Shown: piece by piece, positions 1 to 64,000 of the stretch | Numbering within the stretch: position 1 is the first letter of the stretch | How the letters are laid out: every line of letters starts with the position of its first letter | Assembly (NCBI GenBank): GCA_035084275.1 | Contig: CM068742.1 | Coordinates: forward strand, 44,144,001 to 44,208,000 | From: Hydrolagus colliei | Lineage: Eukaryota | Length of the DNA: 64,000 bases | Reading direction: 5' to 3' | Translations under genes and position numbers: made by a program | Notes under the pieces: generated by a model | Told to the model about the DNA's origin: nothing | Seen by the model: the letters and a program-made list of their open reading frames with translations, nothing else | Database searches by the model: none

Positions 1-260
1 GTGTTGGGAAAACAAATCAACCTGTTCCTCTCTGATACAAAGAGGAGATTTGATGATCGGAAGTTCACAAGTCACTGGCATCCCCCCCCCCCCCCCCCCC
101 CCCCCCGTCATGTATTTGCAGACCCCCACAGGTAGGCTGCGGGGTTGTCCAGGGAAATGAACCCCGAACGCCACCATCACACTGACACACCTGGCTGGCT
201 GTGTGAGTGTCAGGGATATTACCTGTTTCCCCCCCCACAGCCCCCCGCAGACAGAAGCAA

Positions 261-328
261 TGTTACTGTCGGGGGTGTTGCTCAGTGTTACTGTCGGGGG
301 TGTTGCTCAGTGTTACTGTCGGGGGTGT
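261..328 (+). repeat. 25-bp minisatellite, about 2.7 copies
   Basis: Unit TGTTACTGTCGGGGGTGTTGCTCAG at 261 and 286, partial at 311. Confidence 0.95.
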
Positions 329-522
329 GGGGTACTGGGAGAGAGGCTCCCCTGTGTGCGGTGATGAAGGGAGGGCTGGTGGGATTGTAGAGTCGGATAA
401 CGCAGCTCCCACCAAAGCCCATAGTGTCAGTGAGTCGCGGCTGCTGGGCAGGTGTGGGCTGAGATACACCGTGAGAGGGAAGGTCACTCTCTCCTCAAAG
501 CGCACTTCGCCGCCTCCCGCGG

Positions 523-790
523 NNNNNNNNNNNNNNNNNNNNNNNNNNNNNNNNNNNNNNNNNNNNNNNNNNNNNNNNNNNNNNNNNNNNNNNNNNNNNN
601 NNNNNNNNNNNNNNNNNNNNNNNNNNNNNNNNNNNNNNNNNNNNNNNNNNNNNNNNNNNNNNNNNNNNNNNNNNNNNNNNNNNNNNNNNNNNNNNNNNNN
701 NNNNNNNNNNNNNNNNNNNNNNNNNNNNNNNNNNNNNNNNNNNNNNNNNNNNNNNNNNNNNNNNNNNNNNNNNNNNNNNNNNNNNNNNNN
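523..790. other. Assembly gap
   Basis: Run of N. Confidence 1.
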
Positions 791-2932
791 CTCAGGTGTT
801 CCGCTGCCCCGGTTGCTCGAGTGCTCCTCTCGGCTTGTTAATTATCTGCATTGCCAGCCCGGCTCTCACCTGAGTGAGAAGCGCCATGTCTGGCTGCCCT
901 TTCTGAGACATGCCCTCACAGCACCTGACTTGTCACCGGCCGCCCCGCACACTGTGTGTTACAGGCGGTGAGACGAGAGTGAAAGTGTTCCGAGACGTAT
1001 TGAATGACACTGACACGAACCGGTTGTGTGGTTTTCACGGGGACAGAAATGAAACGCGATCTGCAAAGCGTCAATGGAAACGGTGAACAAATAAATACGC
1101 GGAATAAAGAACCTTATTGGGGTGTTCTTTTGCTTTTTATTCCAACCCGGTTCCCCACTGCAATAGAAGAAAGGTGTTTATATTCGTTTGGAATAAACTT
1201 TTAAGGAAGGAAAGTATGAAAGACAAACGGTTTAGTTCATCTTCGAGCTGTAACTTTTCTTCCAATGCTTTCAAATACCTATGGACAACCTATTCCATGT
1301 CCTCTAAATAGCTTTTAAAATAAAAATGTATTATCCATACGGTGACTTCTTATGAGGTGAGATTTCCAAGCAGAACCCCCCCCCCCAAATAGACAACCTC
1401 TTTTTAATTCACTGGAATAAAGTGACTGGAATTCACTGGTGCTCTGGAATAAAAGGTGAAAATAAAACACCCACGAGTTATCTATCATTCTATGTAGCTG
1501 TGTGTGACAGAGGGCATTATTAAAATTATTAAATGCAACAATATAAATGTCCCTTATTTGGACATTTATAACGTCTGCACCAGACTTTATAAATGTCCAA
1601 ATAAGGGACATTTATTTTGTTATTTATTTGTTCCAGTAAAGCTGTTGTGTCGAGCTTTAACTCTGCTAAAATAAAAGCAAATTAATAAGGAACAGGAAGC
1701 GGGCTTTTTGCTGGTTGTGTTAGTGAATATGACCGCAAGTTTTCTATTCCAGTCATAGGCAAAAATAACTTTTACTCAGCGGAGTATCCCTCCAAGTTTC
1801 GCCGCCGTCACTGAATTCTGTCACAATTCTGCACGCATGTTTCATATACAAAAGGCTATGTGGATTGATGGTCAAATTAACCATATCTTTCCTGAATAAT
1901 AAGATTGTTATTATTTACTCTGTCAGCCTTCACAACGCACTATATATGCAGCAGATATAAATGACCAAATGCAATGAATATAACATATATGTGTGCGCGT
2001 GTATGTCTGTGTGAGTACGTATTTGTGTATATGTAATTACATATGTACATGTTTATGTGTATATATATATATATGCGTATGTATGTGTGCGTGAAACAGA
2101 AATCTAGAAAAATAAATCTCTATGTTGATATATTCTTTCCTATTGGAGTTTCTCTGGCTAATACGTTGCCGCTTTATTGTTGATATTAATAATAATGGCA
2201 ATAATAAATCTGCACACTGCATATTATGGCGAATTCAACGTGGAAAAGAGTACATGAGTGTATAATTCATAATCCCCGTCGATTTTATTTATTGAGTTGT
2301 TAGCTTTCGTATTTTACACGGAACATAACTTGGAAAAGATTTTATTTTCGTACCACTGACTGAAATGGATGGTTAAACAAAAAATCACTTCAATTGTAAA
2401 GGCTGTTTCCTGCAGGTTAATTTGTAAAGTAATGATCTGATTGTATCTTCGATGAAGCGCGCAGATACGCAAGCACATCTAGGAATAGTAGAAATTACAC
2501 GATACTGTACTGAAAACGAGCAGCAAACTTGTCAATTCGGAATAAGATCCTTCAATGTGAATAAACAAAACTGTTTCTGGCAATAACTGCAAAATAACAC
2601 ATGGGATGAAATTGTATCCCATGAAACAAAAACAAGTGTTTTGTGTTTATCTGGAAAATCAAACGTTGGGGTTCAAAGAAATGAAGACATTTCCTTAATT
2701 AACCTGTTGTCAATTCTTTGAAAACTACCTTCCCTGTGACTAATTGGAAATCGAAAACTTTGAAAACCATAGCGCCGTATCGTTTATATGTTTGTGACAC
2801 TGGACTATGCGTTCTGGCTTTGAATTTGTAGGAAAAATGGCTAGTGAATGGAAGGTGGCGGGTGTGCTGAATCAAAGTCAGCATCTACAGCGTTAGTGCA
2901 GGGAGCAGTGTAAGGAGGGATAGTAAGGAGTC

Positions 2933-2953
2933 TCTAGCACCATGGACAGCGCT
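2933..2953 (+). promoter_or_regulatory. REST/NRSF binding site (RE1/NRSE)
   Basis: TCTAGCACCATGGACAGCGCT matches 17 of 21 positions of TTCAGCACCACGGACAGCGCC, with both cores (AGCACC, GGACAG) intact and canonical 2-nt spacing. Confidence 0.75.
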
Positions 2954-3183
2954 ATCCAGCCCTCACTAACCCCGCATCCTTTATTGTGCTTTCTGCACAA
3001 AAAATAGAGACAACCAGATGGAGCAAAAGGGACATTCGCATCAGTTAATTATCAAGGGGGAATGAACAAATTACACATTGAATTTCTAGAACTTTTCCTT
3101 ATTAAGATTCCCCGTCTAAAGTTTATAAATCTTCATAAGCTATCATGCATATATTGCAATATCTGCTCTAGCCTGACTGCATA

Positions 3184-3273
3184 AATATATATATATATGC
3201 ATATATATATATTTATATATATATATGCATATATATATATATGCATATATATATATATAGTGTGTGTGTGTGT
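3184..3273. repeat. Interrupted (AT)n followed by (GT)n microsatellite
   Basis: Seen directly. Confidence 0.95.
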
Positions 3274-6200
3274 ACTTATATCTATTTGTGTAATGATATA
3301 TTTTTGTCTTAATAGTCTGTGCTGGTGGTTCTATTTAACCTTGTGTTTCTTTTTGTAATCATCTTTTGTGTTTCTCCTTTTTTAAAATTATTTTTCAGTC
3401 TAATTTGATCCATTTCCTATATGGTCTCGCCCACTTCTCTTTCCCGTGATCTTTAATTTCGTTTTGACTTCACTCTGTTTGCATTTTAAGTTTCCGAGCC
3501 GCTAACCTGGTCATTTGCCGAATGTAGAGTATTTACCTTCTCCTTCTCTTCCCATTCGGTGTCCATTCTACACTATGTTTATTTCGAAACTTATCCAAAG
3601 ACACATTGTATTTACAGTCCCCCTAGTTTGTTTTTTTAAAAAACCCAAATCCAATTAACAACTAAAAAGCTATGTCAAGAGACGTTTAATTTGTGTGTTG
3701 GTGTGTGTGTGTGTGTGGATGGAGGGGTGGGGGGGGGGGGGGGGGAGCAATTTAAAATAAAATAAGAAAACAAATAAAGTTTCTTTATAAGAATCAAGAG
3801 AATGTGTTTTGTTTTGAGGGGTGTCCTGATCCAGGCATAAAGCCTGGGTATGAACTACACCTGGACTGTGTGCACTGATTTTCCTGTTGGACAGGCGCTG
3901 TTGGATGGGAGCTACAGTATCTCGACAGCTTGTTAATTAAAGCCCCCTGGAGAAGAGCCTCTGGAACCACAGTCCATATCAACCACGGCGCTAAATACCC
4001 AGCTCCTGACAGCAACTCAAGAGTAAAGTGAAATCAAACTAAAATTAAAAAATAATAATTCTTATCGATTGATCTGCCCTCCCTCCCCACCCCCAGTGCC
4101 CCACTCAGCCTCCCTATCACTTTGTGATACACTTCAACACATGGGAAAATACTAACAAACTATCTTGTTCCGTGTTATCCCTGTCTCCGGCGTGTTCAAG
4201 ATTATGAACGTTTCAATCTGTATTTTCTTGCTACGGATCCCCCAAATTCATAAATTCTCAATATCTTACAATTCAACAATAAAAAGAGTCCTCACAAATT
4301 GACCTGTTTTGCACCAGGGGCCTTGGCTGTGGCTCCACCGACCTGTTGAATTACCTTTGCTTATATTTATTTAAAGCCTGTGTTGAATGTACAGATTGAG
4401 TGCACTATTTTAAATGGTATAAGTAGCTGCGAAATGTAGCTTGAATTTCGAGCATTTTGCAATAAAGTACAGGAAGGATTCACCCTCGCCCTCCCCGCCC
4501 ACACACCAGGATTTCTCATTTGTCAAATCACTAATTGTTCGAAAACATCTTAATGTATAACATTAAGCCTCAAGTTCACTGCTTCAATGACTTGTGAATT
4601 TATTTATTTAAACTTTGTTATAACAAAGGCATCGCTCCTGTTTATTTCCACAGTGATCGGTCTTCAAATACCAAGCCTCCCTTTCTTCCATTAGTCTCAG
4701 ATCTTGCTTTACAAGTTCTGGGTAGAGACAGCCTTGTCATGTGTCCACTGAACCTGGTTAAACCCTTTTCACCTGGGCACTTTTTCTCTTGCAACCCTTC
4801 AAAGTCATCCCTAAATGGCTCTTGCTCTGTGTAGATCATTTGTCAACGTCAAGGATGGACTTGCTTCTATTTAGTGAAAGTAAACTAACTGCTATGTGGT
4901 GATGCTCTATACAGGGAAAAGCTTCCTTGATGTTTTCCTTGGAAATCAATACAATATTTCAAACCCTTTACCAAGTATATGAACAGCTTTCAAAACTATT
5001 GAATTTATGAAAAGTAATACTTCATTTATCGATTGCGTTTCTGAAATTGGAGTAACTGAAAGCTGTCGTCTCCACATCTAAGCAATCTGCAGAACATTAG
5101 AATAACCTCCAAAGAAATCATTCAACATGAAATGAATCCACTGTTAAAAATGTTTTACAACCTTTCTAATGTCAACATTGGGCGCTCACTTATACCTTAG
5201 AGCAAAAAAAAAGGAGTTATATGATAATATAATGATGCCGGCAATGCATTGTATTATCGAATACATTGTAAAATAAGATTTTTTTAAAACAAAACACATT
5301 ATTTGACGTGAATAACACAGGGGAACAAACTGAATTCTGATAATCTTTAACCTCGTCCTTTAGATGGTTCCGTTTGATTTCATAAAGAAAATTAAGGTGT
5401 AAATTAAGAAGATTTCTCATTAATACATTGCAATTTTTTTGCATCCATGACTATTGAGAATAACGTTTATTTTAAACGATGTAATTTTTTTTTACAAATT
5501 TGTTATCCTTTGTTTAACTTCAGCCGCTACTATTAAATAGAAATACACTTAGTTTTGAATGTACATTTGAGACTGGGAAGTCGCCCTATGCAATACTTTT
5601 CGTTCATATCCAAAAGGAAAATATATATTTGATAATATAAGAAATGTTTTTATTTGATATTCGAAGTATTTCTTCGATAATTAAATCAAATTAAAACTTT
5701 CCGAGGACTTCCAAGCCACACGTTCACATTCAATCCCCCTTAAAATCTGCTGAAGTTAGTTTAGACACAGGATCGATAAGGTTTTAACGGATCAAAACCC
5801 TTCACCTAAGAAAGACATGATATCGAACTCATGGACTTGGTAATATGAATCAGCCGGGATAAGTTCAAATAGCGTCTGGCAGACAGTAGAGAAATACATG
5901 TAACGCATCTTTAAAAACTAATTTTATTGAAATTAAGCTGAACGTTTGATCCATTTCTTCAAAAACAAACAAATAAGATCCTGCTTCTAAGCGTCGCTTG
6001 TTCGACAAGTAATAGAAGCGAAGAGGGAAACGGATAATGTCTCACATTTAAAATCCATATCGAATTAATAAGTCTAAACGCCTGGATTCATATGAATTAG
6101 AACAAGTAAAAATACTTTTATCTTCTTTGAGGGGGATTTTATAACTGAACTCAATTTAACCCTTTTTGGGTGTTTTAACGAAGAGTCGACTAACCCATAA

Positions 6201-8206
6201 ATCGAATGAATGTTGCATTTGTTTTTTTGCTTTGAGTGGAGCTGGTGCTTTGAGAAGCTGGAAGCAAATGCAATGCAGGTGTGTGTGTGTGTGCCATGGC
6301 TGCTCTCTGCTCTCTCCTTGGCTGCTGATGTTGGCTTTGAAGGCACTTTGCACTTCTCGTGCAGTCTAGCCTGAGCCTTGATATTGTTTTCAGCGCCTTT
6401 CTAGTTACAATGCAAACCGCAGCGATCTCCTAACTAATGCAAACCAGATGGAACATTCACAGTGAAATAAATATAGGATAACTTTATTTTAGAATAAGCA
6501 AAAACAACTAACTTCAAGGCGTGTGTCGGATACTTTCTGCATCACTCATTCTCTCTCTCTCACTCTCTCTGCAATCGATGGAAAGGGGGTGAAGGGAAAT
6601 AAAACCACAAAAAAATGGGGAAAATACGTTTTGTCTCTCAACCATTATGTGTCTCAAATTGATTCAATTGTTTCTTTTTTGCTCAAAAATACGATTTTTT
6701 TTGCTTTCAAATATTCAACGGCACAATTAAGACAGGCTAATTCGAAAACAGTTACAAAATTATGCTGATCGTGAATTGACTGGCACTCTTTTTTTAAAGA
6801 AATAAATTAAACGGTGTAAAATGTGTAACGCTTAAATTTAGATCTACGAATTTAAGACAACATCTATTAGACATACTCGACCAATGCTTAAATTTACCAT
6901 TGCAAATAAACAATTGATCTATTACTGCGATTTATTAGCAATATCTGAATTATTTTACGTTTGCCCATGTGTTACAGAAAATTAAACTATTCCTTTCTGA
7001 TCGGTGTGATAATAATCGTTCGGTTTTTAGTCGCGATTACAGTGGGAATGAATTTTGTTTTCTGCTCCTACAATATAATTTACATTCATTTCCAGCAATT
7101 GTTTGTTTTCTTGTTCAGTTTGTGGTTCAAGGGAATGCTCGGTGCTACAAGACTAATTCCACGATCTTTATTCAAAGCTTCATTTGATATTACAAATCGA
7201 ATTTTTCTGTCAAATCGATAAACACAATTAGTTCTCTCAACCCCCTGGCGAATCACTTTTTGACCAAATCTGATGCATTTCTGTACGGGAAGCTACTTCC
7301 ATGTTTATCAATTGCAAAGCAAATAAACTGTTTAGCACTGGGCTGGTTTTTTAACGCAAAGTAAAAAAAAGTTCTCAGTGCAATGAGGTATATTGTGAAA
7401 CACTCACAGCATGGCATTATTCTACTGTTGTGATACTGCCGAATAATTATTTATATTTGCGTTTACGGTTGTTAAAAAAAAGCATACTCAGAAACTCAAA
7501 TGATTACATTTCATAAAAATAGGGGATTAATTTATTTGAATGATACATTAAACATAATATAATCGATTATTTTAGTTATGTTGTGAGTCAGGTATTCCCT
7601 AAATCCTTTAAATGCCTGAAGCCCCATGTGCTGCTTCCAGAAAGTGTGAAATTTAATATTGTGGAACACTCACTAAGTTAGAAGCTAATGCATCGTGATT
7701 TGCAACAACTTGGTGTTTGTTCGCAAATGCAAACGCGGTGTAACGAAGTGGGCAGTTGTAACTGTCTCTTTTTTGCTGGAAAAAAAATTAATCGATCACA
7801 TCTGGACAGCTGTGAATGTGCGCGAATTGTGTTTAAAATAAACCTTAAAGCAAAACAGTTTGTAACAATGTTTCCAGCAACTGCTGCGGCTGGCGTCAAG
7901 TCAATCGAAACACAGCGCCATCTAGCTCACACATCTGGGAACTACAACACAGCGCGGCAGGCAGGTTTCAAACCGAGGTGAGCAAAAGAACAGTCCCTGA
8001 AGATCACAGCACCGCACACTCAGACACGCCGCTAATAACGCGGGATACACGGCGTGCGAATACTCCAAACGCATTTGGACAGGAACAGAAATCTCTTGCG
8101 ATAAAATTACTAAAACAAATAGTTTCCATTGAAAAATCGAACATCACCAATTCAGCACTGCACAACACCAACATTATACATTTGTGTATAGATGGTTCTG
8201 TTCGGC

Positions 8207-8312
8207 CATCGATCAATCAATGTACCTATAGATCTATCTATCAATCTATCAATCAATCAATCAATCTATCAATCTATCAATCAATCTATCCATCAATCAC
8301 TCTCTCTATCTA
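8207..8312. repeat. (TCAA)/(TCTA) tetranucleotide microsatellite
   Basis: Seen directly. Confidence 0.9.
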
Positions 8313-10663
8313 TTATGTATCATTGTTTGCTGAGCGTAAACAGCGAATGTAACATGCCGAATACAGCTGTGACAAACCAAGCGGTTTTATTTGGTAACTT
8401 GCTTGTCTTTTTATTATATATATATTTTTTAAAACAAAACTTAAATTTTCAAGAGAAAAATCTACTCTGAGGAATAACTGTTTTCAAGTCGGCGCATCAC
8501 AAGATACAGTTGCAACACACACGCCCCCCGTTTACAAACATCGTCAGGTATTCCTAATTTTAAACCGGAATCGGTCATTTCAATATCTGCATTTTCTGTG
8601 CCCCGGATTTATCTCTCAGCAATGTTAGAGAAAGCTGACTGTGGACGCAGCAACCGTGAGACGAAAATGTGCCGGTTACTGATTTATTAACCAAATAATT
8701 CGATCGGTTTTATGCATTTTGTATAGACGCACTTCAAGTCGGATTTGCAGCTTTGATACTCAACACAGAGAACACACAAGGAAGGGTCTTGCTTTTCGAA
8801 AAAGAAAATCGTTACAACCCGAAGTTTGTGGATGCGTTTTTCATCTCAATGCTTTTATACCACTTCACTGCGTGATTTTCTTTTAGAATTGCCTTGGTGA
8901 AAACAATTCATGTGAAGTACATTACGATACGCACACGGCCTATTTCAAGATCTCATTAAAACAGCATGATTCGTGATTTAAAATGCATTTGAATCGGGGA
9001 CCGAAATTTGCCCCACAGAAAAACCGCCAGCGTCATCAATCATGTGAATTCTCCTCAATGATATTTGTATCGTAAAACAGTTAATATAACGCCCACGAAA
9101 AAAATGTGAGCAATGTGGTTAGAAACACTCCCCAAAACGCTGATCTCGGCCCTGAAACACGCAAGATGTTATCTCAAAATAAATATAACAAACACAGCCA
9201 ACACCGAGAACGTTTGTACTCTTGCACACAACTTCCAGTTGCGTTTTATATTCGGCTGATGTTCATATTCCGTTAAAATGGCTCGAGGAATGTAAAATAT
9301 TAATGTTTTATAATTGCATCGCGTGAGGATCTTTGGGAGTGTTAAGTAACGTTGAATATTTAATTAATTTCTATGGAAAGATGAGCAGACTCTTCCTCGT
9401 TCCGTTCGCTTTCAAGATTATCATCCCGGCTATTAGTTATGTGAGGTTGTTAGCGGTACATTGACAGTAAATTATGTAACATTTCTGTTTCCTGTACTCC
9501 GCCTCTTTACTGTGGCGGAATAGTTTTTTTTTAACCCAAAAGTCAAGAAATCTCATGGGTTTGTTTTTTTCGCGTCATCGACGCGGCCCTAAAGTTGGAC
9601 ATTGTTTTAATTATTTATTCTTTGGTCTAATCTGCTGGAAACAAAACAAAAAAAATCGCCACTTCTGTGGCATAACCGATTAGGTTCTGCGTTCGATCGC
9701 CACTATCTTAGTTAAACTGATTGATGGCATCGCTTTTGAGAACATTATTTGCCAAATATGAACAAAAGAACGAAACTGGAGAACTGGAAACCCACAAATA
9801 CAGGCCATCAGAAAGCTTGTTATGTTTCTCTCTTAAGACTGATAGTGGCCTGTTTCTATGGTAATTATCTTTGTGTGTGTGTGTGTGTGTCCCCTCCCCC
9901 CTTCGAGATATTTAGGTAAAGGGGGGGAAGGGGGGGGGGGAAGGGGAGACAGGTTCATATTGTGCTCTGTTATTATTTTGATAATTTCAGTCGCCAGTGA
10001 TGAAGTCCCTCGCGACTCTCCAGTGGAAGGAAATAATGTTTTTTAAAAAAACCGATAGCTGTACACCTGAAAAGTCACAGCGCACACAGGGTGGGCGGGT
10101 GAGGAGGGGGCCATGCTGAATGTAATTCTGAACACATTGGTGTAAATGTACAGTGACACTAAATCTGCGGGCTGTTTCTGTTTGTGGGGTGGTTGGGGTG
10201 GAGGGGCTGGTAGGTGGGTGGGGGGGGGGGGGGGGGGGGGGGGGGGTAGAGAGAGAAAATAAACAACACACTCATTCGCTAATACACAAAGATAACATTA
10301 CAGGGAAGTATTATGTTAGGCACATAGAATTTCTCCAAACAGTGTAAAAACAATACACAGGACCCTATCGACATCAGTGCCTCTGTACGCCACAAAGTCT
10401 ATATATCACTGGGAGCGTGTTGTGCGCATTAGTACCAGTTTATAAGATTCAGAAAGAAACCCACAGCCTCGCCAGCCGGCGGCTCACAGTGATTTCCACT
10501 GATTTATTTTCATCTGGTGATTACGTGGCGCGACCACGTCCACTGATAGTGATCCCGCCACAGAGGGGGCGACGGTCCCAATACTCCTGATTTGTCCTTT
10601 GGTTTTTGCTGGTGTATTACATGTTTGAAATATGGGTGATAAATAAGTGGAGAATATTTCACA

Positions 10664-10697
<34 letters not shown>

Positions 10698-13134
10698 AAT
10701 TAGGCGACTGAAGTGAGATCAATTGAAAACAACATAATGAGACTGAATTAGTCGGTCGAGATGTTCCTTTTTAGTGGGGTTTTTTTAAAAAAACGGTGTT
10801 AATTTCACGCTGCCGGCCCTGTGATATTTTTGTGATTCCATATCAGGCGATCTGCAAATGAGATATTGTTCAGGAGATGAGGCTAAAGATTTGCAGTTCA
10901 CATGGGAGGTTTCCACAAGCTTGCTGTGCATGAATGTTACACATTCTCACGAAGAGTGTGCACCGTTGACACCACGCCTTACCTTCATACTCTCATCTAT
11001 ATATCAAACAAAGATCCCCCACTTACGAAATCTACGTGGTGCTGAATGCAGGGGATTTGAAACTGTACTTTGATGTGGTTCATCAAAAAAAAAAAGAACT
11101 TCACCTGAATGTTTTAGCTTTCCCCCTCCTCCTCCTCCTCTTGTTTCTTATTAAGCCACCACATTGCTCCTGTCCAGTAATATCTTATGAAACTGTCTTT
11201 GTCCTTCCTCGCTGCTGTCTTTATAATGTTATGGGAAGCGTGAGTTACATTTCACACAGCAATCACGTGCATTGGTTAGAAGGGACGTTAATATATAAGC
11301 CGCAAAGGAACAATTAGTAAACAGGGATCAATTGTTTGATTCGACAGAAAGAATATCTACACCCCCCCCCACCCACCCCCATACACACACACATACACTT
11401 TTATTTTCTCTCTTTCCTTTTTTTTGTAAACAAAAAACAGAGAAAATAATATTTCCATTAAATAAAATGCTCAGCTTTCTGGACCCTCACCCAACCAATA
11501 AATTAGTCCGAAGCAACAATGAAGTTAAATAATCATAATAAAACAAAGGCTGTTTAAAGTGTGAATGAAACTTTCCTATAAACTTTGGTGGTGTGTGTGT
11601 GTGGGGGGGGGGGGGGGGGGGGGAATTTTCGTAACTGCCCTTTGTATTTAAGGCTCCCTTTCAGAAAGTGAGTATTCACAAAGACGTCTGTAATAGTGCT
11701 TTGAAGGTGTTCACATGAGGACACTGTCTCCTTTCTCGTAAGAAGGAGTGAAGATCTGACAGGTTTTGTTGTCAGTAGTATAGTGCCAGCTTTGTAAGAT
11801 ATTCGTTTTTCTTTCTCTAAATGCTCCAACTTAATAGAGACCCCCTGTGTTAAAGCGTGCGTGCCCCTGCTGACTCTGTCCACCCTCTTGTCCAGTCTGT
11901 CCCTATCACCCCACGTGATGTCTGCTAACATCATTTTAATGATTTTGTCAACGTACACAGAATTAATTTTCATAAAAATGCAAAACAGACAAAACAGACA
12001 GACAGACAGACAGACAGTCCTTGCGAGACAAAATATGTATATATCTATGTACTGTATTGGTTTGGCTTCTTCGGGCCCTACGTGTTAAAGCCAGGGCTTT
12101 ATATATATATCTATATGTATATATATATAAAGGCTTTCCCAGAAGAAGGAGAACTGCTTGCTCCTTGACTTCAAATTCATCCCATTTCAAAAGAAAGATT
12201 TCAAACCTGAAAAAAAAAATTCGCCCCCCATTCAGATTAGGAGCGTTTATTTCTTGCTTGGCCTTTGAACAGAGAGGTCATGTCACTCAGGGGGGGAAAA
12301 AAAAGAGCTATTCCTTCGTTCTTCACCTCCCCACCACCACCACGCCGCTCTCCCTCCCTCTCCCTCCCTCTCTCTCTCTCTCTGTCTGTCTGCCTGTCTC
12401 CCTGACTCTCTTAAACACACACATACACACAGACACACACACACAGACACACACACCACGGTCTGGACTGGCTTTAAGGCAACAAGCTACAAAGATTAAA
12501 CATTTGGCTTTTTACAAGAAAGAAGGAGTCCTTCTGTAATCATAGCAACGGTATGTAGGCCACAAAGTGCCACCAAACAGCAAGTGATGTCCTCCCTGGA
12601 GCGTTCGCGTCTCTGGCTTGTAGGATCTTATCGACTGTTGCTGTTTGGCACCGCAGCAAGTCTCTGTATGAATTAAAATTAAATATGGCTGACTCAATAC
12701 CAGCAATAAAGCCAAATAGATTAAACTCTGGGATGTGCCGGCAGATAGCCTCTACCTGCGCATCGTCTGTGTTTTTTTTAAAAAAACGTGTGGACTTGCT
12801 TTGCTTGCCAGTGTGCTGTTCAAGGTATTTTTCTGTTTGTTTGCTTGTGTGTGTATGAGTGTGTGTGTGTGTGTATGAGTGTGTGTGTGTGTTTTTCGTG
12901 TGTATGCATTTGCATTTTCCCTTATGAACCGCTTGTTTGTGCAGGAAAATGTATGTTGACGGGAACGTTTAGTAGTGGATTATTTACGAGAGAATCAGAG
13001 GGTCAAGTTCTGGTCTGAGTGCCACATCTGCGAAACATTGAGGCTGCTAATTCACCAAAGACTGCGACGCTTTTATTATAGACATATTGGGGAATTAGTA
13101 AGAGTCCGCGTCCCCCCTTCAAGGGAATGGGGAA

Positions 13135-13191
13135 GGGGGGGGGGGGGGGGGGGGGAAGGTGGGGGGGAGGGGGGGGGGGGGGGGGGGGGGG
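13135..13191 (+). repeat. Interrupted poly-G tract, the longest of about 20 G/C homopolymers
   Basis: Seen directly. Confidence 0.95.
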
Positions 13192-16100
13192 AGGCTGACT
13201 ATATCATGATGTATAGTTGGCCACACGTTCAATCTGTAACACCACAGCTTAAACGTGAAGGCGAAAAAAAAAATCCAACAAAAAGCTCCAGCCATCCATT
13301 ATCAAGAAAAATAGGAGCCATGCTGAGAAATTAGGTAAATAAATTCTAAATTAGAAGAATATTAACCACAACATCATTCACCCAGCCTCCACGCCTGTCT
13401 GTCCCCATATACAATTAAATTACAGCAAATTCGCATTTAAACATTACTGCTCGCCATAAAGCTTCGTTTTTCTCTCCAAAATAAATAAAATACAACGCTG
13501 TGTGTTGCAGTTCCGAGGCAGCAAACGCTGTGATGTTTAAAGCTGGCGTGTGAATGGTTCTAATTTCACCTAATAATAACACGTCCTGAATGTCCTAACC
13601 CTATGTGTGCTAGTTCACGAATTCCCCTTCCTTTCAAAACGGGATTCAGCGTTTAAAATAGACTTACCTCACACATGACATTTCAGGAAGTCAGATGTTA
13701 TTTTTTCACGTTTCATATAGTGACTGGATACATGTATTAGGTTGGAAAGGTTCCAGTCCGCCCATGTTGTTAGCTAAACGACTGTTAGTTTAGATACATT
13801 AAACTCAGCGACGTTGCAGTGTAAACCAGATCTATCAAACCAGCATCTGTGAGCTTTGTTAAAAAAAACCATTGGAGAAATTACTAAAATTGTTCAAATC
13901 TTTAAACGTAAAATTATTTTGCTTTCATCCTTAGTTCCTGCCTGTCGTGTGTATCCTTGCCTTCAAAACGGTCACATTAAGCGCTGGCTTCCTCTATTTA
14001 CAACACTGAACAACGGGATTAGTAAAATGTGAGTGTTTTGAATCTAAGAATGTACAGTTCAAAGTTTTAATTAACTGCGTGGAAACTGGAAGAGTGGCCT
14101 GGACGTGAGTGGTATGTGTTTATCCATAGGTAAGAGAAAGGGAGAGAGAGAGGGAGAGGAGGGAGAGGTAGAGAGAGGGAGGGAGTGAGTGAGTGAGAGG
14201 GGGGATTGGTATCAACACAAATGCTGGTAACTTTGTAGTAAGTGTGACTGCATTAAAACCAGAGCACTAATAAAACTGGTCCCCGCATGGTGTGTAATTG
14301 CAACAGAATGTTTTCAAATAACATTTAAAGAGATAGCTGATTAAGGCAGTCGCTGCCTGGCTGCTGGGTATGTGTGTACTCAGACGGGTGTGCAGTATTA
14401 TCTCAGAAGAGTGAAAAGTGTGAGTCAGCAGCCCCCAGTAAGGATGGAACTGTGAGCTCTCAATGTGTGAGGATGGATATGTGTGTGTGTACGCGGTGAA
14501 AGTAAGGAAAGAGTGTCACACCAATCACGTCATGGTCCAGACTACATCTTTGCATGCCCGGCCTGTGCAGAAAATACAGTCACACACACACACACACACA
14601 CACGTCTTGCAAGTCGGTACGTGATGTATTTTTGGAAATGTCTTGACGTCACGGTTGGTGATGGGAAGATATGGCAGAAGGCAATCTCTGAACATTTCTT
14701 CTGGCTGTTTAAAAGTTTCATTCTGTTCAGACTCGGTTCGCACTAAATACTGCAGAGAAACTCCAGCCTAGACCATCTCGTGTGCCTTGTCAGATCCACC
14801 AGTGAAACCCTTCCTCTCTGCTCTAAACTCTGTCATCTGGCTGTTTCCATTTACTGTGCCATGCACTGAAACCAGGTCCACAAACAAAAGCTTCTCCCCC
14901 CCCCCCCCCACACACACACACACACCACCCCCCTCCACTCCTATATATCTCCTTCCCTTTCACTTGTGGTCTCTCTCATCTTGTGTTTTTTTATTGGCTT
15001 TCCGTCTTAAATACCTCTTCACGCGCCACTTTCTGTTCTGACACATGCATTTTCCTGCGAATTCACCTTTTTCATTATTGCATAACCACAGCGCTATAAA
15101 TCAATGCCTTTCTTCCCTGCGTTCTGTTGCTCTCGCTTTTGTTCCCTCTATCTGCGTCTCACACACAAATACACACAAACACACGCTCAAATGCAAGTGC
15201 CACGTGTGGATAAATTTGTACTCAAATGACAACCCAAGTTCCAATCTCAAAAGAAATAAAACTCTTACTTTTTGCAGACATCCCCCTCTGGCCGCTGCCT
15301 CCTTTAATTATTTTTGCTAGATTTCTTTCCTGTGAAAAAGCCTGGGGTTCAGGGAAGAATCCCGATGCCTTGTTTTTTGTTTGAGATGGGACTGCGCGCC
15401 CCATATACTCACGGGTTCTCACTTAAGTGCAGATTGAGACATATCGGGTTCCTTATAAAAGGATCATTTCATGTGGGAGGTTGGACACAAAGTTTGGACT
15501 CGTGACTGGCATTCCTGAGCGACATGGCATATTTAAAACAACAAAGCAAGCGAGGAACAGTCAGTGCTCGGGAGAAGAAGGGAGAAAACTTGGAAGTGAA
15601 GTTTCTGAATCACAACACTCTCCCTCCCTCGCTTTTATATATCTATAAAAAAGTAAAGCTTAAATTCAATATTTGCGTATTCTGCCCATTCTCAATTCCA
15701 AACTCGGGGAGTTGTGTTCACTGAATATAGCTTGGGTTAAAACGTGTCACAGTTGAAATAGCAACAATAGTTGTGGAGAATAAATAGTGTACAAGTGTAT
15801 AATTGCGTGGATTGGGGGTATCAGGAACACTCGAAGTGTCTTCTCGGTTCAGCACATTGCTGGTGACTTGCTTTACAATCACTCTGTCTTGTGCAATGTG
15901 TGCACTTATTAAAGTGAAATCAGGGAAGGAAAACCCAGACAGAATAGTGACAGCTGAAGAAATGGGTAGCGTCACACAGCGTGTGAAACCACAATTTAAT
16001 GCCTGGTGCCAGAAAATTGCCTGATTGCTTTATTCATTTCATCCATTTAACATGTGATTATCAGCCTGGAAACAGAAAACACAAACCCAGGCGAAATATC

Positions 16101-17009
16101 ATGTAAGCACACACACATGTGGCCGATATTACTGAGCAATGATGCGGTCTCTCCCACCACCCCAACCCCCCCCCCCCCCCACACCCACCACCCTCCCCTC
16201 AACTCTATTGACTATTATTCCTTCTATAAAATAGTATCTTTAACAGTTGTGGAAATCTCAGCCCTGCAGAAGGAAGAATGAACACCAAATGAGAGAACAA
16301 ATAGCGAGGACATAGATATCTCTGTTAGTTGTCAATGCAGGTCCATGGGCCGGGAATGCTAATGAGGCTTTGCAGTGAAGACTGGAGCTGTGTGTGTGTG
16401 TGTGTGTGTGCACAGGGATCGATAACTGACCCAATGGTTTGGGCAATGAATGCTTTATTTATCTGCCCGAGCAATGATATTATCAGCCTTGAATGTTATA
16501 TACAGCAAACGTCTTTCTAAATCAACACAAACGGATCGCTTACAGCAGCCACCCCGCTACCCTTTTGGAGAAGCTTTTCACGACTGGGATATTTTATATC
16601 CTGCAGTTTTTGTTTGATATATCGCCTAAGCTTGATCTAGGACTCTGTAGACAAGAAGATATATACACAATTATACAGCCATCATCTTCCCTTCTGAGAG
16701 ACTAGCAACTGATAGCCCGGCTACATTTGGTTTGCCACGAAACACACACACATGCACACAGACACCACACACACACAGAGAAAGAGAATTGATAATACTT
16801 TATTTTATTTTATTATTCTGTACAACATCTTTATTGCAATCCATTTTGTCAACAAGCATGAAAGCAAATGTTTACAGCAACGCGCCGTGTCGTCAATACA
16901 CCAGGATGTACAGATCAGTTGAATAACATTTCAATAAATATTTTGGGGTGATGGGGACAGTGTATCTCTCACCAGCACTTTATCAAGCCCCATCTATCCC
17001 TCCTGACCA

Positions 17010-17040
<31 letters not shown>

Positions 17041-18872
17041 GCGGTTGTTTATATTTCTTCTTCCTTCGTTTAATAATCCCGGATTCAAGTCTGAACCGCT
17101 TGCCCGCTGCAATGGGACCGAGCCCGGGTCTTTCACACGAGGCACCTTAGGATGGACATTAATTCGGACACAGTTGATAGATACCATGCAGAAGATATCA
17201 GCTATAACACAATGTTTCGATCCACGAGAGATTCAATAAATGCCATTGCATTTTATTTGTGTCCGCCACAAACGGGTAAGTAAACTTTTTTTTTCGCCCA
17301 CCGAAAAGTCTCCGGCTTCCTCCTTCCTCAAAGTGCGACCATGAAATAAATCTCGTCAATTAGAGAAAACAAGTCAAGGTCCGCGAATCTCGTCCCAAGA
17401 CTGTGTTTGTTGGATGTGTCCTTGTACACGCTGTAATGAACACGAGGGAAGTACATCATGTGAGATTTGGGTTGCTGAGTTTGTACGTGTGGGGGACAGG
17501 GGTCCTGGAAACTGGCAATCCTCGTGCAATGGGTTTGAAATGTATTCTCTGACAAGTGGGGATAATAAATGAGACCTGCTTTCAGATGGATATCTCAGAC
17601 GTGAAATTGCGCCCAGCTGGTTGTGTAAGCAAACAAATAGTTTCATGTTCGACTCTCGACTTGTAGGTTGATGAATAGAACACGACATCGGTAAATGGGT
17701 CTTTAACTCATTTAAGAATAAAACTCCTGCTCTCTAAGTGAAAGACACGGCGACGCCATGTATCCAGAGCAATCACAATTTAAAAGAGTTTTATTAGTTT
17801 CCACTCCTTCACCCGGTTTTTTTTTGTTGCATTAAATCCGAACGTCAGTCAATCTCTGCGGTGACCAGCGCCTGGATGCACAGTCTCGCAGTGCAGAGAT
17901 TTCCCTGAATTTGAGGAACCCTCGCTGGCGTTGATGCACGTAATAGATTGTTGTTGTTATTTGGCGAAAATACTTGTGGTTTGGAAACGCGAGAAGTTAA
18001 ATGGAAACGTACTAGAAGGCAAACACAGCTTCTCTTATTTGACAAATGACATCTGTTTGTAAAATAAACCAGCTTTTAAAAAAAACGCAAAACACGCGGA
18101 TGAGGATAGAGTTGGGGAGGGAGGGGGTTCAATGTAAAGTGAAGTGTTTTTAAACAAACTACTTTTGAGGGTTAATATGAGCCTTTCACTTTCTCCCAAA
18201 ACCTTGTTGAATATAATACCAATGGGATTTTCTTCGCAGTTTAAGATCGAGCTGATCAAGTGTCTTCTAATTTGATTTTTTTTTGGGGGGGGAAAAAAAG
18301 AAAAGAAAAGGGCCAAAATAGTGACAGAGTTAAGCAGTGAGGATGGACAGGTGGTAAGAAATAAATTCACTTCACTCAGCTGGAACTGTAATATATACAC
18401 AGTTATTAAAAGAAATGTTTCAAACGGCAGGCAGACAGTGCTTAGCCTTTGCATAGTTGGATCCCTGAGGGAAAGCCTTTTGATTTTTTAAACAAACGTT
18501 GTGGTTACAGCAGCTTAAAATCCACTTAAAAAGGGACTGGACAACCTGGTTGAGAGACTGGATTCAGGGCTAAGAAATGGTGTGTGTGTGTGTGTGGGGG
18601 GGGGGGCAGAGCAGGAAACAGATCACATGTTTTAAGGGTGAATTCAAAAGGGGGAGAAAAAATGGCAAAGAGACGAGGTACACACTCTGGCAAATACAAA
18701 CCACAGACGGGAGAGACGAAGACAAGTTTTTTTTAGTGAGTGAGTTGAGGGGAATCGAGAGATCGAGACGAGGTTCTGATAGTAACATTCAGCAAATTAG
18801 ACATTGGTGCATTTTACAAAATTCAGCAACTGGACAACAGAGGTCGGACAGTCTGTGGGGGGGGGGGGGGAG

Positions 18873-18930
18873 AGGTTCGGCCAAGAGCAGGGGACATGCT
18901 AAGGTTCGGCCAAGAGCAGGGGACATGCTA
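18873..18930 (+). repeat. Exact 29-bp tandem duplication
   Basis: AGGTTCGGCCAAGAGCAGGGGACATGCTA x2, next to a G run. Confidence 0.95.
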
Positions 18931-21900
18931 GACACAATGTTTGAGAGAAAATGCGGGCAAAGCAAGTAAAAAAAAACACACGTAAAAACCCAGATAGTCC
19001 CGATTCCAGCCATTCTTGACTTTGTTTTTGTTGGGTCCACAAATCAACGTAACGTATCGTGAAAGAATCAAAACATATTTGCAAACAAGTGCACCATGAT
19101 TTATTACAGGAACAAAATACAACTGTTTTCATGTTTTATTAAAAGTACACTAACATCAAACTGAAACACAAACACCTTTACCTGGGTTATTCCATAGTTC
19201 ATTGCCATTTACAAAGAATTAATTATCATTAGCATTAATAAAAGCCTCCCCCTCCCCCACTCTCTCTCCTCAAAAAGACCAGCTTTATTTTAGTTTGTCT
19301 GGATAATGCAAAGCTTGTTGGTTCGGCTCAAAATGTCCCAAACTCCCTTCTTATGCATCCCGAGCCCTTTTGACCATTTTACTTTATGAAACCGCGGAAT
19401 ATTCCGGCAGAAAATAAATATTCCTTCTTAATTAAAAGCCTATATTTTCGCAGCTTGTCTCTCTCTCTCTCTCCCTCTCAGTCACAGCATCAATCCCCTG
19501 TAAAGTTTGGATGTAAAACTCACAAGGTAACATCTTATTAAACCGTCTGAGTGTAAAAAAAATGAATATTCTCACTCCTTTTCAAGAAAACCCGAAGCAG
19601 ATTTTATCGTCAGAAGAAACAAAAGAATAGTTTAAAAAAAAGACATCAATATTTGCAGTGAGATTTAGTTGAAATGGAGAATGCAACAGAAAGCTACATT
19701 TAAGTGTACACGACGAGGTGTGGAGTGATGGTTCGTTAAAGTGACATTTGGCAGAAGTTTTAATATAAAACTCGTGGTAGTACATTTATGTCTTAAGTGA
19801 AATTAAACAATTGTAAATAAACTAGAGGACTGTCTCCAGGAAACGAAAGTGTGGCACACGCATTTTTCGGATCATTTAATGCTTGACCACACATCAAACT
19901 TTCTAGATTTTGTCCAGTGAATTATGAGGACAGAAATGAAGCTATAGATTGTGTTTCCAAGGGGACTGGGCTATTCGTCTGTTTCACGGGAGAGGATTGA
20001 GGGAGAGAAGTGCCTTTTTCTCAAATGCATCTAAAGTCTGTTAAAAAGGCAGCCATGTTTGTTTGCTTCCATCTGCTTTAAATGAGCCGGGCTTCACACA
20101 CCATTAAAGTATTGCACTGGGCTGCAGTTTCTCCAGGAAGAAAAGAACAACCTTTCACAATAAATATGTTCGTCACCCCCCATTGCAATCAATCAATGTT
20201 TTACTTTGACTGAAACACAATACATAAAGGCAAATGCAACTCAAAAAATGTCAATTTCACGAGCATGGGGTTGAAATTAGCATTCAGTTCCAGGTTAAAC
20301 ATTAATGTTTTGCAAGAGTGGTGTACACATTGGGGGTATTTTCTCTCTCTCTCTCTCTCTCTCTCAAGGATTTGCTAATATTTGAATACTTCACTGAGTA
20401 TACTCCATCGAGAGGGTTCTCAGATGGCGGCTTGGTCGAATTTCTTGAAAAGGAAATTAAAATTAAAATACAATTATAATAGGAAGAAGGAGAACTGCCG
20501 ATAGGGAGTCTAGAATGGAATGGGTTTGAAGTTAATACCGTCAGTCCTGAAAAAGACTGCGCAGGTTAAAAAAAAAAGCAGGTGTCAATTAAAAATAATA
20601 TATAGATTTTTTTAAAATCAAGGAGAAATTCTGCACAACCTACAAATTACCTTTGCCCCCCCCCCCCCACTCCTCCCCTCCCTAAAAAAAATACGGTGTC
20701 CGGGATTATATAGTGTTATAGCTGCGTCAACAGAGTGTTTAATATCATTACAGACAACATCAAAGTTATTAATTTCTATAGAATGATATCGCACAGGATT
20801 AAAGAACACAAGGTGGGTCACACATCAGGCTGCCCTGACCGGGTCTGGTGAACAGAGCCATGAAATAGAACAGATTTGTCTGTGTAAGTGAATTCAAATA
20901 AATCCTGTAATTGGGAACTGTGCTGCAAAATAGAAACATTGTTATTAGGAATAAGCCGCTATCTTCCCCCATAGCCCCTGACGTGTTATGAAATACCACC
21001 GGACGCCCCTGTCATATTCCATGCTAACAAGTTTAAATAGTATTTTAATTGGATTTAACGGTGAAACGATGAAAAATCATTATATATTAGGGCTTTGATG
21101 TCGATGGGCGGCGGTAAAAAGGGTAATGCGAAAGTCGGGGTGGAAGCAAAGAGGGGCCTAGGGGGCTATACTCAGAACAAAACCAGACAATAAGTTGGGA
21201 GTCAGAGCCAAGTGAAACAGCGCAAAAAAAACACACCCTGAAATATCCATAATGTTAAGTGCAACCGAGAAGAGTACAGCAACGGTTTAGGTCTGCCTAT
21301 TTCTGGGTCTTTATAGAGCCGTGTGTGTGTGTGTGTGTGTGCAGGTATGTGTGTATGTGTGTATGTTATCGTTGCATTCTGTGGTCATGCGTGTTTCTCT
21401 ACATGCGTATTAAAAACATACATAGACAATCTATTTGCGTCGTTAATTATTCCATCTAAAAGTGTCTATAGTCATCGCCTTGTGTATCCTGCAGCCTTGC
21501 GTCTAGAATGTTAAAAACCCCAAGCGGCCACATAGCAGGCTCTCGTTAAATGCAAAGAGAAAGCTTGGGAGCACATAGAGGAAAATTAAAACACACACAC
21601 AGACACACACACACACATATATACATACACACACAGGCACACACACAGACACACACTTCCAGCCACTCTCCAGATTCATATTGTGCCTCGTGCTCCTTTA
21701 CTCTGGGCTGGTTGTGAGGTTTATTTTTGATGCAGAGTTGCTAAAGAAAGCTCTCTCATGGCAGTGTGTGCTGGAGCTTTGACCCGGATTATAAAACATT
21801 AATGAAAGCAGCAACTGAATTCTGCACAACCTTCTACCAAAGCAAAGGCAGGCACTGCAGTCTTTACATCTCCAAAAGCCACTGTCTGGAAGCTGTGGGC

Positions 21901-22894
21901 TCCTTTCAAATCTTCCTTGGAATTTTTTTTAATATTTCAGATACACCCAGCACATGACTTCAATGGAATTAATTATAAAAATGACTGAGAGTATATAATT
22001 ATGATTGCTCCGCCAATTAATTGTCATAGGTTTGTGCAATAAAGAGTTCCCTCAACAACAAAAAACCCTTTTCTTTTAGTAGGTCACGGAGAGGAGAAGA
22101 ATATCAGCACCGAACAGATAACACAGAAACAGCTGCGATAGATCTCTTTATATCACTTTTGTAACTGGTCCAACGATTTTTTTTTACAAGAATATTCCAT
22201 CATTACCCACAGGACAATGCCACTGTACAGCGTGTGTTTTTGCACGGGTGAAACGCCTGTACTTTCCTAGGTATTGTGATTCCTTTTCGAAGCAAGTCTA
22301 CAGGTAAAGTCGGCTTGACAGTACTGATACGAAAGGTGTGATACACTGTAAAAACTGTGGGGAAGTGGAGGGAGTGGGGAGGGTGGGGAGGGTGGGTTGT
22401 GGGGGGGGGGGGGGGGGGGGGGGGTAACCAACAAAAAAATGCAGTTTTTGCCACGTGAAAAGTTGGCGACAGTGAAGGGTACAATTCGTTCTCGTAACAA
22501 AAAAAAAGAGACTTGAATCAAGGTCTGCTCTCAACACATATCAAAAAAAAACTTAGATTAACCTAACTTCAGAGCTCTCAGACTTCTTCTTTTGTTGGGA
22601 AAAAAATCAAAGAAGTGTCTTGGACATTTCAGCCGAAAACTCTTGTTTCTATTAAAGATAGTGGGAATAGACACGGAATCCCCCCCACCAACATCCCCCC
22701 AAAAAAGTGTTTTAAGAGTATCCAGGTTGTGTGACAGTTCTGAAAACACGTTCTTTTTTGTATTAACATCTCGCAGTGCTCTCTCTCTTTCTCTCTTTCA
22801 ATCTGATCACTTTTTTTAAAAAAAACGTTCAGTTTCGCCAAGATTGCAGGTCAGTTGGTACGCTTAAAGCGACAAAAAAGCTTTTTTTTTTCAT

Positions 22895-23479
22895 TTTGTG
22901 CTAAATTCATTTTTATTTTGTTTCCATTCTGATTTCAATTTTAATTCTTGGAGAACATAGCTTTGACGACATAAATCTCACTCGTTATAAGAAGCAAAAG
23001 GTTATATCAAAAATTATTAGTATAGGAATCACACGAAACCTGGTTTTGAACCAGAAAAAAAATACAAAACAGATATAGATACATAGACACAGAACAATTT
23101 TATAATTATTTGGAAAATGTTATTTTCCCCCTAATCTCTGATTCTGTCTTTTTTAAATGCGCATACGATGTTTTTGTTTAATTTTACAAAAAAAATGGAA
23201 AATAAAGTCTAATATTTTACAAAATGATAAGCATTGCTTGTGGTAAGTGTGGTTCTACATATGATGCAGTTCAGTTCCTTTTTTTTGTTTTGTTTCACAG
23301 AATAAATCCCACAGTCAATAGTTTGGCCTCTTGAAGGTCCTTTTATTTTCACAGATATGATCCTATAGGAACTTTCGAGTCCTGGAATAGAGAGGGAGGC
23401 TCGCCTAAAATGCCTGTTTTTTTATGGTGGAGGAGAGAGGTGGGGGGGAGGGTGGGGGTGGGGGGGAATCCTTCTCTCA
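22895..23479 (-). other. NR2F1: NR2F1 3' UTR with probable polyadenylation signal AATAAA at 22917-22912
   Basis: AU-rich sequence after the stop; minus-strand AATAAA at 22912-22917 and a proximal one at 23342-23347. The 3' end position is inferred. Confidence 0.6.
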
Positions 23480-23752
<273 letters not shown>

Positions 23753-25540
23753 CTTGACAGCCAAAGAAAAACAGAATTAGTACCGCTATCAGCAGATCTT
23801 TTGTTTTATTTTAATCCTCTTTTTTTGTTTTATATAAATCCACACACACACACACTCACTCACACACACAGACACTCACACACAGACTGACTCACTGACT
23901 CCGTCACACACACTCTGCAAGCTGGAGGCGAACAAGCTTAAGATAACACGTTTTTTTTTGTTGCAAACATTGCGGCCGATTCAAACAGCCTGATAGCAAA
24001 ATCGTACGCAGCATAAGCTTTGAATTATAGGTAACAAAGACACTCTTAAATAATAAGTACAGATGCACGCCATTTCCCGTAGAGAACCGATCCAGCGACA
24101 CCAGTGCCTGGGAACAATCTGTGACAGATATTGGTGCAGAGTTATTGTTTCTATTCCTTTACTGTATGCGTTACACACACTTCCTTTTACATTCCTGGGC
24201 AATGTAGCTTTTCATCAGCTCTGTGATATATGGTGTAATCGTGTACCGAATATAAAAAACAAGGAATGTGTGATAAACAACGAGACATGCAGCCAGGCAT
24301 TCATCAGTTACAAAAGCAAATCTATAATAATATCTTGCACAGGCTCTCGGAACCCCTTTGTTGCAGAATGGAGTTTGGTGTTGTTGTAATTATGGGGACA
24401 TGCCAGTTATGTTATTGGCAACCTTTTTTAAAAATGAATGTGCTGATGCTTCTAATGAAAATAGCATTAATAACAATGATCACTGAATTAGGATTGAAGG
24501 CTCGCGTTATGCAACACCATGCTGTACCGGAGTACCGGAGCTAAATTAAAACTAAACTCCAGATTTCTAATGTGAAATAGGCACGAACTCTGGGTGTATA
24601 TCTACCAACTTGTTTGTCAACAACTGAGTGTGGGCGTATTAATGGTCATGGCTGCGTTTTATTTACCACACGCTCGTTGCCTTTTTTTTGTGAAAGCTTT
24701 ATTTGCTCGGGAGCCATATTTTAGCAGATGAATTAATAAAGTAAAAATAGGAAGTTTGGGTCGCGACCCAGCCTTGGAAAACATCCAGAACGAGAGGTTG
24801 AAAATACTATCCGGACCTAAGGTAAAACCACAACAAGCCTGCTACAAGCTCCAAGCAACTTCAAGCGGCCCTCAGCAAACAACCCAGCGAAAAAAAACAT
24901 GGCATAGAAATGTCCTTTCGATCACCCAAACGCTCTGTGCACTGGAAAACGTGGACAGCTTTGAGAAAGGCTTCCCATGAATTCCCCTCTGGCTAACAAT
25001 CAAAACAAGTTTGGTCAAAGCTGAGGGAGAGGAGGTTTCAAACGTGGGGAATTTAAACCGATTTGCTTTATTTTTCTACCTTGCCCTTTCCGTGGTAACC
25101 TCACGAGCATTAATACTCTCTTTTCTTCCTTTTATTTATTTTTCTTATTCTATTTCTCCCACACAACGTCCCTGTTGTAGGAAACAATAATTTATCGCGA
25201 GTTGGGGAGGGTGTGGGGGTGTGGGGGGAGGGGGGTGGGGGGTGTGGTGAGGGTTGCTGGAAAGATGATTAATCTGTAATATTTATTGATCAATTTCCAA
25301 TTGATTTACATCAGATTATGCCATTAATAGAAGCCTCCTGGTAAAAATAAATCATTGTTATAGTACTTGACTAATACCATCTTATACATAAATTAAGCAT
25401 CAGGCACCCAAATAATTTATATGTGTTTAACCTTACTTATTCTGGCGTAGAATTGCACTGAAGGAGGGAGGGGCAGCAGGGGACGCTTTATCGATTTAGA
25501 TCTATTTTTACTGAACTTTTGTTTCCTTTCCAGCCACTCA

Positions 25541-26137
<597 letters not shown>

Positions 26138-26599
26138 CTAAAAAAATCACTCATTTTCTATCTCATTTGTTTGTATAGATACTGTATGTATATATATATA
26201 TCTGTATGTCTTTTTTTTAAAAAAAAGAAGGAATTGAAAAAAATCCTACAGACAATAGCACTCATATTTGATATCAGAAGCATTTACAGGAACTCGCCCT
26301 TTGAAAATGTATTAATGTTCAATAAGCATTACCGGTCTGTGCACTCCACATTATGCGTGTGAAATCCCACTAGAAACGCGCAGGTTTAACTCAAGGCGAC
26401 TGCAGGATTGCAAAACTCCCTAAATCCAACACCCACCCACTGATACAACTGCGAAAAATTTCCAAACACACGCGATCCACTGAATGCGAAAAAGATTAAC
26501 TTACAATAGAGTGACAAAAGAGGTCCGATTATTAACCATTTTGATTCCAGAAATACATAACGCAGCCATGCTTGTAATTGCTAAACTCTCCCAACTTCG

Positions 26600-26680
26600 A
26601 ATTAGCGAGTTTGGGATTTCCCCCCTCCAAACCCCCCCAATTAGCGAGTTTGGGATTTCCCCCCCCTCCAAACCCCCCCC
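26600..26680 (+). repeat. About 39-bp tandem duplication in NR2F1 intron 1
   Basis: AATTAGCGAGTTTGGGATTT(C)nTCCAAA(C)n x2; copies differ only in C-run lengths. Confidence 0.9.
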
Positions 26681-27058
26681 CCCCCCCCCCCCACACCACC
26701 ACCCACCTCAACTTTAAAGCAAAAATATTTGCATTTGTTTCTCTCTCTATTTTCTTTCGCAGAGAGGAATCTTTACGTCGGCTGCTAACCTTTAAATAAC
26801 GCTTATTTTACAAGCGATTACACGTTATAGATTAACAGGCTAACTTCATTAACGCTCTAATTACTTCATAGCGAGCACATTTGGTCAGGTTGGGAACCCA
26901 AATCTCGCACCCCCCACCCACCCACCCTCACACTCATCTCACCCCCATACCTCACCCACACACCCACCCCCCAAAACAATAACCCCCCGCACAGATAGGA
27001 AACACAACGTCTGATGTTTGCCGGGGACCCACACATTTCTAATTTGAAGTAATATTCA

Positions 27059-27506
<448 letters not shown>

Positions 27507-28603
27507 ATCTCGGGCCCAAAAAGTGCGGGAAAACAAGTTAATCGCAAAGGCTTTTCTTTGTTATTTTTGTGTGTGTGAGGGTTGGTTGGTTAAGGGGGAT
27601 TGTTGTTGTTTTGTGTGTATGTGTGTCTGCGTGTGTGTGTTGTGTGTGTGTGTCTGTCCTGTTGGGTAAGGAGCAGAGAGTTGGAATGGTAGTGGGTTCG
27701 TGAGCTGGTAATAATAAAAAGGCTCCCCCCCCCCCCCACCCACAAATAAAACTTACCCCGCTCACCCTCCCCACTCCAGGGAGAAAAAACAGGGGGGGAA
27801 TCGGAAGGTAGGAATATAACTGCAATCAAGCGACGCACACAAGACACACAGACAGGCACAGACACACACACACACAGGGCGCAGTGAATGAGTGTAGTGT
27901 TGATCAACAGTAACGGGTGTGGTGGGGAGAGGGAGGAGGGATGATGATGAGGGTGGAGGGAGGGGTGGGGTTGTGGGGGGGGGGGGGGGGGGGTGGGGAG
28001 GTTGGGGGTGTGGGAAGGATGAATAAAAATAGAATAGAGGAAATAAATTTCCCGATCAGGGTATATAACAGTCGGGGGCCAAACCCAGGGCAACACACAG
28101 CCAGCCATCCAGGACACTAAATTAGGAGGGGACAGGCAGGTATCTGGGTGGCAGACAGGGAGGGAAGTGGAATGAGAGGGGAGGGGAGTGGGAGAGACAG
28201 GGACAGGGATAGGAACAGGGAGCGTTGGGTTGGTGGGGGGGTGGGGGGGGTGGGGTTAAAGATTAGGAAGTTGGAAAAGATAGAGAGGCGATCTGAATTG
28301 GAAGGAACAAAAAAAAAATTGAACCACGCGATCCAAGGTAAAAGTATGGCGAGTGTATATCCCTTCTTCTTTTTCTTCTTCTTCTTCTTTTCTTCTTCTT
28401 CTCTCTTCTTCTTCGGAGAGGAACACAAAAAATAGAAGATTCGGAATTGGTCACCCTCCCTACCCAACCACTCCCCCACTCCCACACCCCCCCCTCAAAA
28501 CAACAGCAGTGCAAACTCACCAGACCACACACACACACACATACACACAGAGATACACACTCACACAAAAAAAAGACAGTCGACGTTTAAAGCGCCCTAT
28601 TTT
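27507..28603 (-). promoter_or_regulatory. NR2F1: Probable long 5' UTR / proximal promoter of NR2F1, running into an assembly gap
   Basis: Directly upstream of the ATG; low-complexity tracts ((CA)n, C runs, (GAA)n on the sense strand) between unique blocks. The TSS cannot be located from sequence. Confidence 0.5.
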
Positions 28604-28935
28604 NNNNNNNNNNNNNNNNNNNNNNNNNNNNNNNNNNNNNNNNNNNNNNNNNNNNNNNNNNNNNNNNNNNNNNNNNNNNNNNNNNNNNNNNNNNNNNNNN
28701 NNNNNNNNNNNNNNNNNNNNNNNNNNNNNNNNNNNNNNNNNNNNNNNNNNNNNNNNNNNNNNNNNNNNNNNNNNNNNNNNNNNNNNNNNNNNNNNNNNNN
28801 NNNNNNNNNNNNNNNNNNNNNNNNNNNNNNNNNNNNNNNNNNNNNNNNNNNNNNNNNNNNNNNNNNNNNNNNNNNNNNNNNNNNNNNNNNNNNNNNNNNN
28901 NNNNNNNNNNNNNNNNNNNNNNNNNNNNNNNNNNN
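28604..28935. other. Assembly gap in the NR2F1 upstream region
   Basis: Run of N. Confidence 1.
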
Positions 28936-31900
28936 TAAACAACCGCTGTGTTTTTTTTAAAAAAAAAATTCTAATCAGTTATTTTCTACCAGAGGACAGT
29001 GGGGAAAACCCACGACCTGTCTCTGATTGAAACCCGTGCACCTCTCGCTGGAAAATTGTGATAAAGTGAGACGTAAAGTGTCTACAATAATATTAACAAC
29101 AACAAAAACAATTGTGGTTAATCCTTCGAGTTGCCCAGTTTATGAAGGAACACAGAGGGAAGCTCAGCTTTTCCGACCTTCATAGGTATATATATATATA
29201 TATATATATTAATACATATTATATTAATACTAGACAAGCAACATCAGAGGCCTTTAACACTATTGAAAGCAAACAGATAAACATAACGGTGTATGACTGG
29301 TTGTCTAACATACATTTTTAAAATTGCTGCAAAGCCTTCAACCTGAGTTAAACCCAATTTACAATCGGATTCCATCCCCAACCGCCCCTATTGTATATGC
29401 ATTGATGAAACGCCGTTATTGACTATGCAACAGTGGACCTAGTCTCGCTCTCTCTCTCTCTCTCTCTCTCTCCCTCCCTTTCTCCCCTGGCTCTCTAAAT
29501 AAAGTCTCACTCATGTCTTATGATTAGTGAAAAGGTGAAACGAATAAGATTAGAAGGGACAAAGAGGAAAACTCTGTAAGTGTATCATCGGGCTTTTCCT
29601 CCTCAGAATGGGGCAGAGTGGTCACAGGGAGGGAGGCTGCCTCTCTCCTGCAACTTGGTTGGAGTGTAAAGAGCTTAAAGCGAGCACCTGTAACCGAGCA
29701 GAGAGAGAACCCAGCAGGCAAGTAACAGCTTTACTTTCAGTCTCTGTGTCAGACTCTTTATTTTTGCAATACCGCTCCAAGGAAAATCTTAGTGTGTGAC
29801 CATTGGGGCGCTGATTAACCTTTAGACCACAGGGTTTAAATCTTAAACTCCAAAAAGATATATGTATATATATTTAATGTATATATATCTATATATATAA
29901 AATCACCAACGCCTATTGATGCAAATAAAACTATTATTATTGTACCTATCGCGCATTACAGCAATAAGACTGTGATATGGACTGGTGCAGGCTGCAGTAT
30001 ACACTGAATAGTTTCACTCTACGGCCGGGGTAGTGTTGTTCCAAGTCATGTTGATTGTGTTTAACGTAGAACTGCAATGTCTCTGATAGCATCTGAATAT
30101 AAGTGTGTGTACATTACATACACACGCGTATATATATATCTATATACATATATATATATGTATATAGTTCTGAATGCTATCGTCGCCGATCTTGAGAGTA
30201 AGAATGAAGGATGTGTGTTTGTAACATATGTGATACAGGGAATTCCCCCCACCCCAACCCACCCACCCACCCATTTAAGTACAGTATATGATCTTGTAGG
30301 AAATCAAGAGCGGCCTCAAAGGCAGGCGCTGATCAGTCGCGAGCTTCACAAAGTAAGCTTCTCACCTGCTCTGTTTGTTGTTTGATCACCTAATGAAAAG
30401 ATCGATCGGTCAATGTTTGGCTAAGTGATAGTGTCGACAGATAAAGAGACAGCAAAATGATCGACTGGCCCAGGAATATACACACACACACACGCGCACA
30501 TTGAAACCACCCGCCCGAGAGAGTCCTCACTCTCTCTCTCTCTCTCACTGCTCTGCTCTCCTCTTCACTTCCCCCCTCAGAGAGAGAGAGAGAGAGAGAC
30601 AGAAAAAAAAGAGAAAGAGGCATTTTGGTCGGAGCAGATGATTGTTGTGGAAAAATGCTGAAAAATATAATAATTCTGTAGCGTGAACTCAAGGTGGGGG
30701 TGCAGGTTAAATGCTCTTGTGCCTGTGTGTGTGTGTGTGTGAGGTGGGGTGGGGAGGGGGAGGGGAGAGGGGGGTTGTGGGGGGTGGGGTGGAGAAGCGC
30801 CTTCAGCGGGAGGTCGAGCCCTTTCAGGCCGGGCCACGGAGCAGGGAAGCCGGGGACAGTGTGATGTGAGAGCCGCTACACCTCCCGACTTACTCCCCCG
30901 GAGGCATTTGGGGATGCATTTCCCTTGCCCGCACGGTTCAGCTCTACCTGTCACATGCAGCTAAGCTGAATGACTTTGTTATTCTTGTACTTTTTTAGGT
31001 TCTGTGGTTTTAGGAGCTGGCTTTTCAAGGTATGTCCGAAATCAAAAGACTTCATCCATATTCAATCCCTACACACTGAACAATAAACAGTTCTTTTTTC
31101 TCTCTCCCCCCACCCCCCTCCTTCTCCCCTCTCTCCCTCTCTCTCTGAAAGCAACGGGACTTTTTAGATTGTTTGTCAAATAGATCTCTCTCAGAAAAAA
31201 AACTACATGAAGTGTTGCCATGTAAATAATTTATTTTCCTTAACAGCGTTTTAGTTATGCCTCCTTGGAAGGTTTTGATGCTATTTGAACGACCTCTGAA
31301 ATCTTATCAGCTGGCTTTGCGATGGTAGGCTTCCTTCGAGATTTGCAAATGCAATCGTGTAGATATGGGATGAAATCTCTAAATAATAAGTGTACAAGGA
31401 GCAGGCAGGATGAAGTTTCTCTCGCGCAGAATGAATGCGTTCACTGATTTTTCCAACTCACTCACCCACCCACCAAGAGCATCTGGTCTGTAGACTTCTG
31501 TAAATTTTGGGGAAAAAAAAAGGCTGGCCTTTTAGTTAGATCTCCTCCCCCCAGTTAGGGCCGCTGACCTGTCCCATTACCCAAGTTTTTTTTCTCTGCT
31601 GAGCTCCCGAGGGCAAAAACAGAGAGAATTTTAACTTTTCCAGCTGTATCGAGTCAGCCACGGTGCAAAACTTTCTCTCTCTTTTTTTTCTCTCTCTTAA
31701 AAAAAATGCCACTTTTTCTCGCCGAACTCCTTCGCAAACATGAGCTCTGAATCATTCGGAAAGCGGTGAATTATGCGTCTGATGTTTACTTGCTCAGGGA
31801 AATCTGAAGGCAAACCGAAATTCCCAAGCCAAGAGAAACAATGGGATACATGCAAAGACAACACACTCAATGTTTTCCTGGTTTACTGCAGCATTTCATC

Positions 31901-34900
31901 CGCACTGCACTCACACTCATCTGCAAATGTGAAATTGCTGGACTGAAACCTGGCCTGATTTGGCTAAAATTGCCCTTTGCCTCTGAGGCGCACATACAGT
32001 GGGTGGCGTCTGGGAGGAACTATTAAAACAGAAATATCACTGCTTGATTCAGCATTTAAAATATTCTTTAGCTTTCTCTCCTCCCGCAGCTAAAACCTCG
32101 CTTGATTTAATCCGCAATAAATAAGATGATTAAGCGACTAAAATGTTTAACAAAATTATCCTATCTAGAGGTTAATTCCATAGCCATAACTGGGGAGGGT
32201 TGAATCCTGCACGATTTGGCGCTTGTTACTGCGTCTACCCGACTCTAAAAAGTTATATTTTATCAACAGCAACAAGAATGAAATGTTAGCAGTGGCAGAT
32301 GCTGATAGCGTTAGCTGTTTATATACATAATACCGCTTTTCTGCATATTTTGCTAAACTCTAAACAGACACAGGGAACTTTTAGGTCAAACCGTACGTGT
32401 GATAATAACTGCCAGATGTTTGTTTTTTTAAAAAAGCATAAAATATACACGAAATAATTTTTTGATAAAGAAAAAAAAAAATCCCTAACTCTTCCTTTAA
32501 CTCTCTTGAAGCGTCAAAGGGAAGACGAGGGGTCTTTTGTCCGAATTCATCCCTGGCTATTCTGGGGGTGAATGTGGTGTGAAAGGGACGAGAAGGTCAT
32601 TTGAAATCGCCTTTTATCTGCTGGCGTTTTCTCTGTGGATCATCGGATCTGAATAGACACATCTACATCGCACTTAATGGAAGCCCAGGACCAGAAAGCG
32701 AATAACCGCCTTTACCGGCGGTTACCGTTAGAATCAGCGCCGCTAATTGCCTCGTCCTTTCCTTTAATATAATCTCAAAACAAATCGAAAGCCCCAGGAA
32801 TTTTCAGAGGCTTTATAATTGGCTTGTGATAAACCCACATTGCAACTCAATTCACTTTCATTGACACGTCTGGGGTTCTTCACATGAACAAGATTTTTTT
32901 TAATGAATGTCTTCAATTTATGTATTAATAATACCGACAATGATTTTTTTTTAAAAAAAGTTCAGTGTTGGCAAAAACTTTTTTTTAAAAAAAGAAAGGA
33001 AAATACTTGGTTTGCTTATCAGTTCCTTGCGAGTTCCCTTTCGTTGACGGTCTCTGTGGCCTGGGTCAATCAAAAAACAATTTAACAATTCATTTTCTAA
33101 TCAGGATGGAGGGAGTCACTGTTTTACTCCTCTTTGTCCTCAAAGGAGTTTAATCGGACTCCTCTGAATTAAACGTTACAAGTTGGTGAAATATTACCAC
33201 AAAGGCAAGTGAAGAATTTAACACTGGGAGTCAAATGCAACTCAGAGAATGTTTATAGCCTATAGCATCTCTATTCATCTAGAATCTAATACTCTATATA
33301 ATATACATTTATTACGGCTATTACGTGTGTAATTTGAACATCAGATTAAAGGACCACATCTAATGCTGAAATAAATGTAAACCTGCTATCATTTAAACAC
33401 ACCAGAATGTCGGGGTGGGGGGGGGGGGGGGGGGGGGGAAAGAAAGATCAAAACAATTAAATGTCTTTCATGGGGAAGGATGCACCTTGTCATATATAAA
33501 CCCGTTTGATGAGAATAAATGGGAAATGCAAATCCGTTATATAAAACGTGTTGCAGTGAGTACCTGGGGGTGGGGGGGGGGGGGGGGAACTTAAAGATGA
33601 TTAGCACCGTAATATGTTCGGTACAATGCAAAAGGGAAGGGCAGTGGGGACTGTGTATTGACAAGGTATCCTCTGGAACAAGAGCGGATACTCAAATCAA
33701 ACTCTGTGATCATTAGGAGAAGTGTCCAGTTCAATTAAAACTTCGAAACGTTACAAAATTTCAACGCTAATGATATGGACCGGATTCTTCAGCTCCGTCC
33801 ATTGCAAATACGTTCAAAAATAGTAGTAGTTTGGGATTTGATTGTTCAGCGGCACTAATTGCAAACAATGATGCTTAAATTACTTTTACAATTAGACGGT
33901 GGTTGGAGCTGGTTGGGAGGACTGTCAACCCCAGCGATGGATAATTGCTTTATTGCTCTCAAAATCACCATCTATTTAGAACATATGTGCTAATTACGCT
34001 GGATGGGCGTATAAACAGATACCATAAATCTATTAGCACGAAAAAAGAATCGGCGGTTTAACTGAGGTCTCCTCAATCTATTCGCTGTGTTATTTGAGGT
34101 TGTGGTTCCATGAAGACGTTCGCATCTCACACCCCATTCGGGACACACTTGCCCTGTTGTAGCCTTAGCGCTGCTTCAGGGATACCAGCCCCAACACCCA
34201 GCCACCCCTCAACTCCCCCCCCCCTCCACCCTCCACCCGACCGTCCCTGGTATCCGGACACAGAATCCGGACTGTTTGCGGAGCCAAATGAATTTTTACT
34301 GTTGACAAGATAAGAGCGGTCGTTTCGTAAGCCAATGTCAATTTAGAAACTTTTATTGAAAAAAATTCCAGGATGTGATTTTGAACCCCCTTCCCCTTCC
34401 CACCGCCCCACTGCCCCCCTTCCCCCCGCCCCCTAATTCGCGTTATTTCGAGACCTGTCGTGGCTTTTGCAACAGTTAAAAACTTAGTTTCCCAAATGGA
34501 ACACTTTTTGCCACTGTTACCGTGTGGGCTTTCAGTAGATCACTGAGATTTGACGCTTTCTTTCGCAACCTGACCTGTCCCGGTGAGCGCCCGTGTGTCT
34601 AACAAACACTATTACATGCAATCATTTGCAACTCGCAACTTTCAGTATCTCGTCCTTGTTCATATTCCTCTGGAAAAAAAGCACACACCCTTTAACACCG
34701 CGTCACTAATTTGGAGACCTCCAGAACAAACCGCACTGATAAAAAAAACAGTATTTACACGGGCCATCCGGCCAGCCATCGTGCTGATTGATTATACATG
34801 TAATATTAACGGATCAAAGTTAAGATCGCAGTGACGGATTGTCTCCCATTCCTGTCAGTGGGTTCATGACAAAATAGTGCAATTGGAAGTAACCTTAAAC

Positions 34901-37900
34901 AAACGCAATGGAGGCACCGGACACAGGCAATCGCCAGGGTTTGGCGGGACAGTTCAAACGAGGGCATGGATTTGACAAACGCTATGGACATGGGTACCGA
35001 TCGGATGCAAGACAAGTATTACACAATAACAGACCTCTACCAGGCTCAGTACCAGGCGCGTTAACCAGACTCCTTTAGCTAGACTTGACTTGTTCTTCTC
35101 GGGGGAGGGGAGGTGGTGGTGGGGGGGTGGGGGGGGGGGGGGGGGGGTGTTATCTGTGACTAGCGATGAGGAAGCACTGGGCACCTGAGCGAGATTGTCT
35201 GACACCGAGTCGCGGGTGTGAATAACAACACTGAATGTGCAACGTACAATAATGTAAGGAAACATGTACTTACTGACAACTTCTGCCGGAGTTTCAGTAT
35301 TTATAATACATTCAATGCGCATGAAATCATTTTCTGTTTGGGCATTTTAAGATGTTTTCAGTCATGCAAAGACATACTGTTTGAATTATGAAAAAAACAC
35401 ACACGCGTTTTTGCACACCGGAGTCCAAGCCAATCAGAAAAACCTAACAATCCTGTGGCTGCAAGTGTCACACCCATAAATCCACAGACAAATGAAGGTC
35501 AGTGGCATAAAAAAGATATCCATTTAGTGGGACCGCGCTATAAACATCGGCAAGTGTGCCTCGATTGCAACCAGTTCATCATCAGCATCCGCCCCCCCCC
35601 ACCCTCCCCAAATAAAGTCCTCATCATTTTATTTTGGTCAGTGAAGCCAGGGAGGTGCCTCACTATATCACAGCGGCTTGTAACTTGCACGTTGTATGGA
35701 TGGATTCGCAGCTTGATATATATTTTTTGGGGAGGGGTGGTGGTTGGTGGGGGGGGGGGGGGGGGTGGGAGGGTGTTGAAAGAAAACAAAGTATAGTCAG
35801 CCCCATGCAAATAGAGATGATAGACAAATAGATAGGACATGTACGCCCCCCACCTCACACACACACACCAATTTTTTTCATTTATTATTTCAGCTACACT
35901 GCATTATTTTTCTTGTAAAGCATTCGTGACTGGTAATTTCAACCATGTGACTTATAAAATACTGTAGGGGTGGGTGGGGGGGGGGGGCAGGTTTCAATCA
36001 ATACCACTGGATGCCCCCCCCCCCCCCCTCCCCATCACCCCTACACACTCATTTTGTGAGAAAGACCACCTCATCTCCTATATTATCTCCTGTTATAATT
36101 TGCATAAGGTCACGCCTAAAAATAATCATTTGGACAGTCATCCTGAAAATGATATATAAAGAAGAAAGTAGACTTTGTCTGCTCAATGTGGTCCTTTCAA
36201 GTGACATTGCTGATCAAATTAATCGACAGCCCCCCCCCCCCCCCCCCCCTTTGTTTTAGATGAGTTAAATGAAATGATATATTTTCTGTATGTGGAATGT
36301 CAAGCACATGCACTCTCTCTCTCTCCCCTGTGTGTAGGTGGGGGAGGTGGGGGATGTGCTCGGCTGGCGTGAAGGCAGGAATGGTCTTGACAGTAAAAGG
36401 CAACCGACCTGACGCCTTCTGGTACATAGAATAAAAGCAAAATAATAGTCATAATTCCGTGGGAATGACTGCAAAGAGAGATTTCCCACCCCATAGCTTG
36501 AACATTGCACTGTTGCTTAAAAATAAAGGCTAGCTGGTCACAGCCAGGAGCCAATCCCCCAAAGTGCTGGTACATTTATTCACCCTTAAGTCAAATCCTG
36601 TCTGATTTTTACATTAAAATAAATGGTATTTTTCATTTAAGGCGTTCTGGCAAACTGAATAAATAAAGTCTACACTGGGAGCAGTGTAAAGAGACTAAGA
36701 CGTATTTGCTGATGTGAAAAGATGAAATACTGTAGGTACAATGTTGGAGACAGGGATGGGCGGTGGGATTGTTGAGTTTTGAGCTCCCTCTGGAAGCAGA
36801 GAGTGAAATTGCTCCATTACTGGATTCTGTGGCACTATCTCACATCTCAGGTGTTTGCAGGACTCCTGCTCTGAGTTTGTCCCGCGCAGCTGACACTATG
36901 GAGACGGTGTGTTTTAATAGATTTACTGTAACTGAAGGAAAATTAGGCAAACAGTGTGTTAAAATAAGGGGAGGGAGGGAGCGACCAAGGCTTTCAAAGA
37001 ACCCGCTATCGGAAGCAATAAATAAGGAATGAAAATAATCTGGGTTTGATTTCCACGTGAAAAACACCACAGCCAGCTTGTTTATCGGAGCTCGATAGTA
37101 AGTGCCATGATGCTTCATTAGTCAAAATCAAGTCATTCTGATACAGAAAAAGTTCTGTGATACTTCATTAAAGTGCAGTTTTAAAGTGTTTTAAATTTTG
37201 TTTGTGGAAAAAAACTTATGCTTCGGAAACAACATGGATTAAAAAAACAATACAATAGTGGGATAATTCAAAGTATGTGACGATCCGAATTGTCCCCATT
37301 TCGTTTAACTGTGGTCTGGGTGGGCAGTGAAGGGTGGGACGCTGCGATTGAGTAAATTCGTCCCTTTTGTTGCAATATTTTCGAGGTATTCTCTTCTTTC
37401 TCCAGTAAATATAATTGACCAGAGATTTTCCGCCCACTCTCCAACACGCAGTATTATCTTACAATGCGCCACACCGTGTTTATTACAAGTTTATTATAGC
37501 ATAAAAGCACATTAAATTGAATCCCCCACCTCCCCAACCCTCGCCCCTCCCCAGCTCGCAAATCCTATTAACCACACAATAATAATCTGAAGAAAATAAC
37601 GTATATATGATACATCGAGGGTCAAAATAAGAGACACAGCAACTTTCGTCTCTCGCAAACGTTCCACATATGTGTTTTCTCTCGGCTTTTTGGTAAAGAT
37701 GAATGTTTACGACAAAGTGGCTTTACAAAGTGCTTCTTTTTTTATATATATAAAGGAAACTTAAAACAGGCTGGTCTTAGTCTGCAATTCGGTTTTTGTT
37801 TTAATTTCGGCGACGCGTGAAAATAAAGAGGAACCAAGGCTGTGAAAAGTACTTTTCAGGGATTTGAATGAACACATTGCAACCAGCTTGGGAATTTTAG

Positions 37901-40900
37901 CCAGAGCATCTCCACTTGGAAAGGATTGAAATAGTTTGTTGTTAAATTACTGCAGTGATAAATTATCACCGAATCCATCTTTCTGGACTCCTGTGAGTCA
38001 CGTGGAAATTAATAATTTAACAAATTTAATGTACATCAAATTATATACCAAATACGCTTTATTGTACATTGTACATATATGTATGTCTTTGAATAACCAT
38101 GATTTATTATTGCGCATGTATCCAAAATACTTCTGATTGTTGAAATGAACTCAGTAGTACTATCTATTCCGATCTTTATTTCTCTCTTTATTTGCAGAAT
38201 TTTAATTGTTTTTAATGTAATGCCTTCAACACTCACTTAGAATCCTGATGGAAATGCTTTGTTTCATTGTACGACTCTTGTTTGCCCGTGACACTAAATA
38301 ACTTTTACAGGTTGTGTTGCTCGACTTCACACGATGCACAGAGTGAAGTGAATTCTTCATCACTGCCGGCTCGGGGCTAGAATGTCCAGCCTAGACAGCA
38401 CTGTTTGCAAAAGTACATGGTTCAAAGTCATTCACAGAATTGCACCAAGGTCCTTCCTTAAATTTAATTAAATCTGCATTGTCTGTCTGTCTGACTGTCT
38501 GTCTGTCTGTCTGTGTCTGCCTGCCTCCATCTATCCCAATATTATTGATATACAATATGTGATAAGAAGCTTTAAATCAGTGTATAGGAAGATAAGCCAT
38601 GTTTCAAAAATTGACATTCAATAGGTACATGATTCAATTTCGCTTCCTGACACATTTTCATAAGTTAAGTCTAGGCTCATAAAGATGTCTTGGGCAGCCT
38701 ATCCATTGCTGCTGAAATATCTGCCTTAGTGGAATAAGATGTAATAAAGATCTATTTTTTTTGGGGTGGGGGAGGGTTAGAACCAAGCAAGCAAGCAAGC
38801 GTACACATTCACAGCAGATAATCAATATTTTAAAGAGTAATTTTGGTTGGTGGTGGGCCTCATCATATGCACAATTATGAACAGAAACTTCTAAGAGTCT
38901 GATACTCCTATCTTTACACACATTTGTTTGTAACCTAAGACGTGCTTACAGACTGGGTGCTTGCTCCAGTGCTCATTTTTCGGATGTTGTGTTCTTAATT
39001 GTTTACTTTGCGAAATGGTTCCATATTTAACAGATCAAACCAGGGTCAAGTTCTCATTTATTTGTCCATCCAAACTGAGTATAACTCCCAGTAATTTCAC
39101 AGCTCTCAGTAAATGCCCCTTTAGCCTTGGGTGCATAGTTTTCGGATCAGTATTTAACCCAATGAAATTATTAGCATTGGGCAATCAAGTAAAATGCAGC
39201 CCAACCAAATGAAATGATTCCCCAGTATTTTTTGCTGTGTATTGTGAGTGAATGTCTATGGTGTCCCCCAGGGCTCTTTCTCCCTGCCTGCTCCCTGATT
39301 TCGCGTATAAAAGCAGCTCTGAATGATGGATTACTGTGTCATTGCAGCCTGCGAAGGATTAATTTGTTTCATTGATTTCTCTTTAGGCAGAATGCCAGGA
39401 TTCGCTGCTTCCCACCTTTACAGGATACTTCCAACAGTAATAGACGGTAATAGCCTAAGACAAATCAGCCCATTCTTATAAAAATAGAACCACAAAACCC
39501 AAATCCCCCAGTTGGCTGCAAAGATGCACCTTTTCTGCCTCATTCCAAGGACATTAATAAATACTTGTTTTAAATAGCAGGTACTAGATTCTTGTGCATA
39601 TGCAAAAAAAAATTAAATTAATAACTTGAAAACATATGACCTTTGCAGGATTTTCCAGTTATTGTACAAAACAAAACTTTGGAAAGTAGCTTGAAGCAAA
39701 TGACTAAATGTTAGTAATGTTAGTAAGTGACAAACTGTCAAAGTGGATGACACCTTGACTGGATTTTTCAAATCAAATGTGGGAATTAAAGTTGTTATTT
39801 AAAAATCTGCGCAGTAAATAAAATAGTACATTAAAATAAGAATTATGAGAGAAAATATCCTTTATTATTTTTGCAAATGATTACCATGAATGTAACATAT
39901 CAGTGGCTATATAGTGTCTACCTTAGAAATACTTCAAAGTGTAATACAGAGAAACTGCTACAGTTATCTCTTTAAAAAGTGAAAATTAAATACACTTTGT
40001 TTATTGTTGTACTAAAAAGAATTATAAATTAATATTTCTACTAAGTGGCTGCTTCTTATTTTGTCCAGCCAGTTATTGATTGAAACTGTTTTTATAAAAA
40101 TATTTTAATAGGAAATTCTTACTTTGCAAATAAGTATGATTGATGAGGTGAAAACCTTATGGTATATTTTAATGAGATGCTGTATATTTAAAAAACAAAT
40201 GGAGTTTTGTTTTCTAATGTAGTATTAAAGCTGGAACAAATTTATTTTGGAACAAAGCTTACATACAGGATTTCACCCATGCCACTAAAGTTATATTTAT
40301 ATATAATTAAATTATCCCATATTGTGCAAGTGTTCATATATTTAAAGTTTTGGGTTCATATTTGCTTTCACTATTCTGATTTAAAATAATTCATACAAAA
40401 TACTGTTTAAAGGAAAAATGTTTTTTGTTAGTTTTTAAAAGATAATTGAAAATATTTTAGTTGCATGTTAAATCATATAGATGATAGCAAAACATCCATC
40501 CATTTTGAATACATTAACTATTAGGAACACTCTAAAACAGCTATATTGCCAACAATAAACCTGAATAAACAGTCACAAATTTTCAGTTACTTTGATCTAA
40601 ATGAAAAATATTCAGAACTTCCTCAGTCATAGATAAATGAAAACAGATGCAACAAAGCCACTAATAGCTTGCAAACAAATTGGACAAATTTACCAGTGGC
40701 TGAAGCACCGCAGTGCCTCTCACCCATTGCTTTGTCTGCATCACATTCATTTTTTGCTTTTCAAACCACTAGTATGTTTGAAGTTTGTTGCATTACTGAA
40801 TTGTCAAAGATGACGTGTGTACTACAATGCCGGTGTTATATTATAGCTATTAAAGTGAAAAGTGTGATGTATATGATTTATTTCTTCTGATGAATAATGT

Positions 40901-42056
40901 GTAAATTTATTACAATGTGCAGCATAGAATACAGAGCCCGATCTGAATGTGCACAGTTTTAAAGCAACTTTATTGTCTTTTTAAACTGGAATCTCTTCAA
41001 ACCCTTTTGTATACTTTCTCTCTATATACACCTTTATTTCACACAACAGACAGAAGAAAAAGGCCATAAATATACAAGGTCAGGATAGGTCCATTTTCCT
41101 ATGCTGGGAAATATATTATTTTATCAATACATTGATCATCACTGTAGGTTTAGCCATATATCAAAATTAAACTTAATAATATCAATAAAACTGTCATATA
41201 GTAAAGCCTGAATACCACTAAAACTGTAAAATCCTTAAGATTTGAAAAAAGATACAGCGATTCAGATCAGTGTAATGAAAGAGTAATTGAAATGAGGGCT
41301 GGTCATAATTATTGACATTGCTGGAGGAGTTTGACATGCAAGGCTTTTGATTTCTTTTTCAACCCCATAATGCTATCCAGATACAATGGACTGACTAGAT
41401 GTAACATTTGTTAAAAAAACACACATATATAATCTGACTGTTCTGGTAAAATTGAAAGTCGATTATTTTGTACCTAGCACTATTTACTTCTTGAAACGTA
41501 CATTATAATTGCACCCTTTACAGGCTCTGCTTTCTCCAAGAACATACAACATTGAGACTAAACCATTGCTGTCTTACAGTATTTCTTAGCATATTTTACT
41601 GAGAATTTCACAGACTAATGCCTAAAGCATCATTAAACATTGAAACAATATTGCACAAGAATCTGATGCTCTTTATAGGTAGGATCTGTGATCATTATAA
41701 TTTGAAGGACTGTTGACTCATAAGATAAAATCTTTTAAAAAAATCTTTGTCTCACAGCCTGTGTGCATTAAGTAGTTGGTGCACAAGTGATCTCTGCAAT
41801 TTATGAGCTTATATAAGCGTGAGGAACGCAGACCTCACAACTTTCTTGAGTTTCCTCAACTTTGTTTTATTCAAAGACCTGTGAACTCATTCTTTTCCAA
41901 TTTCGTATTGCACAGGACTGTTATTATTTGGTTAGCTCAGCAGCTGTCAAAGTATAACAATATCTGATTAGTCAGTTTAGTATACGTTGAATGTGTAGGA
42001 TTTAAGAAAAAAGACACTGTTTTCCTTTTTTTCAGGTTATTCTGCGTTGTCTTGCT

Positions 42057-42089
42057 GATCCCATGAGCAGACAACCTGCTCATGGGATC
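42057..42089. repeat. Perfect 14-bp inverted repeat with 5-nt loop
   Basis: GATCCCATGAGCAG-ACAAC-CTGCTCATGGGATC. Confidence 0.95.
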
Positions 42090-42569
42090 CTGTTGATAAC
42101 CTAGCCTCTGGGAGGTTCATGAGAGTGACCTGGGGTGGTTTGCCCCCCAAGTTTTCCTCCCTCTCTATGGGAAAGCACTTGAATGAGTTGCACCACTGTG
42201 CTGTTCACTTTAACATGAACAGACTGTTAGAAATATACCAAGAGCCATTATTATTTCTACAGTCATGTGAAATGTAAGATATACATTAATAAACATCAAT
42301 GCTTTCCTATAATCAATGAAAATTTATTTAGCAGAGCTGCACTGTGCAAGTTTGTGACTGTGTTCAGAATGCATTGTAGGAAACAGGAGCAATGGCAACG
42401 CCTGCTGGTTGGAAACAATACAAACCATAACCTGAATTTCTTCACAGCACAGGAGCAGATGGTCTGAAAATATTATTATTATTTATTATTATTTTTAATA
42501 ATTAGGAAACATATTTTATTCTGTGAATAAAGTATTGGTGAAGATAATTTGACTTAATACTGGAGAAAG

Positions 42570-42979
42570 TTGATTGCTGTTAGCCCACAAAGTATACAGT
42601 CAATTCACTTTACAGTCTATTATATTGGAATGCTGTATCTCAGTGGTTAGAGCACTTGCCTTGCAAGAGTGAGATCTGGGTTCAATTCCAGGCAGGGTGG
42701 AACCTTGGGCAAGTTTTCTTACTCCACCCACCTAATAATAATTCCTGAAGAAAAATAATAATAAATTGGTCACTTGAATCCACGACTAATTATGGGACAC
42801 TGCTGTGCGCTATTGGCTGCCGTATTTTGCCCACAAATATACAGTCGATTGACTTTGGAGTATATTCTGTGAAGTGCTTTGAGACATCTACAAGACGTGA
42901 AAAGCACTATATCAAATGTGAAGCACTTTGAGACATCTCGAAAGATGTGATACATCAAATGTAAGGATGATGATTATTA
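42570..42979 (+). mobile_element. tRNA-derived SINE (42627-~42917) inserted in the 3' tail of a truncated related SINE
   Basis: A-box TATCTCAGTGG and B-box GGTTCAATTCC; body matches copies at 62061 and 63128; the flanks 42570-42626 and 42917-42979 join into one continuous SINE tail ending in (TTA)n. Confidence 0.85.
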
Positions 42980-44409
42980 TATTTTTGTTGAGAAAATAAT
43001 ATTTAGAATCTTTTTAATAATATCTTGTTCAGTAAAACAGTGCTTTGACACATTGTGTATTATCCGATTAGCAGCTAAAAAGAGAGTTCTTAAAAACAAA
43101 TATTTAAAAAATTGACCAACCAGTTTTTAACTCTTTGATGGATTAGTTCCTGTAATTCAGATCAGACACGCTGAGATGCATTATCTTTCTTTATACAGTG
43201 CAATTCTTCCCCTTTTCGCTGTACTCCACTTATGCACAATTCTTGGTTGAACGGGAGAGTAACCAGTTCTGAGGCCTTGGCCAATAATTCTCTTGACCTG
43301 GCATTGGCTCAGGACAGCCTATATTCCAATTTGGCCTCCCCGTTGAGGAAGCAGCTGGCTTTTGCTTGCCACCTCCTGACCATTATCCAGATTGAGAAAT
43401 CATTGTGTGGGCATTCATGGGAAGGAACCCTTATCTAACCACTCTGTGGCACAGTGTGTTGGGGGCACTAATGCATTGCATCAGTACAGTATTGTGGCAG
43501 TCTGGCATCACCTCTTTCAATCTGGTTTGTGCAAGTTTATTTTCACAACAAAATCCATTCAACAGTCCACTTTGCTTAACTTCTACCTTTTGAACAAAAA
43601 CAATGGGTATATTTTTAGCATTTTAGTTTCTTACAGCTTTATTATTATCACAGCTAACAAACAATCACAGTTATGTATCGAAAGAGTACACCTCTTTTTC
43701 TATCCTTAGGGTCTTTTTAACGAACACTCTTAGATTTTTGATTGGACATTCTTAAAACCTTTGAGAACTTGAGACAAAATAATAAAAAAATGTCCTGCTT
43801 ATTTTGGTATTAAATAAAGTCCACTATAACCAGAGATGGGAATTCAGTCCACAGGCCCTGTGGCACATACATCATGTTCTGTAGATATGGTAATGGTCAT
43901 TTATAGCTAATACAGGGAGATGCCAATGTTTTTAATTTTCTGTCACACTTGCACAATGATTTTTATACTGAAGTCTGATTCTTGGGGTATTTGCATAAAC
44001 CACTGCTCACAGCCAGGTAACTCAGGGCATTGACCCTTCAGTTATTCTGTTACTTTCAGTGAAAATGTGAGAAGGGGAGCTATCATTCCCTGCCAAATTG
44101 TCCACTTTAACATTCATCTTCTCATGCTGTTCCACCGTCATTTTCAGTCAGTTTTGTTTTCCCCTGACTGTGAGATGGTAGTGGAAACCTTGATACAGTA
44201 TTATGTACCTGAGCTTATTTTGTGTAAGTGGACATGATTCTGTCAAATTGTGCAGATGAGAACAATTCATTTGTCATTGCTTCAAAGTAGAGTATAGTTA
44301 ATGCTTAGGAGCTTTTACATTTTTGTTGCATTGTTGAAGTTATTTTTTAACTCATTGGCCTATTTGTACTGTTTTGTTTTTGCAGTTGTACAGAATTGAT
44401 CCCTTAACT

Positions 44410-44607
44410 GAACATAGGAACAATGGAACAGGAGTAGGCCATTCAGCCCTCGAGCCTGTTACGCCATTCTACTGTACCTCAACTCCATTTACCAACCTTG
44501 GCTCCATATCCATTGATACCCATACCTAACAACAATCTATCGACTTCAGTCTCGAAAATTTGAATTGATCCAGTATTCACATACTTGGAGGAAAGAGCTC
44601 CAGATTT
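44410..44607 (-). mobile_element. CR1-type LINE 3' end fragment
   Basis: GAACATAGGAAC...AGGAGTAGGCCATTCAGCCCTCGAGCCTG...GAAAGAGCTCCAGA; similar to copies at 49790 and 54305. Confidence 0.75.
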
Positions 44608-44644
44608 AGAATATAACAACAACAAATTATATTTATATCACAAA

Positions 44645-44725
44645 TAAAAATAGAAGTCACTGTAAACAATTAGCAGGACAAACAGCATCTGTGGACGCAG
44701 GAAAATGAGCTAATATTTCAGGACA
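44645..44725 (+). mobile_element. Short repeat fragment resembling chondrichthyan Penelope-like elements
   Basis: AGCAGGACAAACAGCATCTGTGGACGCAGGAAAATGAGCTAATATTTCAGG resembles a recalled motif; family not verified. Confidence 0.4.
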
Positions 44726-44756
44726 GTGAACTTTAGACAGGACCGTGTTGGAATAT

Positions 44757-45065
44757 CAGCATTTATGTCGCACGTTTTATGTCTGGAGGATGTCCCAAAG
44801 TTTGCACTAGCGGAGTGGTTGGAATCAAGAGGGCTGGTAGGTAGGGGTATAGAAGTGGGAGGATGATCGATGGCAAAGGCAAAGAGGATAATCTTCAAAT
44901 ATACCTTGAAGGAGGCAAGGTAAGGGCGAGTTAAGTGGGTTTCCGGCATGGAGTTCCAGAAGGTGAGTGCAGAAAGACTGAAGGCCTGACCATTGATGCT
45001 GTGGCAGGTATGGTGGGAGTCATGGAATGCCTGCTGAGTAGAGGGAACGGGGAGGTTGTTAAAGT
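44757..45065 (-). mobile_element. L2 LINE 3' fragment
   Basis: Minus-strand translation GQAFSLSALTFWNSMP matches the L2 ORF2 C-terminal motif RAFSxxAPxLWNSLP, followed by an L2-type tail. Confidence 0.8.
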
Positions 45066-45664
45066 AAGACCATAACATGAAGAAATGGAGGTACTGTAGT
45101 CCAATTTGTCTGTAGTTTTAAGAGCCGTATGCATGTTAGATACTAAATCAAATAGAGAAAGTACACCCATAAGAATACAACAACAACAAAATTACACTTA
45201 TTTAGTGCTTTTTACATCAGGAGGACATCCCAAATAGTTTCAAATGTGGGAATAATCATAATAATAATCCTTACATTTGATATAGTGCTTCATCACATCT
45301 TCGAGATGTAAGTTATTGCTAAGTACTGTGTAATTATATATTTCCAAAACCTGAATTCAGTGTTACCGTACAGTTAATAAAGTTGTGTGCTTTTCTTTTA
45401 CAGGAAACATCAATTGCAGTGTAAAGACCTGACCACTGATTCAAGTTGTTTCACTCTGAAACTGGGCAGAATGTAACTGAACTGCATTGTATGACTCCTT
45501 CTGCAATCTAATACACATTTGGTATTTTAAAAATGAGGTTCAGAAGTGTGAACCATACCGGAAGGGAATTGAAAGGAGATAGCAGAATACCAGTATAGTA
45601 GGTTTACCTATTCAGATCTTTATCAGATACAAAATTGTGTTTTCAGATTATTGCAAAATTTTTA

Positions 45665-46067
45665 AATAATAATAATCCTATCATTTGATATAGCTCCTTT
45701 CTGGTCGGGAAGATGTCTTAAAGCATTCCACATTCCACATACTGCAAAGTGGAGCGACTGTTATTTTGTGGGTAAACAAGGAGTGGGGGTCATTTTGTGC
45801 ACAGGAATGTCCCACAAACAACCATGAAATTATAGACCAATTTTAATGTGGGGAATTGTTGGCCAGGACATAAGAAGAAACTCCCTTCTGTTTTTGAAGA
45901 TTGGGCATCGTATCTTTAAAGTTCACCTGATCAGGCAAACAAGTTCAGTTTAACATCTCCACTCACAGATGCCATCTCCAACAATGAAGCATCCTCTCAA
46001 CACTGAAAAGACTATATCAGTTCCAAATCCCAAAGTGTGTCTTGGACCCATAGCCTTCTGATTCAGG
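45665..46067 (-). mobile_element. Decayed Deu-domain SINE (AmnSINE1/SacSINE1-like)
   Basis: (TTA)n tail, shared 3' module, and a Deu-like core (plus strand TTCACCTGA...GTTTAACATCTC...GCCATCTCCAACAATGAAGCATCCTCTCA); similar to 48715-48900 and 59720-60045. Confidence 0.65.
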
Positions 46068-46519
46068 CTTTCAACAAAGGTAATCTCTATTTAGTTGCAT
46101 TGTATATTAGACCCTTTCACTATTTACTACTATTTACTATGACACATTTGCATAGTGCCTTTCATGTCAGGAAAAATCAAAGACCCCAATTACCTTCCCC
46201 CAGCCATAAAACAAAATGACAAAATTACATGATATTACTTGGTTCTGTGATTTAATGCTACATTTACATTTATTTGATCTGCCCAAATTGTCAACTCATG
46301 ATCTTCTGATCCAACACCCATATTATTTTTGGCAAGCTGCAGGGTAGCTTTCATATTTATTTACAGTCTGAAGATTATCAGAGCAATTGAGTCTTCATTC
46401 ACACTTCTTATTGCATTATAAAGGCAAACAATGAAATGTCTACTTTACAATAATCCTTGCATTTGATATAATGCTTTATTGTGCCATTGAGGCATAGAAA
46501 TTAGTATAAACAGTATCAA

Positions 46520-46686
46520 GTCCCGCCTCAAGACTCTCCTCTTCGATGGACCCATTGGCACCTCCTAATCCCCTTTCCCTCGACCCCCGCCCGTCCTAAG
46601 CTCGGGTCTGAAGCAGTAACTGTCCAATGCCTTGCGACGTCCTCTGGATGTGAAAGGCGCTATACAAGTGTAATTTTGTTGTTGTT
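46520..46686 (+). mobile_element. L2 LINE 3' tail fragment
   Basis: Ends GACGTCCTCTGGATGTGAAAGGCGCTATACAAGTGTAATT(TTG)n; homologous to 63740-63810. Confidence 0.75.
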
Positions 46687-46728
46687 TGTAGGCGAACATC
46701 CGAATCATTTTGCTTACAGCAATGCCCC

Positions 46729-48705
46729 ACAACAACAATTTGCATTTATATAGTGTCCTCCATGCTGGGCAGCATCTCAGAGCACTTAACAATGGCAGAG
46801 CCCATCACCGAGCCAGTGGTGGGGAGAAAGGTGCCCATAAGTGCGGTCGAAGTAAAATGTCTTCTGGAGCGACCTGAAGTTGGGGAAAGATGGGGTGAGG
46901 TGAAAGGGTTGAAGGAGGGAGTTCCAAAGTTTCGGAAAAGTATGACTGTCAACGGTGAAGTGGAGGATTCATGGGGCAAGGAGGAGGCCAGATCCTGTGG
47001 TGCAGAGGCAGTGGGTACTGCTGTGAAGAGAGAAGAGGTTAGAGAGGAAAGGGGGTTGCCAAGGAGTGTAGGGATTTAAACACTAGAATGAGGATCTTGA
47101 AGCTGATCTGCTTTGTGACAGGCAGCCGGTGGAGTTTGGCAAAGACTGGGGTATCGGGGTATGAAGTTTGGTGCATGTAAAAATGTGGGTGGCGGAAATT
47201 TAGATGAGCTGAATTTTGTGAATGGTGCAAGAGGGGAGATGAGCGAGGAAGGCATTGGAGTAGTCCAGCAAAGAGGTAACAAATGTATGGACAAGGGTTT
47301 CAGCAGCTTTTGGGGTGAGGTATTGACAGACAATGTAGGGGAGATGGAAAAAAGTGGTGCTGGTAAAGGACTGGATATGGAAGAGGAAGGATAACTGGTG
47401 ATTGAACCTGTTACGCACTAAGTTACCCAATGGTTCGGAGAATTTTAAGGATAGGTCGGGTAGGTTGAGAAGGTCAGAACTGTGGGACAGAACATGTCCA
47501 TGGGAGCCAAAGAGTATGGCTTCTGTCTTGCTGACATTTTACTGCAGGAAATTTGCACTCATCCAGCTCTTGATGTCCGATAGACAAACATCAGGGAACT
47601 GGGGGTTGCGACTGGAGGTGGAAAATTAGAATTGGATGTCATCTGCACATATGTGGAAGTTAATACTTTGTCTGCAGATGACATCAGCAAAAGAGAACAT
47701 ATAGATTGGGAAGAGAAGAGGGCCAAGGATGGATCCTTCCACAGGTAACCGGACGGAAGCGAGAAGAAAAGTCTTTTCCAGAAATGTAGTGCTGGCGGTT
47801 TGTGAGGTAGGCCTCGAACCAAACAAGTGCAGTCCCACTGAGGTGGATAATGGAGGACAGCCGGTGAAGGAGGATGGTGTGATCAACTATGTCAAACATG
47901 TCAGAGAGGTCCAGGAGGATGTGTGCTGTGGGCAGGGCTGAAGCTGGACTGGAAGGAGAGATGGAGGGATAAATGAATAGGATGGAGGCTGTGGTAGTGG
48001 CTGAAGGCTGGGTGAGTGAGGAAGATGAAATGGAGGTGGTGGTTGATTACTTGGGACAGAAGCATGAGGCTGCCAAGTGGATGTTATCAATTTTGGAGGT
48101 AAGGAAGCATTTGGCTTTAGATTTGATGATTAAGGGTGTTTGAGAGAGCACACAGAGGAGGTGGTGGGCAAGTGGAGAATAGGATTTTGGTGTTATTTCT
48201 GACCTACAGAATGATGTTAGAGTAGTGTGCTACTTTTGCTTGCAACAGGGAATGGTGGTAGCTGTGAATATGCTCAAGCCACAGCTGGTGGTGAATATTT
48301 AGGATATTATTCTGCCACCCTCCCTCAAGCAGCTGGGTTTGGGATTTTAGGGAGCAGAGTTGGCTATTGTACCACAACAAAAACAACAAAATTACATTTA
48401 CAGAGCGTCTTTCATGTCAGGATAGACGGTGTGGATGGGTTTGGAGTCCTGAATTTCAGCGGGATGAGGGAGTTGAAGGTGGAGGAAAGGCAATAATGGA
48501 GCAGCTTGACTGCTGCTTCAGGGTTGCTGTGGGTGGATAGCCAGAGGGTAAGAGGTGTGAGGATGAGAGGGCCTTTGTGAGGGTCTTGGGGGGAAGCATT
48601 TTCCAATGGTGGAAAAGTATATTTGAGGGCTTGATACAGGCTAGTGGGATGTGAGAGGTGGAGATGAAGAAGTGGTCTGAAATGGTTTAGTCCATGATAC
48701 ACGGG
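46729..48705 (-). mobile_element. Degenerate L2 LINE, 5'-truncated and probably internally deleted, with reverse-transcriptase remnants
   Basis: Minus-strand frames contain FDIVDHTILLHRL, EGSILGPLLFPIYM, FHICADDIQF (YADD), LVHTFVTSLLDYSN and LHRLPV...ISFKILILVFKSLH; (TTG)n tail at 46729; many stops and frameshifts. Confidence 0.9.
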
Positions 48706-48714
48706 TCATTCAAA

Positions 48715-48900
48715 CATCCACAAATGAATGACTAATTTTATCTAGGGTTTGTTGGCCAGGACATTTAACATTGTATGTATTATATCCACATTAACTAGCA
48801 GATAGGACATTGGTTTAACTTCTCATCTGAAATAGGGCACCTCTTTCAATGCAAGGCTCCTCCAGCACTATATTGGAATCTTGACTATCATCTTAAATGT
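48715..48900 (-). mobile_element. Deu-domain SINE fragment
   Basis: GGTTTAACTTCTCATCTGAAATAGGGCACCTCTTTCAATGCAAGGCTCCTCCAGCACT; similar to the other two copies. Confidence 0.6.
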
Positions 48901-49789
48901 TTAATAAGATTTATTCCAGCAGAGTCAGGTTGACACCTTGTTTAATGATATTTTATTCACTGTAGGCACATGCCTTCCACTTTATCCTGGTAAATTGGAA
49001 GACATATTCCTACAGTGAGGTTATTTGGCAGCATTGCCTTCATGAATTTCCTCTGCGGGTTTTGGTTAGACCAGATGAGAGGTCCAGCTGGGAGATAAAT
49101 GCATGAATTAGATTCAGGGCCTCTCAGACCTCACAGCTCAAAACCATGTCTTACCTGGGTTAATCCGGCCCCGGCGAGCAACATTGTGATGGCGGTGGGA
49201 GGGATTTGGAAGAGGCTGATTTATTGATGCATAAGGAAGAACCAGCCTTTGACAAATGCCTTCTCCAAATGCATTTGATCTAGGTATAATGACAGCTACA
49301 TTATCTTATTGACAAACACCTACAATTATATCAATATTACTTGGTGCAACAGTGTCAAGCTATCCTCAACACCAGTGTTTTCCCATGGCTCCAGGTTATA
49401 GAGGTACTTGTTGAATGTTCTTTCCAGCTAGGCATGATGGACATCGGGCAGTCTGTGTTCTGCAATGGAGATGGATCAGATGGTGAGGTATTGTAACCTG
49501 GACTGTTTGTTTCAACAGTGGCTTGTTTTATTTGTGGAGTGGCACTACCTGACTTTGGACCAGTGAGTTATGGGTACTGGCATTCATCCCTTGCTTTGAA
49601 GCAGGTGGTTTGGATTAGGCCTCATTCTCTTTGGAGGAAACAACATGTAGATGCAACATCTGTTACACATTATGGGTGCACGCCACATGCCTGCCACATG
49701 TCATGCTGCCATGTGTGCTGATCTTTTGCTTAAGTCACAAAAGCTGTTTCCCATGCAACATACACAGATTTAGATAGAGATGTATAGAG

Positions 49790-50010
49790 TGATAGGACCT
49801 GGAAACAGGCCATTCAGCCGAACTATTCCACGCTGCTGTTTATACTCCACACAAGGCCTTATTCCCATCATTTATCTCCTATCTTCTCTTTTCCTCATGT
49901 ATGTGTCATTTTCTTTTAATTACTTTGATGGTATTTGCTTCAACTGAAGCTTCCACCATTGAGTTCCACATTCTCACCACTCGGCGTGAAGAAGTTCCTC
50001 ATAAACTCTC
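49790..50010 (-). mobile_element. CR1-type LINE 3' end fragment
   Basis: GGAAACAGGCCATTCAGCC...GAGTTCCACATTCTCACCACTCGGCGTGAAGAAGTTCCTC. Confidence 0.7.
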
Positions 50011-50224
50011 TATTAGACTACTAGCATTGGCAAACAAATCAACAGCATTTACAGAATAGTTACACCTCCACTGACGAAGGAGCTGGTCGTGCTCAGATCC
50101 AAGTGGTGGCAACTACTGCCTATGCTCTTTTAAATGTGAAACTACCTTATAAACCTGCAACATAGAGGAGTTGTAGCTAAGGAGAATGGAAAACACTTTC
50201 TAATAAACTGTGGACACATTGTGG

Positions 50225-50322
50225 GCACAATATTACTTTGTAATATTCTGTAAAGCACTTTGAGACGTCTTGAAGACCTGATAAGGGACTGTATCAAATT
50301 AATGGATTATTATTTATTATTA
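50225..50322 (+). mobile_element. 5'-truncated SINE tail
   Basis: TAAAGCACTTTGAGACGTCTTGAAGACCTGATAAGGGACTGTATCAAATT...(TTA)n. Confidence 0.7.
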
Positions 50323-50404
50323 TTTGATATGATGACCCTGTAAAAATATTTTTATTATTGTTATCATTGTGTGAGTTCCTGAGATTAGATAAAACCTGTT
50401 CTTA

Positions 50405-50545
50405 TAATAATAATTTAATAACAATCCTTGCATTTTGGTATGACGCTTTTCACGTCTTCTTGAAATCACAAAGTGCTTCACAGAATATACTGCAAAGGGA
50501 ATTGACTGTATATTTTGTGGGCAAAATGTGGCAGCAAATTGCACT
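50405..50545 (-). mobile_element. 5'-truncated SINE tail, tail-to-tail with the preceding copy
   Basis: Matches 62075-62200. Confidence 0.8.
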
Positions 50546-50619
50546 CTCGTGTTTGAGAAGTGGCAATTTGAATGCAGATTAGCAAAGTGTCCCAAATGAA
50601 GTGACGCTTTTTGTTTTAA

Positions 50620-50805
50620 AAATTGAACTTTGCCCCCTACGAGTTCAACACCCATGCTCATTTTCCAGTAAAGGTCATGATTACGATCAAGAGCAAGAGT
50701 TTGGTGATTATGTTCTCCCGAGCCTAGGGCATTGATGCCATTAGTTGTCCTCATGATTTAACTCTGACTGAGATCAACTACCTCAGCCCAGAGCAAGGAT
50801 CAAAC
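50620..50805 (-). mobile_element. Ancient SINE fragment resembling AmnSINE2
   Basis: Minus strand GTTTGATCCTTGCTCTGGGCTGAGGTAGTTGATCTCAG...CCCTAGGCTCGGGAG...CTTGCTCTTGATCG...TGACCTTTACTGGAAAATG is collinear with the AmnSINE2 consensus as recalled. Confidence 0.6.
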
Positions 50806-53800
50806 ATTGCTTTACTAACAGAGCGAATGAAGAAGCTAATGTAACCTGTTTCAAATCTATTTTGTTTTATATCTTTCAAGAAATCAGCCCGGGTCCATAT
50901 GTCTCAATAGGCTTGTAATTTGCCTGAGTATTTTCACTTATAAACCTCACTCTTAATATATCCCCTCACGTTGACAGTGTTGTGAATGGTTTGTACATAT
51001 TTTAAAGGTGTCATTTTCTTTCAGTAATTAACGGTGATAAGGGTATTACTTGTCTTTTGTTAGAAAGGGTATTTACAATCTCTGCTTTTGATGCAGTTGC
51101 CAAGAATGATCCCCTATGCACCTTCCTCCAGGTGAGCAGGAGAGGAGTTTCAGTGCCATGTTTCAATATCTTAAACCAAGCACCGTGTGCAAGATACAAT
51201 GCTCGTTTCAATGGCTTTACATTGACAAATTATATTTCCCTGTCCCGGGGAAAGAGTTCCTAATTATAATTCAAAGAGGTTTACTGGGTTTTGTTTTATT
51301 TGATTGATACTGGCGTTTTCAACCTTTTGTGGAATAATCTTTATTTTTGTAGAGGTTTTGCAGCACCATCTTTGAATTTCCGTTTTCCACAACCGCTCTC
51401 AAATAAGCAAGTGACAGTTATCTAATCGTGCTCATGCCTGCAGAGGTATATTCACTTCCCGATATATTTCTGCTAAATCTCTCAGAGTTTCATCTATAGA
51501 TTTTCAACACACTACTAATTTAAAAAGCATTGCCTTTATGCTTGTTACAATATCTGAAGGACGATGAAGGCACTGTAGTTTAAAGGCACTGGACTGCTTC
51601 ATGGCACAGCTGTGTTCCCTTCACTTTATGCTAAATGTGAAAGATTATTACTAATCCACTTCTTGAGACGTTTTGAGTTTTACAAAGTATCTGTGGTAAT
51701 GGATTTCTGCCTCCTTTTCTACCCACTTCAGCTTGGTGACACAGTTCATGAGGAGTATGATGCCATGCTGTACTGATAGCGTATACAATGTGCCCACAGT
51801 TTTTTCTATAAATGTTTATTTTTTTTGAGGAAATAAAACAATGAGGTTTGTGTCTATAATATACTGAAACCTGACTTCTGATTTCTGTTTGTTTGATAAC
51901 TTATTTTATTCTCATTTTTCTGTACAGAACGTAAAGTTTCAAAAGCATAAACACCTGAGCAGTAAACATATTATGATATGTGGAAATATATGGGGAAAGA
52001 GCGGTAAAGAGGGATTAGTAATAATGAATATATTGTACAGTGATATTGCAGCTAGCAGTAGCATAGCGATGATGAGACACAGGCAGGGCCAAGTTAAGTG
52101 ATCTAGAGGCCCTAAAACAATGGTGTCAAATCGTGCTCGATAGACGGGATTACGAATGCATTCAATTTATCCGGGATCATTGTAGATCTGAGTGAGTTTT
52201 TCATGAGAACTCATTGTTGAGAATGAGTGATCACCTTCACAGACCATTACTGTAAGCATTAAGAACATGAAGAGCAATCACCACCTTTGGAAATGTTGAT
52301 TCCACCAAGTGATTCAGTTTCATACACTCCAGCATTTCTCATGGAGTTATCTCACACTTAAAATATGTGATGTTAAATCCAGAAAGTGCACAAATTCATC
52401 TACACTGTCTGCATCAACATATTGTTTTCAGCACCGGTAAAATATCTATTGCTGCTGGACATGGCTCCTGCTCTCAACGTTGCCTTTTAACTCCTATTGG
52501 GTCTCTCATCCCGTCATTTTCTGTACTGCCTCTCACAAGGTTGTACGAGACACGAGGCTGCGTGATAGGAAGAGAGCAAAGCTGGAGGTATGATTCATGC
52601 ACTGTTTCAAATATCCAGGGACCCTCAGACCTCAGGGCCCCACAGATCTTGTGGCCTTAAGCTATAGTTTACATGCTTTGTTGATTAATCTGGTCCTGGA
52701 CACAAGGCTTCATTTTGTGCTGAAATTGTCTATTTCTGTGTTTCTATGCATTATTCCTGTGTCAGAATGCAACCAGATGATCTGCTCCCGGGCTTCTGCC
52801 AATGTTACTCAGTGAATAGACCACCAAAAGAGACACAAGTAGAGTCCTGTGTGGTCTGGTCTTCTATCCAATTTGCTCTTGCATGCTCTGGGGAAAGAGC
52901 AGGCTTTTGCTTGGCACCTTCTGATGTCGGCTGTCTGTGCTCAGGATCTCTCTGAGCAGGCAATGAGGGTGCGGCATCAAACCTCCAGCATGCTACATCT
53001 CCATGCCCTAGGGGAATGTTAGTAATGGTCCTTTTACAGCTTAATTCAATGGTCTCTGAACTATATAAGAAAATAAATTGAAGCAGCTTTTCGCTAAACC
53101 AACTCTGCAATTCAAAGAAATTGTTCCCAAAATTAATTGCATCAGTCTCTAGCACACAATACTGTGTGTTAATATGCCTTCATGCATGGCTGATAGCTTG
53201 TGAGGTTGTCTGTAGTCAGTAGAAAGTATAGTGAACAGTGTGCTGTGAGATGATTTCAAGATTCTCACACGATCATAACAGGGGTTCAGATGAAGTAGGC
53301 ATTTCAGTGCAATTGATGTCATCCTTCTAGAATAGCATTACAACACCAAGCTGTTTCTTAAGTAAGCCTTGTGTCCTGTCCTCAACCAGCCTACCTGGCA
53401 ACATGTTTCAGCTGCTGGTTATTCTCTGTGTAACAATATACTTCCTGGAGTCAGATCCCTGAACCTTTCTACTGTACTTTTATTCTGCAAACTTGGTGTA
53501 GTAGGGATTACTTACTCTGTCCCATTTAACATCTTACCTCTCTAGGGTCATCTCTCAGATGTTATGTTGTGAGATTGAATATTGCATGTTTTATCTAGTT
53601 GTTTCACTCATTCAATTTTTCTAATACTTGTACTTTTCTAATATTACAAGCCTTTTCACTCTCCTCTCCATTGTCTCTATAGCCTATGATATGTGACGAT
53701 AAACCAGTCTTTATCTTTCTGCATGCTGTTATGTCTAGATCTCTATTTTGCTTCACTAAACTAGTTTTTACCTGCTTTTCTTATATTGTCTCATATTTGT

Positions 53801-54304
53801 CCTAGTGGTTGGTGGCTGCCTTCTCTCTTCCCTCCTCAAGTCTTTTTTTCCTCATTCTCAATGTTAGTTTTCTGTTGATTCATTTTGAAATACTGTTTGT
53901 TTAAATTGTCTCCGCTGCACTTTGGAATGTACTTGTCATGCATGTTTTGCATCATGTTTTTTCTAAATACCACTGTGTCACTGAGCACTACCCTGATTGA
54001 AGTTTGCCTGTCTGATGTTGTATTCTTCTGTTTATTGTGTACTGTTTCCCCAAATCAGAATGAATGTTATTTGGCTCTACGGTACCCATCACCTACCAAT
54101 ACTCACTGAATAGTGTCTAGTCACTCACAAAAATCAGATCCAGGAGAGAGACACCCCAGTTTGGAGTCCTTGACAGTTTATGTTGGGCTGGTGAGTTAGT
54201 TACTTCCATCAGTTACTACAAAATATCTTCTTTTTCTCACTCATCCTTCCAATGTTTTTATAACATGCTAAATTGGCTTCTTTAGTCTAATAATCTGTGG
54301 CATG

Positions 54305-54850
54305 TAAGAACATAAGAAATAGGATGCGTTTTTAATGTTGGTGCAATCAGCGACGCACCCTCATTTTGCGGGCCCCCAAAGTAATGCAAAAAATTATCGA
54401 AATGGGAGGATTTGAGTGTGCTGTGCTCTTGTCTTTTGTTAAATATAGTGAAAACCAGAGCTGCCCCAGCCCGGCAGAGCAGGCGTTCCGCCTAAAGAGG
54501 CATCACACCCGCCGAAAGTAAATTTTTGCATAAAATAAAATTGCGCATGCACACCTAAACTTAACGTCAGTGACGGACCCCCTAAGAAAATTGCACAGAG
54601 TAGTTTGAAGTCTTAAAAATGCCTCTGAGCAGGAGTAGGCCGTCGAGCCTCTCCCCTATTTAATAGGATCATGGTTGATCTTCTAACCTAATTCCATTTA
54701 CCCGCCCTATCCACATATCCTTTAATTGCTCTATCCATTAGAAATCTATCAATCTCAGTCTTGAATATGTTCAAAGACTGAGCATTCACAGCCTTCCAGG
54801 TAGAGAATTCCATAAATTCACTAAGTTCTGAGTGAAGAAATATTTCCTCA
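54305..54850 (-). mobile_element. CR1-type LINE 3' end interrupted by a 0.3-kb insert
   Basis: TAAGAACATAAGAAATAG (54305-54322) resumes as GAGCAGGAGTAGGCC at 54627 and continues to GAATTCCATAAATTCACTAAGTTCTGAGTGAAGAAA. Confidence 0.8.
54322..54626. mobile_element. MITE-like non-autonomous DNA element inside the CR1 tail
   Basis: Imperfect terminal inverted repeats GGATGCGTTTTTAA...TTAAAAATGCCTCT with subterminal GTGCAAT/ATTGCAC; more CpG than its flanks; no ORF. Confidence 0.65.
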
Positions 54851-54949
54851 ACTATGTATTCCTACACTTTTCGCTAAGCATATTAACCAGATATTTTCAT
54901 ATCTTGGTTTATCCTGCAATTCTGGCTCAATCACTTTAATTTCCCACGT

Positions 54950-55085
54950 GACTTTTTAATAGAGTACAGCTACTTCCATCTTTCCTAACCCTTCTATTTT
55001 CCTAAGTATCCTGTATCCTTGTAAGTTATCTTCACTTCCACCATCCTGATTGAACTATGTCTCCGTGAATCCTATCACATTGGAA
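54950..55085 (-). mobile_element. Remnant of a CR1/L2-type apurinic endonuclease N-terminus
   Basis: Minus-strand translation NVIGFTET*FNQDGGSEDNLQGYRILRK resembles DIIGITETW...GY..FR.DR. Confidence 0.55.
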
Positions 55086-56899
55086 TTACTGGATGCCATC
55101 AATGTCTCTTATTCTACCATTTTAGGCAGACCCAAAATGCTCACTTACATTTCTCCTCTAGGTGTATATTGACATACTGTGCATCTCTAGCACTTTCTGG
55201 TTTTATTTCAGATTTTAATTCTTCCCGGTTTCCTTTTAACTGCTATAATTTGTGATGAGTGCCTGGACCTGAGGAAAGATGCCTTGAGGGTGATTTGTGA
55301 AATGTGGCAGAGTACAAGGAAAGCCCCATCAATGATCTTGGCTATTCCTCTTTAGATTCTAAAAAGTCTACATGGTCTTAATGACTGTGAAAACAGATAT
55401 TGAATTTGTATGAATAATAGTACTGTATGTGATTGTAAGGTCATATGGGGTGATGCTGGAGGGTGAGGAAGTGGTGTATTATTTGTGTGGTGTGCGCGTG
55501 TGCATTAATTTAATGATTTTTGGGTCATAGCCATGTGTTGCCACAGTTATTGGCTTCTTCAGTGCTTAAGTAATGCTGCATGAACACAGCAGATTGAGGT
55601 CCTTTTCTTGCTGCTAAACTGGTGCTGAAAATCATACTGAACTCCTTCACTAGGGCACCACATTTAGTAAAATGCTCTTACTGCAGTATTAAAGTCTTCA
55701 TTGCACAGTTATATATCAATTCCCCTTTGTTTGATGCAAGGGTGATTTGTGCTGCTCTCTAGGAGTTTGCGAAAAGTCTTTGTTCGACAGCAGGCGTTTC
55801 ATGCACTCTCTGAATCTAGTATTCCATAAAGTACAGCGCAATTTATAGACAGGGTAAAAAGCACAGATACCAACTAAAGTGTGAATGTAACTCTGCTCCA
55901 CCCTATACAAACTGAAGTAGTAAATGGATAAAGGCAGGGGAAGGGTCAGCATTACATCAGATGAGCAAGTGCACGACTGGAAAAGACAATTGTAGTCCAT
56001 CGGGTACAAAAATTGTCCTGTCAGTTAACTAAATGAACCTATAACAACACAGTGGCAATAATGTATGTGTTAGTTATGAACTTTCAATCACCTAATTTCC
56101 TCCTTTCTTTCAATTAAGCAGAACATCCATGTTGGCAATATTTGTTGAATCCCTCTCCTCTATCTTTCTATGGTGTGTATGTCGAACATCAGAAAAACTC
56201 CAATCCACAGCACTATAAAATAAAATAAGCTTTGCATTTGATCTATCCCCTCAACATATTGAAACACCTCAAAGCAATGTACTTGTATTTTTTTGTATTT
56301 ATTCTCTGCCTTTATCCATTGTACTTATTATTTAACTCTTGAAATTGACAATGCTGGGGTCTAACTTGTGATATTAATTTGCAATATCTGCACAATGGCT
56401 AATTTTTATATCCAAAAGCTGACAAAATGCAAATAAAAGTTTCTGAGTGAAATTCTAGCTGCTCACTTGCTGCTCACTAGCTGATCATCCATTGGATAAA
56501 GGGTTTATGTCATCCAGAAATAACAAACATAGTATATGTTTCATAAAAGGTTTTTTCATTGCTGCTTTCAAACGAGTTATTAAGAATACATGTGGAGTAA
56601 ACCTGATTTGGGAGAAACCTCTTTTTTTTCCCATGCTTTTTATTTAGTCCACAAATAGTTTGAAAAATAAATGTTTTTTATGTGTTATACATACACAAAA
56701 TAAAGGTTATGATGATCTAGAGAACATGTGACGTCAATTTAAAAGCCTCCAGGGTGAAAATCATCCTCTGTTTTAGACAAGGGACTTGTGTAAAGAGCTG
56801 TCAGCAATCTGAATGCATGAAATTAGTTGATTAGTTGATGCTTTGTACAAATTCCTCTTTAAATCCATTACTAGGAATACATTGTGTTATTTCTGCACA

Positions 56900-57045
56900 C
56901 AGAGGTTTTGGAGAATGTGGAATGCATTTCCCAGAAAGTCTTTGAGGTACATTCAGTTGGGATGTTTAAAACTGGGAAAAATTGCAATGATCTCATAAAA
57001 TGTAAAAAAGGATTAAATAAACTGAATGGCCTTGACCTATTCCGA
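56900..57045 (+). mobile_element. Decayed CR1 3' fragment
   Basis: CAGAGGTTTTGGAGAATGTGGAATGCATTTCCCAG...TGAATGGCCTTGACCTATTCC. Confidence 0.5.
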
Positions 57046-58519
57046 TGTGTTTAATAAACCAGTTGCACTGATTCATATATGCACAAAGGTTGTGGGATGA
57101 TGTGTTGCCTTGATACACAACAACTCTATAGACAGAAAATGGGTTCAATTCTCGTGGTGAGTTTCTGTGTCACAGCTGTGACATGAGGTAGAAGCATTAA
57201 GTGAAGGCCAGACATTTACCATTTTCTTTGAGGTGATGGAAAAAATAACATGCTAAAGAGGGGCCATGGGAAGGCATGAAGAACAAACTGAAATACCCCA
57301 CCCGAGAAAATAAAAGCCAGCTGATCTCCTATTCTACACATGTATACCAATAAAGCAGACCAGTCTGATTTTCATCTCAGTTATTTACTGGCCATCACTG
57401 AATTAAAGATGTGGGCTCCATCCTTTGCTTATTGCAAACTATGCAAACTTTAACACCGGCTGTGAACTTTTCATATTTCTTGGTGCCCCTCTAGACCTCT
57501 TTGTTTAAACAACTTTTTTCCACTCCAAAGCCATTTCAGTATTGTTTATGAAATGATCAATAAATCCCCACCTCTAATAATACTTGATTTAACTGTATTT
57601 GAGGCTGGTTTGGGTGGTGGTGGTGAGGGTAGTCTGCTTCATCCTTTTCTTCCTAATAAAAACAAAACTCAGAACAGATGTGTAATAAAATTCTTATGCA
57701 CTCTCAAAAATAGGTTATCATATGAAGGCAATAAAGACATATGCCTAAGAACTATAAATACATATTTTTATTTGCAGTGACATATAAAAAAAAAGTTTGG
57801 TAGGAAATTATGACTGATGGCAGGGACGTCTATTTCAACACTTCATATTTCAAGCTTGCACCTTTGACTCATTTTCATACAGAGAAGGTGTTTGTTCATT
57901 TTTGACCACATAAATATGGCACACACAGGGTCTGAGGCATTTTAATTGTATTCAAAGGTTATTGCACTGAATGCTGATCATACCACTTTCACTAATTACT
58001 TCCATTTAAAAGAGGTGATTTCCGGGTAAGTGGTAAACCATTCTTGCTACCCTGAGTAGAGCCTCATGGTAAAATACACTGGAGTGTCCACCTCCCCAAC
58101 ATTCACTCCCTTTCAAGGTGCCAGCATGTGGCTTTGTTGTCCAAGTTCTCCACATGATAAGCTCCTAACCTCAGGTGTACTGCACATGTTCAATATAGTC
58201 AAAAAATCTAGAACAAAGGGACACAGGCTCAAACTCAGGAGATGGAAGGTGAGCAGATAGTTTAGATTTACGTAAAACAGGAGTAGTGAATATTGTATAA
58301 CAGCAATGTTACATTTATATAGTGCCTTTCACTGTATCAATGTTGGAAAGACATCCCAAGATGCTGGGCAGATAGGGGTTTGCACCCAAGTTGGGGGTTC
58401 AATTCATTGAAATGTCACTGTTTTTAGAATGTGACCCACCATTCTTGTTTCCTTCCTAGCAACAGCTCAACAGCAATATTGAGCAGTGCTTGGGTGCAGC
58501 CTTTCATGCAGGTAATTAA

Positions 58520-58846
58520 TGTAGTCTTGTAGTATAGTGGTTAGAGCACTAGTTTCGTAAGTGAGATGACCTAGGATTTGATTCCTGGCAGGGAGAAACG
58601 TTGAGGAGGTTTTCTTCCTCCACATGCCTCTGTTTACTGAACAGTAAGAAGGAACCAGATTTTTAATGGATTGCCGGGTGTAATGAATGGGGTCACTCAA
58701 TTTATGAGTGTTTGTGAAACACTGCTGTTCACAATTGGCTGCCAAGTTTTGCCCACAAAATATACAGTCTGTGCATTTTACAGTACATTCTGTGAAGCGC
58801 TTTGCTTGGTCTCGAGGATGTGATATCAAATGAAAGGATAATTATT
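58520..58846 (+). mobile_element. tRNA-derived SINE, long-body variant
   Basis: TAGTATAGTGGTTAGAGCACT head; CCACATGCCTCTGTTTACTGAACAGTAAGAAGGAACC body; shared tail ending ATCAAATGAAAGGATAATTATT. Confidence 0.8.
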
Positions 58847-59269
58847 TTTGGCTGGGGATGGGAGCTGTTACGGTGAAAGGGAGGAAAACTTAAAAAGGGT
58901 CAAGAGAAAACAATATGAGATAAAAGGGATAAGTATCTCCTGTTTGTGTCAAACTAAAATAGTTTAATATTAGTGAAAATATTCAACGCACATTTTTTTT
59001 GCGATGAGTCAGATCTTATTAATGTCTTGAAATGAATTTGCAAACAAACAAAATGAAATTACATTTAAAGTGTCCTTCAGTGAGTGTTTTGCAAACATTT
59101 GTTTTATAGTCAGCTACAATTCCGTGGGTAACAGCAGATCTGCTCCCAGACCTAGAAGTCTCTGGACAAGAAAATCTTGTGTGGTTAATCACTGCACTTT
59201 CACATGAGTATTGTACACGGCAGCACTTTCAATACATGTACCCAGAGATCGTTGATCTTGTAATAATCT

Positions 59270-60045
59270 TTTAATTTCATATAGTATCTTATCACATTTT
59301 TGATACCTCTTAAAGTGCTTTATAGCTTTAAAGTAGTTATTGTGTATTTTGTTGGCAAAGAGGAATAGCAATAATAATCATTGCATTTGATAAAGCTCAT
59401 CACACCTTCGAGAAGTCTCAAAACACTTCTGTAAAGTGAATTGACTATATACTTTGTGGGCGAAATGGGACAGCTAATTGCACACTACAATGTTCCATAA
59501 ACAATAGTGGATTGAAGTGACCAATTTATTATTTTTTTGAGGGAATTATTTCCCTCAGAAAAACGATCTATGAATCAATTAACTCAGGTTCCTACATACT
59601 GCTAGGTAAACAGAGGCATGTGGGGTAAGGAAACTTGTCCAACATTTAGCCCTACCAAAATCAAACCCAGGTCTCTCGCTTGTGAGGCGAGTACTCTAAC
59701 CACTGAGTTACAGGACTCCACAGCAGCTGATATGCACACAATGTCCCACAAGCAGCCATGAAGTGAATGATCAATTTTTATTTAGAGGACTGCTGGCCAC
59801 AATATTGGGAAAAAAAACTCCCATCTCATTTTAAATAATGCCATTGGATTTCAACATTCACCTGATTAGAATGACAGGACCTTTGTTTCACATCTCATCT
59901 GAAGAACAACACCTTTCACAATGCAGTACATACTCCCAAACACTGCCCCTAAATTTCAGCCTAGTCTATGAGTTTAAAATCCCAATGTTGGCCTTGAACC
60001 CACAAACTTCTCACTCAGCAGTGGGAATGCTACCAACTGAACCAA
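59270..60045 (-). mobile_element. Older Deu-domain SINE split by a younger tRNA-SINE (59371-59719)
   Basis: Old tail at 59270-59370 and old body/head at 59720-60045 flank a complete SINE with its own tail and head (...CACTGAGTTACAGGACTCC). Confidence 0.75.
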
Positions 60046-61014
60046 CAAATTTGTTTAATTGCTTTGCCATTGTTTTCACTCCGGTTACTATTCTGATTTG
60101 GAGTGGTACAATTAGGACAGAATAATGGCGTGGCTCTGCATATTTTGGTAGCTTTGAGACCTTCGGCTTGAAGCTGAAACTTCAGAATCAGGTCAGTAAG
60201 CCTCCACTTTACAGTAAATCCCGTGAAATGGTCACGATGAGGTGATAAGCTGCTACATGTAATGCATTGATAATTATTATTATTTGTTGAGGGAGCAGAA
60301 ATCAAGGTGGTGCAATGTTTTGTGTGGTAGATAGGTTTGGTGTCCATAATTTGTCTTTTAAAAAAATATGGTTGCCTCAGCAAAAATGTAACTTCAAACT
60401 CTGATGTAAAATTTCATTCAGAATAATGGCTGTGGCAGTTAATACTTCTGCTTAGTCTGTCTGAAAAACAGCAATAAGAAATGAATCAGGATGGAAAAGT
60501 AGTTTATTTTTTGTGAATTATCTTTTCCCCAAATCATTAAGTGTGTTAGTATAATATGTTTTAATCAGGGGACTTCCTGACTGCCAATTGTTCACTGCAG
60601 AAATGCAAAAGTTCTTTAAAAGCATAAAACCCACACATGCTGTGTAGTGTTGTAATACTTCTGCACCAAAGAACACATCATTTAGTACGTGTTTGAATCC
60701 TGCAGCATATGAAACACATGTAGAATAGTGTTAGAATGTTGCTGTAGATAAAATACACCAAGTATGCGATAAAAAACACATGTACAGCCGTGTTAGCATA
60801 CATATGTGATCATCTTTAGAGCAGTTCTCACATGACAAGTACATCTTGATGAATTTAATTTTCCTTTGTTAAATAAATATTATGCAACATTGCTCATCAT
60901 CAGGCTCACGGGAGAGAAGGTCACTTGAGGCACTGCTTTCTTTCACCTGTGGCCCTGAGCAGCTCATGTGCGTCTGAGCCACCTGGGATTGAATACTGTG
61001 CTCTCTTTTCGTTC

Positions 61015-61077
61015 TTCTTGTCCCAGTTCCTCCCGACATGAAAGGCACTGTACAAATGCAATTGTGTTGTTGTTGTC
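61015..61077 (+). mobile_element. L2-type 3' tail fragment
   Basis: GACATGAAAGGCACTGTACAAATGCAATTGTG(TTG)n. Confidence 0.6.
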
Positions 61078-62060
61078 CAACCAAAGATAGGAATGGAATG
61101 CAATTTGGATGTAGGGTTTCCGCAGCATCCATGGAGAAATTGAAAATACCTTAGCTAAAATAGTGGTGTAAAAAACAGGCACCTGTGGTGCAACACCAAT
61201 GTTGTTAATTAATGCATACATTGAAATTAGTGACTTGTGCATTTAACACATCAACTGGTTCCTGGGTGTGTGCTGGAGGTGGAACTCACTCAAACACAAC
61301 CCCTCAATGGTCATATTGAAAAGCTGACCCACTGCTTTTTTGAATTTGTTTCCTGTACATTGCAGTGCAAGGTAATGAGGAACTAGCTTAGCTAAACCAC
61401 AAAAATCAGAGTCAACCTGATATCCTACTAATCATCAGTTCAATATAACCTTGAGCCGGAGGTCCCAGTGCAGCCATCGGAAAGGAGTTCAGGAAGTGAA
61501 ACCCACTTCAACACACTTAGGAATCAGTAATTCTGCCAAATATCATCAAGTTGCTAATTTCAATCCATGTGCTGACTGGCACTAGTGATATTAATTAACA
61601 TATCACACATTGCAATTTTCACCCAGTATTAGTTAATGGAAATATTGGCCCTGAATTTTGATTGAAATTAGGAGCTCACTGTGTGGGGAAACAAACACTT
61701 GTGCATCAGCATTCCATGGTGCAAAATTCCTGACAGCAGCGCTTAAGAAAGGTCTGGCTGGGTTTGAGCACTCAATAAATAGTGAATTACACTAGATATG
61801 ATTGTAGCAATATTTTACCCTTTGGTCCTTCAGCCTATCATTTTAGAATAGAGATGAGGAGTAGAAGTTACATTCATCCAGTGAATCGCAGCTTCTGTTG
61901 TCTAATCTGGTTTGGCATGACTTTGTCAGTCTTTCAGTGCTTTACAATTTTTTTTAAATTGCTCACCCCAGATAGTATGGCTGAGGTCAGATTCATGCTA
62001 CATAAAGAAAAATGAATCAGCTCCTCTTGTACCTCTACTCAGTACTTTATAGTGAATAAA

Positions 62061-62383
62061 CAATAATAACAATAATAATAATATCCTTGCATTTGATATA
62101 GTGCTTTTCACATCTTCTAGAAGCCTCAAAGCGCTTCACAGAATATACTGTAAAGTGAATTGACTGTATATATGTGGGCGAAACGTGGCAGCCAATTGTG
62201 TACAGCAGTGTCCCACAAAGAGTTGTGGATTGAAAGGTACCAATTTATTATTGTTTTTGTTTGAGGGATTATTATTAGGCATGTGGAGTAAGGAAACTTG
62301 CCCAAAGATTCGCCCTGCCTGCAATCGAACCCAGGTCTCTCGCTTGTAAGGCGAGTGCTCTTTCCACTGAGCTACAGGACTCC
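62061..62383 (-). mobile_element. Full-length tRNA-derived SINE, short-body variant, with probable target-site duplication
   Basis: Head GGAGTCCTGTAGCTCAGTGGAAAGAGCACTCGCCTTACAAGCGAGAGACCTGGGTTCGATT; (TTA)n tail; flanks GTGAATAAA (62052-62060) and GTGAACAAA (62384-62392). Confidence 0.9.
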
Positions 62384-63127
62384 GTGAACAAAGGGTTAAG
62401 AACAATACCACATGCAACATTAAGCACTCTTCTGCCTTTCTACATGGCTGGAACTCTCTCTCCACTTAACCAGTCCTCTGTAGAACAGCTGTCCCCTCCT
62501 TGTAAGTGTTTGTGTATGTGTGTGTGTGTGGACTCCTCAGATGAAGGGAAGAGTACTACATAGTTTAACTTCCCTGTTCATATAAATAACAAAGCCAACA
62601 AAACCTGACAATTACAGACGGCATTCACTATGTGGAAGAAGCACAACAGAAAATCCCACCATTTTATCACAGCCCATTATTCATCCACTTTCTGACAGTG
62701 TTTCTGATTACAAATCACTCGATTGACTAACTGGACATCTGCACAGTGATTCACAGAACAGGTTTGTTTCATCTCAGAGCCATCGGAAGACATTGCAATC
62801 TTTCACAAAATGGCTGTATTCTCAAGTGTTATTAAAAGCAGAGAGAATTATAATTACATCACTGATTTGCTAAAAATACGTATCATTTGGTTTAATTTCA
62901 AACAATTGTACTTTAATTAATAAACCTCAAGTACTCTGTACAATATTATTTTCTAGTATTTACCCATTTTTTGGTTTGTGACTGTCTTTCACATGAATCT
63001 CTCACCCTTGACCTATGTGAAAGCAGACCTTAACCATTGCCTGGGTTTTCAGTTAACAAGGCATAGTTGCTCATCACAGCCCAATAGTTGAAATGTCTGA
63101 CTTGGTGAAGTTTGCATTTTATCTACT

Positions 63128-63442
63128 TATAATAATAATTCTTGCATTTGATATAGCTCTTTGAGACATCTCAAAGCGCTTCATGGAATATACTGTACTG
63201 TGAACATACACAGAATATGTGGGGGAAACCACAAATAGCCAATTGTGCATGGCAGTATCACATAAACAGACGTGGATTGAAATGACTAATTTATTATTGT
63301 TTTATTTGAGAGATTATTATTAGGTGTGTGTGTGGAGTAAGGAAACTTGCCCAAGGTTTTACCCTGATCTGATCTGCCGGGAATCAAACCCAAGTCTCTT
63401 GCTTGCGAGGTGAGTGCTGTAACCACTGAGCTACAGGACTCC
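63128..63442 (-). mobile_element. Full-length tRNA-derived SINE, short-body variant
   Basis: Collinear with 62061-62383. Confidence 0.88.
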
Positions 63443-63499
63443 ACATATTTGTCCAAATTGCTGGCTGTGTGCTCCATGTTCTCTGCCCAATCTCTGACC

Positions 63500-63810
63500 T
63501 CCTCAAATCCTAACAACCCACCTGCTCCCTCCGCTCAATGAATACCGGCCTATTTCACATTTCCCCACCACAGATCAGCTATCAGCCTCGATACTGAGGA
63601 ACTTGATCCCAGAGTCCCTTCGCCTCATTCCTTTCCTCAACTACTTCAAGTCCACAACAAGAACTTCCTCTTTAGTCTTCTTTTCCCAGCCCGTAACCCC
63701 TCCCTAGCTCCCACCCCAAGCTTGGCTGCAAACCTGGGACTGTCAAGTATTTTGGGATGTCCACTGGACGTGACAGGGGCTCTATATACATGTAAATATG
63801 TTACTGTTGT
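63500..63810 (+). mobile_element. L2 LINE 3' fragment
   Basis: Pyrimidine-rich L2 3' region ending GATGTCCACTGGACGTGACAGGGGCTCTATATACATGTAAATATGTTACTGTTG. Confidence 0.7.
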
Positions 63811-64000
63811 CTGACTTGATAAGAAGTCTATACAAAAGAAATTCATGCTGTCTCTGCAATTCATTTTCAGTTTTGCCAGGATGCCTTGATTGCTGAGGTC
63901 CAAAGATCAGTTGTGTCAGTCTCACTGTGCTGCAGTTTCTACAAAGACAATGGGTAGAAGCTCTCTGCAAATAAAAGTCAATTCCAGTCCCCTCTGTGCT

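Follow-up and report, generated by a model that had tools for sequence, protein, structure and literature searches.

NR2F1 is dosage-sensitive in neurodevelopment. Isoforms lacking the DNA-binding part (DBD) have been described for its paralog NR2F2 (COUP-TFII), and a sequence-only reading of the present locus had invoked such isoforms, made from alternative promoters, as a precedent. In three articles (PMC5785710, PMC7016888, PMC10073109), they appear under the names Iso2, Iso3 and Iso4, and DBD-less variants are listed in PMC5785710. According to PMC10073109, NR2F2-Iso2 needs its dimerization surface to bind Iso1 and to act; this paper and PMC7016888 also mention earlier studies, in which ES cells showed enhancement and hepatoma cells inhibition. 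For NR2F1, PMC11982218 states that the functions of most isoforms have yet to be studied.

DBD-less models of NR2F1 itself exist in databases, as had been supposed: a form starting with MFGYS in birds and mammals, one starting with MPPTQ in mouse RefSeq, and one starting with MWSALTA in zebra shark. The MFGYSVQRGR isoform, named in the sequence-only reading, is among them; the junction MFGYS/VQRGR was seen in duck, owl, dog and guinea pig (among the best 120 of 599 hits), its 273-aa entry (P0121) was found on 85 contigs, and the MFGYS ending is carried by 9 of the 48 stored DBD-less NR2F1-type proteins. In two bird models (P0006 and P0130), the terminal part of exon 1 appears in a different frame and is followed by a 116-nt insert whose peptide closes with MFGYS, which places the bird exon inside intron 1. 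The zebra shark model is one of 15 cartilaginous-fish NR2F1 entries seen with a query that favors full-length forms, and its MWSALTA start occurs in only 1 of 296 stored proteins. A search of the literature outside subscription journals brought up no study of cartilaginous fish that deals with NR2F1 isoforms lacking the DBD.

The window, a stretch of 64,000 nucleotides of Hydrolagus colliei (contig CM068742.1, positions 44,144,001 to 44,208,000), contains a minus-strand gene whose exon 2 is identical to amniote NR2F1 in 165 of 165 residues, compared with 158 of 165 for mammalian NR2F2 and 142 of 164 for NR2F5. The gene is therefore NR2F1, as proposed earlier from the letters. Over the first 43 residues, the closest sequence is NR2F1 of Callorhinchus milii (93% identity), followed by a ray and sharks. 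The gene has the phase-1 intron after the DBD that is described in PMC8608329, a text covering NR2F intron phases, in which isoforms are not mentioned. The coordinates of all features are collected in Table 1.

When aligned to a teleost transcript, the coding sequence shows some eight gaps that break the frame; exon 1 contains six of them, exon 2 one and exon 3 one. All LBD segments are present, with frameshifts in the assembly near 25571 and 23617. Since sequencing reads reveal errors in intron 1, the approximately eight indels in the coding sequence (23480-27506) are likely assembly errors and not signs of a pseudogene. Similarly, the doubled 34-nt unit beside a G run is probably a false duplication, because the contig of run X15 has one copy of the unit, then the run. 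Other findings from CM068742.1 may rest on similar assembly errors. A search of the animal's own 1.0-Gb genome with exon 2 returned NR2F1 and one distant paralog (about 75% to NR2F1/2/5, NR2F6-like by inference) and no NR2F2 exon 2, all as lower bounds; NR2F2 may be missing from the assembly. A second, closer paralog contig is present in run X15.

Table 1. Features of the NR2F1 locus, in positions of the window
Feature	Position	Strand	Remarks
Canonical coding exon 1 (A/B region and DBD)	27060..27506	-	frameshifting indels in assembly; N-terminal 43 aa 93% identical to Callorhinchus milii
Duplicated 34-nt unit beside G run	26639..26672	.	X15 contig fits to 26638, continues as C run
Intron-1 block alignable to organism A	26241..26611	.	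22 substitutions, 27 gap letters; holds both donors
Flagged exon end	26505..26569	-	with two read-supported bases: 22 open codons and one base from ATG 26569 (second ATG 26539)
Flagged donor GTAAGT	26499..26504	-	among differences listed, none here in X15 or X1
Coding end of likely alternative first exon	26333..26351	-	MWSAQT and first base of Ala; phase 1
Donor GTAATG of likely alternative first exon	26327..26332	-	262-nt intron as assembled; score 5.15
MFGYS look-alike ATG...GCTATT/GTCTGT	26248..26265	-	phase 0, poor donor, not significant
Exon 2 (hinge, larger part of LBD)	25542..26070	-	shared acceptor; internal start MPPTQ
Exon 3 (C-terminal part of LBD, including AF-2 helix)	23480..23752	-	one assembly frameshift near 23617; internal donor after 23567

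In the sequence-only reading, an alternative first exon was proposed to end at 26505, in front of a GTAAGT donor. The donor letters, the acceptor before 26070 and phase 1 are all as described when the assembly is taken at face value, but the assembly itself is wrong on the exon side. As assembled, the frame reads ...LLSLY into VQRGR without an in-frame ATG. Over 25700-26638, the contig of the DNA run X15 is nearly identical to the window, with 1 substitution and 4 additional letters. A base absent from the window follows 26506, and another follows 26528, both in this contig and in contigs of a related fish, organism A (runs X1 and X16); these are the only X15 indels between 26505 and 26638. 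In the corrected sequence the exon ends in AATT/GTAAGT, the Tyr codon is gone, and TTG, which had been suggested as the start codon, is out of frame, its frame existing only in the assembly. Moreover, ATG 26569 and ATG 26539, each preceded by A at -3 and followed by G at +4, come into frame without a stop (22 and 12 open codons), contrary to the statement that no in-frame ATG precedes the TTG. This statement and the likeness to MFGYS are thus artefacts of two bases missing from the assembly; errors of a single base, as this case shows, may be enough to produce a spurious resemblance to a known isoform.

The corrected frame is open over 36 codons in both Hydrolagus colliei and organism A, and the 22-residue part of it that starts at ATG 26569 is kept in organism A with 3 of 22 residues changed. 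When intron 1 was shuffled 1000 times with dinucleotides preserved, 32% of the shuffled sequences contained at least one GTAAGT, and the flagged donor ranks 9th among intron-1 donors when scored with a rough matrix (approximate, as in all donor scores given here). An in-frame ATG within 70 nt accompanies 6 of the 21 GTAAGT sites of the window, while an in-frame ATG in strong Kozak context is found at 1 of the 21 GTAAGT and 6 of the 209 GTRAG sites of the assembled window; this rarity is modest support for the flagged site, as the criterion was chosen post hoc. A weak test, the sharing of three 5-residue words with the corrected frame, gave no hit among database representatives. The alternative of a cassette exon was rejected: one upstream AG would delimit 78 nt in frame, preceded by 7 pyrimidines in 19 positions, compared with 18 of 19 at the true acceptor. 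Most likely, the 26505 donor arose by chance or is of minor use, and the frame described for it was owed to the two missing bases.

A better candidate is located 172 nt downstream, where a donor follows position 26333. When the sequence from ATG 26351 to 26333 is spliced in silico to exon 2, it reads MWSAQTA into VQRGR, and 6 of these 7 residues are identical to the zebra shark MWSALTA. The window has 7133 GT sites, counting both strands; when the phase-1 peptides in front of them were compared with the shark start, 6 of 7 residues were matched at a single site, 5 at none and 4 at two. The differences listed for organism A within the 19 nt (26334, 26338 and 26340) are two synonymous changes and a Gln>Leu replacement that yields the zebra shark peptide in 7 of 7 residues, with about 11 inserted letters of organism A within 26241-26355 lacking an assigned position; for X15, no difference is listed across 26333-26351. 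Because of an in-frame stop 7 codons upstream, no usable ATG precedes ATG 26351 (A at -3) in this frame; the shark model has its start in the same setting. Judged by peptide comparison, the site agrees with the first exon of zebra shark isoform X4 in start peptide, start codon, phase and GT donor. The donor score is 5.15 versus 8.53 for the canonical donor, and the teleost nr2f1a intron (L009) holds no counterpart of the start peptide, the best match being 3 of 7. An in-frame start is combined with a donor compatible with exon 2 at ATG 26351 with 26333, and also at the corrected ATG 26569/26539 with 26505. Should transcription begin above 26569, a uORF could start at either of the latter two ATGs (50 and 40 codons, respectively) and would terminate upstream of ATG 26351. 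The predicted product of the 26333 junction has 7 + 266 = 273 residues and is LBD-only.

These results suggest that the start in intron 1 (ATG 26351, donor 26333) likely belongs to the end of an alternative first exon that is spliced to exon 2 and encodes this LBD-only protein. The earlier idea of a DBD-less start in intron 1 thus likely holds at a neighboring donor: a start matching the shark is present, although its donor lies outside the segment flagged earlier. A version of NR2F1 without the DNA-binding part is, on sequence comparison, likely made in Hydrolagus colliei. DBD-less NR2F1 was already annotated in amniotes and one shark; what is new here is an exon end common to the shark and two related fishes.

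Both donors lie in the intron-1 block that aligns to organism A, 26505 in its upstream part; the flanks of the block are unalignable to that fish, and the block was single-copy in a search of the own genome. Rfam gave no match over 25500-28600, and teleost nr2f1a intron 1 (L009) aligned to the window's intron only in a GT-rich repeat and in the 40 nt next to the acceptor. This 40-nt end (26071-26110) is thus conserved in teleost nr2f1a, and read-through peptides show the same for birds and mammals. Sequencing runs matching the locus numbered 22, of which six were examined; none is recorded as RNA, and X1 (organism A) is presumed to be RNA. In X1, the exon-2 contig ends at the acceptor at a depth of 263.5, while one contig of depth 18 runs from the acceptor unbroken through 26241-26611, across both donors. 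No joints to 26070 are listed in the contigs of X1 or X20; contigs drop rare forms, and X20 has approximately 3-5 reads at the start of exon 2. Runs X5 and X10 have no cover on 26400-26660, a stretch that excludes 26333, and so carry no weight either way. For the X1 sample, the unbroken contig speaks mildly against frequent use of either donor.

The same contig and the missing joints in X1 and X20 also weigh against 26333 as an exon end, as do the weak donor, the lack of a teleost counterpart, and the shark entry itself, a single computed model. In addition, the peptide match could reflect a conserved non-coding element, three substitutions being too few to tell. We regard it as possible, if doubtful, that the block 26241-26611 is nothing but such an element, of an enhancer or promoter-proximal kind, in which both donors are cryptic and spliced at noise level, no meaningful short protein is made, and the shark model records low-level noise splicing. 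Apart from the unbroken X1 contig, this explanation would account for the absence of a drop in conservation at the 26505 donor, for both donors scoring below canonical ones, and for N-termini that are unrelated across lineages (MFGYS, ...RKSYA, ...SGAVA, ...KQLGA, MWSALTA). It accords less well with the retention of ATG, frame, phase and GT at 26333 in Hydrolagus colliei, organism A and (by peptide) the shark, or with two of the three substitutions being synonymous; the argument from contigs is moreover weakened by the loss of rare forms in contigs and by its dependence on a single informative RNA run across the site.

It is unlikely that 26505 is a real first-exon donor, used besides or instead of 26333 and giving an LBD-only protein of 289 or 279 residues from ATG 26569 or ATG 26539. 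The strong Kozak context of the corrected ATGs, uncommon by the post hoc count given above, the 36 open codons in both fish, the unchanged donor and a perfect consensus on the intronic side speak in its favor, and they have to be set against the residue changes in organism A, the negative (if weak) word search, the X1 contig running over the donor, the frequency of GTAAGT in shuffled introns, and the failure to find homology to the amniote exon. The last point rests on a direct comparison: when back-translated bird and mustelid MFGYS exons were placed at 26505, 47 and 63 of 150 shuffles scored as high, and the site ranks 16 of 82 GT sites for this match. Across intron 1, these exons found no significant placement, the best site being matched by 25 of 60 shuffles, and the look-alike at 26254 ranks 3rd of the 82 sites. 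A tblastn comparison of 81 N-terminal extensions with the window returned only read-through, other-frame exon-1 and low-complexity matches; blastn of 80 metagenome loci gave no intron match beyond low-complexity sequence and the acceptor end, and the nine of these loci inspected by eye included no amniote or shark NR2F1 with intron 1. The equation of 26505 with the mammalian MFGYS donor, translated from TTG or MPPTQ, has lost most of its basis: a location in intron 1 and phase 1 are common to both exons, but with the TTG frame and Tyr codon confined to the assembly and no homology detected to the back-translated amniote exons, orthology is highly improbable.

With 26333 as the preferred exon end, the following mechanism can be envisaged. 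A promoter in the conserved block upstream would drive a short first exon, which in Hydrolagus colliei would be spliced from 26333 to 26070; translation from ATG 26351 (or MPPTQ) would then yield the hinge and LBD. Such a short protein would be unable to bind DNA and, by analogy with NR2F2-Iso2, may pair with full-length NR2F1 or NR2F2 through the LBD, tuning their activity rather than simply blocking it. Because both inhibition and enhancement are reported in the NR2F2 papers, "modulator" is a safer term than "dominant-negative". If an LBD-only isoform is kept in chimaeras, sharks and amniotes, noise-like database models would deserve testing, and knockouts targeted to the DBD, or mutations in it, would leave such a protein in place.

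Candidate alternative 3' ends were also noticed on the minus strand of this locus. The internal donor of exon 3, TTG/GTAGGT, lies just after FFVRL, and two candidate alternative last exons downstream (17530-17616 and 20821-20922) would replace the AF-2 helix. Position 17616 follows CAG and matches the tails of the X1 protein models of horn shark (26 of 28 residues) and zebra shark (26 of 29), while 20922 follows a good acceptor and matches the tail of the corresponding C. milii model X1 (82%). At two weaker tail matches, 17772 and 17290, the start of the aligned part shows no clean acceptor. The position of the internal exon-3 donor is also where models of crocodilian NR2F1 and ray NR2F2 change to a different tail. 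A more far-reaching proposal, which we offer as speculative and rather doubtful, is that the intron-1 promoter predates the split of cartilaginous and bony vertebrates and has provided an LBD-only modulator throughout, with donor and start peptide sliding along the block. Here, 26505 and 26333 would serve chimaeras and sharks and the MFGYS donor amniotes, and together with AF-2-less tails they would form an ancient, combinatorial set of truncated COUP-TFI proteins.

Compared with known systems, the candidate resembles NR2F2 Iso2, Iso3 and Iso4 in combining an alternative first exon with loss of the DBD and retention of the LBD. However, Iso2 of this paralog starts at an upstream TSS and not inside intron 1, and its function (dimerization with Iso1, with inhibition or enhancement depending on context) has been tested, whereas for NR2F1 a comparable function is postulated by analogy. 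Further minus-strand GTAAGT donors, at 27756, 30893 and 35273, are present upstream of exon 1 and in its 5' UTR region; those at 27756 and 30893 might belong to upstream first exons comparable to the one in NR2F2-Iso2. Another truncated class is formed by nr2f1a models of eel, toadfish and pufferfish (P0276, P0279 and P0280), in which the start MCGLRRQI leads into the DBD only at its second zinc finger. The amniote NR2F1 forms MFGYS (273 aa) and MPPTQ (263 aa, mouse isoform c, P0036) are LBD-only and use the same exon-2 acceptor as the candidate, and in the bird models the MFGYS exon lies inside intron 1, as do both candidate donors here, yet these amniote forms show no detectable sequence homology to either donor. 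The closest counterpart is NR2F1-A isoform X4 of the zebra shark Stegostoma tigrinum (XP_048382726.2, P0268), which is also DBD-less and joins its first exon to exon 2 in phase 1 (MWSALTA/VQRGR); it differs from the protein predicted here in that an alternative last exon of its own replaces the AF-2 helix.
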